64,000 nucleotides of DNA, taken from positions 1 to 64,000 of IMG/VR virus record IMGVR_UViG_3300050343_000266. One strand, given 5' to 3'. A program made the position numbers and the translations under genes. The DNA comes from a virus. Taxonomy: Duplodnaviria > Caudoviricetes. This document shows, piece after piece, positions 1 through 64,000 of this stretch. The stretch's first letter is position 1, and each line of letters starts with the position of its first letter. The notes under the pieces are model-generated. The model was given only the letters and a program-made list of their open reading frames with translations. It did no database searches and was not told where the DNA came from.

Positions 1-1
1 G

Positions 2-345
2 AAGTATAAGAAACTAGACCGCCGTGGAATACTTAACAGTGAAATTAGTGCCCTTCACGCCGATATACAAGAACTTAGAATGGCAATTACCTCCGGAGAA
101 ATCAAAGGAGATAACGGTGCTGCCAGGTTGGCGGCCTTGGAAAAAGAGCTACGTTCTCATATTGAAGTCTCCGAACGAATCACTAAAAGTACTGATAAAC
201 GGGGGCTCATCTTGGCCGGAGCTGACAGGGTGATGCGTGAGATTACTGGCATCTTTCAAAGATGACCCACAGTTTGCTGAACCTATCGAAAATGCAATTA
301 ATGCTGTGTGGGCTAAGGTCTACAGCGAGGTGAGTAATGCATGAT
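2..345 (+). CDS. Hypothetical protein upstream of terL (possible terminase small subunit), 5'-truncated, with an apparent frameshift near 257
   Basis: Frame 2 is open from the window edge (KYKKLDRRGILNSEISALHADIQELRMAITSG...). It continues in another frame as DDPQFAEPIENAINAVWAKVYSEV. Position precedes terL. Confidence 0.45.
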
Positions 346-612
346 CTTTCACTACCAGAAATGCCTGGTAACATTCCAAACCTAAGCGTTGAGCAGTTAC
401 GACTACAAGGAACACTTGGATCACGACTACCATCTATGCCTGGTGTAAGTGTCGAAGCATACTTTATGGGTGATAGGCAGGAAGAGACTACAGCTCAAAT
501 GGCAGCTATGGGTCTTGCTTATGAGGAAGATAGACAGCGTGCAATTATTATGCGTGCAAAGATGCGTGCTGAAGAACGTAGAGCCCAAAGATACGCTGAA
601 GGGAGAGAATAA
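337..612 (+). CDS. Hypothetical protein
   Basis: 91-aa ORF packed between neighbours. Confidence 0.55.
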   Translation: MHDLSLPEMPGNIPNLSVEQLRLQGTLGSRLPSMPGVSVEAYFMGDRQEETTAQMAAMGLAYEEDRQRAIIMRAKMRAEERRAQRYAEGRE

Positions 613-638
613 AGTTAGACTGATAGAAAAGTATCAGT

Positions 639-2170
639 ATGGCAATTGCAAGTAGCTCATTAGCATTTAAACGCGCTGCTCTAATGACGGCTACGAAGGT
701 AACTACTAAGCCCCTACGAAGAAGTACTTAGAGCAAGAGATGACTTCAAAGATTTCTGTGTATTCATGGGAAAAGCTCCAGCAAATCACATGCTGGAATG
801 GCACACAGAATTATGTACTGGCGTAGATAGTGAATGCTTGATAGGAGTAGGTGGACCTAACACCTCAATCCTCGCTCCACGTGGATCAGCAAAAAGTACA
901 GTCCTAGGTTTGTTTGCTGCATGGATGATCGGTCGCCATACCGCAGCAAAGCAAATGTTGCGTATACTATATATTGCATACATGGTTGACATTAGCAGAG
1001 CTAAGTCTGCAACCATTAAAGGCATTCTTACTAGCAACAAGTACAGAGAAGTCTTCCCTATGGTGAGGCTCTCAAAGATAAAACGTTCTGACGAGTATTG
1101 GTCAATTGATTATGAATTTGCAGGTATTGATACAGCAGGTGAAGAAGCTTTCACAATTGCGTGTGGCGGTCTCAAAGGTGCAATCACCTCTAAACGATCA
1201 CAGTTGGTGCTTATTGATGACCCTATCAAATCCGCCGCATCGATCAACAACCCGGACATTCGCCGTGAGATGGAGCAGACGTGGTCTAACGTTATCGCAC
1301 CAACGATGTTCCAGGGAGCACGGGCTATCTGTTTGGGGACACGCTTCCACTTTGACGATGTTCACGCGAACCTCTTTACAGCCAAAAACAATTGGAAGCA
1401 GATTGTCCAGCAAGCTGTCATAACAGATAACGACGGTAAGCAACGATCGTACTGGCCAGAGTTCTGGTCTATGAAATACCTCAATCAACGCAAGTTGGAA
1501 GATCGTATTGCATTTGCATATCAGTATCTAAACACCGCTGTCAAAGTAATACAGACGTTGGTATATCACCAGAGTTAATTATCAGAGGCGAAGTGCCAGA
1601 AGACTATGACTGCTTAGGCGTAGGTATGGACCTTAGTGCAGGTTTACGAGAGAAGAATGACTGGACTGTATGACACTTAGGTGGCATCAAGGACGACAAG
1701 ATATACATGATTGATCATGCGTCGTCATCGAACACTAGGAAACATAGAAAAGATGGATCTCGTTGTGCGAGATGCTATGCTGACTGGAACATACTGCAAG
1801 AGAACGATGAAGGTCAGTTCTTCCCAACCATGTCTCCATGCATCATCTGGCCTGAGGCAGTTGCATACCAGAATAGTTTTGAAGGAGATTTCAAACGAGT
1901 GATGCTTGAGAATCGTGCTCTTATAACTTGTCTGTCTCACCAGTAAAAGGATTCAAAGGAGACAAGCTTGCTCGACTACGTGGTGTGCTTGGTTTATATG
2001 AGAACAAAAAAGTAATCTGGAACAAATGGAGGAAGTGGGACTTGCTTAGAAGAAGAGCTGCTTAACTTTGGCCAGACAGCACATGACGATAGTGTCGATG
2101 CAATGGTACTTACTATTGGTGGATTACTGAGGAGAGGAAACTACAGATGGAGTACAATAGTGACAGCTAA
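639..2170 (+). CDS. terL: Terminase large subunit, broken by several apparent indels
   Basis: Walker A-like APRGSAKST, Walker B LIDDP and coupling motif GTRFH. Nuclease-domain remnants follow in other frames (LGVGMDLSAG, EAVAYQ, HDDSVDA). ATG at 639; fragments 766-1578 and 1707-1946. Confidence 0.9.
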
Positions 2171-2306
2171 TGAATGCATCAAACTCTATAACTGGTGGCG
2201 ATGTCACATTTTGCCAATCGAGATGCAGACGGATTAAACCCACAATACGATCCAAATCGTTTCAGGGAATTATTCATCAAAAATTATTTTAGCTGAGGAC
2301 TGAATC

Positions 2307-3870
2307 ATGGCACGTAGAAATCAAGGTAAGGGAAACAAAGGTGGTGGAAACCGAGGCGGTGGAAACCGAGGTGGTGGAAACAAAGGGTGGTGGAAACAAA
2401 GGCGGTGGAAAATAGAGGTGGTGGAAACCGGGGTGGTGGAGGCGGTAGAAAGTCCAGCTCGCTGCATCAAGTCCTGCAGCACAGAGTGGAAGAAGGCGGT
2501 GGCGGTAGAAATCAGCCTGCATCCAAGTCCTTCACCACAGCCAGCTCAAGCTAATAAAGCGCAAAGTCAGCTTAGAACTAAAGTCCAAGGACTCCGCGCT
2601 AAAGCCAGGGAAGCTACTAAATCTGGTAACGATACTCGTGCAAGCCAAATTCGTGCAAAGATTGGCAATAAGAGAATTAAAAATACACGTAATAAACTTG
2701 CTACAGCTGAAGCTGCGGGCAATACAAAGCGTGCTGGCAATATCAGTAATCGTCTAGAGAATTTAAAAACAAAGAGAAACGACAGACGTCAAAAATCTTT
2801 TAACTCACAGCAGAATGTCAACAGTGCGGCAGATTTTGATTTCTCAAAACATTCTTCCAAGAAAGTCGGCGTAAGAGAGCTGGCACATCTCAGACGTAAT
2901 GAAGGTTTTTCTAGAGAGGATGTTGCTTCCGCCGCCAACAATAGTGGATTAAAAATTGGTAGACGCGCTCAGAATCGTCTTAACAAGTGGGCTTCCGCTA
3001 AAGATAAAGCTAATGGAACACCTGCACCTGAAACTAGTCAAACAATTATAAATGAAGAGCAGCCAATCGTTGCACCACCCTTTACACAACCAACTCAAAC
3101 GATCTCACCATCTCCCTCACCTTCTCCCTCACCTTCTCCCTCACCTTCTCCTTCTCCTAATCCGACAACAGTTACACCAAATCCAACAATTACTCCTAAC
3201 CCCACACCTTCTCCTTACACAGGCCCTAACCCGACCATCGTCACTCCTCAACCTACCGTTCAACCTACTCAGCCAAATCCTTATATAACTGATATTGATG
3301 ATAGCTTCAATGATTTTGATGATAGCTTCAACAATAACAACGATCAGAAAACTGACTATGAACAAACACAGGAAAATATAAATTACAATGATCTCCAAGA
3401 CTTTAATGTCAGTGGAGACGGTAACTATATCAATGCTCCCCTAGATGCTTCTAATCGTATCTACGGCGGCGATGTGCGAACCTTTAATTATCAAAGCAAT
3501 GGCTATGGTGGCACAGGTAGAGGGGTAGATAGTCCTGCATCTGCTGCAACAATGGCCGGTTTCTATGCACCTAGTGATAGCCATGGTGCTAACGCTGGTC
3601 GTCTTGATCGACGTATAACTCAAGGAAACGATTACGCAAAAGACAATATGAATACAAATCATATTGCTCAAGGTGCAATGATGATGGCAAGGAATAACAG
3701 AAGCATTGATCCAGGCGTCATGGATCAGCGAGTTCAAGCACGAGGTGCTGCTAAGTAAAGCTCAGGCTTACATGATGGGTAACTCTATTTATGGAGATCT
3801 TGCGGGCTTTAATCCTCAGTGGACTCAGCCTCAATCACCTAAACCAGCTAAGATGCCTAATTTTGGTTAG
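2307..3870 (+). CDS. Low-complexity protein: Gly/Arg-rich N-terminus, (SP)n and PT-rich tract; possible internal virion protein; indels likely
   Basis: ORF 2307-3758 starts MARRNQGKGNKGGGNRGGG and contains SPSPSPSPSP. Reading appears to continue in another frame to about 3870. Confidence 0.6.
3103..3158 (+). repeat. Tandem TCACCTTCTCCC-type repeat encoding (Ser-Pro)n
   Basis: Direct reading of the sequence. Confidence 0.85.
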
Positions 3871-3919
3871 TACATTAAATAAGAATTACTCGATAGACTA
3901 ATAGTAAAGAGAAAGTAGC

Positions 3920-6203
3920 ATGAATCAATCAGGAGATAACGGGTTCAATCAAATCCTCACTGCTGCTAAGGAGCGGCGTGGGGACTTGTCCGTTGACACA
4001 ATGATTGTTAGTTCTCATCTTTCGCAGATGAGGATGTTCATGCTGCGCCGTGGCATTGAATTTTATGCAGAACAAGATAGCTACGGCTATCGAAAAGAGT
4101 TTCTTGCAAAAGTCTGCGAGCAGAATATGCTCGACATGAAACTAGATAGTATTGTTGATTATTTCTTATGTGATGGACAAGGCTTATTTTACTTCCGTCC
4201 ATCTGGTGATGATTATCAACTTCTTTACTTTCCAAAAGAAAACTATAGAGCCTACAGAGATCAGGAAGGTAATTTAAGTAGTGTCATATTACGCTATACC
4301 TTTAACGTACAAGAAAACAAAGGCTTTGATAACTATCCCACTAACACTCAACGTGGCGGAAAGAAAAAATATATCAAACTTCAAGTTTATAAAGATCGAA
4401 TCGAGCAAACGATCTCTGATGAAAAAATTGAATTTGAAAATTCATTAGGGGGACCACAAGTTTCATTGCCAGGTCAGGTTGAAACACTCACGAATAGTCT
4501 TGGTTTTATCCCAGCAGTAGAAATCTATAACTATATGGACTGTACCGGCGAGGCTGCTGGTAATGGTGAGTTTGAATGGCTGTCTAACCAAATCATGTAT
4601 CACAATGAATTGGTTCAGAACGTTCGTAAGAACTTGAAGTTCTTCGGCAATCCTACGTTAATTTCTAGTCGTCCTAAGCAGGATATTATTGAGAGTGGTG
4701 ATGAAAATACTTTCCGTCCAACAATAAGTTCTCAAGCTGGCTTCAGTGCTATTGGACGTTCTAGTACACGTGTAAGTGAACCGTTTGGCGGTGCTTCCAT
4801 GCTAGACGGACAGATCAGAGTCCCGAGAGTTATTGCAAACCTTGAACCAACAGATCGTATTAGCTATCTAACGCCTGACAGCGTTAGTGGTGATCAAAAC
4901 ATGTATGTCAAGCAATACCGTCAAGAGATTCGTTTAGCACTTGGTGGTGTCGATGATCTTGACTTCCAAGCTGCTGGCACTGCATATGAAATCAAGACTC
5001 TGTATGGACGTGTTGCCGCGACAGCTGAAAAGAAAGCACGTGCCATGTTTACGTATGGTCTATGTCGCTTATTTGCATTAATGATCTCTCATGAAGAAAC
5101 GTATGTTTAATGAGAGTTTTAGCGTAGCAATTGGATTGGAGAAGCCTGTAATTCCACTCATAGAAGATTATCCAAATCCAGAGGAATATCAAAAGCAGAA
5201 TGAAAAATACAGGAAGAACTTTGCTAAGTATGAACGCTTAAAGAATGAAGCACTGAACGCTATACTTGAGGGAGGCGAAATGCCCCCTGGTGTAACTGGA
5301 CTTATTCCAGATGGAAGCACACAAGTTGACTGGCGTTGGATGGGTGAAGTTTTTGAAGATAGCTCTGATGAGATCCTCCAAAACTCCATCGTTGTCCGAA
5401 ACCTGCAAGAAGCAGGCGTTGGATCAATTGAAGCACTGAAGTACCTCTTCCCAAGTAAAACTGACGAAGAACGTTCAGCAATGCTAAGTGGATTTCCATT
5501 CAGAGTTGTCCAACAAACACAACAAAGTATTTCTCAATTCATTGGATTACTCGGCAACCTATATCAGTTGCCACATCCACAAACACCGGATAAGCCTTTG
5601 GCATCCGACCCGAACCTAGATATCACTGGGTTCTTATACAGATCACTAGATTATTTACGTAAGGAGTTAAGTTACAGTGGAAAGTACAAACCAAGTAGCA
5701 ACGACACAGGCATCAGTAAGCTCTCCGATGCAGACATCCGCCGCGCCGGTCTCGGCAGGACAGTACGCGACGAGCGCACCCCAGACATTCCAGGGCTCAC
5801 CGATGGGCCAGGCACCTCAGGCTCCGGTCTACCAGGCGCAGGCCCCGGTAGCGCAGGCTTCGGCACCAGCGCAGGCCAGCAATCCGTGGCAGGAGGCGTT
5901 CCAGGCTCTGAGCGCAAGTTTGAATACAAGCAGCCCCTCCCAGGCCCAGGTTCCATCCTCGGCGTATCAGACGCCAACACCTCAGGCACTTATCCAGGCT
6001 CCGCTGGCTTCGGTTCCCCAAACCCAGCAGCAAGCCCAGTATTCGGATCACCGGACTTACAGTCCCCAAGCTTCAACCCAGGCTTATCAGCAGCAGGCTT
6101 ACCAGCAGCAGCTGGCAGCTCAGGAGGCGTACCAGGCGCAGCAAATGCAGGCTCCGCAGGTAAACGACGGGTACCTAAGTCAAATCAGCGACGAAAGTCT
6201 TGA
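3920..6203 (+). CDS. Portal protein, one apparent frameshift near 5100
   Basis: Large ORF pair (3920-5110 and 5091-6203) downstream of terL and upstream of scaffold and capsid genes. Portal-like segments NSLGFIPAVEI, GNPTLIS and AYEIKTLYGRVAATAEKK. The frames join as SHEE-(R)MFNESF. Confidence 0.75.
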
Positions 6204-6699
6204 AGTCCTTGAGCACTTTGGTGCTGAAGCCCCTTCCCTTCTGAACACCTATGCCTGTGCCGTTGAGGATGCCCTCATCGAGCAAGTGCAGCGTGGTCAG
6301 TCCAGTCCCTCATGCTTGAGGCAGCTGGTGAAGAGCGTGCAGCCATGAACCTCATGCTCACCGACCCAGACGTTCTTGCTGATTACGTCAACGATTTCTA
6401 CGGCCCTGAAGGTCCATATCCAACTGAGACTCCTCAAGAGGCATATGACCGTGAGCAGTACGAAGCTTACGAACAGTTCGAAGCTGAAATCGAAGCACAA
6501 GAAATGGGTCAAGTCCCCCCTTCCTTCCAGCGTCCACAAATGGACATGCCAGTTCCCGGTCGCCAGCAGAACCCTGCTAATGACTTCTGGGGTGGCTTTA
6601 GCCGAGATGATGGATCAGAACCCTGAGAACGCATGGCAGTACCTTTCCCAGGCACAGCCCGGCATGCTCTCTACCAAGATGCTTGTTCAGGACACCTGA
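5677..6699 (+). CDS. Putative capsid scaffolding protein (Gln/Ala/Pro-rich, acidic), apparent frameshifts near 6300 and 6605
   Basis: GTG at 5677 preceded by AAGGAG. Fragments 5677-6348, 6312-6626 and the end of 6376-6699 read as one protein. Position follows the portal. Confidence 0.6.
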
Positions 6700-6764
6700 T
6701 AAGTAACAGTAAGGGGGTACTTAGATGTATCCCCTACAATATAAGTATTAGTTAGTAATTGAAA

Positions 6765-7256
6765 ATGCAAAGAATTTCCCCTTTTACTATTGCAGAAGAA
6801 ATGCTGCAAAATGCATCAGCCCAGCGTGGTCAAGGTGGAATGACACGTACGTCAGCTCCACTAGGCCCACAAGCAATGGCTGCTCCTAGTCCGTACACTG
6901 ATGTACGTGCTGCTGATGATGCTCAGGCTTATAACAACAATCGAATGATGGAGCAAAACATCAATCAAAATACTTTTACTGCCATGCAGCAGCAGGTGTT
7001 AATGCTAAGCGTGGTGTTCAAAAGATGCAACTTGCTTGCAGTAGACAACCAAGATATATAAAGCCAATTCACTACTTACACAGCGCACAGGTGAAGTCCT
7101 AAGCATGATGAATTCCCCAGCTACGTTGGCAATGGGTAATATGTCGCCACCACAAATGGCAGCATTCCGAGCTGACATTGCAACTGGCAAAGCAATGGCA
7201 ATGGGAGTTAATCCAGATTTAGTTATGAATCAAGTTAACGAACAACGTTACGGTTA
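6765..7256 (+). CDS. Hypothetical protein, apparent frameshift near 7000
   Basis: MQRISPFTIAEEML... continues in another frame to ...QVNEQRYG*. Confidence 0.5.
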
Positions 7257-7294
7257 ATTTATTAGAATAAAGAGAGTTGTTGTAGATAGTTATT

Positions 7295-7586
7295 GTGCGT
7301 TTAGCAGGACAAGAAACACAACACGATCCTGAGGTATTCCAAACTATTTGGAAACACCTTAAAAGTGATGGCGTGCCAGATCAAGCTGCCAACCAGATGA
7401 CAGCTGAGATGCTTACTCATGGTGAAGACTTTGAAAGCAGCGTAGAGAAATATCAGCAATACGAAGATAATTATCGTTCTAAAGGATTTAACGAACATGC
7501 TGCACAAGCAATGGCAGTCGAAGCATTAGAAGGAAGAGGAAGAAGCACCAAAGGAAAGTATTAGATTTGCTCGCACACATGCTTGA
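7295..7586 (+). CDS. Hypothetical protein with an internal AAnQMtaEmL/AAQAMAVEAL repeat
   Basis: ORF 7295-7564 with a probable indel near its end. Confidence 0.5.
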
Positions 7587-7634
7587 CTAAATATAGAATA
7601 AGGGCTAGATTTAATATATAGACAAGAGAACAAT

Positions 7635-8573
7635 ATGTCAGCAAAAATTTCAGGCGATTCCGTACGTTCCTATCTACGAGACATTGGGCGCATCCCACTT
7701 CTAGAACATGACGAAGAAATCATACTTGGTCGTCAAGTTCAACGAATGATGGAAATCAAAGCATGCGAAGATCTACTAAATAAGCCAAGTCAAGAGGACC
7801 TAGCTGTATCACTTGGAATCACAACAAAAGAACTAAAACGTGATATGCGTGATGGCAAAAAAGCCAAAGACAAAATGGTTACAGCAAACTTACGATTAGT
7901 TGTATCAGTAGCCAAGAAATATACAAAACGGAATATGGAATTGCTTGATATTATTCAAGAAGGAACAATTGGATTAGTGAGAGGTGTTGAAAAGTTTGAC
8001 CCTGGTCGTGGTTATAAGTTCAGTACTTATGCATATTGGTGGATCAGACAAGGCATTACGAGGGCGATTGCAGAAAAATCACGTGCAATACGCTTGCCGA
8101 TCCACGTCACTGAGAATCTCAACAAGCTTAAGAAAGCCCAGCGTGAATTAAGTCAGCTTAATGGGGAACTACCTAATGTCTTTCAGTTAGCTGAGCACTT
8201 AGAACTTACAGTTGAAGAGATCAAAGACTTGATGTGTAAGGCTAGACAACCTACTTCGCTCGAAATCAAGATTGGTGAAAATCGAGATACCGCATTGATT
8301 GATCTACTGGAAGACGAAAGTCAACTGCCTGACATGTTAATTGAACGTCAGTTCATTAAAGAAGATATTAGAGATTTAATTACAGAGCTGCCTGAGATGC
8401 AAGCTGCTGTAATCTCTATGCGCTATGGCATAGGTGAAGATATCTTGGAACCAATGTCTATGACAGCTATTGGTCAAGTTTTAAATATGAGCCGTGATCG
8501 CGTGCGGACTCTTGAGCAAAAAGCAGTAAGAGGACTCAGAGAACATAACCAGCAAATTAGTAATTATCTCTAA
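7635..8573 (+). CDS. RNA polymerase sigma-70 factor, cyanobacterial RpoD/group 2-like
   Basis: Region 1.2 DSVRSYLRDIGRIPLL; region 2 ANLRLVVSVAKKY and KFDPGRGYKFSTYAYWWIRQGITRAIA; region 4 MSRDRVRTLE. Confidence 0.95.
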   Translation: MSAKISGDSVRSYLRDIGRIPLLEHDEEIILGRQVQRMMEIKACEDLLNKPSQEDLAVSLGITTKELKRDMRDGKKAKDKMVTANLRLVVSVAKKYTKRNMELLDIIQEGTIGLVRGVEKFDPGRGYKFSTYAYWWIRQGITRAIAEKSRAIRLPIHVTENLNKLKKAQRELSQLNGELPNVFQLAEHLELTVEEIKDLMCKARQPTSLEIKIGENRDTALIDLLEDESQLPDMLIERQFIKEDIRDLITELPEMQAAVISMRYGIGEDILEPMSMTAIGQVLNMSRDRVRTLEQKAVRGLREHNQQISNYL

Positions 8574-8606
8574 TTACAATAAGAGTAGGTACCAAGACCA
8601 CATGCG

Positions 8607-9290
8607 ATGAATGTCACACAACAGGTTATAAATATTGAGCAAAGCTACGGTGGGGCTCCTAAAGCAAATCCCGAGTATTATTCAACAAACAAAACACTGG
8701 ATTATGCGAAAGGATCTAATAGCTTATTAAATGCTCGATCTGAAATCATAACTTCTGTACCTACAACCTTTGCCTACAAAGACTCGGTTGGTTTGTTTGG
8801 TGCAGAGAATGTTTTTATCAAAGTTGATTTAGATATACAGAGTGGAAAAGGATTTTACCAAAACGTCCCATCTCTTCTTGACAACGGATATTACAGTATA
8901 TATGTCAATACCACCGATCCTGATATTGATTTTTACTTTGACCCAGCAGAGATGGATTTCGCTCGTGAGTTCTTTCCTGAAAATAGTTTTGAACCTTCGA
9001 CATTAAATGATAACCTTGATAACATCAGACATCCGGTAGTAAGTGTATCTATAAATAATTTAAAGACTGGCAACAAATTTGTTGATGCTTGGTTTGATGT
9101 ACGTTTGTACACTAAAGATCGTATCGAGCATCCATACGACACCTTATATATTGATCCAAAAAGCTATTTTTATATTGGTTTTCATGCAAGAAACACAAGA
9201 CGACTGCCATACAACGTGAGTATGACAGTCGGTGATTCTTATATTGCAGAACAAGATTTAACTAGTGAGCAGAGACGCTACCTAGTTTAG
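8607..9290 (+). CDS. Hypothetical protein
   Basis: 227-aa ORF. Confidence 0.65.
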   Translation: MNVTQQVINIEQSYGGAPKANPEYYSTNKTLDYAKGSNSLLNARSEIITSVPTTFAYKDSVGLFGAENVFIKVDLDIQSGKGFYQNVPSLLDNGYYSIYVNTTDPDIDFYFDPAEMDFAREFFPENSFEPSTLNDNLDNIRHPVVSVSINNLKTGNKFVDAWFDVRLYTKDRIEHPYDTLYIDPKSYFYIGFHARNTRRLPYNVSMTVGDSYIAEQDLTSEQRRYLV

Positions 9291-9745
9291 CTTTCCTCTT
9301 CGTCTTCTTTCTCAACAACCTCAGGTTCGGGCTCAGGCTCAGGAGCAGGTGGAGTAGGCAAAGGATTAATAGAGCGTTTCAGTACACTACCTCCAGAGAT
9401 TTTAGAGAACTGATACTCAACTAAAAGGTCGTTACTGCCTTCACCAAAGACAGCTACACGATCAATAGCTCCTTTGCTGTTCTGTGGGAAGGAGAAATTA
9501 CCATAGCCATCATGGCGAATTTCCATCGTCACTGGACCAATGTAAGGAACAACCAATCGTACAGATTCGCCGTTATCCAAAACTACATTGAAGATTGCTG
9601 CTTCGATATATTGAATTGATCCTTTTTTATTCCACCAACGTGGAAAGCGATGCACCGATCCACGATTAGGCAGAACCAGCTGCATCTCTGTACCAGTGTG
9701 ATTGACAACGTCAGTGCCACCCTTGTAAACAAGTTTATCGGCCAT
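9287..9745 (-). CDS. Hypothetical protein with an acidic PE-rich tail
   Basis: 152-aa ORF. Confidence 0.65.
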   Translation of the reverse strand: MADKLVYKGGTDVVNHTGTEMQLVLPNRGSVHRFPRWWNKKGSIQYIEAAIFNVVLDNGESVRLVVPYIGPVTMEIRHDGYGNFSFPQNSKGAIDRVAVFGEGSNDLLVEYQFSKISGGSVLKRSINPLPTPPAPEPEPEPEVVEKEDEEES

Positions 9746-9754
9746 TAGTTTTAC

Positions 9755-10141
9755 TTAAATACCTTCTTCTATTTTAGTCATCTTTTCATCAGCACGTTTT
9801 GACCATTGAAGATTATCTGCACGACAATCTTTTTTGTTGCTATTGATATGTTTAACAACGCTACATCCTTTAAGTCGCCCATATGGAGTTGGTGGCAATC
9901 CAAGAAAAGCAAATGCAACAAGTGTATGCACAGGAATAGTTATTAACTTACGGCGTCCAATACGTTGAGTTAAGTTTACAACTGGGTAACCGCCCTTGCT
10001 TATTTTCTGCTTAAGGATTCTTTCGATCCTCCCCTTTGTACTTTTAATGAGACCTTTTTGGTTTACATAGTATTCAATGCAGCACTCAAAACCCGGCAAT
10101 GTATGCACTGGGATCCACTCATTATTATCTATAAAGTCCAT
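9755..10141 (-). CDS. NUMOD4/HNH homing-endonuclease-like protein
   Basis: EWIPV..LPGF...YYVNQKGLIKS, GYPVVNL, VHTLVAFAFLG and KHINSNKKDCRADNLQW. Confidence 0.8.
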   Translation of the reverse strand: MDFIDNNEWIPVHTLPGFECCIEYYVNQKGLIKSTKGRIERILKQKISKGGYPVVNLTQRIGRRKLITIPVHTLVAFAFLGLPPTPYGRLKGCSVVKHINSNKKDCRADNLQWSKRADEKMTKIEEGI

Positions 10142-10255
10142 ATAACCAAGTATTCTGGGGTATCTAAATAATATTATAGCGGTAACTATTAACATCAGTA
10201 TATGTGACTAGTCGAAGTCACTTATAAACCTTTTAGCTTACGGAGTTAGAAATCC

Positions 10256-11404
10256 ATGTGGATTGATAATGACTTTCCTAAGCTCCTTGGTGCAGAGCTT
10301 TACCGCCCTCACCCTGCCTACATCATTGAGATGGCAGTTGAGCCGGTAGTTGTCCACGATTTCTCAAAGCAGCCTGGTCAGACCGTGCAGCTTGATCGTT
10401 ATCGTTTCTGGGGCAAGCCTGGCACTAAGGAGTCCCGTGAGCGGACCGCCGATCAAACCCTCGGCACCGCTTCAGCTCGCAACATCGTCAAGGACAAGGT
10501 CCTTGTGACTCTGCGTGAGTACACCGGCCCCGCCGATACCCGCGACACAGCACAGCCTTCCACCTTCAAAGTTGCTCGCGAAACCCTGATCACCGCTCAG
10601 CGTTTGCTGCTTGATACTGGCAACCTGAATGTGTTCCACCAGTCGATCGGTAGCTTGACGCTGCTTGACGACTATCGCCGTTGGCGCGATCGCGTCTTTG
10701 CTAACGAACTGCTGAAAGCAGAAGCAAACGGCAAAGCTGATAAAGAGCAAGGCGGTTACTACCTTCCTGGTGACAAAGTCAAAGGCGCAACTGGCGGCAC
10801 CTTGGGTGTTACCTATGCGACTGGCGAGTCTGCCAAGTTCGATGTAACTACTGACCTTCTCGAAGTTGTTAAGGACATGCGTAAGCGCAACGTCCCAACT
10901 TTCGCTGATGGTTACTACCGCTGCATCGTGGATCCAACTGCAATGATGCACTTGCGTCAGAACAGCGACTTCCGCGAAATCGCACGTTATCCAGGCACTG
11001 GCATGGTCAACCCCATGTCACCCAACCAGGCACCCAACGCAAACTTCTACCAAGGAATGGGTCCTGCTTACGGCCAAGCTGGCTTTGTTGCTGGTCAACC
11101 CGTAATGCCTACTGGCTTCCTCTTTGAGGGTGTCCGTTGGTTCGAGTCCACCAACCTGCCCGAGACCTCTTACAACCTTGTTGTAACCGACGCTGCTGCT
11201 GGCGCTGCTGATTACACAGCTTCCCAGTTGATCTTCTTCGGTCCTCAAGCTGTGGGCGTGGGTATTGGTGGTAACAATGCGCAGATTCTGTTGAACAACA
11301 ACGACGACTTCAGTCGTTTCATCATCATGATCTGGAGCTTGTTCGCCGGTTTTGAAGTACTTAATAAGGACTTCATCACGGTTGGTTACTCTTTCGTATA
11401 TTGA
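10256..11404 (+). CDS. Major capsid protein (N4-gp56-like, HK97 fold)
   Basis: 382 aa with highly biased codon usage; motifs PGQTVQLDRY, YYRCIVDP and GFLFEGVRWFESTN; followed by a small gene and a terminator. Confidence 0.85.
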   Translation: MWIDNDFPKLLGAELYRPHPAYIIEMAVEPVVVHDFSKQPGQTVQLDRYRFWGKPGTKESRERTADQTLGTASARNIVKDKVLVTLREYTGPADTRDTAQPSTFKVARETLITAQRLLLDTGNLNVFHQSIGSLTLLDDYRRWRDRVFANELLKAEANGKADKEQGGYYLPGDKVKGATGGTLGVTYATGESAKFDVTTDLLEVVKDMRKRNVPTFADGYYRCIVDPTAMMHLRQNSDFREIARYPGTGMVNPMSPNQAPNANFYQGMGPAYGQAGFVAGQPVMPTGFLFEGVRWFESTNLPETSYNLVVTDAAAGAADYTASQLIFFGPQAVGVGIGGNNAQILLNNNDDFSRFIIMIWSLFAGFEVLNKDFITVGYSFVY

Positions 11405-11420
11405 TAGGAGCTAACTAACT

Positions 11421-11990
11421 ATGTCCGTAATTTTTCCCGGTAATTATGTCGCACACTTGAACGCTTATCGCGATCAAGGTGTGTTCGCACTCCCAGGCGT
11501 TGAGTTCTATCAGGTCGTCGGTGCTGCACTTGTTGATGCCAACATTTCCAGCTCCGGTACCCTCACGCCTCAAGTCCAGTCACCTGACCTCCGTCAGGAT
11601 GACAAGCCACGCTTGAACAAGTCAGTGACTGTTCCTGCTGGTGCTGTCGTGTATCGCACGGCTATCAACACCGTCAACCTTTCTTCTACAGGCACCTCTA
11701 CGGTTGCTGTTGATGGTTTGACAACCGCTGGCCTGGAAGCATCCTTGGCAGCTGTTGGTGGCGTTTATCCTGCCGCTGGTGGCAAGACAACATTCGATGG
11801 TTTCGCAACGACTTCTAGTGAGTCTTCTGCTGCCACGATCACTATCGCTCACTCAGGTGCTTTGAACCTGGTGGATACCGATAGCCAAGCCGCTGTGCTT
11901 GTTGAAGTCTGCTACTACCTGTCTGCTGACGGTCCTGATTCAGACGACATTTCCCTCCCTTATAAGACGGAGGCTGGACAAGGTTATTGA
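11421..11990 (+). CDS. Putative capsid decoration/minor capsid protein
   Basis: Directly after the MCP with an AGGAG RBS and similar codon bias. Confidence 0.55.
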   Translation: MSVIFPGNYVAHLNAYRDQGVFALPGVEFYQVVGAALVDANISSSGTLTPQVQSPDLRQDDKPRLNKSVTVPAGAVVYRTAINTVNLSSTGTSTVAVDGLTTAGLEASLAAVGGVYPAAGGKTTFDGFATTSSESSAATITIAHSGALNLVDTDSQAAVLVEVCYYLSADGPDSDDISLPYKTEAGQGY

Positions 11991-12010
11991 TAACTTAGTC
12001 CGACATTATA

Positions 12011-12036
12011 AGCGTCTCTTAGGGGGCGCTTTTTTT
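12011..12036 (+). terminator. Rho-independent terminator
   Basis: AGCGTCTCTTAGGGGGCGCT hairpin followed by a T-run. Confidence 0.8.
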
Positions 12037-12070
12037 GTGTCTATAATAATGGGGTACGGTATAAATAGTA

Positions 12071-12502
12071 ATGAGTAATCTTTTTCAGGATCAGAAAACA
12101 GGCAAGCTTGTTGAGTTTATTAATAAGCACGATAAAGAATATGCAATGGTCCGAGACGCTGGAGGCAATATTGCTTATGTATGTCTTGATTCATTAGTTC
12201 CTTATGACAAAGACAAAGGACGTCTGACGAAAGTAGCTGCACCACAAATTCAGCCTGAGCCGGAAGAAGAGCTACCAGTGCCTGTCGTGCCTATCGAAGA
12301 TACACGCCTAAATCTAAACATGGCACCAGCAGAACAAATTGCTAAAAGGCTGCCTGGTGTTGGCTATGCCACAGCAAAACGTATTGTTGAACTACGGATG
12401 TCATTGAGTGGTGAACGTTTTAACAACCTTAAGCAGTTAGAAAATATTCCCCGCGTCAACTGGGATCAACTCATTGAAGAAGACCTAATCTTTATTAGTT
12501 AA
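12071..12502 (+). CDS. Helix-hairpin-helix (ComEA-like) DNA-binding domain protein
   Basis: RLNLNMAPAEQIAKRLPGVGYATAKRIVELR...FNNLKQL. Confidence 0.75.
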   Translation: MSNLFQDQKTGKLVEFINKHDKEYAMVRDAGGNIAYVCLDSLVPYDKDKGRLTKVAAPQIQPEPEEELPVPVVPIEDTRLNLNMAPAEQIAKRLPGVGYATAKRIVELRMSLSGERFNNLKQLENIPRVNWDQLIEEDLIFIS

Positions 12503-12530
12503 ACTAGGGTTAGTATTATTGAGAAGATAA

Positions 12531-12932
12531 ATGCTAACAGTACAGGAAGCACTATTATTTCAAGCTGCTAAGGATGAGCAGGATCGAATTGATGCGCAAG
12601 GAACTGCTGGTGTTATTGGAGGCATGACCGGTGCTGTTCTTGGAACTACCGGTGGAATGATTCCTCATAATATTGGCAAACAAATAAATAAAGCAAGAGG
12701 GCATACACCAGCTCGATTTAAGGCAGGGCCATCGCTATGGCAGGTGGTCTAACTGGTCTGATCCTTGGAGGAGCTTTAGGTGCAGGTACTGCAGCAGTGA
12801 TGAAACAAGACAACCCTGCAGCAAACATGCTTGCCAAGATTCAAGCTAAAGGTGAACTAACCGAATACGATCGAGTATCAACTCCAACAAGTGCTTCGTG
12901 ATATCTACAGCAATCAATCGAGGATGGCGTAA
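12531..12932 (+). CDS. Gly-zipper hypothetical protein, apparent frameshifts
   Basis: GVIGGMTGAVLG, then GLTGLILGGALGAG in another frame. Confidence 0.45.
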
Positions 12933-13429
12933 TGGAACTAGATGATTATCTAAAATCCAAAACTAGATTTCATCTGGGATACAACTCAGGTGCACAGCTT
13001 CCAGCTGGAGATCGTTCTAGGCTTGAAGAAGCAATGGCACTCGTGCCTGATGAGCTTTGGTATAACGAGATTGTTTATCACATCAAACGTTGCGATAACG
13101 CTTGGAAAGTAAGTGCATACCTGCCTGATGACATCCTAGATCCAAGTGGTCAAGGCATTGTCAACTTCTCACGTCAAGAAATCATTTCAGGAGATGTACA
13201 ACGAACCATCTCGCAATCAGATCCATTGAAAGGTGATGAGTATTTCCGTGAAATCTATTTACGAGAATGCGATCGACTGGCTGAGACTTTGTATGTTGCT
13301 AATTACCGTCGTCCTGAAGTACGGCGCTATGCCTTTGATCGTTCTGGTGCTGAGTTTATTCTGGCTGTACCTGGTCCTGCAGACACTGCTGTAGGTTCAA
13401 GAATTGTTTTACATAATACTTGGCGATAA
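12932..13429 (+). CDS. Hypothetical virion protein (possible head-tail adaptor)
   Basis: 165-aa ORF in the structural module. Confidence 0.55.
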   Translation: MELDDYLKSKTRFHLGYNSGAQLPAGDRSRLEEAMALVPDELWYNEIVYHIKRCDNAWKVSAYLPDDILDPSGQGIVNFSRQEIISGDVQRTISQSDPLKGDEYFREIYLRECDRLAETLYVANYRRPEVRRYAFDRSGAEFILAVPGPADTAVGSRIVLHNTWR

Positions 13430-13464
13430 AGTAGAATATATCTAGGATATATAGCAAGAAAGTT

Positions 13465-14346
13465 ATGACACAAAAAATCACGATGGGTCGTGATAGGCGA
13501 CAAGATGCTATCGATGCTCGTAATGCAATGCGTCAGTACGGTGGATACAATCCTAATGCTGGTGATATCCCCGCAGTGATGCCATCTGCACCATCATCAA
13601 CTGCAAATGCACCTGCTGATGATCCAATGGATCGAACAGGTAGTGTTGAGTACGGCACATCAGCAACAGAAGAACCTAATCAAATCTTCTGAACAATTCC
13701 AATCGACCGCTCTTGAATGATCGCTTGGCGAACATACAAAGAGGCATTGCTAACGGAGTGAAGTAATGCATATAACACTGGTAATCAACAATCGTTCTGT
13801 AACTGGGAGCATCGGCTAATGAGTAGACGAGCAAAGAAAAATCTAGATCCAATGCGCTTTGCACCTGAAGCAAAGTCACTATCCAATCTGCCTGGATCAC
13901 CGGAGAATACAAATCCGATGAACATGCGAACTGCAGGTCAAGAAAGCTACTCCTCCAATTGGTGGATCAAGTATTTACTAACGATGGGGATCAAACCAAT
14001 AATGCAGAGTCTACCCACAAATGGGATCTGCAGTACTCGATCCAACAGTACACTTGCCAACTCAGATGCACACCAGTGCCAGTAGGTCAAAAGTTAAATG
14101 CTGGTTTTAATTATGGTCAGCAACCACAGCCATCAGCAAATGCTCAGTGACCCAATGGAAGGAATGCGCTTGGTCAAAATGCACAAATCGGCGAAAGGCT
14201 TGATGGCACATCCATTCTTAGGAATGACAGGATCACCTGTGATTATTCCTGGTGCTATGGATCCAAGGGACCATGGCCCAAGGTCAACCGTTGATGCAAC
14301 CCATGATCACAGTAGACGGACAAAACAATTCAAAGAAAGGAGCTAA
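13465..14346 (+). CDS. One or two Met/Pro/Gln-rich hypothetical proteins fragmented by indels
   Basis: Chained short ORFs at 13465, 13819, 13959 and 14098. Confidence 0.4.
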
Positions 14347-14352
14347 AGCGTA

Positions 14353-14841
14353 ATGGCTACTACAGCATCGAATAAACAACCCTTACTTGTTGATCGGGTA
14401 TTTCATAAAGCAGTCAGTGCTATGTCATTGGCATCTGGTTCAGCAACATCACTAGACATTGAAGGAACTAATCAGTCAGCAGTGCTGGTGGACTGCAGTG
14501 CTAACGATGGTGCTGTGGTAGAAGACCTATATGTAATCGCACGAACAAGCACAGCTCAAGCCTATACAGCTCTCTTTTATCTGAGCTCTGCAGTTGATTA
14601 CCTACGTCCAACAGAAGGTGTGTATCTAGGTAAGTTGACAAGCTCTACAACTAACGCTGCTATTACGTCATCTACTGATCTTCCAAAAGTACTTGCACCT
14701 CTTGCACATGTTGGATCTGATCCACAGGTGCGTGCTCTCTACATTCCAAAAGGAAATGTACTGTGGTGCACACTACAACTAGCAGGATCAGTAAACACTA
14801 CTGACACTCCAATCATTGCAGCACAGGGCGGCTTCTATTAA
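14353..14841 (+). CDS. Hypothetical virion protein
   Basis: 162-aa beta-rich ORF with AAGGAG upstream. Confidence 0.6.
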   Translation: MATTASNKQPLLVDRVFHKAVSAMSLASGSATSLDIEGTNQSAVLVDCSANDGAVVEDLYVIARTSTAQAYTALFYLSSAVDYLRPTEGVYLGKLTSSTTNAAITSSTDLPKVLAPLAHVGSDPQVRALYIPKGNVLWCTLQLAGSVNTTDTPIIAAQGGFY

Positions 14842-14845
14842 GGCA

Positions 14846-16609
14846 ATGCCTAGAAAGAAGAATGGATATGGAAACTTTAATGTAAACAATATAAAGGGTG
14901 TAAACAGTTCGTTTGACAAAGGTAAAGGCTCAACATCTGCAGGTAACTATCCTGCAGTAAGGTCGTTCGGATCAACCTTGACCAGAAGTGCTATTGAGCA
15001 ATACGACTTAGAAAGTACATGGAGTAGATGGAGACGTGGACTTGAATATTATTATCAAGGTGCATACCTAGACTTCACACAAACGGATGCAGTGCTTTAT
15101 CAAGGAACTAACTTTGAGGTTCCTGTGACGTTTATTGGTCAGAGGTTTGCAACAAAGAATGCAGACAGTAGGACTCATTATGCAATACGACGTGAGGTAG
15201 ATCAAAATCAACAGTTAGGTGTCATTGTCGAAAGGTATAACGATGAGTATGCATATCCAGAATATAGACGTGACAAAGAAATTTGGATAAAGGTTAATAC
15301 ATCAGCCGGGTATTCAGATGACTTACTATTACGTTCAGTTGGTGAGAGAGTAACTGACGGAGTCACTGCTGCAAATATTTCATGGGTACTTACATCTGCT
15401 AAGCATCCTGCTGTGTACTTAGGTAAATCACAAGCAGAGGGAGTAGTGGCAGTCACAACTGTCTCACTGAGTGATGTATTAGCAACAGAGTTTATCATTA
15501 ACAACAATGGAGATATACAGTCCCTAGTTGGTGAAGCAGTCAATATGCCTGACTTCTATCAGAACAGGACAATCAGTGCATTAGATAAATTTACGGATTA
15601 TCCATATGAATTCCGTGTGAATCTTACAGAGACAATAACTAGTACCACAATTCAAATTCTAGATACAAGTACAGGACTACCTCCAACCCTAGGTGAGATA
15701 AATACTGCAGATCAAATCTTTAGCACTACTACTGCAACCAGTACGTTGGAAGGAGACTTTATCTACGAGAAAGAACGATACCAGCGGTTCTTTGGACAGC
15801 AATATCTGACTGCTGATTTAGTTAGATCTGAACTAACGCAACTTGCATACGGAATATTACCTTGGAGCATTCAATCAGTAAAAGCAGACGTTACAAATAA
15901 TGAGCTGACAATTACTTCAGAACCATTCCAAAGCAGTCTTCAACTATATACACCAAGTGAAACATACAGATATATCATATTTCCTGAAAAAGGATTTACA
16001 GCTAAAACACCAGATGTAGATGCAGATGGTAATTACAAGCATGCACCACCAATGCCGGGCGAAAAATTATGGGAAAAAATTAATTTAGATATAGACCCAT
16101 GGATTGATGAAATATTTTCAAACAACCAGCCATTGTCTATATCAGAGATCTACACCTGTAGTTGCCCTGCATATCTACATGCTGTGCTGAGAAACCCAGA
16201 ATCTACAGACGATGATGGTAAAAAAATCAATAGACAACAACGTCTCCCCACACCTACTGCAAAAGGGGCCTCTACATATGAAGCAAATGGTTTGCTTAAA
16301 ACAGTAGGCATTGCAGAGTCTTGGGCCACTGATGAATACAAGAAAAGTTTTAAAGTCTGCAAGCATACGATTGCTGCAATGTTTATAGATAAAGTACGAG
16401 TAATGGAACCGAATACTTTTCCGAGTGCTGATGCACGTGAAAAGTTCGAAGAAAAATTAGCCAAGGATATACAAGAAGTGGCTGAAGAATTTACAGCTCA
16501 GCTTAGACGTTCAGAAATGACTCAGATAGAAGTTATATATGCGTTAGCAGAAGCATTAAATCTTGATGATGTTGAAATTGGCTATGTGCTATTAACAAGT
16601 AAATTCTAA
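14846..16609 (+). CDS. Large protein with a C-terminal SWIM-type Zn finger
   Basis: YTCSCP ... VCKHTIAA (CxC...CxH). Confidence 0.7.
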   Translation: MPRKKNGYGNFNVNNIKGVNSSFDKGKGSTSAGNYPAVRSFGSTLTRSAIEQYDLESTWSRWRRGLEYYYQGAYLDFTQTDAVLYQGTNFEVPVTFIGQRFATKNADSRTHYAIRREVDQNQQLGVIVERYNDEYAYPEYRRDKEIWIKVNTSAGYSDDLLLRSVGERVTDGVTAANISWVLTSAKHPAVYLGKSQAEGVVAVTTVSLSDVLATEFIINNNGDIQSLVGEAVNMPDFYQNRTISALDKFTDYPYEFRVNLTETITSTTIQILDTSTGLPPTLGEINTADQIFSTTTATSTLEGDFIYEKERYQRFFGQQYLTADLVRSELTQLAYGILPWSIQSVKADVTNNELTITSEPFQSSLQLYTPSETYRYIIFPEKGFTAKTPDVDADGNYKHAPPMPGEKLWEKINLDIDPWIDEIFSNNQPLSISEIYTCSCPAYLHAVLRNPESTDDDGKKINRQQRLPTPTAKGASTYEANGLLKTVGIAESWATDEYKKSFKVCKHTIAAMFIDKVRVMEPNTFPSADAREKFEEKLAKDIQEVAEEFTAQLRRSEMTQIEVIYALAEALNLDDVEIGYVLLTSKF

Positions 16610-16634
16610 TCAAATACAATAGATAAAGAAACAT

Positions 16635-18422
16635 GTGAGTGTAGTTGTGACCTCAAGTAATGAAAACTACCAAGGTGTATTGGATGCAATTAATGAATTA
16701 CGTGCACGTAATGGCGAGTCTGCTCAAAACAATCCACCAAACTGGAAAGGTATTATTAACGCCTTACAGTCACTAAACAAATGGGGACAGGTAGAAAACG
16801 GAGATACTCCACCAGGTTACACACCTGATTACGATTCAAGTGGCAACATAACTGGCAGTCACTACAATCCACAACCTGATAATGGTCGTCTGTGGTTTGA
16901 TATCCGATCAGGTCGTTTGCTTATTTGGCAAGACGATGGTTGGTATCAAACAAATGGTGCGGACGGTCTACCTTTCTTTGCTACGGCAGCTCCAGCATCG
17001 GAAGTCCCAGGTGCACTTTGGTTTAATACATCAAACTTAAATCTGTATATTTATGATGGTTCAAACTGGATTTTAATATCAAGTCCTACAGGCGCAACAA
17101 CGACAACAGCACTGCCACTAACAAGTACAGAAAGTAATTTGTTCCCTGTTCCAGGCAATGTTCAAACACAAAATCAAGCCAATACTTACTTCATTAACGC
17201 TGTCACAACACTACAAACCGACGTAACAGCGCTAGAAACAGAACAAGCTGCTCCTATTGCATCTACAGCTCCTAGTGCATCTACAGCAGGTGAGTTCTGG
17301 TTTAACAGTACTACGTTGGAACTAAGAGTCTCCTACGGAGGTGCATGGGTACCTGCATCTCTTCCATTGACAGATGACACAGATTTTGTAGCTCTAAGCA
17401 ATACAGTTACTAACAACTACACGACAACAACAAACTTAATTACTGCATCTAACGTTCGTATCACGGCACTAGAAAATGAACCACTACGTACGTTGACGCT
17501 TGCAGTAGACACTAATGAAAAGTCAATTGTCCTAAATGATAGTGCTGCAACTAATACTCAAGTAAAGTTTTTGGGTACAAATGGAATTGGAATAGCGGTT
17601 ACAGCAACGGACATAACGATCGATGCTGCTGGCGTACTTACCTCTGCTAGTGCCTTAATTGCAGCAACTGGATGGGGAACAGCAATCACGAACCTAACCA
17701 CTAGGACTACCACTCTAGAAACGGATGTGACTGCCTTGCAGAACACACCGGTTGTTTCAGTAAGTGCATTCAATACTCTAAGCACTACCGTTAGTGGCCT
17801 ACCTACAACAACTGACCTTAACCTGAAGGTTGACAAAAGTAGTCCATCATTTACAACCGACGTTGACTTCAACAACAATCGCCTACTTCAAGTAGGTACA
17901 GCTACTGCATCTACAGATGGCGTAAACAAAGCGTATGCAGATGCAATTAAAACATATGCAGATAATACTTTTATTACTCAGACGACGAGTACATTAGGCA
18001 ACTTAATTATTAGTCGAACAAATCTCAGTGCGCCTGCTCTTGACTTCTCAGGTTCACATACTAATAGTTTCGAAGCATTCAAGTTTAAAACTTATGGTGG
18101 ATCAGGTGTGGTTACATTTGGTGTGACTGCTTATACTAATGAATATGCCTATACATTCACTGGCGATGAAGAGTTCTCTTGGATTGGCGCTAGTGGTAAA
18201 ACAGCATTCATAGATGACACTGGGATTACTACTGAAGCATTAACTATCGCAGACATCAGTAGAAACGCAGGTGGAACACAAGTCTTGTCCAACACAATTG
18301 ATGTGAAGGAACGCATTTCTACGTACCAGACTGCATTGATTGGAGTCAGGACTGCATTAAATACCTCTTCTGATTACGCCAGCTTTAAGACAGCTGCACT
18401 GACCGCATTAGCCAACATCTAA
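16635..18422 (+). CDS. Tail fibre-like virion protein
   Basis: Repeated G(R/A/E)LWF(D/N)...L.IY..W modules, coiled-coil segments, VNKAYAD. Confidence 0.7.
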   Translation: MSVVVTSSNENYQGVLDAINELRARNGESAQNNPPNWKGIINALQSLNKWGQVENGDTPPGYTPDYDSSGNITGSHYNPQPDNGRLWFDIRSGRLLIWQDDGWYQTNGADGLPFFATAAPASEVPGALWFNTSNLNLYIYDGSNWILISSPTGATTTTALPLTSTESNLFPVPGNVQTQNQANTYFINAVTTLQTDVTALETEQAAPIASTAPSASTAGEFWFNSTTLELRVSYGGAWVPASLPLTDDTDFVALSNTVTNNYTTTTNLITASNVRITALENEPLRTLTLAVDTNEKSIVLNDSAATNTQVKFLGTNGIGIAVTATDITIDAAGVLTSASALIAATGWGTAITNLTTRTTTLETDVTALQNTPVVSVSAFNTLSTTVSGLPTTTDLNLKVDKSSPSFTTDVDFNNNRLLQVGTATASTDGVNKAYADAIKTYADNTFITQTTSTLGNLIISRTNLSAPALDFSGSHTNSFEAFKFKTYGGSGVVTFGVTAYTNEYAYTFTGDEEFSWIGASGKTAFIDDTGITTEALTIADISRNAGGTQVLSNTIDVKERISTYQTALIGVRTALNTSSDYASFKTAALTALANI

Positions 18423-18424
18423 TT

Positions 18425-18619
18425 ATGCCTTCATTCAACTTTCCATCAAACCCAACAAATGGGATGATCGTTAAAAACGATACAACAGGGGTTTCGTATT
18501 CTTGGGAAAAGACATCTAATTCATGGAACATTGTACGTACAAACGTGAATGATGCTCTCGATAATGTGACGACAGCGTTAGTATCATTAACAGGTCCGAT
18601 GGGTAATAAAAATGTTTAA
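18425..18619 (+). CDS. Small fibre-like protein
   Basis: FNFPSNPTNG..SYSW motif typical of fibre N-termini. Confidence 0.5.
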   Translation: MPSFNFPSNPTNGMIVKNDTTGVSYSWEKTSNSWNIVRTNVNDALDNVTTALVSLTGPMGNKNV

Positions 18620-18815
18620 ACCAGAAGATTTTCATTTATCAATGGAAAAGGAACTCAAGAAGCGAGTAATCTTTGATGATATTAATTCTTGCGATAATGT
18701 TGAGACTCTGCAAAATAGTCTTCGTCAAGTTACTGATCAATTGATGAAGTACCAACAGCTACTAGATGCCACACTGCGACAGCTGTTAGACATTGAACTA
18801 ACAAAGTTAGAATAG
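18612..18815 (+). CDS. Small helical protein (NblA-like size and pattern, uncertain)
   Basis: LSMEKELKKR..DDINSC...LQ..L; resemblance by eye only. Confidence 0.4.
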   Translation: MFKPEDFHLSMEKELKKRVIFDDINSCDNVETLQNSLRQVTDQLMKYQQLLDATLRQLLDIELTKLE

Positions 18816-18839
18816 ATAGAGAACGCTACCGGATGACAG

Positions 18840-19382
18840 ATGCCTAATGTTGGAGACTCTAAAGCAAGATTTGGTCGTCAGTATATCTATTTAAATCCGG
18901 CCCCTAATGGTACAGGAACAATAGGTGAGTGGCGTTTGCGTATTGATGATAATGGACAACCACCTATTACACCAGGTGGTAGTACTGATTTGGGCTATCA
19001 AGCAGTTGTTGCAACTGGTCAGCCTACTATTGTTGCAGGCAACCTTGTTTACCTAGATTCAGCAGGAGAAGCAAAACTTGCAGATGCCTCAACTATTGCT
19101 GAATCTGTAGTTGTTGGTATGGCAACTACACAGGCAAGTGCTGGTGCTGTGGTTGAATTTACAAGGAATGAAATCAAGACAATCTTTAATGTATCAGCAG
19201 TAGTTGAAGGTGCACCTGCTGCATTGGTACCAGGAGCTGTGTATTACTTAAGTACTGTTGCTGGAAAATGGACTACAACTCCAAATGCAACTACGGCTGG
19301 TTCAGTGATTAGATCCTGTGGCACAGCAGTAGATACAGACAAAATGTCCATTGAAATTCAAATTGTTACTTCTGCAATCTAA
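18840..19382 (+). CDS. Virion fibre/cement-like protein
   Basis: GNLVYL..GEAKLADAS, VVGMA, LVPGAVYYLS. Confidence 0.55.
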   Translation: MPNVGDSKARFGRQYIYLNPAPNGTGTIGEWRLRIDDNGQPPITPGGSTDLGYQAVVATGQPTIVAGNLVYLDSAGEAKLADASTIAESVVVGMATTQASAGAVVEFTRNEIKTIFNVSAVVEGAPAALVPGAVYYLSTVAGKWTTTPNATTAGSVIRSCGTAVDTDKMSIEIQIVTSAI

Positions 19383-19831
19383 TGGCAAATCGTAAAATCA
19401 CAGTCCTTAATCCAACAGGGTATCAAGAGCTATTTCAATCAGGTGACGTCCTGGTTTTAGATGGAAGTGTAGATCTTCAATCAAATGGCATTACAGGCAT
19501 TCCTGATCCAACAGCAAATTTAGATTGCTCTAACAAAAAGTACGTAGATGACACTAAAGCCTTGCTTGACAGTGACATTGCAACAATAAACACTAATATT
19601 ACAAACCTAACGAACAGTATTGGTAACGGTACTGTTAGCTTTAGTGCCTCACAGAACTTGACTGTTTCTGGGAGTCTTACTACAAACCAAGCTGGTAATT
19701 CCACAATTACATTGACAGGTCCTGATCTAACAAACTTATTGCCAAAACCATCTGCTGATGGTGTGTATGTCGTCAATAAAACAGGAGTCAATGTCACCTA
19801 CGTAGAAGTGATTGACGGCGGTTCATATTGA
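19382..19831 (+). CDS. Short fibre protein
   Basis: ITGIPDPT..D.SNKKYVD and terminal IDGGSY. Confidence 0.6.
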   Translation: MANRKITVLNPTGYQELFQSGDVLVLDGSVDLQSNGITGIPDPTANLDCSNKKYVDDTKALLDSDIATINTNITNLTNSIGNGTVSFSASQNLTVSGSLTTNQAGNSTITLTGPDLTNLLPKPSADGVYVVNKTGVNVTYVEVIDGGSY

Positions 19832-19881
19832 TAGAATGAATACAACAGTTATTACTGTTGTTATATTGCTTATTAGTCAAA

Positions 19882-22734
19882 ATGAAGCTACAATTAAAGC
19901 GCAGTAATGTTCTAGTTAGTGGTGGTGCAAAAGAACCAACAGCAGCGCAACTAGATTACGGCGAATTAGCAATTAATTACAGTGCTGGAGATGCTGCTAT
20001 CTTCCTGAAGGATAGTACAAATAATGTTATTCGAATCGCTGGCGTACATAATATTGCCGATGATGGTCTAACAAACGTTCCTACTACCACAAGTCCTCCA
20101 ACATCTCCGACACCAGAAGCTGGAAACCTTTGGTATAACTCTGAAGATGGCCGTTTATATATTTACTACGTAGATGACAATAGCTCACAGTGGGTTGATG
20201 CAAGTCCAGATACTTGGCAAACAACAGTAATTCCAGATACAACTAATCCTGCTCATCAGGCAGGGACGTTAGACGATCGCTACGTCAATATCAATGGCGA
20301 CACCCTTACAGGTGCTCTGCTGCTGGATGGCGCTGCAACTTCTACAGCACCAGACCTTGCTTTTGATGGTGATACAAATACAGGCATTTACTCCCCTGGT
20401 GCTGATAAATTATCAATCGCTACTGCTGGAGTACAGCGCGTCACAGTTGATGGCTCGGGCAATGTTGGAATTGGGACATCGGGGCCATCAAAATCCTTAG
20501 AGATTTTTAAAGACAGTTTCCCATGTTTGATGTTAAATGACGGTGGTCAATATAAATCTTATATGCAGCTAGGGGGTAACGATCTAGAGATTCGTGGTAG
20601 TTCTGGCTCAATGGAGTTTTATACAGGTTCAGATGATGGTTTGTCATCAACCGAGCGGATGCGACTCACAAATCTTGGCTTAGGTGTAGGTACTGGCACT
20701 ATTACTGTTGGTAGACCAGTACATGCACATACAAGTGGTGGTGGATCAGCATATTTTCAATCAACAAATGACACTACCGGCCAAGGATCTGCTAACGGTG
20801 CACTGTTTGGAGTAAGTGGTGATGTTACATATGCACCTTGGAGTTATGCTAATGGGCCGATAGTTTTTGCAGCAAATGGCTCCGAGAGTATGCGAATCGA
20901 TAGCTCGGGCAGGGTTGGGATTGGCACTTCGTCGCCTAGCTCTGCTCTTGACGTTTCTGGTGCTATTTCACTTAGTGCTGTAGCCCTACCTTCTGCAGGA
21001 ACAGCAAGGATTTATTCAAGAAACACTGATAACGCTCTTTATCTGCAGACTGCATCTGGTAACAGAATTAGCTTGTTAGATGGTTCTCAAAATACTATGG
21101 CAAGTTTTGAACCAACTGTCGAAAAATTTTTTATAAGCAACATCGAGCGGATGCGAATCGACAGCTCGGGACTAATAAATGTTACGGGCGGTATTCAAGT
21201 AACTGAAAATGTAACGCCTTCAGCTGGTAGTGGCATTGAAATATTTAAGCCAACCAGTACCTCTGGTCAAATACAAGCATTCAACAGAAGCGGAAATGCT
21301 TGGATGGATTTAATCCTTAAAGGTAATACACAGCAGTTCCATGCAAATGGAAGCGAGCGGATGCGAATCGACGGCTCGGGAAATGTTGCTATTGGCGCAA
21401 CAAGCTCTACATCAAAGCTCCGTGTTATTGGCAACGAAATTCGGTTTAGCAATAGTGCCAATGCTTCGTACTACGGAACAATTACACACGATGCAGCCAC
21501 TACAGGCGCGAACATTTATAACAACGTTGATGCCACAACTGCATCCCATATTTGGCAGCACAGCGGCGGCGAAATGATGCGACTCGACAACGACTACAGG
21601 TTGTTGCTTGGTACTACGGCTGCAGGATATACAAACGCGGCCGACAATTTAACTATTGCCGATAATGGCAATTGCGGAATGACAATTAGAAGTGCAAGTG
21701 GTTATGTTAGCTCAATATATTTTGCAGATGGAACTTCTGGATCTGCTATGTATGAAGGTTTTATCGATTATCAACATAGCGTTGGAGATTTGAGATTTGG
21801 CACTGGTGGTGGACAAGAACGGATGCGTATCAACAGCGCGGGCGCGATGGGGCTTGGAGTTGTACCTTCTGCGCTTGGTGGCAATTCATTAGAAATTCAC
21901 TCTGCAGGTAGTGTCAATTCTTTCTTGGCGCTAACCAACAGCACTACTGGCTCGAATGGTAGTGTACATGGTTTTAACATAATCATGAGTGATAACGAAG
22001 CTAGATTATTTAACCGTGAAAACGGAGATATGACTTTTTGGACAAACGGCACCGAGCGAGTGCGAATCGACAGCACGGGTAATTTAATCTTGAAGCACAC
22101 AGGTAAATACATACTTAGAGAAAATAATCTTAATGCGTTCTCAATGTACACAGATGGTGCAAATGGTTCTTTGATATTTAAGGATGAGTACAATGCTGTA
22201 GAGAGAATGCGCCATGATCAGTATGGCTTAAATATCGGGAAGACTGGCTATGTAGACATGGTTACTGATGGACATCATTTAAATAAAGCTGGATGGGGTC
22301 ATCACTGCAGTACCAATGACAATGCTTTGTATCTAAACAGAAATGGCACCGATGGTAATATTGTTGCAATTTACAAGGCTGGAAGTTATCGTGGCAATAT
22401 TTACGTCAACAGCTCGGGAACTACTTTTAATTCCGTTTCTGACTATCGCCTGAAGGAGAATATCATCGATATTACTGATGGTATTACTCGTATTAAGCAA
22501 TTGTCACCTAGACGCTTTAACTTTATTACAGATGCTGATTTAACTGTTGATGGTTTCATTGCACATGAAGCACAAGTAGTTGTCCCGGAAGCTGTATGTG
22601 GTGCAAAGGATGGCGAAGAAATGCAAGGTATTGATCAATCTAAACTTGTCCCTTTGCTTACTGCTGCATTGCAAGAAGCAATCGCAAAGATTGAAACTCT
22701 TGAACAGCGACTATCTGTTGCTGGTATCGCCTAG
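19882..22734 (+). CDS. Tail fibre with a C-terminal peptidase S74 intramolecular chaperone
   Basis: N-terminal LDYGELAINY; multiple ERMRIDSSG modules; SDYRLKENI...GFIAHE...KLVPLLTAALQE. Confidence 0.9.
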   Translation: MKLQLKRSNVLVSGGAKEPTAAQLDYGELAINYSAGDAAIFLKDSTNNVIRIAGVHNIADDGLTNVPTTTSPPTSPTPEAGNLWYNSEDGRLYIYYVDDNSSQWVDASPDTWQTTVIPDTTNPAHQAGTLDDRYVNINGDTLTGALLLDGAATSTAPDLAFDGDTNTGIYSPGADKLSIATAGVQRVTVDGSGNVGIGTSGPSKSLEIFKDSFPCLMLNDGGQYKSYMQLGGNDLEIRGSSGSMEFYTGSDDGLSSTERMRLTNLGLGVGTGTITVGRPVHAHTSGGGSAYFQSTNDTTGQGSANGALFGVSGDVTYAPWSYANGPIVFAANGSESMRIDSSGRVGIGTSSPSSALDVSGAISLSAVALPSAGTARIYSRNTDNALYLQTASGNRISLLDGSQNTMASFEPTVEKFFISNIERMRIDSSGLINVTGGIQVTENVTPSAGSGIEIFKPTSTSGQIQAFNRSGNAWMDLILKGNTQQFHANGSERMRIDGSGNVAIGATSSTSKLRVIGNEIRFSNSANASYYGTITHDAATTGANIYNNVDATTASHIWQHSGGEMMRLDNDYRLLLGTTAAGYTNAADNLTIADNGNCGMTIRSASGYVSSIYFADGTSGSAMYEGFIDYQHSVGDLRFGTGGGQERMRINSAGAMGLGVVPSALGGNSLEIHSAGSVNSFLALTNSTTGSNGSVHGFNIIMSDNEARLFNRENGDMTFWTNGTERVRIDSTGNLILKHTGKYILRENNLNAFSMYTDGANGSLIFKDEYNAVERMRHDQYGLNIGKTGYVDMVTDGHHLNKAGWGHHCSTNDNALYLNRNGTDGNIVAIYKAGSYRGNIYVNSSGTTFNSVSDYRLKENIIDITDGITRIKQLSPRRFNFITDADLTVDGFIAHEAQVVVPEAVCGAKDGEEMQGIDQSKLVPLLTAALQEAIAKIETLEQRLSVAGIA

Positions 22735-22744
22735 CGGTATCCCG

Positions 22745-22762
22745 CCCCGTGGCAACGCGGGG
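22745..22762. terminator. GC-rich hairpin after the tail fibre gene
   Basis: CCCCGTGGCAACGCGGGG. Confidence 0.5.
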
Positions 22763-22817
22763 TATTAATATCTCATCAACGATAATTGTTAGAATTAATA
22801 ATATCGACAATAAACAA

Positions 22818-23171
22818 ATGGCCGACACTTATAGCTGGAAAGTAACAACATTAGATCGCGAGATTTCCAACGGTACTGTATATACAGTTCACTATACAGT
22901 TTCTGCTTCACGGACTAACCCTGCAGAAGGTGAGAACGATTACACAGCTAGTTCATATGGCACTGTAGGTGTTGCTGCAGATCCTACTTCCAAGAGCTTT
23001 ATTCCTTATGAAGATCTCACAGAAGACAATTGTATCGATTGGGTCAAAGCAGATCTTGGTAGTGAATCAGTAGATGCTATTGAAGCTTCTATCTCAAATA
23101 ATTTAGATAATCAAGTTAATCCTGTTGATGCAACTGGTGTACCTTGGGCTACGGAAACTACTACTGATTAA
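22818..23171 (+). CDS. Tail-fibre-associated small acidic protein
   Basis: YSWKVTTLDR...VYTVHY...FIPYEDLTE..CIDWVK...GVPW, typical downstream of S74 fibres. Confidence 0.65.
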   Translation: MADTYSWKVTTLDREISNGTVYTVHYTVSASRTNPAEGENDYTASSYGTVGVAADPTSKSFIPYEDLTEDNCIDWVKADLGSESVDAIEASISNNLDNQVNPVDATGVPWATETTTD

Positions 23172-23224
23172 TCTCACAAAATAATAGTTAATAGCTAGAA
23201 TAAAACTTGAGTCTAATACTTAAT

Positions 23225-23410
23225 ATGGCCTGTAAAAAATCAGAGTTGGTAGGAGCTATCAACTCGTTCGCAACTGCACGTGCTAGTGGTGACAATGCAT
23301 TGCAGCAAATGTCTGCACAATTACTGCAAAACACAATCGAGACACTTGAGTTTGAGCCCGAAGAAGTTGCCGAAGACACTACTGAAGCAGAAGAAGATAC
23401 TTCTAATTAG
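23225..23410 (+). CDS. Hypothetical protein
   Basis: MACKKSELVGAINSF ORF. Confidence 0.55.
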   Translation: MACKKSELVGAINSFATARASGDNALQQMSAQLLQNTIETLEFEPEEVAEDTTEAEEDTSN

Positions 23411-23447
23411 TAACCGTTAAAATAGGACTATTACAAGTCTCTGAATA

Positions 23448-26310
23448 ATGGCTAAGTTAGATTTTCCTGATGCTTCTTACTCTCCTTGGGTTGCTCCAAA
23501 CAATGTAATCTATACATATATTGGAACATCACCAAATGGGTATTGGGAAGCTAACACTGCCAATGCCTCAACAAACTTAACTGCTGTCTTTGTAGAACGC
23601 ACTGGCAGCACAATGACTGGTACGTTGATATCTGGTCTCTCTGGTGCTGGTTATGGATATCAACTAAACCATGGGAATACAAACCTAGGAGGATTATATA
23701 AAGATACTGGATCTTCAAGATTAATATTAGGTGATGGTTCTACCACCAAAATTGACCTACAAGGTTCATCAGGTGCTGCATCGTTTTCTGGCGCAATTGG
23801 TACATCAGGACAGAACACCGTAAACGAAGCTAGCACATTAAAATTTAGTCAAGAAAGTGGCAATCTTTCTCAAATCAGAGCTTACGGTTCAAATGCTTCT
23901 ACGTCTGGAAGTCTTGAGTTTAAAGTTGGTCCTAGTACCGGAGCACCTTCCACGCCGCTGACTTTGAACTAGCGGAGGAGCTGCCTCATTCGCGGGCGAT
24001 ATCCAAGCCACTAAACCAAGGAGCAGTACAGCAGGTTCGACTACGGGAGGGCTATCCATCAACCCTTCCGATTCAACCATCTATTACAACTTCAGAGTTG
24101 ACGAAGTAGATAATGGTTTGCATATAGACACGACGGCCGGTGCTAACCGGATCCTGTTTAGTAACGATGGAGACGCCACATTTGAGGGCAATGTTGCAGC
24201 TAGCAACCTCAACTGTAGTGGGAGTGTAGACGTGGGAAACCCTTCTACTAATGCTTACAAGCAAGGATTTTTAGCAGTTCCGACCCCAAGCAGCGGCGGG
24301 TCATATTTCCAAGTTTACGGTAAAAACGGAGACGTTAATAAAGCTTTCTCTGTTTACAACGGAGACCTTGCCGTCCTAACTGCGAGTATTGACAGCACAG
24401 GGGCCGCCTCATTCGCGGGTCCAGCCACTGTAGTCAATGCATCCACGCCCACCGCTTATACAAGGCTTTACGATGGCCATATGCTTATCAGCAACACTAC
24501 CGCATTCGGCCAAGCGTTTGGTTTGTATAACACCACTACAAGTGCATACGAGATTGCCATGTTTATGGATGGTAGGGCCACATTTGCGGGTGCAGTTGAA
24601 TCACAAAGTTACTTTAAAGTGACTAATACAGGTATTGCTTATTTGCAACCCAATACAGTAACTGCTTTTCAGGCATATGAATCATCAGGTCCGGCAACAA
24701 TTAACCTGAACAATAATGGCTCGTCCTCATTTGCTGCAGACGCAAGCATCAACGGTCTGACTGTTGGCCATGGTCCGGGTAACGTTTCAAGCAATACAGT
24801 AGTCGGAGAAACTGCTCTTGTTTCAAGTTCTGGTGGATACAATACAGCAGTTGGTCATCAAGCTATGAGGAGCAATACTACTGGTGAAGACCATGTAAGC
24901 GTTGGTTGGCTAACTCTTTATCATAATACTACCGGTCACTCCAACACAGCAATTGGCCGTACCGCATTGTATTCAAATACTACCGGTACCTCTAATGTCG
25001 CAATTGGTCGTGATGCACTTAGATTAAATACCACTGGTTCCACTAATACTTCTATCGGACGAGAGTCTTCATATTCCAATACTACTGGTCAATATAATAC
25101 TGTCTGCGGTTATCAAAGTTTATATAACAACAGTACTGGTTACAATAATTCGGCATTTGGATACAAAGCCCTTGCTAACAATTCAACTGGTACTCAAAAT
25201 ACAGCGGTTGGCTATGAGGCCATGAGATATACCTCTACAGGCGGCAATAATGTAGCCATTGGCTTACACGCTATGTACGGAAATAGCACAGGGTACGAAA
25301 ATGTTGCCGCAGGTGTTAATGCACTTATTAGCAATAGTACAGGGGCATGGAATACTGCATTGGGCTATAAAACTCTTGAAGCTAATACAACAGCAAATCA
25401 TAATACTGCTGTTGGAAGAAATGCTCTTATTAGCAACACTACTGGTACGATAAATACTGCTGTTGGTTCTGGAGCAATGTTTGGAAATACTGTTGGTAAT
25501 TACAATACTGGTATTGGCTATTCAGCCTTGAGTACTAGTAGTACAGGGGATAGAAATGTAGCCATAGGGTATCAGACTTTGTTCGCAAATACTTCTGGAG
25601 GATATGCCACAGCTGTGGGTATGTATGCCGGTTATTACAATACTACTGGCATGGGCAATGACGCTTACGGCTACAATGCTCTACATCACAACACTACTGG
25701 TCATTACAATACAGCACTCGGCTATCAAAGCCTGCATACAAATACTACTGGCCATCGCAACTCTGCTTTTGGACTAAATGCTCTTTATTATAATACAACT
25801 GGCACATATAATGTTGGGTTAGGACGTGAAGCTTTAAATGCTTGTACTACTGGTTCTGCAAATATTGGCATAGGTGGTACTAACAGTACTGGAACTTTTA
25901 CTCCGCCATTTAACGTCGTAACAGAGAGTAACCGATTAGTCTTAGGTCATACATCAATCACAAATGCCTATGTAAAAGTAGCTTGGACTGTTACATCTGA
26001 CGAGCGCGATAAGATGAACTTTGCTCCAGTGCCTTATGGTCTGGACTTTGTTAATCAACTTAAGCCGACTGCATATCAATTTAAGGTAGATCGTGACACT
26101 GAAACACCTGATGGCGATGTACGTTATGGATTTAAAGCGCAAGATATCCTTGCATTAGAAGGCAACAACCCAGTCATTATTGACATTGAAGATCCAGATC
26201 ATCTAAAATATAAAGGTGAACATCTCGTTCCTGTTTTAGTCAATGCAGTGCAAGAACTGACTACAATGGTTAAAGAACTTCAAGCAGAAATCAAAACACT
26301 TAAAGGTTAA
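23448..26310 (+). CDS. Second tail fibre: beta-helical N-T-T-G repeats plus S74 chaperone; one apparent +1 indel near 23968
   Basis: The 24118 frame is open back to 23971 (SGGAASFAGDIQ...). About 14-aa NTTGxxNTAxGxxAL repeats and SDERDK...YGFKAQD...LVPVLVNAVQEL. Confidence 0.85.
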
Positions 26311-26312
26311 TT

Positions 26313-26540
26313 ATGGAAATTCTTACTCTTACTCCCGAACAGATCTCACAGAACTATTCTGCTGCTCTTGATAGTGTCACACTAATCAATGAGCTAATGG
26401 CTCTAGATTCCCGCGATGACGCTCAGACAGATACAGTTGCTCGTAATGTTGAGCACCTTGAGTTGATGGTTGCTAAAGACTACTGGACCACAGAGGATTT
26501 AAATCCTCTCAATGATGCCATTACAGCTGGTAAGGGATGA
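26313..26540 (+). CDS. Tail-fibre-associated small protein
   Basis: Immediately after the fibre; RNVEHLELMVAKDYWTTEDL. Confidence 0.6.
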   Translation: MEILTLTPEQISQNYSAALDSVTLINELMALDSRDDAQTDTVARNVEHLELMVAKDYWTTEDLNPLNDAITAGKG

Positions 26541-26544
26541 TCGT

Positions 26545-26567
26545 TACCCCGCAGTAACGCGGGGTTT
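26545..26567. terminator. Hairpin between convergent genes
   Basis: ACCCCGCAGTAACGCGGGGT. Confidence 0.6.
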
Positions 26568-26570
26568 CAC

Positions 26571-27278
26571 TTAAACCATATACTGCTTACAGATTTGATA
26601 CTTAGCAAGCCTGTCGTTATAACCGTTCCAACCACCATTGATACGGAGACAACAGGCATCAAAGCCTTCTGTCAGGCATATATTTAATAGATCATTCTCT
26701 TCAATCCAGATGCGTGCTGATGTAAATGGATAGGTGGTAGACACGTAGTCAACACCTTCCATAACCCTTGGATCGTTAATACCTTCAGCCAGACGGGAGT
26801 AGTTGTATTTGCCAGTCAGTTGAAGTACGCCTGCCCCTTTCCAAATTTCCCCTTCGTTTGGACCATGGCCTAAGTCAGTCCTACCACGTAAGTACATACC
26901 GTCTGAAATCTCTTTCATATAAACAAAGTTACATGTCTCATGCATCATGTTTGCCATGAGCATTTGTGCTGCATCAATATGTTCCGCAAATCCTGTATCA
27001 GCATACAATCGATTGCAATCATCGATAAAGACTTTATCAAAAGTAGATGACGGATATCCAGTCAACTGCTCCATCATCAGTGGAGTTACCAGCTTTCTGA
27101 ACTTTTTAATATCATCTGTTTTCCTATATGTCTTTACCCAATGCGCATTTTCGTTTAACTGATCGCAGTTACATTCCTGTAAGCCCTTGTATAGCTCTTC
27201 TACAGCTGCCTCCTGATGAGGTTCCCCTGCGTAGTACTTGAAAAAATTCTTGAAGGATTCTATTGATAGCGTACTCAT
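26571..27278 (-). CDS. Glycoside hydrolase family 19 (chitinase-like) endolysin
   Basis: ANMMHET, GRTDLG, WKGAGVLQLTGKYNY, RINGGWNGYNDR. Confidence 0.9.
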   Translation of the reverse strand: MSTLSIESFKNFFKYYAGEPHQEAAVEELYKGLQECNCDQLNENAHWVKTYRKTDDIKKFRKLVTPLMMEQLTGYPSSTFDKVFIDDCNRLYADTGFAEHIDAAQMLMANMMHETCNFVYMKEISDGMYLRGRTDLGHGPNEGEIWKGAGVLQLTGKYNYSRLAEGINDPRVMEGVDYVSTTYPFTSARIWIEENDLLNICLTEGFDACCLRINGGWNGYNDRLAKYQICKQYMV

Positions 27279-27343
27279 AAGAACTTATATTCATCACTGT
27301 TAATTCTAACTAGTAAAATATAATTAGTCTCATTATTATATGT

Positions 27344-27622
27344 ATGACAATTAAAGAACGTGCAGCATTTTGGGAGGCTATCGAAAGTGGCAATAGTCCT
27401 CTGTTATCTGTAATGCATACCCTCGTAGAGAAATGGGGATTGCCTGCAATCATTATGTGTCTTGGTGATATCGGAAACGTATTGTCAGAAGACGCAGAAA
27501 CTGCAGCAGATCTCTCGCCAAACCAGCGCGGTTTAATTCTTGGTGCGTGTGCACAAGTATGTAATCTGAGTGATCAGATGCATGCAGAAATGGATCACCT
27601 TGCGGCTACCGAAAATGGATAA
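27344..27622 (+). CDS. Hypothetical protein
   Basis: 92-aa ORF. Confidence 0.55.
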   Translation: MTIKERAAFWEAIESGNSPLLSVMHTLVEKWGLPAIIMCLGDIGNVLSEDAETAADLSPNQRGLILGACAQVCNLSDQMHAEMDHLAATENG

Positions 27623-27743
27623 GCAAGAAAAAGAGAATTGGAAAAAAATTAAAGAGGCTTTAGAAGAAGCCGATAAAACTGACTGCTACTTCTACAAAAG
27701 AGCAGTCGCCATCTGTGATGGTAAATCAGATCCGTTAAAATAG
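27615..27743 (+). CDS. Small hypothetical protein (42 aa, not in the ORF track)
   Basis: MDKQEKENWKKIKEALEEADKTDCYFYKRAVAICDGKSDPLK; start overlaps the upstream stop. Confidence 0.6.
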   Translation: MDKQEKENWKKIKEALEEADKTDCYFYKRAVAICDGKSDPLK

Positions 27744-27765
27744 TTAATGTATCCGCTTATATAGC

Positions 27766-28065
27766 ATGGCTAATAGAGCTGGAGCAAAGTGCAAAGCATG
27801 TGCTCATTCAAAGAGTAAAAAGAAAGGCGCTATGAAAGGCATGACCGTCAAAGGCGGACACAAACTTTCAGTCAAGCGTGGTGCCGGTTTAACCGCTAAA
27901 GGCCGAGCATCTATTAACAAAAGAACTGGTAGCAATTTAAAAGCACCCGCACCTAATGGCAAACCTGGTACTAAAGCAGGCGCTAGAAAGAAATCATTCT
28001 GTGCTCGCTCACGTGGCTGGACTGGTGAACGAGGTAAAGCAGCACGCAAACGTTGGAAATGCTAA
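27766..28065 (+). CDS. Highly basic protein (DUF6321-like)
   Basis: GAGLTAKGRA...NLKAP...RKKSFCARS...ARKRWKC. Confidence 0.65.
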   Translation: MANRAGAKCKACAHSKSKKKGAMKGMTVKGGHKLSVKRGAGLTAKGRASINKRTGSNLKAPAPNGKPGTKAGARKKSFCARSRGWTGERGKAARKRWKC

Positions 28066-28101
28066 GACTTAAATGCTGGTAAGCCTTCTTGGCAGCACTA
28101 C

Positions 28102-28371
28102 ATGACTCAAACAGAACATGCTCAAAACAATGCTGCTCGTGGCTGGAACGATTTATCCAACATGGATTACACAGTCGTAGAAGGAGCTCGTCAAGGACTA
28201 ATGGGCGACAGAATATCATCAGCTGAACTGGATGAGTTAATTTTATCTGGGCAAATAAGCCCCAAACAAGCATACATCTTAAGTGATGTTCATAACTTCG
28301 GTGCGCACGGAGATTCTTTTGATGATCCACGTTATGAAAGAATTTTACAAGCGATCAAGAGCAGTGGATAA
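28102..28371 (+). CDS. Hypothetical protein
   Basis: 89-aa ORF. Confidence 0.5.
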   Translation: MTQTEHAQNNAARGWNDLSNMDYTVVEGARQGLMGDRISSAELDELILSGQISPKQAYILSDVHNFGAHGDSFDDPRYERILQAIKSSG

Positions 28372-28511
28372 CGATTTCCCTACACGTATGGCAGGTCAAG
28401 CGCTACAGCCTTATGTCAACACAGGGGAAGGTTGCGCAAAAATGCCAGCAAAATATCCTGCTAAACCACGTGGTGGCATGAGTCACGGACCAGAATTATT
28501 AGGACAGAGAA

Positions 28512-28883
28512 ATGGCTAAAGGTATTGCAACAAAAAAAGATCCCAAGAAATGGGCAGCTGCTAAGGCAAAAGCCAAAGCACGTATGGGTGGTAAGCACAG
28601 TGCACGGGCAATGCAGCTAGCGACCAAATACTATAAATCTGCTGGTGGTAAGTACGAAGGAAAGAAACCTTCAGCTAAAAATAATAAGATGAAAAAGTGG
28701 ACTAAAGAAGATTGGGGTACACGCTCAGGTAAAAATAGTACAGAGGGTAGTAAAGCTACGGGAGAACGTTATTTGCCTAAAAAGAAACGAGATGCGATGT
28801 CAGCTCAAGCCTATAAAAAAACTAGTGATAAGAAACGCAGTGATACAGCCAAAGGAAAACAATATAGTCAACAGCCTAAGTAG
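28512..28883 (+). CDS. Highly basic protein (DUF5872-like)
   Basis: HSARAMQLATKYYKSAGGKYEG...KWTKEDWGT...GERYLPK. Confidence 0.65.
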   Translation: MAKGIATKKDPKKWAAAKAKAKARMGGKHSARAMQLATKYYKSAGGKYEGKKPSAKNNKMKKWTKEDWGTRSGKNSTEGSKATGERYLPKKKRDAMSAQAYKKTSDKKRSDTAKGKQYSQQPK

Positions 28884-29091
28884 CTACACTATTAGTAATT
28901 ACAGTAATAACTATGGACAGACGTAAAAAGGGCAAGCGCATTACGCTTAATAATAATATCCCTGGACTGCCTGGTAATACACCGTTTATTCCTACGAATG
29001 GTGCAGGACCTGGACGACTTGATCCACGGTCAGCTGGACACGATGGTCAAGCTTACATAGATCGCAATCGATATAACCAAAACAGTCATTA

Positions 29092-29388
29092 GTGAAAACC
29101 TTATATCTATATAGAAGTGGCGATAACACCTGTGTATCCCATGACAGCTATATACAAATGGGTGCGATGTCCCATTCGGTTGAACATCACATCAAACTAA
29201 ACCCAACGATCAACTGGATAGAAACCTACTGGTTGCCTGATGTTTTCATGCATCGTTATAAACGTGCAACATTTCAAGCACACGAACGAGTGTCTGGTGG
29301 CAAAGACAGCATCGAAACCCGGCCACGTGACTTTCCCGACGAAGGTGCATCACGAGGCTTATTGAGTGGCAAGCCTGTGGGAGATTAA
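29092..29388 (+). CDS. Hypothetical protein
   Basis: 98-aa ORF whose 3' end is duplicated at 30504. Confidence 0.5.
   Translation: MKTLYLYRSGDNTCVSHDSYIQMGAMSHSVEHHIKLNPTINWIETYWLPDVFMHRYKRATFQAHERVSGGKDSIETRPRDFPDEGASRGLLSGKPVGD
29353..29380 (+). repeat. 28-bp direct repeat, copy 1
   Basis: CGAGGCTTATTGAGTGGCAAGCCTGTGG; 25/28 identical to 30504-30531. Confidence 0.85.
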
Positions 29389-29442
29389 CATAGGTCGTAG
29401 TTTTCGTTAGTTAAAATAGTTATATTGCCGAGGATAAAGTCA

Positions 29443-30498
29443 ATGCTTAACAATGAAAATAAAAGGTTAGGGTACACCGAAGTTTATTACAACTATAAAG
29501 CTGACAAATTTTTTACAGAAGACTTTGGCAATCAATTTAAAGGATTAGATATTACGTTATCCAATGGCGGTGGTGGAGGAAGTGGTATTCAGGCTGGAGA
29601 TAATATTAGTCAACTTACAAACGATGCAAACTATGTTGTTTCAGGAGCAAATATTAGTACTTTAGTAAATGATATAGGATATTTAACGTCCTACAGTATT
29701 CCATCGGTAACCAGCCTACCAACTACAAATTTAAGCTTTGGCAATCTTGCTGCTTTATCTACAGATAACAGTCCATATTTTTATGATGGTACAGATTGGA
29801 GAAGAATCTTCTTAGCAGGTGTCCCACCTCAAACAGGAGATCCCGATACTGATTGGGATAAAGTTATTCTTCGAGTACCTTTCAATACAACTACTACTGA
29901 TGTTAAAAGTAATTTCACAGGCACTGTATCTGGTTCTCAAGCAGTTATTACTGGTAGTCCAAGAAAATTTGGAGCTGGTGCACTTAAAGTCCAAAACTCA
30001 AGCTATATTACCTACAGTGGTAATAGTCTTGGCGCATTTTTAGATAACGATTTCACAATAGAATTTTGGCTCTATATAGATTCATTTAATGCCCAAGATC
30101 AAGATACAGGTATATTACGCAAAGGCAGTACTTATTTCTATTTTGATTACGTTGGATTTAATCAGATGGTCTTTAAAATACACCTATCGAATGTAGGTGC
30201 AACGACACCCGATCTCGTCTATAACACCGTAGGTAACATGCCAACTGGCGGTTGGCATCATATTGCTTACTGTCGAAATGCGACGTCTGGTTTGTGTCAA
30301 TTGTTTGTTGATGGTACGTCAGAAGGAACCGTTAATCTCAACAACCTGGTCGATTCAGTAGGCAGTGATTTATTCATTGGTGATCTAATAAACACTTCAG
30401 CAGATATGCTTATGGATGATTTAAGAATATCTAACTTTGAACGATATACGTCTAATTTCACAGCACCAACTGCAGAGCTGCCTACAAGTGGCAGTTAA
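29443..30498 (+). CDS. LamG/concanavalin A-like lectin domain protein
   Basis: KFGAGAL, DFTIEFWLY, WHHIAYCR, LFVDG, MDDLRIS..RYTSNFTAPT. Confidence 0.85.
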   Translation: MLNNENKRLGYTEVYYNYKADKFFTEDFGNQFKGLDITLSNGGGGGSGIQAGDNISQLTNDANYVVSGANISTLVNDIGYLTSYSIPSVTSLPTTNLSFGNLAALSTDNSPYFYDGTDWRRIFLAGVPPQTGDPDTDWDKVILRVPFNTTTTDVKSNFTGTVSGSQAVITGSPRKFGAGALKVQNSSYITYSGNSLGAFLDNDFTIEFWLYIDSFNAQDQDTGILRKGSTYFYFDYVGFNQMVFKIHLSNVGATTPDLVYNTVGNMPTGGWHHIAYCRNATSGLCQLFVDGTSEGTVNLNNLVDSVGSDLFIGDLINTSADMLMDDLRISNFERYTSNFTAPTAELPTSGS

Positions 30499-30503
30499 AA
30501 CAG

Positions 30504-30531
30504 CGAGGTTTACTGAGTGGTAAGCCTGTGG
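30504..30531 (+). repeat. 28-bp direct repeat, copy 2
   Basis: CGAGGTTTACTGAGTGGTAAGCCTGTGG. Confidence 0.85.
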
Positions 30532-30615
30532 AAAACTAGGGGGGTCTTGAGATAAGCCCTGCTTATTAGACAAGGGTACTTGACGTGGTAGATTACGCTT
30601 AGCTTCGCCAAAAGA

Positions 30616-30640
30616 GCGGGTTCGAATCCGACCCTCTCCG
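30616..30640 (+). other. tRNA 3'-end fragment (tRNA-Ser-like); candidate attP core
   Basis: GGTTCGAATCCGACCCTCTCCG: T-loop plus an acceptor 3' strand about 70 bp upstream of the recombinase. No matching 5' acceptor strand was found. Confidence 0.55.
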
Positions 30641-30654
30641 TTCCTCATCACCTA

Positions 30655-30678
30655 CCCCACACAACGTGGGGTTTTTTT
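30655..30678 (+). terminator. Rho-independent terminator
   Basis: ACCCCACACAACGTGGGGT followed by a T-run. Confidence 0.75.
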
Positions 30679-30712
30679 ATAGGTTGGTGATAGGCGTTGC
30701 TTATAACCCCAT

Positions 30713-31516
30713 ATGAATCAAATGAACGTGTTAACTCTGGCTGAAAAGACTAGGCGGCTTTTCAAGTCCAAAGTCAAAGACTCCACTTACAGCAACTGGC
30801 TTAAGGCAGTCGGACCTATTAGTAATCTGACGCTTGATCAGATTACAAATGATGTAGTTCTTGAACAGCGCATGTACTGGCTTGAACAAACCAGTGAAGG
30901 CACAGCAAAAACTCGGCTCAGCAGTCTAAAAGCAATCTGGAACAAAGCATTGATGATTCATTTGATTCCAGGCAACAAAGCAGATAACCCTTGGTTGACT
31001 GCTGACTATGGATTAACAATTCCAGAACGAGATCCTGAGTTTTATCCATGGGAATACTACGAGCAGTATCACAACGATCCTTACTTCGTCATTCTCTGGT
31101 TCACGGGTGCACGCATCGGTGAGGTTGCGGGGATGGATACAAAGATGATTGTCAGGGACGCAGGCATTCCATACTTTCAGTTCATAGATCAAGAGAACAG
31201 AGACATTAAAAACAAACCTTCAAAAAGAAAAGTTCCTATTCACCCTGCCTGTGAACACGTGCTTGATGACTTTAGGCAGTCAAAAGCAAAATGCCCTGGA
31301 GCAAGCTGGAGTGAAAACTTTAGAAAGAATATGCAGCTACCTGAATTTGAAGCAGCACATACCCTCAGGCATAGCTTTCACACTCGGTGTCGTGATGTAG
31401 AGATTGAAGAATATATGATTGATATCCTTACAGGCCATGCCAAAGCAAGCACTACTGCACAGTATGGCAAAACTCGCTTGCATTTATTAGAGAAGGCAAT
31501 CAAGAAGCTACGTTAA
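30713..31516 (+). CDS. Tyrosine recombinase/integrase
   Basis: TGARIGE (R), IKN (K), HTLRH (HxxR), LTGH and TAQYG (Y) are all present. Confidence 0.9.
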   Translation: MNQMNVLTLAEKTRRLFKSKVKDSTYSNWLKAVGPISNLTLDQITNDVVLEQRMYWLEQTSEGTAKTRLSSLKAIWNKALMIHLIPGNKADNPWLTADYGLTIPERDPEFYPWEYYEQYHNDPYFVILWFTGARIGEVAGMDTKMIVRDAGIPYFQFIDQENRDIKNKPSKRKVPIHPACEHVLDDFRQSKAKCPGASWSENFRKNMQLPEFEAAHTLRHSFHTRCRDVEIEEYMIDILTGHAKASTTAQYGKTRLHLLEKAIKKLR

Positions 31517-31620
31517 CTACCGTAGTTTTCTATATACCTGCTTTTTAATCCCCTGTGGCCTCTGCGCTATAGGGGTATTTTTTTATCAGTATATAGATAG
31601 CAGCGTAGTTAGCGTAGCTT
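31505..31620. repeat. Long imperfect inverted-repeat element, copy A
   Basis: AAGCTACGTTAACTAC ... GTAGTTAGCGTAGCTT arms (15/16 complementary) with inner TATATA and CCCCT/AGGGG symmetry. Confidence 0.8.
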
Positions 31621-31668
31621 CGGTGTTAAATAGTTAGAATATATTTAGTTAAGTAAAATCGGACAACT

Positions 31669-31809
31669 ATGGCTATCTTAGAATCGGCTATCTTCTGGAT
31701 CGTGCTTGCTGCTGCAAGTGAAATTATTGCGTTGACTCCACTTAAGTCGAACAGCATGATTCAGCTTGCGTTGTCGGCGCTGAATTCGTTAAAGCCAAAA
31801 AAGAGTTGA
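31669..31809 (+). CDS. Small membrane protein (holin-like, 46 aa, not in the ORF track)
   Basis: MAILESAIFWIVLAAASEIIALTPLKSNSMIQLALSALNSLKPKKS. Confidence 0.6.
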   Translation: MAILESAIFWIVLAAASEIIALTPLKSNSMIQLALSALNSLKPKKS

Positions 31810-32060
31810 GCAATGTTCCCGGTGATGGGAAATGGCTCTGGCAATTTGACACTCGTTCAGACTTCGAACGAGCTCAACGCTACATTCAAAAAAAGAAGTT
31901 CAACGCCACCCTTACTAATAAGCTTGACCAGGCTGAGGAAGAGTGGAATCAAACGCAGCCAACTGAGGAACCTACGTGGGAGATCTCAGAAAAAGGGACG
32001 TTTGGCACAGACGGATGGTCCATTTCAACCCGTTATAAACATCTACGAGCAGATGATTGA
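31806..32060 (+). CDS. Hypothetical protein
   Basis: Start and stop overlap both neighbours. Confidence 0.5.
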   Translation: MSNVPGDGKWLWQFDTRSDFERAQRYIQKKKFNATLTNKLDQAEEEWNQTQPTEEPTWEISEKGTFGTDGWSISTRYKHLRADD

Positions 32061-32292
32061 AACCGCCATTCCTGTTGTCATTGCAATTGTTACGGGCACA
32101 GCTGTGCTCTTCAACAAAGTTGGCAATCGAGTCACAGTATTAGATACAAGGGTAGACCGATTGGAGTTAAAACTAGCTGAGTCTTATACATCGAAGCAAG
32201 AATTTACAGCCGCCATGGGACGGATGGAAGATCATTTGATTCGCATCGAAGACAAGATGGATATGCTGGTTACCATTAATCGCACTACATAA
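32053..32292 (+). CDS. Transmembrane plus coiled-coil protein (lysis-associated type)
   Basis: MIETAIPVVIAIVTGTAVLF followed by heptad repeats. Confidence 0.55.
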   Translation: MIETAIPVVIAIVTGTAVLFNKVGNRVTVLDTRVDRLELKLAESYTSKQEFTAAMGRMEDHLIRIEDKMDMLVTINRTT

Positions 32293-32346
32293 TTACAGAA
32301 GAGACAAGTCTTAAGTAAAGTAAAGGCAGTTGCGAAGAACAACTAC

Positions 32347-32799
32347 ATGGGAATTGCTGAAGACTGGAAGGACTTAATGTTCGACCTCACTTGCTTATCT
32401 AAGCAGAGTGCCAAGCGCAGATTTAAAAAGTCAATTAAGTATGGATGGGGTGGCCTCTGCGGATATTGCAGATGCAATCGAGCAACCACACTGGACCACA
32501 TAAAGCCAAAATCCAAAGGCGGAGATAGCCGAAGGGGTAATCTCCTGCCCTGCTGCCTTGAGTGTAATCACTCCAAAGGAAGTGAACCTTGGTTAGTATG
32601 GTTTCAAAGGCAGTCTTTTTATAATGAAACTGCGAAAGAACTAATTGAAGAATGGATCTCAAACAAACGTTTTATAGAGGAAGAGTTAGCTGATGGAAGT
32701 CCTAACAGTCGAACAACGGTTTGCCTTAACAAGAGCTCGTTACGAGGTATCTCGGATGAGCCGTCCAGCCTTAGAAAAGACTGCTTTGCGTCTGCTTAA
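32347..32799 (+). CDS. HNH endonuclease
   Basis: CGYC...TLDHIKPKSKGG...NLLPCCLECNHSKG, intact. Confidence 0.9.
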   Translation: MGIAEDWKDLMFDLTCLSKQSAKRRFKKSIKYGWGGLCGYCRCNRATTLDHIKPKSKGGDSRRGNLLPCCLECNHSKGSEPWLVWFQRQSFYNETAKELIEEWISNKRFIEEELADGSPNSRTTVCLNKSSLRGISDEPSSLRKDCFASA

Positions 32800-33016
32800 G
32801 TCCCGCATGGAACTTAAGAACGGAACACAAAACACACTACTTAAAGCAGGGATCATGTTCAAAATTGATGAGCATCAGGCTGGCTTACCTGAGATCATTA
32901 GTGAAGAAACTTTTATGGAGCTCTTACTAAGAGCAGACGATGATTTGCCAACAAGTATTGACGATCAGGAATATGAGAATGACGATCTAGATGATGATGG
33001 TCTTATGATTGGTTAA
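32693..33016 (+). CDS. Hypothetical protein, N-terminus with an NblA-like pattern (uncertain)
   Basis: LTVEQRFAL...VSRMSRPAL; acidic tail. Confidence 0.45.
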   Translation: MEVLTVEQRFALTRARYEVSRMSRPALEKTALRLLKSRMELKNGTQNTLLKAGIMFKIDEHQAGLPEIISEETFMELLLRADDDLPTSIDDQEYENDDLDDDGLMIG

Positions 33017-33050
33017 AGTTAGCTAGACTTCGACTAGTTAATATTTACTT

Positions 33051-33275
33051 ATGGAATATATTTTAGGGCCAGTATTAGCTGTTGCTTTGAGTATTAAATT
33101 TACTGCTGAGAAAAGCAAGGTTATGGAAAAGCGTATCGCTGCTTTGGAAGCGAACATAGAACTCATGGAAAGTTCTTCTACAACGATGCAATCAGAAATG
33201 CCAAAACGCATGCTTGCAACAATCGTTCCTCTTGCACAAGCAGTAAAGAAATTAAATGAGCAAGTTGGTATATGA
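33051..33275 (+). CDS. Small transmembrane plus coiled-coil protein
   Basis: 74-aa ORF. Confidence 0.5.
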   Translation: MEYILGPVLAVALSIKFTAEKSKVMEKRIAALEANIELMESSSTTMQSEMPKRMLATIVPLAQAVKKLNEQVGI

Positions 33276-33469
33276 ACGTAGGGCAAGCTAAAAAGATTGC
33301 ATTTGGAAGCCAGCCATCAAATAACTTGCAAGAATATTTTGATGCATGGCAGTGGCTATATGACAACAAGATTGAGCTAAAAGAACCAGACATAAGCTAC
33401 TTAGATAAACTAATCTGTGATGGCTCAGTGATCCCTAGAGAAGGATACTTCGATATACTAGACAAGTAG
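33272..33469 (+). CDS. Hypothetical protein
   Basis: ATGA overlap with the upstream gene. Confidence 0.5.
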   Translation: MNVGQAKKIAFGSQPSNNLQEYFDAWQWLYDNKIELKEPDISYLDKLICDGSVIPREGYFDILDK

Positions 33470-33482
33470 TCGTAAAGATACT

Positions 33483-33815
33483 GTGAAAAGTGCTGGCTTA
33501 AGAAATAAACCGCTTGATCGGCGCTACTTACGTGATGACGAACGTGAAGCCTATGACGCAAGCGGTGACTATAACGCCCGTGCAAGTGCATTAAAACGAA
33601 CGAAAGCTTATAAAGGACAGATGGCCTACGCGCAAAATCGTCCGATCAGGACTGTTACAACACGTCCTGGTACAGGTGGTCAGAACTCAGGCATTGGTAT
33701 TCAACGTCAGCGTAAAGTCAATCAAGCAATGGCTAACGAACGCTCAGCTGATTTACGTCCAGAAATGAATGACACACCCAATATTTACGAACAGCTTGAT
33801 ACACGTTACGGGTAA
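33483..33815 (+). CDS. Hypothetical basic protein
   Basis: 110-aa ORF ending before a terminator. Confidence 0.5.
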   Translation: MKSAGLRNKPLDRRYLRDDEREAYDASGDYNARASALKRTKAYKGQMAYAQNRPIRTVTTRPGTGGQNSGIGIQRQRKVNQAMANERSADLRPEMNDTPNIYEQLDTRYG

Positions 33816-33876
33816 ACAATAAAAAAACCTCCGCGTTAGCGAAGGCTTAAGACTCTTCCATTGATCAGCTTAGCGA

Positions 33877-34248
33877 TCAGAAGCGGTAGGTAGCACCAAT
33901 CTTGGTACCCAGTGAGAGGGTATCCACGTCAAACTCTTGGTCTTCTGTGATGAATGCAACTTCTCCGTAGAGTTCAAATGATTCTGAGACATCGGCAATA
34001 ACACCAAACTTACCAGACACTTCAGTCTCAAGCTCTTCATCTTCAATAGAGATAAAAGCAGGACCTGCCTGTACATAAAGGCTAACATTTTCGCTAGCTT
34101 CAAACTCATAACCAGCGTGGACTTCAGTCACTGCACCTTCAAACTCGTTGCCTACCCAACCTGCATTGTTCTCCACGTTGGCGTAGGGACCAGCAAAAGC
34201 GGGAGCTGACAGTACAGACAAAGCTGCAATAGTAATAATAGATTTCAT
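33877..34248 (-). CDS. Small outer-membrane beta-barrel-like protein with a signal peptide
   Basis: AFA cleavage site, alternating beta-strands, C-terminal GTKIGATYRF barrel signature. Confidence 0.75.
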   Translation of the reverse strand: MKSIITIAALSVLSAPAFAGPYANVENNAGWVGNEFEGAVTEVHAGYEFEASENVSLYVQAGPAFISIEDEELETEVSGKFGVIADVSESFELYGEVAFITEDQEFDVDTLSLGTKIGATYRF

Positions 34249-34366
34249 AATTAAACTAACTAGTATGGATAGCGATTTATACTTATCGCTCTCAATATTA
34301 TATGTACTAAATAAACAAAAAAAGACCCCCGCTGTTAAGCGAGGGACAGATAATTAATTGTATAAA

Positions 34367-34549
34367 TTAGTGGCAGTAACTTACGCCACGGTATGTAAAA
34401 CAACCATGGCGTTCTTTTGTAGCAGTGGCTTTGATAGTTGGGATACCACGGTAACGTGTCTCAGACATGCGATGAACACGTAGTTCGTTCTGTGCACGAA
34501 GGTACTCTTTGCGAGCATTTTCGACAGCACGTGCTTGTAATTGGGTCAT
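34367..34549 (-). CDS. DUF4278-family small protein
   Basis: Two YRG motifs (TRYRGIPT, FTYRGVSY); directly downstream of the riboswitch; GGAG RBS. Confidence 0.8.
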   Translation of the reverse strand: MTQLQARAVENARKEYLRAQNELRVHRMSETRYRGIPTIKATATKERHGCFTYRGVSYCH

Positions 34550-34575
34550 TGGAAACTCCATAGTGAGGTGTAGTT

Positions 34576-34636
34576 TCCCGTTCCTTCCCGCCATTCGTGC
34601 GGTACTTGCGTCTCCTAATGTTAGGAGATGAACGTA
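34576..34636 (-). ncRNA. Glutamine-II riboswitch (Downstream-peptide motif)
   Basis: The minus strand reads CGTTCATCTCCTAACATTAGGAGACGCAAGTACCGCACGAATGGCGGGAAGGAACGGG, with the CGTTCA...GACGCAAGT...GGAACGGG core and two internal hairpins. Confidence 0.85.
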
Positions 34637-34810
34637 TCTATAGTTGCTAGCTAACAGGGACTTCCCCACAACTCGCAGGGAAGAATAATTACTCAGAGAG
34701 AAGCAGCAGAAATCTCTGAAACCTAAAGTGCACCCTGACGCTGCTCTTCTTCAGATGCATATTTAGTCTAATAAATTTAATAGAATAGTAAGAGATTTAG
34801 TATTAAACAG

Positions 34811-36433
34811 ATGGGCAAGAAGAACAGAGGTGGAAATAAAGGCGGTGGGAGAAGGGGAGGCTCATCACCTAAGTCATCACCTAAGCCGTCACGGAGTCCA
34901 TCACGGAGTCCATCACGCAATTCTTCACCAAGTCCTTCACGCAGTCCATCACGTAGTCCTTCACGGAGTCCTTCATCAAGTCCAGCACCAGCTAGGCAGC
35001 AAGCTAAAGCAGCAGCTCAAATGAGCGTTAAAGATCGTAGGGCAGGTGCAAAAGCTGCTGGTGTAAGCCTTAGGGATTTCAAGCAAGGTAAGACTGGAGC
35101 AAACGCTGTTGCTAGAAAAACTGCTCAAGTTAATAAAAGAAACCCTCAAAGCTATGGAAGTGGTGGAAATAATAGTTTTAGTAACGCTCAATTGGCAGGT
35201 AATAGTAAAGGTGGTGGCTTAGTTAAAGCCAGACGTAACGCAGCACAAAACGCTGGAATGTCTATGACAGACTATAAAGCTGGAGTAAAAGGTGGATCAA
35301 TTGATAAGCATGGTAGAGCCAAAACAGGCGGTGGCATGACTAACCAAAGTGGTGGAAGTGCTTGGGACAATCTATATAAAAACTTTAACCAAGGCGAATG
35401 GGATGCAGAAGTAGCGGCTAACGAGAAGGAATACTATAAAAACAGCCCTAACAGTGGGATGAAAAGAGGCTGGCAGGGTGCACAGTTAGGTAAAAATGGA
35501 TTCACGATGGATTCAAATAACGTAAATATGATTCCAGCATTAGGGAAATACGGATTTAAAGCAGGGGATTTTGCGTTTGATCCTGATGGCTATGGAATTC
35601 ACGATGAAAACAAAGATGGCAGAGAGGGCGCTGGAATTACAGGACGTATTTCATACGTCAGTAAAGGTGGCGGAGTACATATGGAACGTGATGGCTCTGG
35701 AAGCATTAATCCAAACTGGGATAAATACTCTAAATCCGGTTCAGCGAGGATGAGTTCAGAAGGATTGTATCAAGATAAATATAACGTCGGCTATCACGGT
35801 GCGGATGATAAAGGTGAGGATTATGCATCTACTTCAAACCTAGGAGATATTGGTAGCTATTTTAAAGGCTTCAACCAAGGAGATAAATCATTTGGTGAAG
35901 CATACCACGGGTGGGCTGGTGGAAATCGCAAAGATGGGTATGCAGGTGATGTCCTAAAGTTTATTGATCAGGGACACATGAAGGTCAGCGATGATGACTA
36001 CAACATGCTTGTTACTGATGCATCGAATTACGACTGGGGCAATCGTAATGAAATTGCAGGTAGAGACGCTGGCAGCTCTACTTATGATTCACGATCAGGC
36101 GGTGAATCACAGAACAACATAACTGCTAATGAAAACTTCTATAAGAATAGAGATGCTGGTTATCATATGGCTGGCTCTATGGATCATGAACAAGCTGCTG
36201 CTAAGTATGGAAATACTTCTCAAAACTTTGGAAGCCAAGAATCAGACTTTGCTGCACCGACTCAAGCTGCTAGTAATTTTGAAATGCCTACTGTTCAACA
36301 AAGTATGGGACCCCAGTACCAAGGCTGGCAGGAACAGATGGGGAGCACATCCCAAAGTCCATATGCTACTAGAAGTAAGTCTAGTAAAATGAACTTTAAC
36401 TTTAGCCCTTACAAATTCCAGCAAGGACAGTAG
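34811..36433 (+). CDS. Gly/Ser-rich low-complexity protein with (SPSR)n repeats; possible internal virion protein
   Basis: 540-aa ORF starting MGKKNRGGNKGGGRRGG. Confidence 0.65.
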   Translation: MGKKNRGGNKGGGRRGGSSPKSSPKPSRSPSRSPSRNSSPSPSRSPSRSPSRSPSSSPAPARQQAKAAAQMSVKDRRAGAKAAGVSLRDFKQGKTGANAVARKTAQVNKRNPQSYGSGGNNSFSNAQLAGNSKGGGLVKARRNAAQNAGMSMTDYKAGVKGGSIDKHGRAKTGGGMTNQSGGSAWDNLYKNFNQGEWDAEVAANEKEYYKNSPNSGMKRGWQGAQLGKNGFTMDSNNVNMIPALGKYGFKAGDFAFDPDGYGIHDENKDGREGAGITGRISYVSKGGGVHMERDGSGSINPNWDKYSKSGSARMSSEGLYQDKYNVGYHGADDKGEDYASTSNLGDIGSYFKGFNQGDKSFGEAYHGWAGGNRKDGYAGDVLKFIDQGHMKVSDDDYNMLVTDASNYDWGNRNEIAGRDAGSSTYDSRSGGESQNNITANENFYKNRDAGYHMAGSMDHEQAAAKYGNTSQNFGSQESDFAAPTQAASNFEMPTVQQSMGPQYQGWQEQMGSTSQSPYATRSKSSKMNFNFSPYKFQQGQ

Positions 36434-36619
36434 TTATTTAGATTTACGTCCAAAGTCAAATTCAAATATAGCTCCTTGTAGAAATGGCTTAAGACAGAAA
36501 AGTTCTTCTTGATCTATTTCTCCTTGACCAGTCCATTTTTCTAATGTATATGACACAGCTGAATGGAGCGCACGAATAGCACGCTCATCAAATACACATG
36601 AGACTGATGGTTCATCCAT
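36434..36619 (-). CDS. Hypothetical protein
   Basis: 61-aa ORF. Confidence 0.5.
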   Translation of the reverse strand: MDEPSVSCVFDERAIRALHSAVSYTLEKWTGQGEIDQEELFCLKPFLQGAIFEFDFGRKSK

Positions 36620-36633
36620 AGATATTATTATAT

Positions 36634-37935
36634 CTAGTGAGTAGCCGCCCAGTTCTCACCATGGTCAGCAGATGCAGCCATTGGTACGCGCAGGTTGTAG
36701 TACTTACCAGCTTCAGGCGCTGCTGCTTCTAACAATCGTTTCATACGATCAACCTCTGCAGGTACTACAGACATCTGTACTTCATCATGTACGTAAGCAC
36801 AGCGTGTGTAGTCACGGTCATAGGTAAGTCCCGCATCATCTAACATCTGCTGTCCAATTACCACCCATCGCTTGGAGATGATTGCTCCGGCAGACTGAAG
36901 TAAGAAGTTGGGACTACTGTGCTCAGCACGACAGAATATAGGACGCCCATCAAGGCCCCTAAGACGACCAGTTGAGCGAACTTTAAGTTTAACTGCATCT
37001 ACTAATGGCTCCAATCCAGGGATAGCGTCAAGGAATTTGCGGCGGAGTTCACCGCCAAGTGTTTTCTTCTGTGCATCTGACAGCTCAGGCTGCAGACTAT
37101 GGCCAAGCTTTACGTCACCTGCACCATATATAAACGCATACGTGAGCGTCTTGACTTGTGTACGTGTACATCCAACACGGTCAGCATTCTGCTGGTGGAT
37201 GTCACCGTTGACAACAACTTCAGCGAAGGAGCCCGAATCGAAAGCGGCTAGATAGTGCCCTAACAGGCGCAATTCAAGTCCTTCAAGGTCAGCTCCGACC
37301 ATTACATGACCAGGGTGTGGAACAAATAGTTCACGTGCCCACGGTGCACTTACCACCTGGCCCAAGTTGGGACCCCGATGCACATTTCTAGATGTTTGAG
37401 TAGCAAGAATGCAGCTGTGGTGGATACAGCTATCCCCCTCAATAGAGTTAAACCAAGAGTTGGTTCCCTCGGATAGCTGACCAAGCCACTTCTGTAATGT
37501 CAACAAACGGATAAACATCTCACATTCGTCATGCAGTTGCTGATTGCCAGTAGACAATGCAATGTCTCTTACTTCAGAGAGAGTTGCCTCATCAACTTTT
37601 GGCTTACCAGTCTCAGTAACTTTAGTGAAGCGTGCACCACGGAATGTTTGCAAAGCCCAGACAATATTTAGGCGTGACGTAGGGTTGAAGTCAGTCAAGC
37701 GCGTCATAGAAGCACCTGCTACATAGCCTTTCTTTTTATCAGCACGCTTTGGAGTAAATACCTTACCAGGTACGTACAGATAGATTGATTTGATTTTAAT
37801 TGTTAGATCATCAAACTCTTGCTGCAGTTTTGTGCGTACACGTACAGCAGCCTCAGTATCAAATCTAAATCCACTTGCTTCCTGCTGAGCCATAAGCTCG
37901 GCCATCCGCATTTCAAGTGCAACGTAATCAGGCAT
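36634..37935 (-). CDS. polA: DNA polymerase family A, polymerase domain only
   Basis: Motif A DLEGLELR, motif B RTQVKTLTYAFIYGAG (Tyr at the 762-equivalent position), motif C VHDE, PNLGQV. Confidence 0.95.
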   Translation of the reverse strand: MPDYVALEMRMAELMAQQEASGFRFDTEAAVRVRTKLQQEFDDLTIKIKSIYLYVPGKVFTPKRADKKKGYVAGASMTRLTDFNPTSRLNIVWALQTFRGARFTKVTETGKPKVDEATLSEVRDIALSTGNQQLHDECEMFIRLLTLQKWLGQLSEGTNSWFNSIEGDSCIHHSCILATQTSRNVHRGPNLGQVVSAPWARELFVPHPGHVMVGADLEGLELRLLGHYLAAFDSGSFAEVVVNGDIHQQNADRVGCTRTQVKTLTYAFIYGAGDVKLGHSLQPELSDAQKKTLGGELRRKFLDAIPGLEPLVDAVKLKVRSTGRLRGLDGRPIFCRAEHSSPNFLLQSAGAIISKRWVVIGQQMLDDAGLTYDRDYTRCAYVHDEVQMSVVPAEVDRMKRLLEAAAPEAGKYYNLRVPMAASADHGENWAATH

Positions 37936-38167
37936 CTTTTTCATCATCCTTGTTGAATCCAAACGTAAGTTCTTTCTCTTTAGCCGCCCTGTCTGCTCGG
38001 TTCTTGTGTCCAAGCTTTGCTACAGACTCCATAACCTTGAGACAGTCTTCTGTAGTAGAGCCATCAGGCATACGTGTGTGAACAATGTTAAAGAGCGGAA
38101 AGAAGATCTCCGCTGCCTCTGTCATTTCTTCAGAGTTGAGTGGATCTGATTTCTTAGGAATAGTCAT
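37928..38167 (-). CDS. Hypothetical protein between the exonuclease and polymerase halves
   Basis: 79 aa; overlaps both neighbours. Confidence 0.65.
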   Translation of the reverse strand: MTIPKKSDPLNSEEMTEAAEIFFPLFNIVHTRMPDGSTTEDCLKVMESVAKLGHKNRADRAAKEKELTFGFNKDDEKDA

Positions 38168-38684
38168 TCATTCTCCTTTGCAATAGTTCGTATAGCTTTA
38201 CTGTTACTTTTGTATCTTGGATGCAATAGTCAAGCATCTCAGGAGTGTAAGTAGACCAGTCATTACTGGTGTTCTTAGCAAAGTCTCCTTTGAAGCACTT
38301 TAATCTATAGCCCCATGCTTCTAGGCTATGTGAGCCGTAGAGCCTTTGTGGCATTCCAATAGGTCTTCTTTCAAAATCTCGCTCACTAATGTGAGGATAA
38401 TACAAGCGAGACAGAGTAAGTGTGTCAAGGTAAGAACCTCTTGGTGCAAACTCTGGAAACTGTTCTTTAAGAAGTGGTACATCATATCCCAGAATATTGT
38501 GGCCAATAAGAACATCAGCTCGCTCAAGGGCTTTAACCCCTTGAATAACTGCACGTTCTGGTTTGTAGTCAAAGACTTCTGCTTCTTCTACATTAGCGAT
38601 ATCGCGAATCACAATACAGTGAATCGTAGAACCGACACGTAGTAAGCCAGTACTTTCAATATCAAATAATAGTTCAGTTGTCAT
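38154..38684 (-). CDS. Stand-alone 3'-5' exonuclease domain of polA
   Basis: ExoI FDIESTG, ExoII GHNILGYD, HSLEAWG, ExoIII YCIQD. Confidence 0.9.
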   Translation of the reverse strand: MTTELLFDIESTGLLRVGSTIHCIVIRDIANVEEAEVFDYKPERAVIQGVKALERADVLIGHNILGYDVPLLKEQFPEFAPRGSYLDTLTLSRLYYPHISERDFERRPIGMPQRLYGSHSLEAWGYRLKCFKGDFAKNTSNDWSTYTPEMLDYCIQDTKVTVKLYELLQRRMNDYS

Positions 38685-39204
38685 GGATTGTTTCTACCGC
38701 TGGTTTATCTGTGGATGGATCTGGATATAATTTTTTATCAATTTTTCTGTTGGCATGTTTGTTAACCGAAAGCCTAGGATCCTCATCTTCAAAATGAGGT
38801 TCAATAGCAATGTCTAGTTCACGTGCCAGCCGTGCTGCTCTACGGAATTCATCCTTGTAGTATGGCTCCCAGTCAGACGCAAGTACAACAATCTTTCTAA
38901 TGCCCATGATGTGCGCCTGAAAAACAGATGCAGAGAAGGGGTATCGCGTTGAGTAAATAGTTGCACCAGTCATAGGAGTTCCGCGCTTGCATGCACCAGC
39001 AATGGCATAACAAACAGGATCTATTTCTACGTGAGAGTCCGTTAGGAGTGAGCGTCCATCACCCATGATCTCTCGATCACGAACGATGACACACCCACCA
39101 GGACATGATGGATGTGTTGAGGCAGCGCCAACAGCTTTAGCAATATCAATGAAATGTTGCTCCTTGTTTTTTATATAAGTGGGATCACCTTTGGGTGCTG
39201 TCAT
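38674..39204 (-). CDS. dCMP/cytidine deaminase-fold protein lacking the canonical Zn ligands
   Basis: FIDIAKAVG..S...GCVIVRD.EIMGDG, GATIYSTRYP, GIRKIVV. HAE is replaced by DPV and PCxxC by PFSAS. Confidence 0.75.
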   Translation of the reverse strand: MTAPKGDPTYIKNKEQHFIDIAKAVGAASTHPSCPGGCVIVRDREIMGDGRSLLTDSHVEIDPVCYAIAGACKRGTPMTGATIYSTRYPFSASVFQAHIMGIRKIVVLASDWEPYYKDEFRRAARLARELDIAIEPHFEDEDPRLSVNKHANRKIDKKLYPDPSTDKPAVETIHDN

Positions 39205-39262
39205 ATCACATTTAAGAGTCGATACTCTTATATTAGGTAGTGAAACATATGATTGCGGATAC

Positions 39263-39583
39263 ATGGATTACATCAAATTTACTAAGGACATGGAAGAATA
39301 TAATGATTGGAATCGTCTCGATGGTAAGCACTCGATCAATGATGCGTGGTTAGATTTTGGAACTACCGATCGTGTGCATAGTCCAAGTCATTACACAGCA
39401 GGTAAGCAGGAAGTGATTGATGTCATCGAAGACACCATCAAGAATGCACCTGATGTAACGCGAGGGATGCTTCAAGGACAAGTAATGAAGTACCTTATGC
39501 GCCTATGGCTTAAGGACAATCCGCTTGAAGATGCTAAGAAAGCACGTTGGTATCTTGATCGCCTGATTAGCAAGATGAGTTAA
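39263..39583 (+). CDS. DUF3310 (SaV-like / T7 gp1.7-like) protein
   Basis: VHSPSHYT.GK.EVIDVI...GQVMKYLMR..K.NPLEDAKKARWYL. Confidence 0.85.
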   Translation: MDYIKFTKDMEEYNDWNRLDGKHSINDAWLDFGTTDRVHSPSHYTAGKQEVIDVIEDTIKNAPDVTRGMLQGQVMKYLMRLWLKDNPLEDAKKARWYLDRLISKMS

Positions 39584-39993
39584 CACCTTACAAATTTAAA
39601 TATTCCGTTCTCACAAGTAAGAGTCTCATGTTCTTGCTTGTGCTCTAGTAGTTTGTTGATGATATGAGCAGAAGCAATAGAAGTGTGCTTGAACTCAACT
39701 GTAATGCCTTGATCAAATCCTGGCAACTCTGGGTCATACCATTTAACAGGACGTAAATATTCCCATGGGTCTAAGCCCTGAGAAACCCATGCATTCAACT
39801 CTTCTAATCGTTGTGCAGTTTTAATGATATGAGCTTCGTGGGCAATTTCAATAGGCACAGACTTGAATTCGTTATTGCTTAGCAGTGCATGCTTCCACAT
39901 CAATGAACCATCCTTGTGGATCAAACGACATGGATGAACACGACTACCAGATGGCATCATATAGAAAGCATCAGGAGATATATGCCTACTCAT
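39580..39993 (-). CDS. Hypothetical protein, possible degenerate peptidase M15-like fold
   Basis: HIIKTAQRLEELNAW...LRPVKWY...GITVEF; no metal ligands recognisable. Confidence 0.35.
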   Translation of the reverse strand: MSRHISPDAFYMMPSGSRVHPCRLIHKDGSLMWKHALLSNNEFKSVPIEIAHEAHIIKTAQRLEELNAWVSQGLDPWEYLRPVKWYDPELPGFDQGITVEFKHTSIASAHIINKLLEHKQEHETLTCENGIFKFVRC

Positions 39994-40664
39994 TACACGT
40001 CTCCCCTATGCTCTTCGTAATGTTCTAGGTCTTTGAACCAGTTATCACCAGCATACTCATTGTATATAATCCTACCGATGTCACGGAAGGTGTTATGGAA
40101 TAAAGTGACCTTATCAATATCACTAATGGTTGCATCCAAAGGTGGTCCATAGATTAATACATTCCAGGTTGAAGGGCAAACTGATTCAAAGCCCTTAGAA
40201 GTAGCTCGAAGTTGTTTAATGCGACGAAAAGGAATACAAACAGGATAATCCCATATAACCGGAGTCGCTCTGACGATTTCTGATGCACTAGTAAAAAATA
40301 CAAAACTGTTTATATGGTTATTGCGATACTCGTTAATGGTTTTGTTTAACCACACTCGTGTATTACGCACTGCACCCTTAGGTGCTACCCATACATTCCC
40401 ATGCCAATGTTCCTGGAGTGGGTTGGTCTCCAACGATGGAACAGACGTTGCATCTACCAATACCTGCTGAACAGGATCAGATGTTGGGTCATAGTCAATA
40501 GAGCCCATGACTTGACGAGCTCTTTCGATTAATTGAGGTGTTGGATAAAGAGGTAGTTTTAAACCACTCTCTTTAAGCTTAGCTTGTAAATTCTGCTGCG
40601 AGCGCTCGGAAGCCTTCTTGGCTCCCACCTGCTTCGACTGCAAATGTTCTTGTTCCAGCATCAC
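39993..40664 (-). CDS. Phage N6-adenine methyltransferase-like protein with a degenerate catalytic motif
   Basis: YPTPQLIERARQVMGSIDYDPTS and PVCIPFRRIK are typical. WHGNVWVAPKG stands where WxGxVWxNPPY is expected. Confidence 0.7.
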   Translation of the reverse strand: MMLEQEHLQSKQVGAKKASERSQQNLQAKLKESGLKLPLYPTPQLIERARQVMGSIDYDPTSDPVQQVLVDATSVPSLETNPLQEHWHGNVWVAPKGAVRNTRVWLNKTINEYRNNHINSFVFFTSASEIVRATPVIWDYPVCIPFRRIKQLRATSKGFESVCPSTWNVLIYGPPLDATISDIDKVTLFHNTFRDIGRIIYNEYAGDNWFKDLEHYEEHRGDV

Positions 40665-41001
40665 TGATCAAGGTAATTAGTACATTTTTTGACCAGTCAT
40701 TCTCATCAATTTCTTCCAGCAGTTTACGCAGGAACTCAACTACATCGGTGTCTTCATTCGCTTCTGCAGCATTAATATCTGCTTCTAGTGAAGTGCCTGA
40801 CATAAAAGTAGTAGAGTCGTTGCACAGATTAATTACCAGTGACCCTGCACCTTCTGCAAGCACTCCATTTGAAGCGATATTAATTAAATCAGTAAGAATC
40901 AGTTCAGCAGTAGCAGCAAGAAACTTTTGCTCTTGCTCCTTCTCCTCTCCGAATTTGTCTGAATGAATTAATTGTTGAAGTAGATCTGTACGTCTAGACA
41001 T
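40579..41001 (-). CDS. Hypothetical acidic protein
   Basis: 140-aa ORF. Confidence 0.6.
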   Translation of the reverse strand: MSRRTDLLQQLIHSDKFGEEKEQEQKFLAATAELILTDLINIASNGVLAEGAGSLVINLCNDSTTFMSGTSLEADINAAEANEDTDVVEFLRKLLEEIDENDWSKNVLITLISDAGTRTFAVEAGGSQEGFRALAAEFTS

Positions 41002-41033
41002 AATGTAATGACTCTTTCAATAGGATAAGTTAA

Positions 41034-41849
41034 TTAAAACTCTGATGTGGGATCTTCATCATTAGTTTCGTGATCTTCTGGTTGTTCAAACAAGCCTGGA
41101 GAATCTGGTTTCGTCTGACTGATGTGACGTCCGTTAAGCATATCTACCATGACAGCTTCAAAACGTTCATCAAACATTGAGTTTGGATTAAGGATAAGAT
41201 CTTCCCGTTGATCCAGTCCTTCAGACATAGCAATCTTCTCCTGCTCTTTCACTGCTTGCTGGATCATATACTCAGCAATTTGTTGCCTTAGTGTATGCAA
41301 CTCACATGCGAGCTCGAAACTTTCTAGATAGCTATCGTGGTCTACAAATACCCCAATATTTTGAGGAATAAGATGGAAGGGATTACAACAATACTTGTTC
41401 CCACAAGTAGTTTTAACACCAGTGAATCCGAGATCACCCCATGTAAACCACATCGCAACACGTTGAGGATGGTGCTGTGTCGATGATGAGATGCCATGCC
41501 TTCTCCATGCAAATTGAGGTTGCTTTGTTCGTTTGTTTATGCATCCGTTCCATTCCCAGCATTCATCTGGATCAGCCATGTCTACTAATGACCAGAACCT
41601 AAGAGCTTTTACTCGATTCTTTTTTAGTAACTTGGAAATATCAAAGGACATTCGCCCTTCACGTGCACCAGCTACGCAGCGAACACAAGCCTGGTGGCTG
41701 TCATAGCGCATGCTGTGGGAAGAGAATCTCCCAAGGGAATGTCCTGAGTAAAGGCAAAGCTCTCCCTCCTCAGCTGTATTAGACATCTGTTTGACGCGCC
41801 TGCCATAAGCATGACCGCCAACTTTTTTAGAAGGTTGAGCCTCAGCCAT
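41034..41849 (-). CDS. His-Me finger (HNH/I-PpoI-like Zn loop) domain protein, catalytic His apparently absent
   Basis: RFWSLVD...ECWEWNG...PQRVAM..TWG...GVKTTCGNKYCCNPFHL. Confidence 0.7.
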   Translation of the reverse strand: MAEAQPSKKVGGHAYGRRVKQMSNTAEEGELCLYSGHSLGRFSSHSMRYDSHQACVRCVAGAREGRMSFDISKLLKKNRVKALRFWSLVDMADPDECWEWNGCINKRTKQPQFAWRRHGISSSTQHHPQRVAMWFTWGDLGFTGVKTTCGNKYCCNPFHLIPQNIGVFVDHDSYLESFELACELHTLRQQIAEYMIQQAVKEQEKIAMSEGLDQREDLILNPNSMFDERFEAVMVDMLNGRHISQTKPDSPGLFEQPEDHETNDEDPTSEF

Positions 41850-42085
41850 TAGAAAGATCCCTCAGGTTTTACATATGTCCCACCATGAGGTGGGTATTGA
41901 TCTTCAGTGTCAAGTGATTCGAGTTGATTATTAATCATGTACTCATAACGAGTGGAGTTCTCATATTTAATTCGAACTAGTTTTGAGCTTGGGGTGTAAT
42001 ACTCTGGTTGTCCAACAACCAAAGCATTCATCCCATTAGTTTGCACACGGACACGCAGCCCAATTTTGATATCGGAAGCAAGCAT
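41849..42085 (-). CDS. Small SH3/KOW-like protein
   Basis: IKIGLRVRV...LVRIKYEN. Confidence 0.5.
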   Translation of the reverse strand: MLASDIKIGLRVRVQTNGMNALVVGQPEYYTPSSKLVRIKYENSTRYEYMINNQLESLDTEDQYPPHGGTYVKPEGSF

Positions 42086-42114
42086 ATTAATACCTTATAT
42101 ATTGTTTAGTTTAA

Positions 42115-44350
42115 TTAGAAGTCGTTCAAGATATGGGATTCATCTAAAGGATCATCTTTTGGACGTTGCCAAATACGTATCGATTTAGATTTACCATTAG
42201 CGTCTTTCCTGCTTGTTACCAAACGACGCCACCCCATTGACTGAAGTACATCAGCAACACGGCGTCCTTCACGACGTGACTGGTTGCGAGGGTCAAGCTC
42301 CAGTGCATGTGTAAGCACATCGGCTGCAGTGACCTCCTGCTTGATTGAAACGTAAGCTCCAATCTTGTCTAACCAAGGATCTGGGTCGCCAAATTCTTGG
42401 ATGTATTCAGAGATCGCAGCAATCTCACCACTGTTGAATTCATATCCAACGCCGCTACGGTAAGCATGTACCGCCGCTGCCCATAGACTATCTCGTTCTT
42501 GCTCTAATTGCTTCCAAGGAATCTGAAATCCTCCTGCAATTTCTAGTGGAACGAATCGTCTATTGCCAGTACTGTCAACAAGGAATTGATTCCTATTGGT
42601 AGTGCCAATCATCACAAAGCGACGTGGCAACTTCGATGGGAGTGATGCATATGGATAACGAACCTCATCCACTCGACTTGTGATTAGGTTCTTGAAGTTC
42701 TCAATGTTCCTGACATTGAAGTAATTATCGATCTCAGGTAAGCTCAAGCAACCATGCCATATGCAGGCGGTACTGCTCTTTCATCAGAGTCTCCAAGGGG
42801 ATGGTGATCTCTGCGAACAGGGCATCAGGTACCAAGTTTCTTGCAAACATGGACTTACCTACACCCTGAGCACCCACAAGAATGGGTAGCCAGGACATGG
42901 ATGCACCTGGGTTGTAGGCACGAGCTACTGCACCAATCATCATGCGTTGCATGGCAAGAGTTGCTAGCTGATGCTTGTTACCTAGGAAGACTTCTCCAAT
43001 ACGGTCCCAATCTTTATGCGGGATCGCATGTGCTGCACAACTATCAAGGTACCGAGTGATCGGGCAGTAACCGTTTTTACCTGCTGCGTACTGAATAGCT
43101 GACTTGATACGCGGCTCAGGAATGAAGACCCCGTACTCACAAGCAAGCTTGGTAGTCATGATGTCTAGGTCATTACCTTCGAGCTGAACAACTTTCCCGT
43201 TGGGGTCGTCATACTCAATGGCATTCGTAAGTCTGTTCTTACGTAGACCAGTCAAGATTGCTTTGACTTTATCTACGTCAGCTTCACGTTCTTTGGCAGC
43301 ATCATCACTGCTTTTCTTTGGTCGTCCACGTTTGGCAACCTTTTTGGAATCCGGTAAGGGTTCCGGTTCAAACTGCATAGTTTCTCCTTTTGCTTGTCGT
43401 ATAACCTCTTCAAAACTGACCAAAGGATCAGTCTCTGTATAACCAACTGCTCCACCAGATGCACCAAAGCGCACATCACGGGGAAGCTTACTAGTCCAAT
43501 TAGGATCTTGCTTTTTTGCAAGCGAATACAGTTTAGTATGCCCAGCATATTTGCCGAGACCTTTCCACTTAAACGCACGAATGTTTTCTTCTTTGTGACC
43601 GTGGTGGCCACGAATGACCCAGTCAACCCAGTCATCAAACAGAACGCCACCTACACCAGCACAAGCTGCCATGACAGGCACGTAGTAAGACTCGTACTCA
43701 TCGTCGTCAGACGGACGTAGGAACTCTCGAAGGAGCCACTGACATCGCCTTACGTCAATATCCTCACAGTCTGAATGTACAAACTCTGTAGGTTCGTCGT
43801 AATCAATGTCAGTCAGTAGGAATTCAGGTACCAATGCACCATCATTAAGACGATGACGGGTAGCTGTATTGCCATACCAAAGGCGCTCAGGCTTTTGTCC
43901 ACAGTTATCTTTGAGATCATCGAGCTGCAGATCGGCAAGCAAACGGTTAACGATTAACCAGTAAGCACCACGATGCTGTCTAGAAGATTCAAGATCAATT
44001 TCTAATGCAAAGATCGCACGGAATCTGTGCTCTTCTTCTGTGTGACTTGCAGAAGTATAAGTAGCAAGGCACCACTCTTTAGCAGTTGTGGTTTCCCAAA
44101 ACTTATCAAGAGTAGTGTCGCCATCAAAGTCAATGACAATGATGTTGCTACCAGCTGCATTATCTGCACGCCTGTGTCGATCAATAAAATGAGTGGCGCA
44201 CCAGCCGTAGCCATGCTCCACCCATCCAAGTAGCCAGTCAATGCTGACTAATACATTTGACCAACCACGAGCAACCAGTTGTGGGTTGCTTTTATTTTGG
44301 CAGTTCTTATTGACTGCTATCTTCAGTATCTTTTGCACTCTCCATCTCAT
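42115..44350 (-). CDS. Primase (AEP/PriCT-like) fused to a VapE-family helicase; one apparent indel near 42740
   Basis: IDFD and YTSASH...RFR primase motifs; Walker A GAQGVGKS; WLLEL(P)EID split across frames; IGTTN and DSTGNRRF. Confidence 0.9.
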
Positions 44351-45059
44351 GAAATTGTTGGGCTCTTTTCAAAAACTTTGCTTCGAATCTGTCCAGCTGA
44401 TCGGTATCTATAAAGATACCTTGAGAGGTTTCTGGAGTAGAGACAATAATCAAAGCTACATCACATTTATATCCTGTTCGTTCAGCTAACGCGAGGCGGT
44501 ATGCCGCCATTTGCTGAGCGCACTTTTGATACTTCCTAAATCCACCAAAACCTAAGCGGTCTCCTTTCTCAGGAAACACAGCAGAGTAAGGAGCGTTACT
44601 GGTTTTAAAGTCAGCAATTATCTTTACCCCACCTATCTCTCCGATCAAGTCAGGACAACCAGCGTACAAATGTTCTGTTGACCAGACATATGCAACTTCG
44701 CGGTCATCGCTTCTGAGGTGATTCCAGTCAGGACGCAAAGGACGTTCCGACCAATGAAGTGTATCAAACCAATCTAGGTATGGTGTGATTCCATTCCAGA
44801 AGTCTTGATATTCTTCAGAAACTCCGGGATCTAATCCACGGAGATAGTTTTCACAACCAAGGTGAATAGCAGAGCCACGAGTTGAGGCTGCTTCTAATGC
44901 ACCAGGGTTGTTCTTCTGCCAGTTACGTAAGCCAGCCTTAGCCTTTTCAGTTTCTGTAGCAGACAGGACTGTTGTAACCGAAGGCATATACAGACCTGAA
45001 CAAAGGTACTTTCTATAACCGCTCGGAGTTTGTATCCGATACGGCTTATCAGTAGTCAC
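44307..45059 (-). CDS. PD-(D/E)XK exonuclease
   Basis: PSVTTVL, RGSAIH, YAGCPDLIG..IIADFKTS, QMAAY. Confidence 0.85.
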   Translation of the reverse strand: MTTDKPYRIQTPSGYRKYLCSGLYMPSVTTVLSATETEKAKAGLRNWQKNNPGALEAASTRGSAIHLGCENYLRGLDPGVSEEYQDFWNGITPYLDWFDTLHWSERPLRPDWNHLRSDDREVAYVWSTEHLYAGCPDLIGEIGGVKIIADFKTSNAPYSAVFPEKGDRLGFGGFRKYQKCAQQMAAYRLALAERTGYKCDVALIIVSTPETSQGIFIDTDQLDRFEAKFLKRAQQFHEMESAKDTEDSSQ

Positions 45060-45426
45060 CCTCTTCTACCTGCTCTTGAAAGTTCTGCGAATACGTTGCG
45101 CCTGTATCTGTAACAGTGGTTTGCTCCTGAAACATGGCATACAGTTGCCCCACTGCGTTACCTACGGCTTCTGTTACCTGTCCAATTGCTTCAACACGCT
45201 GAGTCATAAACGAAACTTCGTTCCTCATATCTGCAACTTCTTGACGCAATGCAATGGTGTGATCCATCAGGGAAGGCACTTTTGGAAGGGGCCTTGTTGC
45301 TAGTGGTCGTTGCGGAGCATCGGGTACAACGGGTTCAGCAGGAACGGTTGCTTGTGCTCCTGCGATGATCTGTGCAATACGCGCCTGCATTTCAGGTGGC
45401 AAGTTATCCATATTTGAATTAGTCAT
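45049..45426 (-). CDS. Hypothetical coiled-coil protein
   Basis: 125-aa ORF in an operon. Confidence 0.6.
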   Translation of the reverse strand: MTNSNMDNLPPEMQARIAQIIAGAQATVPAEPVVPDAPQRPLATRPLPKVPSLMDHTIALRQEVADMRNEVSFMTQRVEAIGQVTEAVGNAVGQLYAMFQEQTTVTDTGATYSQNFQEQVEEGDY

Positions 45427-46163
45427 TAGAATTCAGTTTCCTCTTCTACTTTTTTAGTTGCAGTTGTTGTCCCTACATGGGCTCCACGTTTGTCGGTTCC
45501 ACCAGCAGGAAGACCTTTCTCATCGACTTGTTTGCCATCGAAAGGATCCTTGCCTTCAAAGAAATTAGGAAGCCAGATGGTGTCCTTCTCTTTGTCCCAA
45601 GTTGACTTAATTTTATCTGGCACCTTACGGACCTTCGGTAGGATGCTGTATGTAGTTTCCAGACCGGCTCCCTTGCGGCTAATCTTAATTGAAAAATTAG
45701 CAAGTCCGTCTTCTGTCCAAGTGTAGTCTTCAATTTCTTGAAGAATTTCTGTGAGCTGTTCTCTAAGTGATTTTTGTTCAATGAAAAGTACCTCTAAACG
45801 ACCGCGAGCTGCACTAGTGCCAACCCAAGCGAGGAATCGCCGGGGCTTGACATAAGTTCCATCGATTTTTGGTCGATCGGGCTTGGACCAATCGGTCTCT
45901 CGTGCGATGTCTTCGGGCTGCCCAGGATGAGTGCGAGTAACAACGTAGCCGTTGAAACGCAAATCACCAGTCTTAGCATCACGGCATTCGGATGCGTACT
46001 GCCAACCCACGATTGCGTGTCCCGTTTCGTAGCAGCCGAGTAGCCGGAACTCTTCTGACTCGCCATCTTTAAGACTGCTTGGTTTCCAGTAAGGTTGTGG
46101 TTCTCTTGTTTCAATTTTATCTTTTGTCTCCAGCATTTCTGGAGGTAGGACTTGTAGCGCCAT
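45426..46163 (-). CDS. Putative ssDNA-binding protein
   Basis: LKDGESEEFRLL, KISRKGAGLETTYSILP; acidic C-terminus ending EEETEF. Confidence 0.6.
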   Translation of the reverse strand: MALQVLPPEMLETKDKIETREPQPYWKPSSLKDGESEEFRLLGCYETGHAIVGWQYASECRDAKTGDLRFNGYVVTRTHPGQPEDIARETDWSKPDRPKIDGTYVKPRRFLAWVGTSAARGRLEVLFIEQKSLREQLTEILQEIEDYTWTEDGLANFSIKISRKGAGLETTYSILPKVRKVPDKIKSTWDKEKDTIWLPNFFEGKDPFDGKQVDEKGLPAGGTDKRGAHVGTTTATKKVEEETEF

Positions 46164-46216
46164 ATTGATGTTATTTAGACTCTACAAATATAAGTAATAC
46201 AAAGGATAAATGTGAG

Positions 46217-46837
46217 CTATGAAGCTAATACTTTGTGCCCATACCAGACAACTAAACTATACCGAGTACCTTCTCTAAGCATATTGACTCGATGCTCACA
46301 TTTAGAAGGGAAGACTACGAAGTCTCCGTATTTCATTTTGAATACACGGATATTAGAATCACTGCCATCTTTAATAAATAATTCAGCACCGTCATACATT
46401 TCAGAAGAACTTAGGCATACACTGATGCTTAGCTCTCTAACAAAATCAGTAACGTCATCATCATAATAATCTTGATGCCAGTCATAATGATCGGTGACTT
46501 CATCGTAGATAGTAAATTGATATTCCCTAGCTGAGTCGGAGATATTTAAATTAAAGAATCCTACGTTGATTTCTTGAATTAACTTGTCAATAAGATCAGT
46601 AGCCTCTTGAGATTCTGTTAGCCAATGTAATTTTCCTTTTCTTATCTCTAAGTTGAGATCATCACCAGACTCATCGTCTTCAGAGTCACCAATGTAAGCC
46701 TTTGATAGCTCTTCTACTTGACTGACTTCATTAGCTATTACTTCATCTATAAACTCTGCTGTTTTAAGACATAGCCTTCCACTAACAATGTTGTCTGTAA
46801 CCAGGTCAATATCAAAGGCTGGATATTCTGTAAACAT
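46217..46837 (-). CDS. 2OG-Fe(II) oxygenase (prolyl-4-hydroxylase-like)
   Basis: HYDWHQD, LSISVCLS, YDGAEL, FPS..EHRV, GTRYSLVVW. Confidence 0.85.
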   Translation of the reverse strand: MFTEYPAFDIDLVTDNIVSGRLCLKTAEFIDEVIANEVSQVEELSKAYIGDSEDDESGDDLNLEIRKGKLHWLTESQEATDLIDKLIQEINVGFFNLNISDSAREYQFTIYDEVTDHYDWHQDYYDDDVTDFVRELSISVCLSSSEMYDGAELFIKDGSDSNIRVFKMKYGDFVVFPSKCEHRVNMLREGTRYSLVVWYGHKVLAS

Positions 46838-46893
46838 AAGCGTCCATTTTTTGGCATTAAAAAAGGTCTCGCGTAAGACCTTTTTGGGTATAT

Positions 46894-47553
46894 TTAGTAG
46901 TCAGGCACAGGGTCTACTTCGCCGTAGCCCTTTGCTTGGCCCGTTGTTCGAGCTTGAGAATTAGATCTCTCCTTTTCTTTGCGAGTAGTGAAGTCGTTTG
47001 CAACGATTGCACGGTAAGGACTTGCGTCACCTTCCTTTCGGTATTCACGAAGATAGCCATGGACGCATATGCCACGTCCACTGCGGATTCGATCGCTAAG
47101 TTTAGACTTCCTGCTTTCATGGAGTTCCATAAAGAGCCAGGTAGTGACGTCAGCGTTATCTAGGGTAGTCCCAATTTTGGTTGCGATTTGTCCATTCTTC
47201 CGTTCTTTAATATCGTTTGATCCAAAGAATGCATTACCCAGGACAACCTGATTGCAATACATATCCTGTGGGATGTTGAACTCGACGGTAGTCACCATCA
47301 GATCCAATGGCTGTGCTGTGTCTTCAGAGAAAACAAGGTAGCCAGTGATCAGTGCACGATTACCTTTCTTCCATTCGAGGAACGAATCGAGCTTGGGACC
47401 GGATCTGTCGTAACAGAGAACTCGGAGTTTGACCTCGTTGTCACCACTGCCAGCGGGGATAACAGCATCAGCCCCGCGATAGTCCAACCCATAAGCATTG
47501 ATCGGATCTGAAATAATGGATCTGAGTTCAACTGTGGCTGCGATAAAATTCAT
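46894..47553 (-). CDS. Tandem OB-fold / SSB-like protein
   Basis: KKGNRALITGYL and RSGRGICVHGYLREY. Confidence 0.55.
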   Translation of the reverse strand: MNFIAATVELRSIISDPINAYGLDYRGADAVIPAGSGDNEVKLRVLCYDRSGPKLDSFLEWKKGNRALITGYLVFSEDTAQPLDLMVTTVEFNIPQDMYCNQVVLGNAFFGSNDIKERKNGQIATKIGTTLDNADVTTWLFMELHESRKSKLSDRIRSGRGICVHGYLREYRKEGDASPYRAIVANDFTTRKEKERSNSQARTTGQAKGYGEVDPVPDY

Positions 47554-47589
47554 TATTGCCTATATATTTATCAGTCTTTAATATAAGCA

Positions 47590-48213
47590 TTATGACCACA
47601 TGGCGCGAGATATAGTTGGTAATTCTGTGTCAAGAATCTCTCCGATCTGTCTAGCAATTTGTGAGTGCTCGACTTGAGTCCCATGACTGGCCCGCAGATC
47701 AATATAGTGCAGCCAACTTCGTATAGTACCTGACATATACATCCTAGTTTTGGTACTTAATGGAAGGACGTTACGTGCACATTCTTTGGCAACACCGTAG
47801 GCAAGCAGCTTTTTATATAGAGAATTGGATTTATCATTATGCAAGGTGATCATATCTTGCAGCTCTTCTGATAGCTCTTCAGGAAAATCATCAATAGAAT
47901 TTTGGCGATTATTTAAGTCCTGTCTACGAAGTTGGGGTACTTCTATTTCAGTGACTTCCGCGTAGCGCTGAGAGAACTCTTGAAATGAGAACGATCTGTG
48001 CCTGAGGATTTGCGCTCCAATAGCTCTTGTAGTCTGAATCTCGACGCACATGGACGCCATTTCGAATGGACTCCAGTGCTTGTGCTTGATGAGATATTTG
48101 ATGAGACGTTCGACATTGGGATTATCCTCGTTAGCTGGATTTGATACTCGGGCAAGTTTGCCGATTAATCTTTCGGCATCAGGTGTTACCCATACCAGTT
48201 TAGCTGTGTGCAT
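47590..48213 (-). CDS. thyX: Flavin-dependent thymidylate synthase
   Basis: HWSPFE, QILRHRSFSFQEFSQRY, KECARNVLP. Confidence 0.95.
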   Translation of the reverse strand: MHTAKLVWVTPDAERLIGKLARVSNPANEDNPNVERLIKYLIKHKHWSPFEMASMCVEIQTTRAIGAQILRHRSFSFQEFSQRYAEVTEIEVPQLRRQDLNNRQNSIDDFPEELSEELQDMITLHNDKSNSLYKKLLAYGVAKECARNVLPLSTKTRMYMSGTIRSWLHYIDLRASHGTQVEHSQIARQIGEILDTELPTISRAMWS

Positions 48214-48296
48214 GAATTGCTAGGAGTTGACGTAATTGTTTGACAGTTAATTTATTTGCACGTTCTCTGACGTAGAGACAGAGATCGTCTATGTAA

Positions 48297-48584
48297 TCAC
48301 TCTTCAGTTTTGATTTTGCCATATAAATTTGGTCGTATTTTTCCGTAACCAGACTGAATTTTAATTAATTCACCTATGCCTTTGAGCTTATCGTAGTAAG
48401 CATCAAAGATATCTACCATTGTGTAGGCACGAACTACATCATAAGCAGTAGTTCCAGCAACAATGTAAGTAACGATATGGCAATCAGATGGTAAGTCGCT
48501 GTCAACAAAGGTCTTGGGATTAATCTCTTGGTCTACTATTTGAATCTTGATCTTTTCTTTAACGGTAAATTCAAGCGGTGGCAT
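48297..48584 (-). CDS. Hypothetical cyanophage protein
   Basis: LPSDCHIVTY...YDVVRA..VDIFDAYYD...GYGKIRP. Confidence 0.6.
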   Translation of the reverse strand: MPPLEFTVKEKIKIQIVDQEINPKTFVDSDLPSDCHIVTYIVAGTTAYDVVRAYTMVDIFDAYYDKLKGIGELIKIQSGYGKIRPNLYGKIKTEE

Positions 48585-48585
48585 A

Positions 48586-49317
48586 TTAAGCGTACTGAGG
48601 TAAGTTTTGGTTGGCAGTCTCAAAAAACGCTGGCATTCTTGAGGCGCGAGTATCAATTAATCCTTCTGCTTTACCTCTGGAGTAGAGCGAATCTGAATTC
48701 GCCAGCCAGAAGTTAGACGACAGATGCTTATGCTCTGCTTCACCTTTAAGGGATTGAAGGCACCAAGCAACCGTAGCTCGCCTAAGGTTATTGAGGGTTT
48801 TGTCAGACTTAAGTCCAAGCGCTTCACACACGAGTGTGTTCGCTGCGACATGGGTCTGTTCGTCTCTTGAGATGTCGGCAGATGTTGTGCGTAATCCTGT
48901 ATCTCCCAGTCGTCGGAAGATGGGCAGTAAGACGAAGAAGACTGATCTCTCAAGTACCACAGCTTTGAGAACAGGATGGCGGTCCAACTCAAGCCAGGTT
49001 TTACAAATGTGTGCAGCTTCTTTCTCAAACCGAGGGGAGACTCCGTGTGCAGCAGCTGCGAAATTAAGGGCAATGTCATGTTTCTCTTCATCAACAACGT
49101 TAGAAGCAAGTAGTTCCTTACAGCCTTTAACGTCAGGCAGATCGCCCTTCATAGCGTCAGTAATAAAATCACCAACGGGAATCTCAAGACAACGTAGCGC
49201 TAATGCACGTTGAATGACTTCTTCGCCACCATCAAGTAGCTGACCAGCTGATACTTGAACCGGAGTCCAGGTACGCTTGCGCTGGTGAAGATGAATGTAA
49301 GGAGTTTCTGCTTTCAT
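48586..49317 (-). CDS. nrdB: Ferritin-like ribonucleotide reductase small subunit (cyanophage minimal type)
   Basis: CLE, DEEKH, LERSVFF, ISRDEQTH diiron-type ligands; adjacent to the RNR alpha gene. Confidence 0.85.
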   Translation of the reverse strand: MKAETPYIHLHQRKRTWTPVQVSAGQLLDGGEEVIQRALALRCLEIPVGDFITDAMKGDLPDVKGCKELLASNVVDEEKHDIALNFAAAAHGVSPRFEKEAAHICKTWLELDRHPVLKAVVLERSVFFVLLPIFRRLGDTGLRTTSADISRDEQTHVAANTLVCEALGLKSDKTLNNLRRATVAWCLQSLKGEAEHKHLSSNFWLANSDSLYSRGKAEGLIDTRASRMPAFFETANQNLPQYA

Positions 49318-49334
49318 TGGATTGGGTATAAGGT

Positions 49335-50759
49335 TTACTCAGCGCAGCCAACACAGGCTGCAGGGTCATTAAAGATGTTGATAATGCCGTCATCATCGGC
49401 GTCACCGTCGTTGAATCCGAACATAGTTCCAAAATCACCGTCTAGTGCAGCAAGTGCATCATCTTTTGCCTGCGTATTCTGCATAACTTGCAAGCTGTAG
49501 TACAGCGAAGTTTGGGGAGAATCAAGCCAAGCTTCAATGAAGTTATCGTCATAAGTAACAACGTCGCTCCATGAATTGAAACTATAGCCATGTGCCAGGC
49601 CGGTGCGTTTAAGCATTTCCATAATGCCATCGACTACACGTTTGTAGTTGTCCCAGCCAACTGAATCGGCTGTTTCAACTTCTCCGTAATCGAATGTTTC
49701 GACACCGAATGTAGAGCTGTCCCTATCCACTGTGCGTCCGATTGGCGGTGCAATTTCGGGGGCCGTGGTATAGCCAGCTCGGTCTGTGTAACGGTAACTA
49801 CATGAGGCAGTTGGTGCAATAGCAAAGCAGCGATCCATATTGGCTCGTTCTGCAATAGCTGCTGCTGAATCAACACCTAGCTGAAGTTCTTTAACTATCT
49901 TACGTGCTTCTGGAGTCGTAATGTAATCACCTTCGGGATACAAATGTGCAGTAAGTGCTTCGCCAAACTGCTCGTAAGTGACGTTCTCTAGAGCCAATAG
50001 GTTTGCTAGTCCAAGCATGCCTAGTCCTACCTGACGATCCTCCTGTTGAGTGAGATACTCACCTGTTTTTTCGACACCAGTTTTTGAATGCAGATCAATA
50101 AGCTCTGACATTCCCGCAATAAATGCGGACGGAATATCTTCAGGACGACAAGCCCCCAAGTTTATATGTTCTAAAAGACAGGTTCCACGGCTCTTGAGAA
50201 AAACCTCAAGGCAAACGTTGGCATAAATACGCTCACCATGCTGATCACTGCGGATCTTGGCAAGCCAGATATCACCACGAGCAATGCCTTTGAGGATTGC
50301 ATCTTTGACTGCAGGCTTGGCCATGTCCCACATGACGTTAGACAAGTTAATGCAACGCTTAGCCCAAGGGATTTCGTGCCTAGGCATATTGATGAACTCA
50401 AGGATGTCCTTATGGTTCAAATCGAGGTGAAGCACCACAGCGCCGTTCTTGTAGACCCCACCTCTACGTAGCTGCTCATTCAAACAGCTATAGATTTTGC
50501 CGAATGAACAAGGCCCAGAACTTACTAGCCCTTTACCGTTGTCATGCCCGGCAGGACGAATCTTGGAAAGATGTACAGCAACCCCCGCCCCGAAGCGTAA
50601 TCCGTGACTCACGTAGCGCCAGCTGGCCTCGATTCCGTTATCACCAGTCATGCTGTCATCCACAACAAATACTGTGCAGCTAACTGGTAAACGACTAGCT
50701 GGATCATCAATCCAATTTTGTACACGTCCAGTGCGTGCAATCACTTGCTTATTTTCCAT
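49335..50759 (-). CDS. nrdA: Ribonucleotide reductase large subunit, minimal cyanophage (class O-slash / CyanoSP) type
   Basis: PVSC, NVCLE, CLL.HINL, IAPTAS, SLYY and C-terminal CVGC; only 474 aa. Confidence 0.9.
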   Translation of the reverse strand: MENKQVIARTGRVQNWIDDPASRLPVSCTVFVVDDSMTGDNGIEASWRYVSHGLRFGAGVAVHLSKIRPAGHDNGKGLVSSGPCSFGKIYSCLNEQLRRGGVYKNGAVVLHLDLNHKDILEFINMPRHEIPWAKRCINLSNVMWDMAKPAVKDAILKGIARGDIWLAKIRSDQHGERIYANVCLEVFLKSRGTCLLEHINLGACRPEDIPSAFIAGMSELIDLHSKTGVEKTGEYLTQQEDRQVGLGMLGLANLLALENVTYEQFGEALTAHLYPEGDYITTPEARKIVKELQLGVDSAAAIAERANMDRCFAIAPTASCSYRYTDRAGYTTAPEIAPPIGRTVDRDSSTFGVETFDYGEVETADSVGWDNYKRVVDGIMEMLKRTGLAHGYSFNSWSDVVTYDDNFIEAWLDSPQTSLYYSLQVMQNTQAKDDALAALDGDFGTMFGFNDGDADDDGIINIFNDPAACVGCAE

Positions 50760-51192
50760 TGGTGTCGTAGTAGTTAAGTTGAGGTTTAGGTAGGCAGTCG
50801 CCTAGATCGGGCGGTAAATACGATGGACCTTTAAGGACCTTTCCGTCTTCTCTGTAAATTGGCTTTCCTTGTTCATCTAGTTTACTGAGATTAGACTCAT
50901 AAACGAGTTGCATAGCCTTATCTAAATCGATGCCATAAGTAGCAGCAAATTGATAGCAAACAAAGACAAGGTCTGATAGTTCTTTAACAAGTTCTTCTCT
51001 ACGTTTTGTGTTTTCAGGATCAGCAAAGCATTCATCGGCAGCAGTCATAAACTCCTGGCCCTCTTCAGCTATTAATCGTAGCTGCATATCCCATAAATTC
51101 TTCTTAATAAATCCAAACCTAGAGATATTGTCAAGAGTTTCTTGATTAAAAATCTCTCTGAATTTACGTGCTTGATCAAGTAATGTCATCAT
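50749..51192 (-). CDS. MazG-like / PRA-PH nucleotide pyrophosphohydrolase
   Basis: LIAEEGQEF, KELSDLVFV, VYESNLSKL, REDGKVLKGP. Confidence 0.85.
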   Translation of the reverse strand: MMTLLDQARKFREIFNQETLDNISRFGFIKKNLWDMQLRLIAEEGQEFMTAADECFADPENTKRREELVKELSDLVFVCYQFAATYGIDLDKAMQLVYESNLSKLDEQGKPIYREDGKVLKGPSYLPPDLGDCLPKPQLNYYDTNGK

Positions 51193-51416
51193 TATTCCCT
51201 GAATGTGATGCGTCCTCTTGTTAAATCAAAAGGACTAAGTTCTACGGTAACTCGATCACCAACCAAGAGCTGGATCTTACGTGTTACCAATTTTCCTGAT
51301 GCTCTACACAAACACTTATGTTCTGCTGGCTCATCTAGTTCAACATTGAAGTATCCGTTGCCGCTCTCCTTAAAGATGACACCTTTCGTTTCAATGACAT
51401 TTGCTTTTTTGCTCAT
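51192..51416 (-). CDS. infA: Translation initiation factor IF-1
   Basis: VIE.KG.I..., F.VELD, SGKL...KIQLLVGDRVTVELSPFDLTRGRITFR align end to end with bacterial IF-1. Confidence 0.9.
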   Translation of the reverse strand: MSKKANVIETKGVIFKESGNGYFNVELDEPAEHKCLCRASGKLVTRKIQLLVGDRVTVELSPFDLTRGRITFRE

Positions 51417-51553
51417 ATTCTTTTACAGATTTGAAATATAGTTTGTTGTATTTAACGATCATCTCGTTAATTACTTCGCGGTCGTCAAGCTCATCAATAG
51501 CAATTAGGTGCTGAGAGCATCCATGAAGCTCACCAATAAGGAGTAAGTATTGT

Positions 51554-51769
51554 TCAGGCAGCATTAAAACCTTTTATTTTTTTGTGTTTCTTTTTGTCTT
51601 TCTTATACAGATTATGTGGCCCAATTTTACAAAGCTGCTCATCGCTTTCCTTAGAAAGGATAGAACACATTTGATCTACTGCCATGGCAAATATACCTGC
51701 ATGAGACAGTTTGGCAACCATGTGATGTGAAAGATCAAATATAAACTCTTCACGCTCGTTTTCTGTCAT
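51554..51769 (-). CDS. Hypothetical protein
   Basis: 71-aa ORF with ATGA overlap. Confidence 0.5.
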   Translation of the reverse strand: MTENEREEFIFDLSHHMVAKLSHAGIFAMAVDQMCSILSKESDEQLCKIGPHNLYKKDKKKHKKIKGFNAA

Positions 51770-52113
51770 TCTGGATGTGCGTAAGTGTAGGCATCGAGTG
51801 TTGCTTGGAGGTGCTCAATAATTGAGTTAGCTCCCACGAATCGTTCAACAGATTCTTCTCTATAGTCACAATCTTCATCGCCGTCTTCATCTAGTCGGCA
51901 GGAAACCTCCTCATGAACGACAACGAGTGTTGGTGACAGTTCCACCGATAACTCCTCCGCCAACGCTGTAGGGCCGCCTGAGGGCGCTTTAAGAGGGACA
52001 AAGTCCAACTCAGCCGCTTCGTTTTCCGTGAGAGTTTTGACGTGGTCCTTGAGACGATCGCAAGGAGCACACCCGTCTTGGGTAAAAACATAGAGCTTGT
52101 AGTTTTTCATCAT
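51766..52113 (-). CDS. Thioredoxin/glutaredoxin-like protein
   Basis: FTQDGCAPCDRLK and cis-Pro SPTLVV. Confidence 0.85.
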   Translation of the reverse strand: MMKNYKLYVFTQDGCAPCDRLKDHVKTLTENEAAELDFVPLKAPSGGPTALAEELSVELSPTLVVVHEEVSCRLDEDGDEDCDYREESVERFVGANSIIEHLQATLDAYTYAHPE

Positions 52114-52117
52114 TGTT

Positions 52118-52426
52118 TTAGGCAGGATTACCATCAGTGAAATAGAAACCACCGATACAGTTCTCGTTATTTGATATTACTAAATGTCGTGCATGTTGAT
52201 AACATCTCATACCCATATGATAGGAAATCATGACGGGATCACCGACAATTACGGTGTCTAATCGGTCGCACATAATTAAACGAACTGCAGGTGGTTTGCG
52301 TTTGTACTGAATCTCTGCGTCATAGGCAAGGTGGGAGTCTTCGTTGAGTGTGTTTGGGTTGAAAACAGTTCGAACTCTGGGAGCAGTCACAGGGATTGCT
52401 TCCATTTCAGACATTAGTTTTTTCAT
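52118..52426 (-). CDS. Hypothetical protein
   Basis: ORF in a tightly packed run. Confidence 0.5.
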   Translation of the reverse strand: MKKLMSEMEAIPVTAPRVRTVFNPNTLNEDSHLAYDAEIQYKRKPPAVRLIMCDRLDTVIVGDPVMISYHMGMRCYQHARHLVISNNENCIGGFYFTDGNPA

Positions 52427-52620
52427 TCGTCGGCAAAGGTTATATCAATTAGTTGGGATTCTTCGAAGAGCAGCTCTTGTACAGCACCGCTCTCGATCTC
52501 TTCTTCGCTGAAATGCCAGTCTGCAAGGTTCTCTAAGTAGTAGTTAACCTCGTCATGGATATTGTTATCCAATGCACAGCGCAGGAATGTACGGAAATGA
52601 TCTCGTTGTACTTCAGTCAT
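52423..52620 (-). CDS. Hypothetical acidic protein
   Basis: Resembles its upstream neighbour (Q...FR.FL...L). Confidence 0.5.
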   Translation of the reverse strand: MTEVQRDHFRTFLRCALDNNIHDEVNYYLENLADWHFSEEEIESGAVQELLFEESQLIDITFADE

Positions 52621-52865
52621 GATCTTCCAAAAGGGTCAGGTGTCCATTGAAATGAAATATTTGAAGCATCTTCTATAAATGCTTCTTCGAGTTCCTCATA
52701 TCCCTTGTCAGAAAGGTCATCCTGTAAATGAGGTGAGTTGTCTATGTAGACAGGAATGAGTTGTTCTATTTGACGCATGAGTGAGTTTGCAAGAAATGAT
52801 CGAAACCGTGTTTGTTCTTGTACTGTAAGTTTCATTCGTTTGTAATTAGACGGTATGTTGTACAA
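52617..52865 (-). CDS. Hypothetical acidic protein
   Basis: ORF in a tightly packed run. Confidence 0.5.
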   Translation of the reverse strand: MYNIPSNYKRMKLTVQEQTRFRSFLANSLMRQIEQLIPVYIDNSPHLQDDLSDKGYEELEEAFIEDASNISFQWTPDPFGRS

Positions 52866-52971
52866 CGCTTGCTGTTAGCCACACGTTGCTTGAGCAAAGC
52901 CAATTCTTTTTTGGCAAGTTCTTCATCCTCAAAGGATTCTTTGGTGACCCAGACTTGTTGTTGAATGTGAA

Positions 52972-53247
52972 TCATGAGTTAGGCAGGTGCAGTTTTAGCG
53001 GAGGTAGATACTTTTTCTCAGCAAGGTACACTTCGACTTCCTGGCGCTGATCGCTAGTGAGATAACCAAACATGATGTTGAGTATCTGGTTGAGATAGTG
53101 CGTAGGAAATTCTGGTGAGTCTTGGGCCAGTGCTGCGTGGCACAGGAGTACGACATCGAGCACGTCATAGTCGGGCAGTTTGTCAACGTTCATTTGTAAA
53201 TTTGATGTATTCGGTGGGATTTTCTGCAAAGTAATCAAGAAGTTCAA
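52972..53247 (-). CDS. Hypothetical protein
   Basis: ORF; the true start may be the internal Met (MNVDKL). Confidence 0.45.
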   Translation of the reverse strand: MNFLITLQKIPPNTSNLQMNVDKLPDYDVLDVVLLCHAALAQDSPEFPTHYLNQILNIMFGYLTSDQRQEVEVYLAEKKYLPPLKLHLPNS

Positions 53248-53349
53248 GTAGCCGACATGCTGTTATGTGCTCCCCATCAATAGATAATTGGAGGAGCACA
53301 CTGTTGAGGTAACGTCTAGCAGCCAGCAGTTCGGTAACTGCTCGTGATG

Positions 53350-53580
53350 TCATTCGTCTTCTTCTTCTTCCTCTTCTTTCTTTTGTAGCTGCAATTGAGT
53401 TTGAGCATATTCAGAAACACAGCCATCGACAATCCATTCAAGAGTCTCAGCTTCGAGTTGTTCTAATGCCATTGCACAGACAGAACATCGTATAGCCATT
53501 GTCATTGTTGGATAGTTATCGATGAGATAAGCGTCAATATCAAAGATGTATTCACGCTCGTAGTCAGTTTTTACAGGCAT
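53350..53580 (-). CDS. Hypothetical acidic protein
   Basis: 76 aa with a poly-E tail. Confidence 0.5.
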   Translation of the reverse strand: MPVKTDYEREYIFDIDAYLIDNYPTMTMAIRCSVCAMALEQLEAETLEWIVDGCVSEYAQTQLQLQKKEEEEEEDE

Positions 53581-54227
53581 TAGAAGTTCTCCTCTTCTGT
53601 GTCAGCAGGCAATGCACGTAAGTCATCTAGGACAGTGACTTCAGTAGGAACACCGGATATCTCTGCAGACAGGATTTGTACTGCATCTGTAACGCTTCTG
53701 ATGATGCCTTCCTTGTCTCTGTCAGAACGCAAGTCGCGAAGCTGCTCATACATATGATTGTCAGAAACACGCTCGCCATCTAGATAGATGTTGGCGAAGG
53801 AAGGACGCTTGCCTTGATCACCACGCTTGGACCAGAAGGTGAATGGTGTGTTGAAGTCATACATTCCTGACCCCATGATTCCCATCAGAGCTGTGACGAC
53901 AGCTTGTGACCACATGGTCTCGACACCAGAAGTGAAGCAAAGCTTGATACCATTAGGACCACGCAGCTTGAGATTTAGCTTTGATGCTTTGAATGTACCA
54001 ATGTCATGAACAATTTCAATGCCATAGCAGACAACATTTTTGAATGATTGTAGTGGCTTGCCGTTTGCTTGATTAAGAAGAGCAATGGGCTTGGAGTCTT
54101 TGTAGAAGAAAAATACAGCGTCAGATTCTTTCATTACGCCAACTCCAATAAGTAGGTCGTAATCAACTGGCGCAGATAGACCACCAGTAAACTCAGAAAT
54201 AATTGAAGCAGGATTAGCGATTGTCAT
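53580..54227 (-). CDS. Hypothetical protein
   Basis: 215-aa ORF. Confidence 0.65.
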   Translation of the reverse strand: MTIANPASIISEFTGGLSAPVDYDLLIGVGVMKESDAVFFFYKDSKPIALLNQANGKPLQSFKNVVCYGIEIVHDIGTFKASKLNLKLRGPNGIKLCFTSGVETMWSQAVVTALMGIMGSGMYDFNTPFTFWSKRGDQGKRPSFANIYLDGERVSDNHMYEQLRDLRSDRDKEGIIRSVTDAVQILSAEISGVPTEVTVLDDLRALPADTEEENF

Positions 54228-54290
54228 AGTAAAAAGTAAGTGAATGCCATATAGGCAATAGAAAATAGAGGACCCATTAGGGTCCGTATA

Positions 54291-54455
54291 TCAGCGGTTT
54301 CGAGCAGGATCTAAAGCCATTAGCCGATTGGCTTGTGCTTGGCAGCGATCAGCTACAAGTTGATAAACCTCTTGTGGGTTATCAGCTTCATGCTCTTGAA
54401 TTAATTGCACCAGGAAATGCATAAACAATCCTGTTAGCTCTCTTGTATTTGTCAT
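54291..54455 (-). CDS. Small hypothetical protein (54 aa, not in the ORF track)
   Basis: MTNTRELTGLFMHFLVQLIQEHEADNPQEVYQLVADRCQAQANRLMALDPARNR. Confidence 0.5.
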   Translation of the reverse strand: MTNTRELTGLFMHFLVQLIQEHEADNPQEVYQLVADRCQAQANRLMALDPARNR

Positions 54456-54458
54456 TCG

Positions 54459-54626
54459 TCAGGCTGCTGCTAGTTCTCCTGCCATCTCAGCCAACTTGGC
54501 TGTAGCACGGCATTGAAGGACGATCCAAGCAAGCTCTCCTGATAGTTGATTTGTGTCGCAGAAATATTCGATTGTGTCGTCTATCAAACCTTCCAGCTCG
54601 GACAGCTGGTCGCGTGATAATTGCAT
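54459..54626 (-). CDS. Small hypothetical protein (55 aa, not in the ORF track)
   Basis: MQLSRDQLSELEGLIDDTIEYFCDTNQLSGELAW... Confidence 0.55.
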   Translation of the reverse strand: MQLSRDQLSELEGLIDDTIEYFCDTNQLSGELAWIVLQCRATAKLAEMAGELAAA

Positions 54627-54713
54627 TCATGAGAGATATAAGTGTTCAGGCCCATCGCCGGGCACAACCTAAATATAGCGCCCATTAGGGCGCAATAGCT
54701 ATGACATTTATAC

Positions 54714-55543
54714 TTATTTTTTCAGGTTGTAATCAATTGATTTTCTTCTGCGAGCAAACTTCCCATCTTTCATTAATCCTTGGTACACATCAGCTTTAGA
54801 GGCGGCTCTTTCAGTTCCATAATAATTAACTGACGAACTTGGAGAAGGTGACGGAGATGGATTAGGGAAAGGAGATGGAGATGGAGATGGACTAGGAGAA
54901 GGCGATGGAGAAGGATTAGGAGAAGGCATTGGTATATCACTACTGCTAGGCATAGGAATTATTGGCATAGCAATAGTTGGCATACTCTTAGGAGGGGTAA
55001 TACGCGGCATAGGCATACGCCCAGGCATAGGCATACGCCCAGGCATAGGCATCTTCATAGGCATATTCATACCTGGCATCTTCATAGGCATATTCATGCC
55101 TGGCATATTCATAGGCATATTCATAGGCATATTCATAGGCATATTCATGGCATATTCATAGGCATATTCATAGGCATTCATAGGCATATCCATACCCGGC
55201 ATCTTCATAGGCATAAACATAGGCATGAACATTACCTTAGGCATAGGCATATTCATACCTGGCATCTTCATAGGCATGAACATTACCTTAGGCATAGGCA
55301 TAGGCATAGGCATAGGCATGCGCATAGGCATAGGCATGCGCATTACCACAGGCATAGGCTTGGGTTGAGGCTTTGGTGCAGGCTGAGGTGAAGGTGAGGT
55401 GAAGGTGAAGGTGAAGGTGAAGGTGAAGGTCTAGGTGAAGGACGTGGTGAAGGTCTAGGCGATGGCCGTGGTGAAGGTTTAGGTTGAGGTCTAGGCATAG
55501 GCATGCTCATACCCATACCCATCATCATGTTTCTTCTACCCAT
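54714..55543 (-). CDS. Met-Pro repeat protein flanked by (SP)n tracts; ORFs 55343-55543 and 54714-55355 join if one base is restored near 55397
   Basis: MGRRNMMMGMGMSMPMP, (PSPR)n, (SP)n, (MPMN/MPMK/MPGM)n, (SP)n. Confidence 0.7.
55005..55340 (-). repeat. Tandem ATGCCT / ATGAATATGCCT repeats
   Basis: Repeated AGGCAT and ATAGGCATATTC units on the + strand. Confidence 0.9.
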
Positions 55544-55546
55544 TGC

Positions 55547-55930
55547 CTATTCCTCAAATGTTGTATCTCCCACTCCGTAATCTAAAGTTAATTCGGAGCC
55601 TGCGGAAATTGTTTTAATGGCAAAAAATACCATACATTCATTGTAATCATCAATGTAATAGTTGATATTGCCTCCATCATCCGTATGGTTATACAGTGCT
55701 GCATGACCAAAGCCAATTACAGAGTATTCATCAGAGAATGCATAACAATGTGAATGTATTGTTGCTTCTTCTGTCTCTTGGTAAGGCAGATAGAGCATAG
55801 GAGACTCTTCTATTAGATCTCCTTCTTCAAAGTCTTCATTAGTGAAAACTCCATATCGATGTATGTTTGATTTTTTAATACATAGACCTGGACTGGTAAA
55901 TAAATCAGTCTTATTAATATTTGGATGCAT
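55547..55930 (-). CDS. SET-domain protein lysine methyltransferase
   Basis: IKKSNIHRYGVFT...GDLIEE, LYNH...N, FFAIKTISAGSELTLDYG. Confidence 0.9.
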   Translation of the reverse strand: MHPNINKTDLFTSPGLCIKKSNIHRYGVFTNEDFEEGDLIEESPMLYLPYQETEEATIHSHCYAFSDEYSVIGFGHAALYNHTDDGGNINYYIDDYNECMVFFAIKTISAGSELTLDYGVGDTTFEE

Positions 55931-55932
55931 AT

Positions 55933-55970
55933 AAAAAAAGTAGCTCCTTATGATTTTAAAGGAACTACTT
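55933..55970 (-). terminator. Rho-independent terminator between the basic-protein gene and the SET gene
   Basis: Minus strand AAGTAGTTCCTT...AAGGAGCTACTT followed by a T-run. Confidence 0.65.
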
Positions 55971-56010
55971 ACATTTAATGACTATAAAAAAGTTAATTAA
56001 AGGCTTAATA

Positions 56011-56361
56011 TTAACGACGACGACGAGTAGCCCGACGAGTAGCGGCAGCAGCTTGACGTGTTGACCTACGAGCTGCACGCCGTTGCGCTGCAGCAGCTTG
56101 GCCACCAGCTGTGTTGCGTGTTTTTACACGGCTAGAGTTTTTGCCGTAAGTAGTACCGCCGCGCATCATTGATTTAACTGCGCCACCAGTTGCAGTTTTG
56201 CGTGTTGCTGATTTGACTGCGCCACCTGTTGTACGACGACTAGTTCGAACTGAACCATCAGCATTAGTACGCTTGCGTTGAATCGTACCGTCTTTACGCT
56301 TGCGTTCTTGAATGGTTGCTCCTCGTTTAGTACGTCGCGTACTAGTAGCTCGTTTCATCAT
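56011..56361 (-). CDS. Arg/Lys/Thr-rich protamine- or histone-tail-like protein
   Basis: 116 aa, strongly basic, with a duplicated TGGAVKS. Confidence 0.7.
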   Translation of the reverse strand: MMKRATSTRRTKRGATIQERKRKDGTIQRKRTNADGSVRTSRRTTGGAVKSATRKTATGGAVKSMMRGGTTYGKNSSRVKTRNTAGGQAAAAQRRAARRSTRQAAAATRRATRRRR

Positions 56362-56412
56362 TGTTCAATACAATTAAGTCTCCTTAAATTGTATCAACTA
56401 GATAATACTTAA

Positions 56413-56604
56413 CTACCACATTCCTGGAATCATTTGTCCAGTCACTGCATAGCTTCCAAGTGCTGCGATAATACCCAGCATTGCCAAACGGCCATTTAGT
56501 TTTTCAGCTTTAGTGTTGTGGTCCATGGTGATCTCCATTACTTGCATTTGTGGTTCTTTGGCGTAGATATTTGTTCTTCCGCCGTCTTCAATAATTGTAG
56601 TCAT
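56413..56604 (-). CDS. hli: High-light-inducible protein
   Basis: AEKLNGRLAMLG and TGQMIPGMW. Confidence 0.95.
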   Translation of the reverse strand: MTTIIEDGGRTNIYAKEPQMQVMEITMDHNTKAEKLNGRLAMLGIIAALGSYAVTGQMIPGMW

Positions 56605-56605
56605 T

Positions 56606-56637
56606 TCTGTAATGTTTTGTTAAGCAACTTAAGTATA
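56606..56637 (-). promoter_or_regulatory. hli promoter: -10 TATACT followed by an HLR1 (RpaB)-like direct repeat
   Basis: Minus strand TATACT-taagttgc-TTAACAAA-ac-ATTACAGA just before the ATG; imperfect match to (G/T)TTACA(T/A)(T/A)-N2 repeats. Confidence 0.45.
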
Positions 56638-56736
56638 GCCTCGAATTCTTGATAACGAGGATTTCTAATTGAGATATTATTCTGCATATAGAGAACTACT
56701 GCAGCACGAACATCATTCAGTTGTTCTTGAGTTAAG

Positions 56737-57147
56737 TCATTCATTGGTATGTCGAGCAATGTATGCAATGAGCTGCTTTAGATGCTTAGGACTATCAGAA
56801 ACAATCCCTAAGACGATATTACAATCTTTGCAAAGCAGTTCACGAACGTTGTTGGTTACATGGTCGTGATCCACACACCATTGGTTGTGCTTTCCTCTAG
56901 GTTCTGAAGAACCGCAGCAGGCGCATCTGGAGCTTTGATTAGACACCATCCCATTGAAAGTATCAAGAGTGATGCCGTAAGTACGCCGATAGTGTAAATC
57001 TCTTGCTCGCTCTGGGTCTCGGGTAGCCTTAACCCTTGCTTTAGTACACTCTTTACATTCATTCTTTCTTTTTAATTTTTTAGCTTTGTCAGCATAGAAC
57101 TCAGATAAATCTTTTGTTTCTTGACATATACTACATATTCTTTCCAT
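56737..57147 (-). CDS. Endonuclease VII-family homing endonuclease (F-CphI-like)
   Basis: CSIC...CKEC, YGIT, CACC, VDHDH, VRELLCKDCN; immediately downstream of psbA. Confidence 0.85.
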   Translation of the reverse strand: MERICSICQETKDLSEFYADKAKKLKRKNECKECTKARVKATRDPERARDLHYRRTYGITLDTFNGMVSNQSSRCACCGSSEPRGKHNQWCVDHDHVTNNVRELLCKDCNIVLGIVSDSPKHLKQLIAYIARHTNE

Positions 57148-57198
57148 TAAAAAAGGCCCACACTCGTGAGCCTATCTAAACTAATTGTTAGTTGTGGA

Positions 57199-58281
57199 TT
57201 AACCGATAGAAGGTGCAGTTAGAGCTACAGAAGTAGTCTCAACAGCTGCTAAGTCTAAGGGGAAATTGTGAGCGTTACGTTCATGCATCACTTCCATTCC
57301 AAGACCTGCGCGGTTCAGAATGTCAGCCCAGGTGTTGACAACGTGTCCGCCGTGAACGATTGACTGGTTGAAGTTGAAGCCGTTCAAGTTGAAGGCCATA
57401 GTAGAGACACCTAGTGCGGTGAACCAGATACCTACGACCGGCCAGGCCGCTAAAAAGAAATGCAGTGAGCGACTGTTGTTGAAGCTGGCATATTGGAAGA
57501 TGAGACGACCAAAGTAACCATGAGCAGCAACGATATTATATGTTTCCTCTTCTTGGCCAAACTTGTAACCGTAGTTCTGTGACTCGGTTTCAGTTGTCTC
57601 GCGAACGAGTGAAGAAGTAACAAGTGAGCCATGCATAGCAGAGAACAAAGAGCCACCGAATACACCGGCAACGCCGAGCATATGAAACGGATGCATCAAG
57701 ATGTTGTGCTCTGCCTGGAAAACCAGCATGTAGTTAAACGTGCCAGAGATACCAAGAGGCATAGCGTCAGAGAATGAACCCTGACCGAATGGATAAACGA
57801 GGAAGACTGCGGATGCTGCTGCAACAGGTGCAGAGTACGCAACGCAGATCCATGGGCGCATACCTAACCGGTAGCTAAGTTCCCATTCACGTCCCATGTA
57901 AGCGAAGATACCGATAAGGAAGTGGAAGACAACAAGTTGGAATGGGCCTCCGTTATAGAGCCACTCGTCCAGTGAAGCCGCTTCCCAGATTGGGTAAAAA
58001 TGCAGACCGATTGCGTTTGAAGACGGGACAACTGCTCCTGAAATAATGTTATTTCCGTAAAGGAGCGATCCAGCAACTGGTTCACGTATGCCATCGATAT
58101 CTACAGGTGGTGCGCCTACGAAGGCGATAATGAAACAGATGGTTGCAGCTAGCAACGTAGGAATCATCAAGATGCCAAACCAGCCCACATAGAGGCGGTT
58201 GTCAGTTGATGTAACCCACTTGCAAAACTGCTCCCAATTGGACTGAACGCTAGATGCGCCAGTAAAAATTGTTGAAGCCAT
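57199..58281 (-). CDS. psbA: Photosystem II D1 protein
   Basis: [36 protein letters not shown]; Gln130; uninterrupted 360 aa. Confidence 0.99.
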
Positions 58282-58600
58282 TAAATTAATGCGGTGTTTT
58301 GTTTATTTGGGTTAGTACTCGCGTGTGATTAACGCTACCTAACAATCATACCTTGATTGTTATGAAATAAACACAGTATATATACTTAAAGGTCGAGATC
58401 TTGGGTTCTAATTTTATAGTCTCGTTGGAAATCTCTAGATTGCTTGCGTTCTTTAAGCTGGTGTTCGAGATGTGAGGAAAATCCTTTCGTAGTTGGATGC
58501 TTAATAGTCTTTGACATTCTTTTCTCCTATTTAGTTTTAGTTAGGAGCAGGGAATGCTCCCAACTATGTTTAATATATCAGCGAACACACACTGATGAGA

Positions 58601-58945
58601 TTAAATATAAGTAAAGCTTACATAATCTACACCTGGGTGTGTAAGTCCGATTGCTAATGCTGCTCCGTACGATAAATCAAGCTCACGAGCACCAATGTAG
58701 GGGCCGCGATCATTGATACGTACATCCACGCATCCTTGGTAACAAACGCGTAATTTTGTACCGAAAGGTAGCGTCTTATGTGCGGCGGTATGTCCGTACA
58801 TATTGTAAGTTTCGCCGTTGGCTGTTGTCCTGCCGTGGAAATAGCTACCGTACCAGGAAGAAAGCATGGAGCCTCCTGCCTGGACGGATGTGCCGAGGCT
58901 GAGCATTGCAACAGCAGCGAGAGTACTAATAGATTTAATAAACAT
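58601..58945 (-). CDS. RlpA-like DPBB lytic transglycosylase with a signal peptide
   Basis: SWYG..FHGRTTANGE, TAAHKTLPFGT, VRINDRGPY, LDLS. Confidence 0.9.
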   Translation of the reverse strand: MFIKSISTLAAVAMLSLGTSVQAGGSMLSSWYGSYFHGRTTANGETYNMYGHTAAHKTLPFGTKLRVCYQGCVDVRINDRGPYIGARELDLSYGAALAIGLTHPGVDYVSFTYI

Positions 58946-59022
58946 TTAGTTGATAACATTATTTTCTAAACCTTAAGCTAACTAATAGGGAGCACAATTA
59001 AGTACTCCCAATCGTATAACTA

Positions 59023-59979
59023 TCACGCAGTAACTAAGTCACGTGCGATTGTGAAGGCTTTCTTGCTAATCTGAGCACCAATACCGAATGTGCCACGTGC
59101 AAACTGAGCACGAGTTTTAGCAGCGGTCTGATTACGAGTGCTTGTTTCTATTTGGGTAATAGCATTAAAGCCATTCCAAAGAGAGAACGAGGCATACTCT
59201 GCACCATAGCCAGCACGGAATGCTTGCTCTAGCTTCTGACGTTTACGTAGGACATCACCTTCGTCTACGTTATATACCTCATCAACGAACTCGTTGAACT
59301 GAGACATATTCATAGCTGTACGAGAGAACTCACGCATCAGGTCACATTCATGAGCAAAGTCTTGACGCGATACATCAATGCTGCTGATAAGAGTATCGAA
59401 GTTTGCGTTGGCAGTGCCCTTGTGAGTGATGCTTGAGTGAGCACCTGTGTCACGCAAGGCAGCAGTCAGTGTGTTCTGACAGACAACACGGATGTTGGTG
59501 AACTTTGCACCACAACCAGTCTTGCCGTCATGACCTAAGTAGCCGACGATGCGTCGTTTGACTGTGTCGCCAGGGACGATGTCCGTCTCCGCACCACGGA
59601 GTGTGGCGGTAAAGCATACTTTGGCTCCGTCTGATAGAACGATGACGCAGTCCATGTCTGCCTCTTCGCGGATAAACTCCGCCATGCGAAGCAGCGATTC
59701 GTTTTGAACGATTTCGTACTGCTTGGTAACGACACCGAGCAAGGCTTGGGTGTCAGTACGGACAACTCCGAAGACACCTGCTGGCAGCCAAAGGGGCTGA
59801 TCGTTGTCAGGTTGAGTGTTGTTGTTCCAGTATTGAAGCTCTCGCTTCTCGACAGTAAATAGTGCGTCTGCTGTTTCAAACGCCTCTCGCGCTGGAAGCG
59901 TGCCAGGGGTGACAACCCCCTGCCCGTGCCATGCACGTTCGCCATTGCCGAGCCAGCCAGATGTGAAATTTGCGGACAT
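59023..59979 (-). CDS. DUF932 (TIGR03299-like) phage/plasmid protein
   Basis: AWHG.G, VRTDT...LGVV...YEIVQN, HDG, IRVVCQNTL, SLWNGFNAIT. Confidence 0.85.
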   Translation of the reverse strand: MSANFTSGWLGNGERAWHGQGVVTPGTLPAREAFETADALFTVEKRELQYWNNNTQPDNDQPLWLPAGVFGVVRTDTQALLGVVTKQYEIVQNESLLRMAEFIREEADMDCVIVLSDGAKVCFTATLRGAETDIVPGDTVKRRIVGYLGHDGKTGCGAKFTNIRVVCQNTLTAALRDTGAHSSITHKGTANANFDTLISSIDVSRQDFAHECDLMREFSRTAMNMSQFNEFVDEVYNVDEGDVLRKRQKLEQAFRAGYGAEYASFSLWNGFNAITQIETSTRNQTAAKTRAQFARGTFGIGAQISKKAFTIARDLVTA

Positions 59980-60147
59980 TTTGATGTAGCCATGTATTGG
60001 ACACAAGTTGTAAAAGGCCCCGTTAGGGGTCCTCCAAAGTATGGCAATTAGCTTTAAAAAACAAAGTCACTAAATATACATTTGCTGAGTTATTTATATC
60101 TACATGTTTATCAGCCTACGATTTATTAAGTTAACAATCAAAAAAAA

Positions 60148-60465
60148 TTAAGCTTGAAGATCAATGTACTGAGATATCTTCTCAGACATTTCCCAACCAC
60201 CTTTATATTTCCCTGTTTTGCAAGCAACTAGGTGCTCACAGGCAAAACATGGATGTCCATAACATTCTTTAGTAAGCCGTTTGTCAGCTTGGATACGTCT
60301 GAATGTAAATAATGAATTGATATATCCACAGTTTTCTGAATGTTTGTGCATAAAGCAGCGAGTGGCTTCATACATCACTTCAGACATTGTCATGCCCCAA
60401 GCATTGGCGTAGTCCTTTAATACTGCGTGACACGGGTCAGGCATTTGAACTTGAATTTTTTTCAT
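60148..60465 (-). CDS. Ribbon-helix-helix-like protein with a Cys/His-rich C-terminus (paralog 2)
   Basis: KKIQVQMPD..HAVLKDYANAWGMTMSEVMYEA; CYG..C..C.H..AC.TG.YK. Confidence 0.65.
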   Translation of the reverse strand: MKKIQVQMPDPCHAVLKDYANAWGMTMSEVMYEATRCFMHKHSENCGYINSLFTFRRIQADKRLTKECYGHPCFACEHLVACKTGKYKGGWEMSEKISQYIDLQA

Positions 60466-60809
60466 GAGATACAACTGTCACATGAACATCTTTTGACGTG
60501 TTGCTTCAACAAATGCCTATATTCTTCAGCAATTTCCCATTCGTTTTTGTACAGACCAGTTCTACACGCAAGCTCATGTTTACAGCACCGGCAAAGATAG
60601 CCGTAGCAATGCTTGGCTGAACGTTTGTCAGGAAGCATTCCCTGTTTTCTGAGTATTCCGTCTGCCATTTCACATACCTGAGAAGATCCATGTATGTGCT
60701 GTTTCGCAGCCTCATACATGAGCTCTCCCATGGTCATGCCCCAATAAGCGCAGTACTCCTTGAGGACAGCAGCAAATTGTTCGTCAACCTTGACGTCTAT
60801 CCGCTGCAT
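60462..60809 (-). CDS. Ribbon-helix-helix-like protein with a Cys/His-rich C-terminus (paralog 1)
   Basis: QRIDVKVDE..AAVLKEYCAYWGMTMGELMYEA; same Cys/His pattern; ATGA overlap with paralog 2. Confidence 0.65.
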   Translation of the reverse strand: MQRIDVKVDEQFAAVLKEYCAYWGMTMGELMYEAAKQHIHGSSQVCEMADGILRKQGMLPDKRSAKHCYGYLCRCCKHELACRTGLYKNEWEIAEEYRHLLKQHVKRCSCDSCIS

Positions 60810-61016
60810 AAATGCGAACATGAAAATGAATCCTCTTGAACATAGGGGCAAAGAGACGGATCGGACACGATTTGAGCAAATTGCTTCTCGGTAAAATTTT
60901 ATTAAGCGTACATTTTTTAATCATTTGTGTAGCAAGCGTACAACCGTGCTTTTTTGCTTGTATTCAGCTGCAAGGGAAGGGAAGTGCTCAGACAGTACCC
61001 CAATAGAATTATGGAA

Positions 61017-61120
61017 AAACTACGTTTGCTACGCTTCTTCCTTATATATCTCTTTTTTAATGCACCTCTCCTCTATTTATTTAATGGTTATATAGAGAAT
61101 TAGCGTAGTTAGCGTAGCTT
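61017..61120. repeat. Long imperfect inverted-repeat element, copy B
   Basis: AAACTACGTTTGCTACGCT ... AGCGTAGTTAGCGTAGCTT around an AT-rich core; right arm identical to 31602-31620. Confidence 0.8.
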
Positions 61121-61169
61121 TTTATATAGCAGATACTAAAAAACCCAGCACTTGACTGGGCTTTGGATG

Positions 61170-61859
61170 CTACGCAATGGTCGGTTTAAATTGAAAGATG
61201 TCTTTGACGCCGCCTGTATATTGTCGGGCAAACTCATTAACGTCGGTAGTAGGTTGATAAGGATTTGCTTCTTCAGAATCGTATGCCATATCCTGGAAAT
61301 TACTTTTGTAAGGAGACAAATTTCCGCCAGCCCCGAAGGTGTTTTCCCAATCAGAAACAATCCCTGCATTTTTTAATAATTCAGGTGAGGGCTCATATGG
61401 TTCCTCAGTTGTGTCAGGTGTAATAGAAGCATTAGTTTGTTCGTCATCGTTAGTAGATAAAGCATCAATCTTATCTCTTAGTAAACGTTGAGCATCGTTA
61501 ACTAAATTGTTCGTGACGCCAGTAATATCTTTGTTGGAAGAGTATTTACCTTCGTTCCCTGCTTTCTTGTGAAGCTTGTGAGCGCCACGTTGATAGGCAA
61601 CATAATCAGATAGTTTTCCGTCGCCTTCGATATCGTCCATATGTTGAGCACTGGTGCGATAGTCAAAGTCATTACGGACTCGATCTTCGACAGCTGCTCT
61701 TAAGGCATCATCGTCAAAGTCTTCGTAACGACTGCCACCATGTGCGTCGTTAGTAAATTGATCTTGATCAATTCCATATTCGTCTGCCAAGTCACGAATG
61801 TAATTACGCTGGCCCATAAGACCTAATTTGCCGAACTTTTTTGGCTTGTCTCTTCCCAT
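61170..61859 (-). CDS. Hypothetical protein
   Basis: 229-aa ORF. Confidence 0.65.
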   Translation of the reverse strand: MGRDKPKKFGKLGLMGQRNYIRDLADEYGIDQDQFTNDAHGGSRYEDFDDDALRAAVEDRVRNDFDYRTSAQHMDDIEGDGKLSDYVAYQRGAHKLHKKAGNEGKYSSNKDITGVTNNLVNDAQRLLRDKIDALSTNDDEQTNASITPDTTEEPYEPSPELLKNAGIVSDWENTFGAGGNLSPYKSNFQDMAYDSEEANPYQPTTDVNEFARQYTGGVKDIFQFKPTIA

Positions 61860-61883
61860 GACACAATTAAATAGCTTTTAAAT

Positions 61884-62081
61884 CTATTTTACTTGGTCTG
61901 AAGTTGACTTTTTAGGTTTGTAGTAAAGAGGCTCGTCAAGATAATCGCAGACAAGTTCTGCTAAGTCCCAATAGTGAATAAACCAGTCGGCTATTAGTCC
62001 TGAGTGGGGTAGTGCGTGATATCGATATTCGACATCATCTATTTCGTCAAGAATTTTGTCGCGTAGTTCCTGCTTGTTCAT
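61884..62081 (-). CDS. Hypothetical protein
   Basis: 65-aa ORF. Confidence 0.5.
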   Translation of the reverse strand: MNKQELRDKILDEIDDVEYRYHALPHSGLIADWFIHYWDLAELVCDYLDEPLYYKPKKSTSDQVK

Positions 62082-62212
62082 TCATAGAGTCTAGATCTAA
62101 ATAGCATTTAATGCTGGCTATTAGCCCTAGTTACTTATACAAATTGCATACAATTTATAAAGGAGAAGTTACTTATGTAAAACGCAAATAACACATAGGT
62201 ATATAAATATGA

Positions 62213-63313
62213 GTGTTACCCGAAAGATTACGTAAAGCCAAAATCAGGCGAGATGTATCACGTTTAAATACTGATATAAGAGATTTAGACTTTGATGAAA
62301 TCGCAGATGGATTTGATCTTAAGGACGACCCACAGATTTATAAACTTCTGAAAGAGTTATCGCAAAGAGAAGCTTTAAGAGCTGAGGTAGGCGATTATCA
62401 TGATATTATTCCTGATCCAGGTAGGCCCGGTAAATGGACTTTCTCTGAATACAAAGAAAGCGATCCAGTTTTAACTCATAATCAGCAAAATGCTTCACTT
62501 AATCATTACTTGAACAGTGAGCTATCGGGAGGTTATATGCCTTCACTGCCTATGGATACTAATCCAGCATTAATGGCTGAATTAGAAGAAGCAGTAAAAG
62601 CTTTGATGTCACGAGAAACACTAGAGAAATTTGGAGGTAAGCATGGGATGCATGGAGGAACTCGCAGAGTATCTGATCAACCAGGTGTAATGGCACAATA
62701 TATTCATGATTTAGGATTAGGATACGATCGTGTGTATAGAGATCCAATAACACATCAAAAACCAAATCAAGGTCATATCGCCGCACATGCTAGTAGTGAT
62801 GTTTTGTCTCATTTAAAAGAGAACATAAGACTACAAGGAGGTCATTTAAATCAAATTCTTCGAAATGAAGAATCAGACATGGTTACAGCAATATTAGATC
62901 AAATGCAAGGTAGACGGCAGGTGGTTGATCAAGTTGATTTAGACAAAAACATTGTAGAAATCAAAGCTGCTCAGAATTTACGAAAGAAACAAAAACAACA
63001 AGAAACTCGACAAAAAAATAAAGAAGTTAAAATGAAATTTGATGCTGGAGCTAGTAATTTGTTAGATAAAAGATTTGCAGATGCAAGAGTTTTAGACGAA
63101 TTTCAAAAGCTAAAACAGAGTGCACTACAAGAAATAGATGCCAAGCGTGATGCTCAAGCTGCAGGTGCAGTGGTTGGAGAGAAGCCAACAGTAATCAATG
63201 CTGGTGAAGGATCACGTGTCTATGTTGAAGGCGGTAACGGCAATGGTAACGGACATAAAGTCGATAAAATTAAAGCAGCGATGAAGAATGGATATGGGAA
63301 CGGTAAACATTAA
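62213..63313 (+). CDS. Hypothetical protein, possible His-Me nuclease-like motif
   Basis: 366 aa; NQGHIAAH...ENIRLQGGHLN. Confidence 0.55.
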   Translation: MLPERLRKAKIRRDVSRLNTDIRDLDFDEIADGFDLKDDPQIYKLLKELSQREALRAEVGDYHDIIPDPGRPGKWTFSEYKESDPVLTHNQQNASLNHYLNSELSGGYMPSLPMDTNPALMAELEEAVKALMSRETLEKFGGKHGMHGGTRRVSDQPGVMAQYIHDLGLGYDRVYRDPITHQKPNQGHIAAHASSDVLSHLKENIRLQGGHLNQILRNEESDMVTAILDQMQGRRQVVDQVDLDKNIVEIKAAQNLRKKQKQQETRQKNKEVKMKFDAGASNLLDKRFADARVLDEFQKLKQSALQEIDAKRDAQAAGAVVGEKPTVINAGEGSRVYVEGGNGNGNGHKVDKIKAAMKNGYGNGKH

Positions 63314-63537
63314 GTTAGTTCCAGCAACTTAGATATTCATCAGTTGAAACTAGGATTGTTTCCGTCAGTGGAAGACGTGTCATTGATATTTGGTCTACGT
63401 CCATATAATCAACAGTCATAACGCCAGGGCTGGTTTCAATTGCGCCGACGATAAACACTGACATAAGTAATGTGCACATATTTATTGCATGTATAGAACA
63501 CTGAAAAATAGGCTAGCCAATAGGCCAGCCATATGTG

Positions 63538-63771
63538 TCAGTTGACAGGAAGGTTCGATTCGATTGTTTGAATCGCCTCGCGTAATGTTGCACCTGCATA
63601 ACCAGATGCACCTGAGTAAAACTCAGTAGGTTCTGCATAGATGTCCTCTTGTGATTGAGGCCAGCTAAGAGGACGTGCCTTGCGACAGTAGCCTTCAGAG
63701 AGACGCATCATCGTGAGCAGATGATCAAGTTGATATCTAGGAATAGAGACCATCTCAAATTCGAAGTTCAT
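63538..63771 (-). CDS. Hypothetical protein
   Basis: Probable start at MNFEFEMVS within the 118-aa ORF. Confidence 0.5.
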   Translation of the reverse strand: MNFEFEMVSIPRYQLDHLLTMMRLSEGYCRKARPLSWPQSQEDIYAEPTEFYSGASGYAGATLREAIQTIESNLPVN

Positions 63772-64000
63772 GTGTTCCGTATAGGGGACACAAAGAACTA
63801 AACCGCCCATTAGGGCGGAAGGTTGTTTAAACGACCCATGCGAGATTTGAACTCGCGATACCACCGTGACAGGGTGGCGTGATAACCGCTTCACTAATGG
63901 GTCTAGTAGGGGTATGGGGTTTAAGACCCCAGTACCTAGTAATCACTCTTGGAAGCAATAAGTAACCATCCAATCCATTACATGGCTGGCTGAACGTAGT

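Follow-up and report, generated by a model that had tools for sequence, protein, structure and literature searches.

A SET-domain gene and its Met-rich partner gene: an apparently conserved cassette in phages

The closest described counterpart of the phage protein considered here is vSET, the A612L product of PBCV-1 (1n3j, 3kma). It is a homodimeric H3K27 methyltransferase that is packaged in the virion, and it consists of a SET core of about 120 aa without a post-SET Zn cluster. S. pombe Set7 (5h6z) and P. falciparum PFL0690c (4rz0) are also among the top profile and fold matches; these are eukaryotic chromatin enzymes, and their gene context is not comparable. In prokaryotes, small SET proteins go together with small basic proteins. 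The excerpt of PMC3980110 used here names Methanosarcina Go1-SET, paired with MC1-alpha, which it methylates, and Chlamydia cpnSET, paired with Hc1 and Hc2, the former of which it methylates. A further comparison is offered by the histone variants H3K9M, K27M and K36M, in which Met replaces the target Lys and the binding is stabilised by SAM. According to the part of PMC5030085 drawn on here, H3K9M traps Clr4/G9a in a SAM-dependent manner, and in human PRC2-K27M the Met sits in the lysine channel.

The locus described here lies in a 64,000-nt stretch of DNA, referred to below as the window, from a virus of the Caudoviricetes that we take to be a marine cyanophage. One strand encodes a small basic protein, a SET protein and a partner gene of Met-Pro repeats (Table 1). 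The SET protein resembles vSET in being a viral core of similar size without the Zn cluster, and the GxGVF, NH and ExxxxYG motifs are found in both, the sequence identity being about 26%. The targets must differ. The psbA gene of the window phage is 83% identical to that of Synechococcus phages, from which we infer a picocyanobacterial host; since such a bacterium has no histones, H3K27 cannot be the target of the phage SET. To our knowledge, a Met-rich partner is not a feature of vSET, whereas the phage SET is coupled to one. Cellular SET loci likewise differ from the phage loci in lacking this partner. The phage basic gene, located just upstream of SET, recalls the arrangement with MC1-alpha or Hc1; however, its product has no homology to MC1 or Hc1 and accompanies SET in one clade only. 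The comparison with the histone mutants concerns the Lys-free [A/G]-M-S arrays in the heads of phage partners. The histones carry a single Met in a defined context, whereas the phage arrays are Met-rich over 50-170 aa with varying flanks, and their binding to SET is hypothetical.

Table 1. Features of the SET locus, with positions numbered from the first letter of the window
Feature	Position	Strand	Description
Basic-protein gene	56011-56361	(-)	116 aa, low complexity, pI 12.0
Hairpin and U-run between basic gene and SET	55931..55970	(-)	12-bp stem, 9-nt loop
SET-domain ORF	55547-55930	(-)	127 aa, acidic, pI 4.29; without pre-/post-SET domains
ORF-A, 5' piece of partner gene	55343-55543	(-)	66 aa, in SET frame
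Frame break, expanded CCTTCA hexamer (Ser-Pro) tract	55391..55443	(-)	From alignment with close relatives
ORF-B, 3' piece of partner gene	54714-55355	(-)	213 aa, frame differs from ORF-A
Two GC-rich hairpins past partner gene	54650..54693	(-)	First (54693-54678) followed by T-rich run

A preliminary description of this DNA had reported a compact SET protein with the NH and ELxxDY motifs, and this is borne out by profile, fold and motifs alike. The ORF matches the Pfam SET profile (PF00856) at E 8.6e-11, with 42.6 bits against a cut-off of 22.4; the match spans profile positions 2-105 of 105, and a search of the source record itself agrees. The protein is the SET core alone, its C-terminus lying 9 residues past DYG, and remote cellular relatives (L015-L018) bear a C-terminal CxC..C tail. 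It contains YNH, ELTLDYG and a GxG-type HRYGVF, of which we take the last to serve the cofactor, the NH pair and ELxxDY with its presumed catalytic Tyr completing the set. In an alignment of 65 sequences, conservation of G27, N81, H82, E113 and Y118 is complete or no lower than 90% (position 82 is His in 90% or more), and all five are retained across all clades. The AF2 model has a pLDDT of 89.5 and a pTM of 0.81. Foldseek returned 334 PDB matches at E<=0.001, and those displayed were all SET-domain methyltransferases; the top solved structure was vSET 3kma (TM by target 0.91, rmsd 1.7, 108 columns), followed by S. pombe Set7. A profile search of the PDB gave 5h6z at 3.6e-32 and 1n3j at 1.1e-30. 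Judged by sequence and model, the window encodes a real SET protein with all catalytic hallmarks, which looks catalytically competent and presumably acts as a SAM-dependent lysine methyltransferase.

Neither blastn of the locus nor tblastn of the SET protein matched any of the 50,697 GenBank phage records. Searched against the same records, the SETs of loci L026 and L045 gave only two matches, both to one 735-kb uncultured phage. A SET of the window clade was not found in 185,579 species genomes. Scans of viral contigs with the single protein or with a close alignment gave no match, and near relatives possibly lie outside the scanned set.

The SET stop codon TAG is followed by GCA and then by the partner ATG at 55543, so the 3-nt gap claimed earlier can be read directly in the sequence. 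The Shine-Dalgarno motif of ORF-A, GAGGAA, lies inside the final SET codons. In all ten close loci with room downstream, a partner ORF starts 3 nt past SET. In the five loci that reach its end (L002, L006, L007, L011 and L012), it is a single intact ORF of 243-384 aa, and the length differences among close relatives are in-frame repeat changes. In the window, ORF-A opens with the conserved Met-rich N-terminus MGRRNMMMGMGMSMPMP, continued by (R/S/K-P)n, and ORF-B carries MPMx repeats and another (SP)n tract, its C-terminal portion of about 45 aa, which ends in DYNLKK, being conserved; TRF places hexamer arrays at 55006-55359, 55386-55441 and 54840-54915. By its sequence, the window partner is almost entirely head, that is, Met-Pro repeats between Ser-Pro/Lys-Pro spacers with a 45-aa conserved tail. 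Partners of this clade contain 21-28% Met in dense M-x-M spacing and 43-64 P..P pairs each, and they are cationic (K+R 11-16%, acidic residues almost absent). The AF2 model of the L006 partner reaches a pLDDT of 53 and a pTM of 0.13. It shows short helices at residues 235-244 and 252-255 and is otherwise without secondary structure, including the sole confident stretch, residues 20-50. The long (K/S/R/Q-P)n tracts, in which every second residue is Pro, resemble TonB-type X-Pro spacers, a likeness that we take to be one of composition only; neither TonB domains nor homology were found by Pfam, in a set of 5.8 billion proteins or in the ESM Atlas. The C-terminal 52 aa had no match in the former protein set, nor had the partner in the Atlas. 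A reading of the region as non-coding repeat DNA was rejected, with only the Met frame open over 243-384 codons in five divergent loci and the Met-rich heads of high-GC phages using quite different DNA.

The SET gene and its partner are bounded by conserved hairpins. The terminator-like hairpin that had been noticed between the basic gene and SET is confirmed by fold energy and conservation: a 91-nt stretch containing it folds at -17.5 kcal/mol (z -3.3), and it is kept with pairing-preserving arm changes in L002, L004, L009 and L011-L014, being weaker in L008 and L010. A simple terminator scan overlooked it, having a loop limit of 8 against the 9-nt loop. The U-run ends 2 nt before the SET start codon, and the 3' arm holds a Shine-Dalgarno-like AAGGAG. 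The hairpin has the look of a terminator, an attenuator or a 5' structure on the transcript of SET and partner. A role as terminator of the basic gene was rejected, as the hairpin persists before SET in L014, which has no basic gene. The two hairpins past the partner gene are kept in L002, L006, L007, L011 and L012, the first stem with a compensatory change of G-C to C-G, and appear to form a terminator-like end of the SET-partner unit. An Rfam search of positions 52000-59000 at E<=0.1 gave no family. In one metatranscriptome run (X15), contigs of a relative cover parts of SET, the basic gene with hli, and the partner 3' end. Expression of the module is thereby weakly supported by contigs that carry no information on transcript ends, from a library that may contain DNA.

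The pairing extends far beyond the close relatives. Distant SETs, 33-43% identical, were collected from 124 viral contigs, 80 of which were analysed. In these uncultured-phage loci, 51 of the 58 ORFs starting just past the SET stop have a Met-rich head, defined as at least 5 Met in the first 60 residues of an ORF of at least 100 aa; the background, taken from the remaining ORFs of these loci, is 4 of 420. A looser count over 79 loci gives 54 with a Met-rich partner, 13 with none, 10 with another ORF and 2 with no room. The pairs span five or more SET clades, with long branches between them. Partner bodies change from clade to clade (Q/A/N-rich fibrous repeats, ER-rich repeats, SHOCT-like repeats or Met-Pro repeats), and so do the genomic settings, in which the pair follows a tail-spike-like gene, neighbours RNR genes or psbA and hli, or precedes terminase. 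The N-terminus MG[RK]RNMM..GMGMSM is common to partners of the window clade and of clade B, whose SETs are only about 35% identical. A DNA pattern for MGMGMSM found 9 stretches in viral contigs; the 2 located at a protein N-terminus belong to known clade B loci with SET upstream, and the other 7 are internal and due to chance. No fusion of SET with a Met-rich segment was found among 148 representative SET relatives (at most 4 Met per 40-aa window). In cellular genomes, a Met-rich ORF lies downstream of SET in 3 of 80 control loci. L164 and L165 among them have the SETs nearest to the phage type, with identities of 63% and 51%; the ORF of the remaining locus is 51 aa long, which leaves 1 spurious case in 78 when the two phage-like loci are set apart.

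The pairing can be followed most closely within one family of partner bodies. Homologues of the partner core were found at 64 loci. All 49 that have SET begin with a Met-rich head, and all 15 without SET begin with a short Lys/Pro-rich head (KKKK). The partner tree needs 6 changes of SET and head, and for at least 3 of these the branches that make them unavoidable are well supported. The SET-less L141 and L149, which has SET and a Met-rich head, share the same synteny and bodies 85% identical over 565 aa. On this comparative evidence, SET and the Met-rich head are a conserved cassette, jointly gained and lost, and the coupling goes far beyond anything that common descent within a single phage clade would produce: it is seen again in five or more deep SET clades and in different genomic contexts. 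Because SET and head are neighbours, one recombination event is enough to gain or lose the two together; their co-occurrence is thus proof of linkage, and of function only in so far as it persists. The cassette is widespread in phages and, in the literature searched, undescribed: no work on SET proteins of phages or on partners rich in Met was found there. No cultured phage is known to carry the module.

In the cassette, a minimal vSET-like SET is translationally coupled to a partner whose product starts with a Met-rich, low-complexity, disordered head. A tentative explanation, possible rather than probable, is that this head docks on SET. It would cooperate with SET, most likely by binding the enzyme. 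Met side chains would occupy the lysine channel of the SAM-loaded SET, in the way in which SET enzymes are caught by histones with a Lys-to-Met mutation. The role of the partner would be to tether, sequester or deliver the acidic SET, not to be methylated by it on lysine. Methylation would fall on other proteins, the basic protein of the window clade with its AVKS and TRKT sequences being a candidate, and host proteins otherwise. The charge contrast between SET, with its pI of 4.29, and the cationic partner of the window clade goes with this proposal. The [A/G]-M-S unit of the largest clade parallels the K-S of H3 motifs and the A-V-K-S of the basic protein; the M-P-M-x repeats of the window have no parallel to the K-S context. 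Against docking, the residues flanking Met differ by clade (M-P in the window, A-M-S in the largest clade, M-G in others), and no single motif exists. For SET with partner residues 1-70 and SAM, complex prediction gave a score of 0.00, which speaks neither for nor against binding. A wider version, which we consider unlikely, makes the cassette portable, with the head grafted on the N-terminus of any downstream protein as a natural multivalent Lys-to-Met pseudo-substrate capturing the SAM-loaded SET. The chemistry would be that of K-to-M trapping by oncohistones, having arisen here in bacterial viruses. Such capture would let the phage tether the enzyme, silence it until needed, or deliver it, for instance on a virion or ejected protein. 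In a bolder variant, SET would methylate the Met sulfur and turn the head into a polycation.

It is also conceivable, if rather doubtful, that the two proteins have no physical coupling. SET would then be a host-takeover enzyme acting on host proteins, and the partner would do something unrelated, perhaps in the virion as a fibrous or ejected protein, or as a disordered spacer, sharing with SET only a mobile cassette and the transcript. This would fit the SETs that do without a partner. In the nearest outgroup (clade C), 16 loci have an orphan SET with no Met-rich neighbour within 1.5 kb (13 with no partner, 2 with another ORF, 1 with no room). Elsewhere SET stands beside non-partner genes in 6-8 loci; six loci have it adjoining a phrog_358-type giant structural gene. 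The partner is therefore not required by SET. The bodies of the partners are also unrelated between clades; one partner family is positioned after a tail-spike-like gene and includes relatives with the tail-fibre chaperone domain PF13884, which is on 5 of 83 hits. What an absence of contact leaves unexplained is the exchange of heads within one family, Met-rich in every member with SET and Lys/Pro-rich in every member without it, and the appearance of the Met-rich head on non-homologous bodies in five SET clades over so low a background.

That SET methylates its genomic neighbours, namely Lys residues of the partner and/or the basic, possibly nucleic-acid-binding protein, is not a likely reading either. 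If it held, the charge, binding or stability of these proteins would be tuned. Candidate sites in the partner are MPMK, MPKV, the KP tracts and the C-terminal tail. Partners of the window clade contain 8-28 Lys each (3-10% K), and K235, K244, K260 and K261 are invariant in five sequences; SET is acidic and both neighbours are basic. In the portion of PMC3980110 considered above, small prokaryotic SETs are reported to act on basic chromosomal proteins. Against this, the Met-rich heads of the largest clade hold 4 K in 3,907 residues. Ser directly follows Met there at 515 of 644 positions, and 10 of 32 complete partners (602-899 aa) have no Lys at all. These partners contain 0-0.9% K, against 1.6-9.9% in neighbouring proteins; in clade B partners reach 14-15% K, and the depletion is not universal. 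With the partners of the largest clade nearly or wholly Lys-free, methylation of partner Lys cannot explain the conservation of the pair. Of the module carrying its own substrates that the preliminary description proposed, the coupling of SET and partner has held, and lysines of the Met-Pro repeats as the general logic have not.

The basic protein fares no better as a general substrate. The R/K-rich product upstream of SET is present with the motif quoted for it, RRTTGGAVKSATRKTATGGAVKS, and contains 26 R, 10 K, 19 T and 19 A (31% R+K), with an Arg/Ala-rich C-terminus. TGGAVKS is duplicated internally, and AVKS, present twice, and TRKT would be sites for methylation. Small size and a very basic composition are those of histone-like and nucleoid proteins. 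No Pfam family at E<=0.1 and no PHROG was found; phmmer against all PDB sequences gave nothing at E<=10, and none of the three resources revealed homology to H1/Hc1, HU, MC1 or the histone fold. The suggested likeness to histone H3 is statistically weak. Among 100,000 shuffles that preserve the composition of the protein, 42,588 contain the bare RK[ST], and the H3-like motif is part of the internal duplication; a pattern chosen post hoc, RK[ST]..GG.VK, occurs in 11 of 100,000. A basic protein of 104-234 aa, very different in sequence, holds the same position in 12 of 13 close loci and is absent in L014. In every other clade examined, the basic gene is not adjacent to SET, and the hairpin with its U-run stays with SET where the basic gene is missing. 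In gene neighbourhoods, then, the Met-rich partner recurs with SET and the basic protein does not. Comparison of the loci marks the latter as clade-specific, hypervariable and outside the conserved module; it is a possible substrate of SET.

An improbable explanation is that the partner gene is truly broken in this phage, being either a pseudogene or a contingency locus that is prone to slippage and in the off state, in which case the module would be non-functional or phase-variable here. The repeat protein had been described as one product of about 276 aa. Its Met/Pro repeats and (SP)n tracts are indeed there, and an intact ORF is not, the window copy being split into ORF-A and ORF-B. Relative to L006 and L007, which are 96% identical, the CCTTCA tract of the window is longer by 23 nt (four units minus one base), with one 5-nt unit at about 55395-55399. 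A second scrambled patch, the out-of-frame NAYEYAYEYA (about 55149-55177), restores the frame. Repeat number also differs among near-identical strains, with partners of 243, 261 and 293 aa. However, all ten relatives are in frame, and both independent runs with contigs bridging the tract (X4 record 24 and X6 record 29) show the 23-nt-shorter, in-frame form. Contigs of the best holder of the sequence, X1, break exactly there (cut at 55384-55443), as expected from assembly trouble in a hexamer array. With all relatives and two independent samples in frame, the break most likely reflects an artefact of assembly, or else a rare or minority variant.

It is very improbable that the Met-rich protein binds metal or buffers oxidants independently of SET, with Met in the latter case serving as a reactive-oxygen sink while a photosynthetic host is infected. 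Thioether motifs of the MxM type are able to bind Cu(I), and the high Met content of the partner with its MxM/MxxM motifs, as well as the position of the gene beside the photoprotection genes psbA and hli, would suit such a role. However, the pairing is also found in phages of about 60% GC, in structural-gene contexts and without photosynthesis genes; neither Cys nor His accompanies Met in the partners of L002, L006 and L007, and the linkage with SET is left unexplained.

Least credible of all is a modification of the head off lysine, at the N-terminal amine or at the Met sulfur, in the latter case giving a sulfonium polycation that would replace the Lys-rich head of SET-less relatives. It draws on the KKKK head of SET-less homologues as against the Met-rich, Lys-free head with SET, and on the small residue 2 (G, A, P or S) in all listed partner heads; we know of no SET enzyme for methylation of the N-terminal amine or the Met sulfur. 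The consulted part of PMC5030085 describes Lys-to-Met histones as traps, with no mention of methyl transfer to Met.

SET enzymes write eukaryotic chromatin marks, and their role in bacterial viruses is essentially unexplored. A SET paired with an often Lys-free, Met-rich protein offers a concrete and cheap handle on it, in the form of two small genes for co-expression. If the head does act as a pseudo-substrate, Lys-to-Met trapping would be a natural regulatory device and not a cancer mutation alone, and the heads would constitute a family of natural peptide binders of SET domains. Cyanophage biology gains a putative protein-methylation module in the host-takeover region, beside psbA and hli.

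The SET protein encoded in the window is acidic (pI 4.29). In an alignment of 65 SET sequences, N81, E113 and Y118 are invariant, and G27 and H82 are kept at 90% or more. The best solved structural match of its AF2 model (pLDDT 89.5) is the chlorovirus histone methyltransferase vSET (3kma; TM 0.91 by target), with S. pombe Set7 in second place; the sequence profile returns the same two. Among predicted viral structures, the model resembles SET proteins from giant viruses and from "uncultured Caudovirales", and no PHROG family was found for the window protein. Searching 1.84 billion representatives with the clade profile gave 2,191 relatives at E ≤ 0.001 but just 3 at E ≤ 1e-30, of which two (P0004 and P0006) are members of the window's own clade; the SET clade is therefore tight and isolated. 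The window SET is a new protein of the minimal, vSET-like kind, for which we infer methyltransferase activity. The same search returned relatives of 750–890 aa with 5–8 SET-like stretches each (P0007, P0017, P0020, P0046, P0061 and P0131) and about ten of 250–300 aa with two tandem stretches.

The full virus record comprises 72,332 bases (CheckV completeness 91%), and the window spans its first 64 kb. Its psbA is 83% identical to Synechococcus phage psbA, and an hli-like gene and endonuclease VII are also present; because of this gene content, the source phage is an uncultured type of marine cyanophage. Its own sigma factor and integrase suggest that the cyanophage is temperate and has transcription control of its own. 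The SET locus is placed in a minus-strand block of replication and host-takeover genes. DNA polymerase I and the primase-helicase are each divided between two ORFs. In the related locus L010 (4958–6704), psbD and two more small genes, absent from the window, stand between psbA and the hli-SET region; the AMG block is modular in this comparison.

Features of the window around the SET locus and in the wider phage genome
Feature	Position	Strand	Description
SET ORF	55547–55930	minus	127 aa; Pfam SET 42.6 bits (threshold 22.4)
Basic-protein ORF	56011–56361		upstream of SET; 116 aa; 31% Arg+Lys; pI 12.0
SET stop (TAG) and the GCA before the partner ATG	55544–55549		
Second anomaly in partner gene	55149–55177		two nearby losses within repeat units, one of 2 bases and one of 1
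Sigma factor	7635–8573		phrog_351, E 2.8e-80
Tyrosine-type integrase	30713–31516		phrog_1
DNA polymerase I, exonuclease ORF	38154–38684		
DNA polymerase I, polymerase ORF	36634–38013		
Primase-helicase, two ORFs	42734–44350 and 42115–42747		
HNH-like ORF	41034–41849		between the split polymerase and split primase-helicase blocks
Structural genes			terminase, major head protein, tail-fibre or tail-spike proteins
Replication and nucleotide genes			split DNA polymerase I, primase-helicase, RNR, ThyX

One metagenome scan provided 13 loci with SET proteins 74–100% identical to that of the window; five remote SETs from the same scan (26–31% identical) had unrelated neighbours. A Met-rich ORF, the partner, begins 3 nt after SET in all 10 close loci with downstream room. 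This spacing had been described for the window, where the stop TAG is followed by GCA and the partner ATG, and it recurs in all three loci of clade B (L091, L092 and L094). SET and partner therefore share one frame in these two clades, split by a single TAG, and read-through of this codon would result in a fusion. The gap is 4, 5 or 6 nt in the high-GC clade, so that the one-frame arrangement is not general.

The partner ORF is complete and intact in five close loci (243, 261, 262, 293 and 384 aa). These proteins contain 21–28% Met and 20–30% Pro, are cationic with nearly no acidic residues and no Cys, and are predicted to be disordered apart from short C-terminal helices. Their conservation is limited to the N-terminus and a C-terminal stretch of ~45 residues that ends in DYNLKK, and partner lengths in near-identical strains differ by whole repeat units. 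The single repeat protein of the preliminary description did not hold for the window, where two ORFs of 66 and 213 aa occupy different frames. When aligned with L006 and L007, two loci 96% identical to it, the window has 23 extra bases in its CCTTCA tract. The second anomaly yields the out-of-register peptide NAYEYAYEYA, absent from L006 and L007, before the frame is restored. Contigs of sequencing runs X4 and X6, from two other studies, span the CCTTCA tract in a shorter, in-frame form; those of the best holder, X1, end exactly at it. One X4 contig skips 55126–55182, with 3 other bases between. The frame break is read either as an artefact of assembly or as a minority variant.

The hairpin expected between the basic gene and SET was recovered (z −3.3), with a 12-bp stem, a 9-nt loop and a U-run that stops 2 nt before the SET ATG. 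In L014, which lacks the basic gene and where hli abuts SET, the hairpin and U-run are kept and pairing is maintained despite arm changes. Two conserved hairpins lie 3' of the partner gene, one with a compensatory change. The conserved unit therefore has the order hairpin, SET, partner, putative terminator.

The upstream basic protein was also found as described, including the peptide quoted from it; no family was detected in Pfam, PHROG or PDB sequences. Basic proteins of 104–234 aa precede SET in 12 of the 13 close loci, their sequences being almost unalignable between subclades. Across related contigs the Met-rich partner recurs, but the basic protein is outside the conserved SET cassette. 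Its proposed likeness to histone H3 is statistically weak: the stretch belongs to an internal duplication, and the pattern, although rare in shuffles of the protein (11 of 100,000), was chosen after the stretch was seen. Since PMC3980110 provides a precedent for small SET enzymes methylating basic chromosomal proteins, the basic protein is a fair candidate substrate in the window clade. It may also have an RNA-binding role, which the Arg/Ala-rich C-terminus and the hairpin immediately after the gene would allow. In L012 (246–935) and L013 (222–926), the basic protein carries GMGMRGLMKGMGMRG repeats that resemble GMNMGMRG repeats located in the latter half of the partner at the same loci; there, genes on both sides of SET encode Met-rich cationic disordered proteins.

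Viral contigs were scanned with an aligned set of the nearest minimal SETs, which gave 124 relatives, 80 of which were analysed (33–43% identity to the window SET). At most of these loci, the SET stop lies 3–6 nt before a long ORF opening with a Met-rich low-complexity head, such as MAMNMS followed by [A/G]-M-S units, MGKRNMMGMMGMGMSMM or MGGGMGG; two subclades have gaps of 28–112 nt. At least five Met in the first 60 residues were found in 51 of 58 SET-adjacent ORFs (≥100 aa) versus 4 of 420 other ORFs of the same loci. A looser count, scoring 79 of the 80 loci and leaving one unscored, gave a Met-rich partner in 54, no downstream ORF in 13, another ORF in 10 and no room in 2. On the SET tree, the pairs occupy at least five clades with long branches between them: the window clade, clade B (three loci, next to RNR genes), two small clades near terminase, and the high-GC clade (46 rows from phages of ~60% GC), in which a tail-spike-like gene precedes the pair. 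Partner bodies differ by clade, being family-less Q/A/N-rich or ER-rich long repeats, SHOCT-like in clade B and Met-Pro in the window; the window and clade B N-termini are alignable.

In the nearest outgroup clade (16 rows), SET is an orphan: there is no Met-rich ORF less than 1.5 kb away. Its phages (contigs up to 106 kb) have HNH endonuclease and integrase genes in common with the window, and SET has therefore moved within the phage group. Orphan SETs of this clade (L023, L029, L036, L043–L046, L050, L054, L057, L063, L064, L066 and L096) lie on the strand opposite to their neighbours and end in an acidic tail, ..DYGYEDDECDFGDY. At six loci, SET adjoins, or lies between, parts of a giant gene of the phrog_358 type. 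In L030, L033, L040 and L047 (also L087 and L099), it separates ORFs of 1,234 and 834 aa matching consecutive positions 673–1411 and 1421–2055 of this family of unknown function. It looks as if a giant structural gene before the head-tail adaptor had either received SET as an insertion or been split by it.

The high-GC partner's non-repetitive core was searched against viral contigs and yielded 64 new loci, 49 with SET and 15 without by the SET profile. The Met-rich head was present in all 49 SET-bearing loci (two start calls corrected) and in none of the 15 others, where the same core instead carries a short head rich in Lys and Pro (MGKKKKSKQEAPPPP.. or MGGSPSKPK..). The SET/head state needs six changes on the core tree, at least three forced by well-supported branches. 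The partner bodies of L141 (no SET) and L149 (SET and head) share 85% identity over 565 aa, and the two loci have the same synteny. As SET and head adjoin, one recombination event can move both. Among 80 cellular control loci with minimal SETs, a Met-rich downstream ORF occurred in three: two (L164 and L165) have typical heads and SETs nearest the phage type, and the third is a 51-aa ORF.

The coupling of SET to its neighbour was proposed correctly in spirit, the partnership being conserved, but partner lysines as the substrate are probably wrong in general, given near-Lys-free partners. The 46 distinct high-GC heads contain 4 Lys in 3,907 residues; Ser follows Met at 515 of 644 positions and Ala precedes it at 390. 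Among 32 complete partners (602–899 aa; duplicates not removed), ten lack Lys and the others have 1–6, next to proteins with 1.6–9.9% Lys. The long partners of L022–L095 have 0–6 K in 600–980 aa (3 K in ~900 aa in L039, L041 and L042), with Arg normal or high (31–104 R). The pair therefore cannot owe its conservation to lysine methylation of the partner; SET may methylate partner lysines in the window clade (3–10% Lys) and clade B (14–15% Lys). The conserved companion of SET is the Met-rich segment, not lysine.

A single chemical link of SET domains to methionine is known, the Lys-to-Met effect: in PMC5030085, Met at the target position fills the lysine channel, with SAM-dependent trapping of SET. 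Because of this link, the favoured reading is that the Met-rich head would be a multivalent pseudo-substrate holding the acidic SET. SET-partner fusion proteins in its support were not found among 148 representative SET relatives.

Literature searches, with most subscription journals and supplements outside their reach, found, among the papers listed, no study of phage SET proteins or their Met-rich partners, and nothing on methionine-rich cyanophage proteins. The 83 matches among high-GC partner relatives are all labelled hypothetical, five having a tail-fibre chaperone domain. The conserved cassette, for which no published description was found, joins a genuine SET gene, its kind already known, to a Met-rich companion in a conserved partnership.
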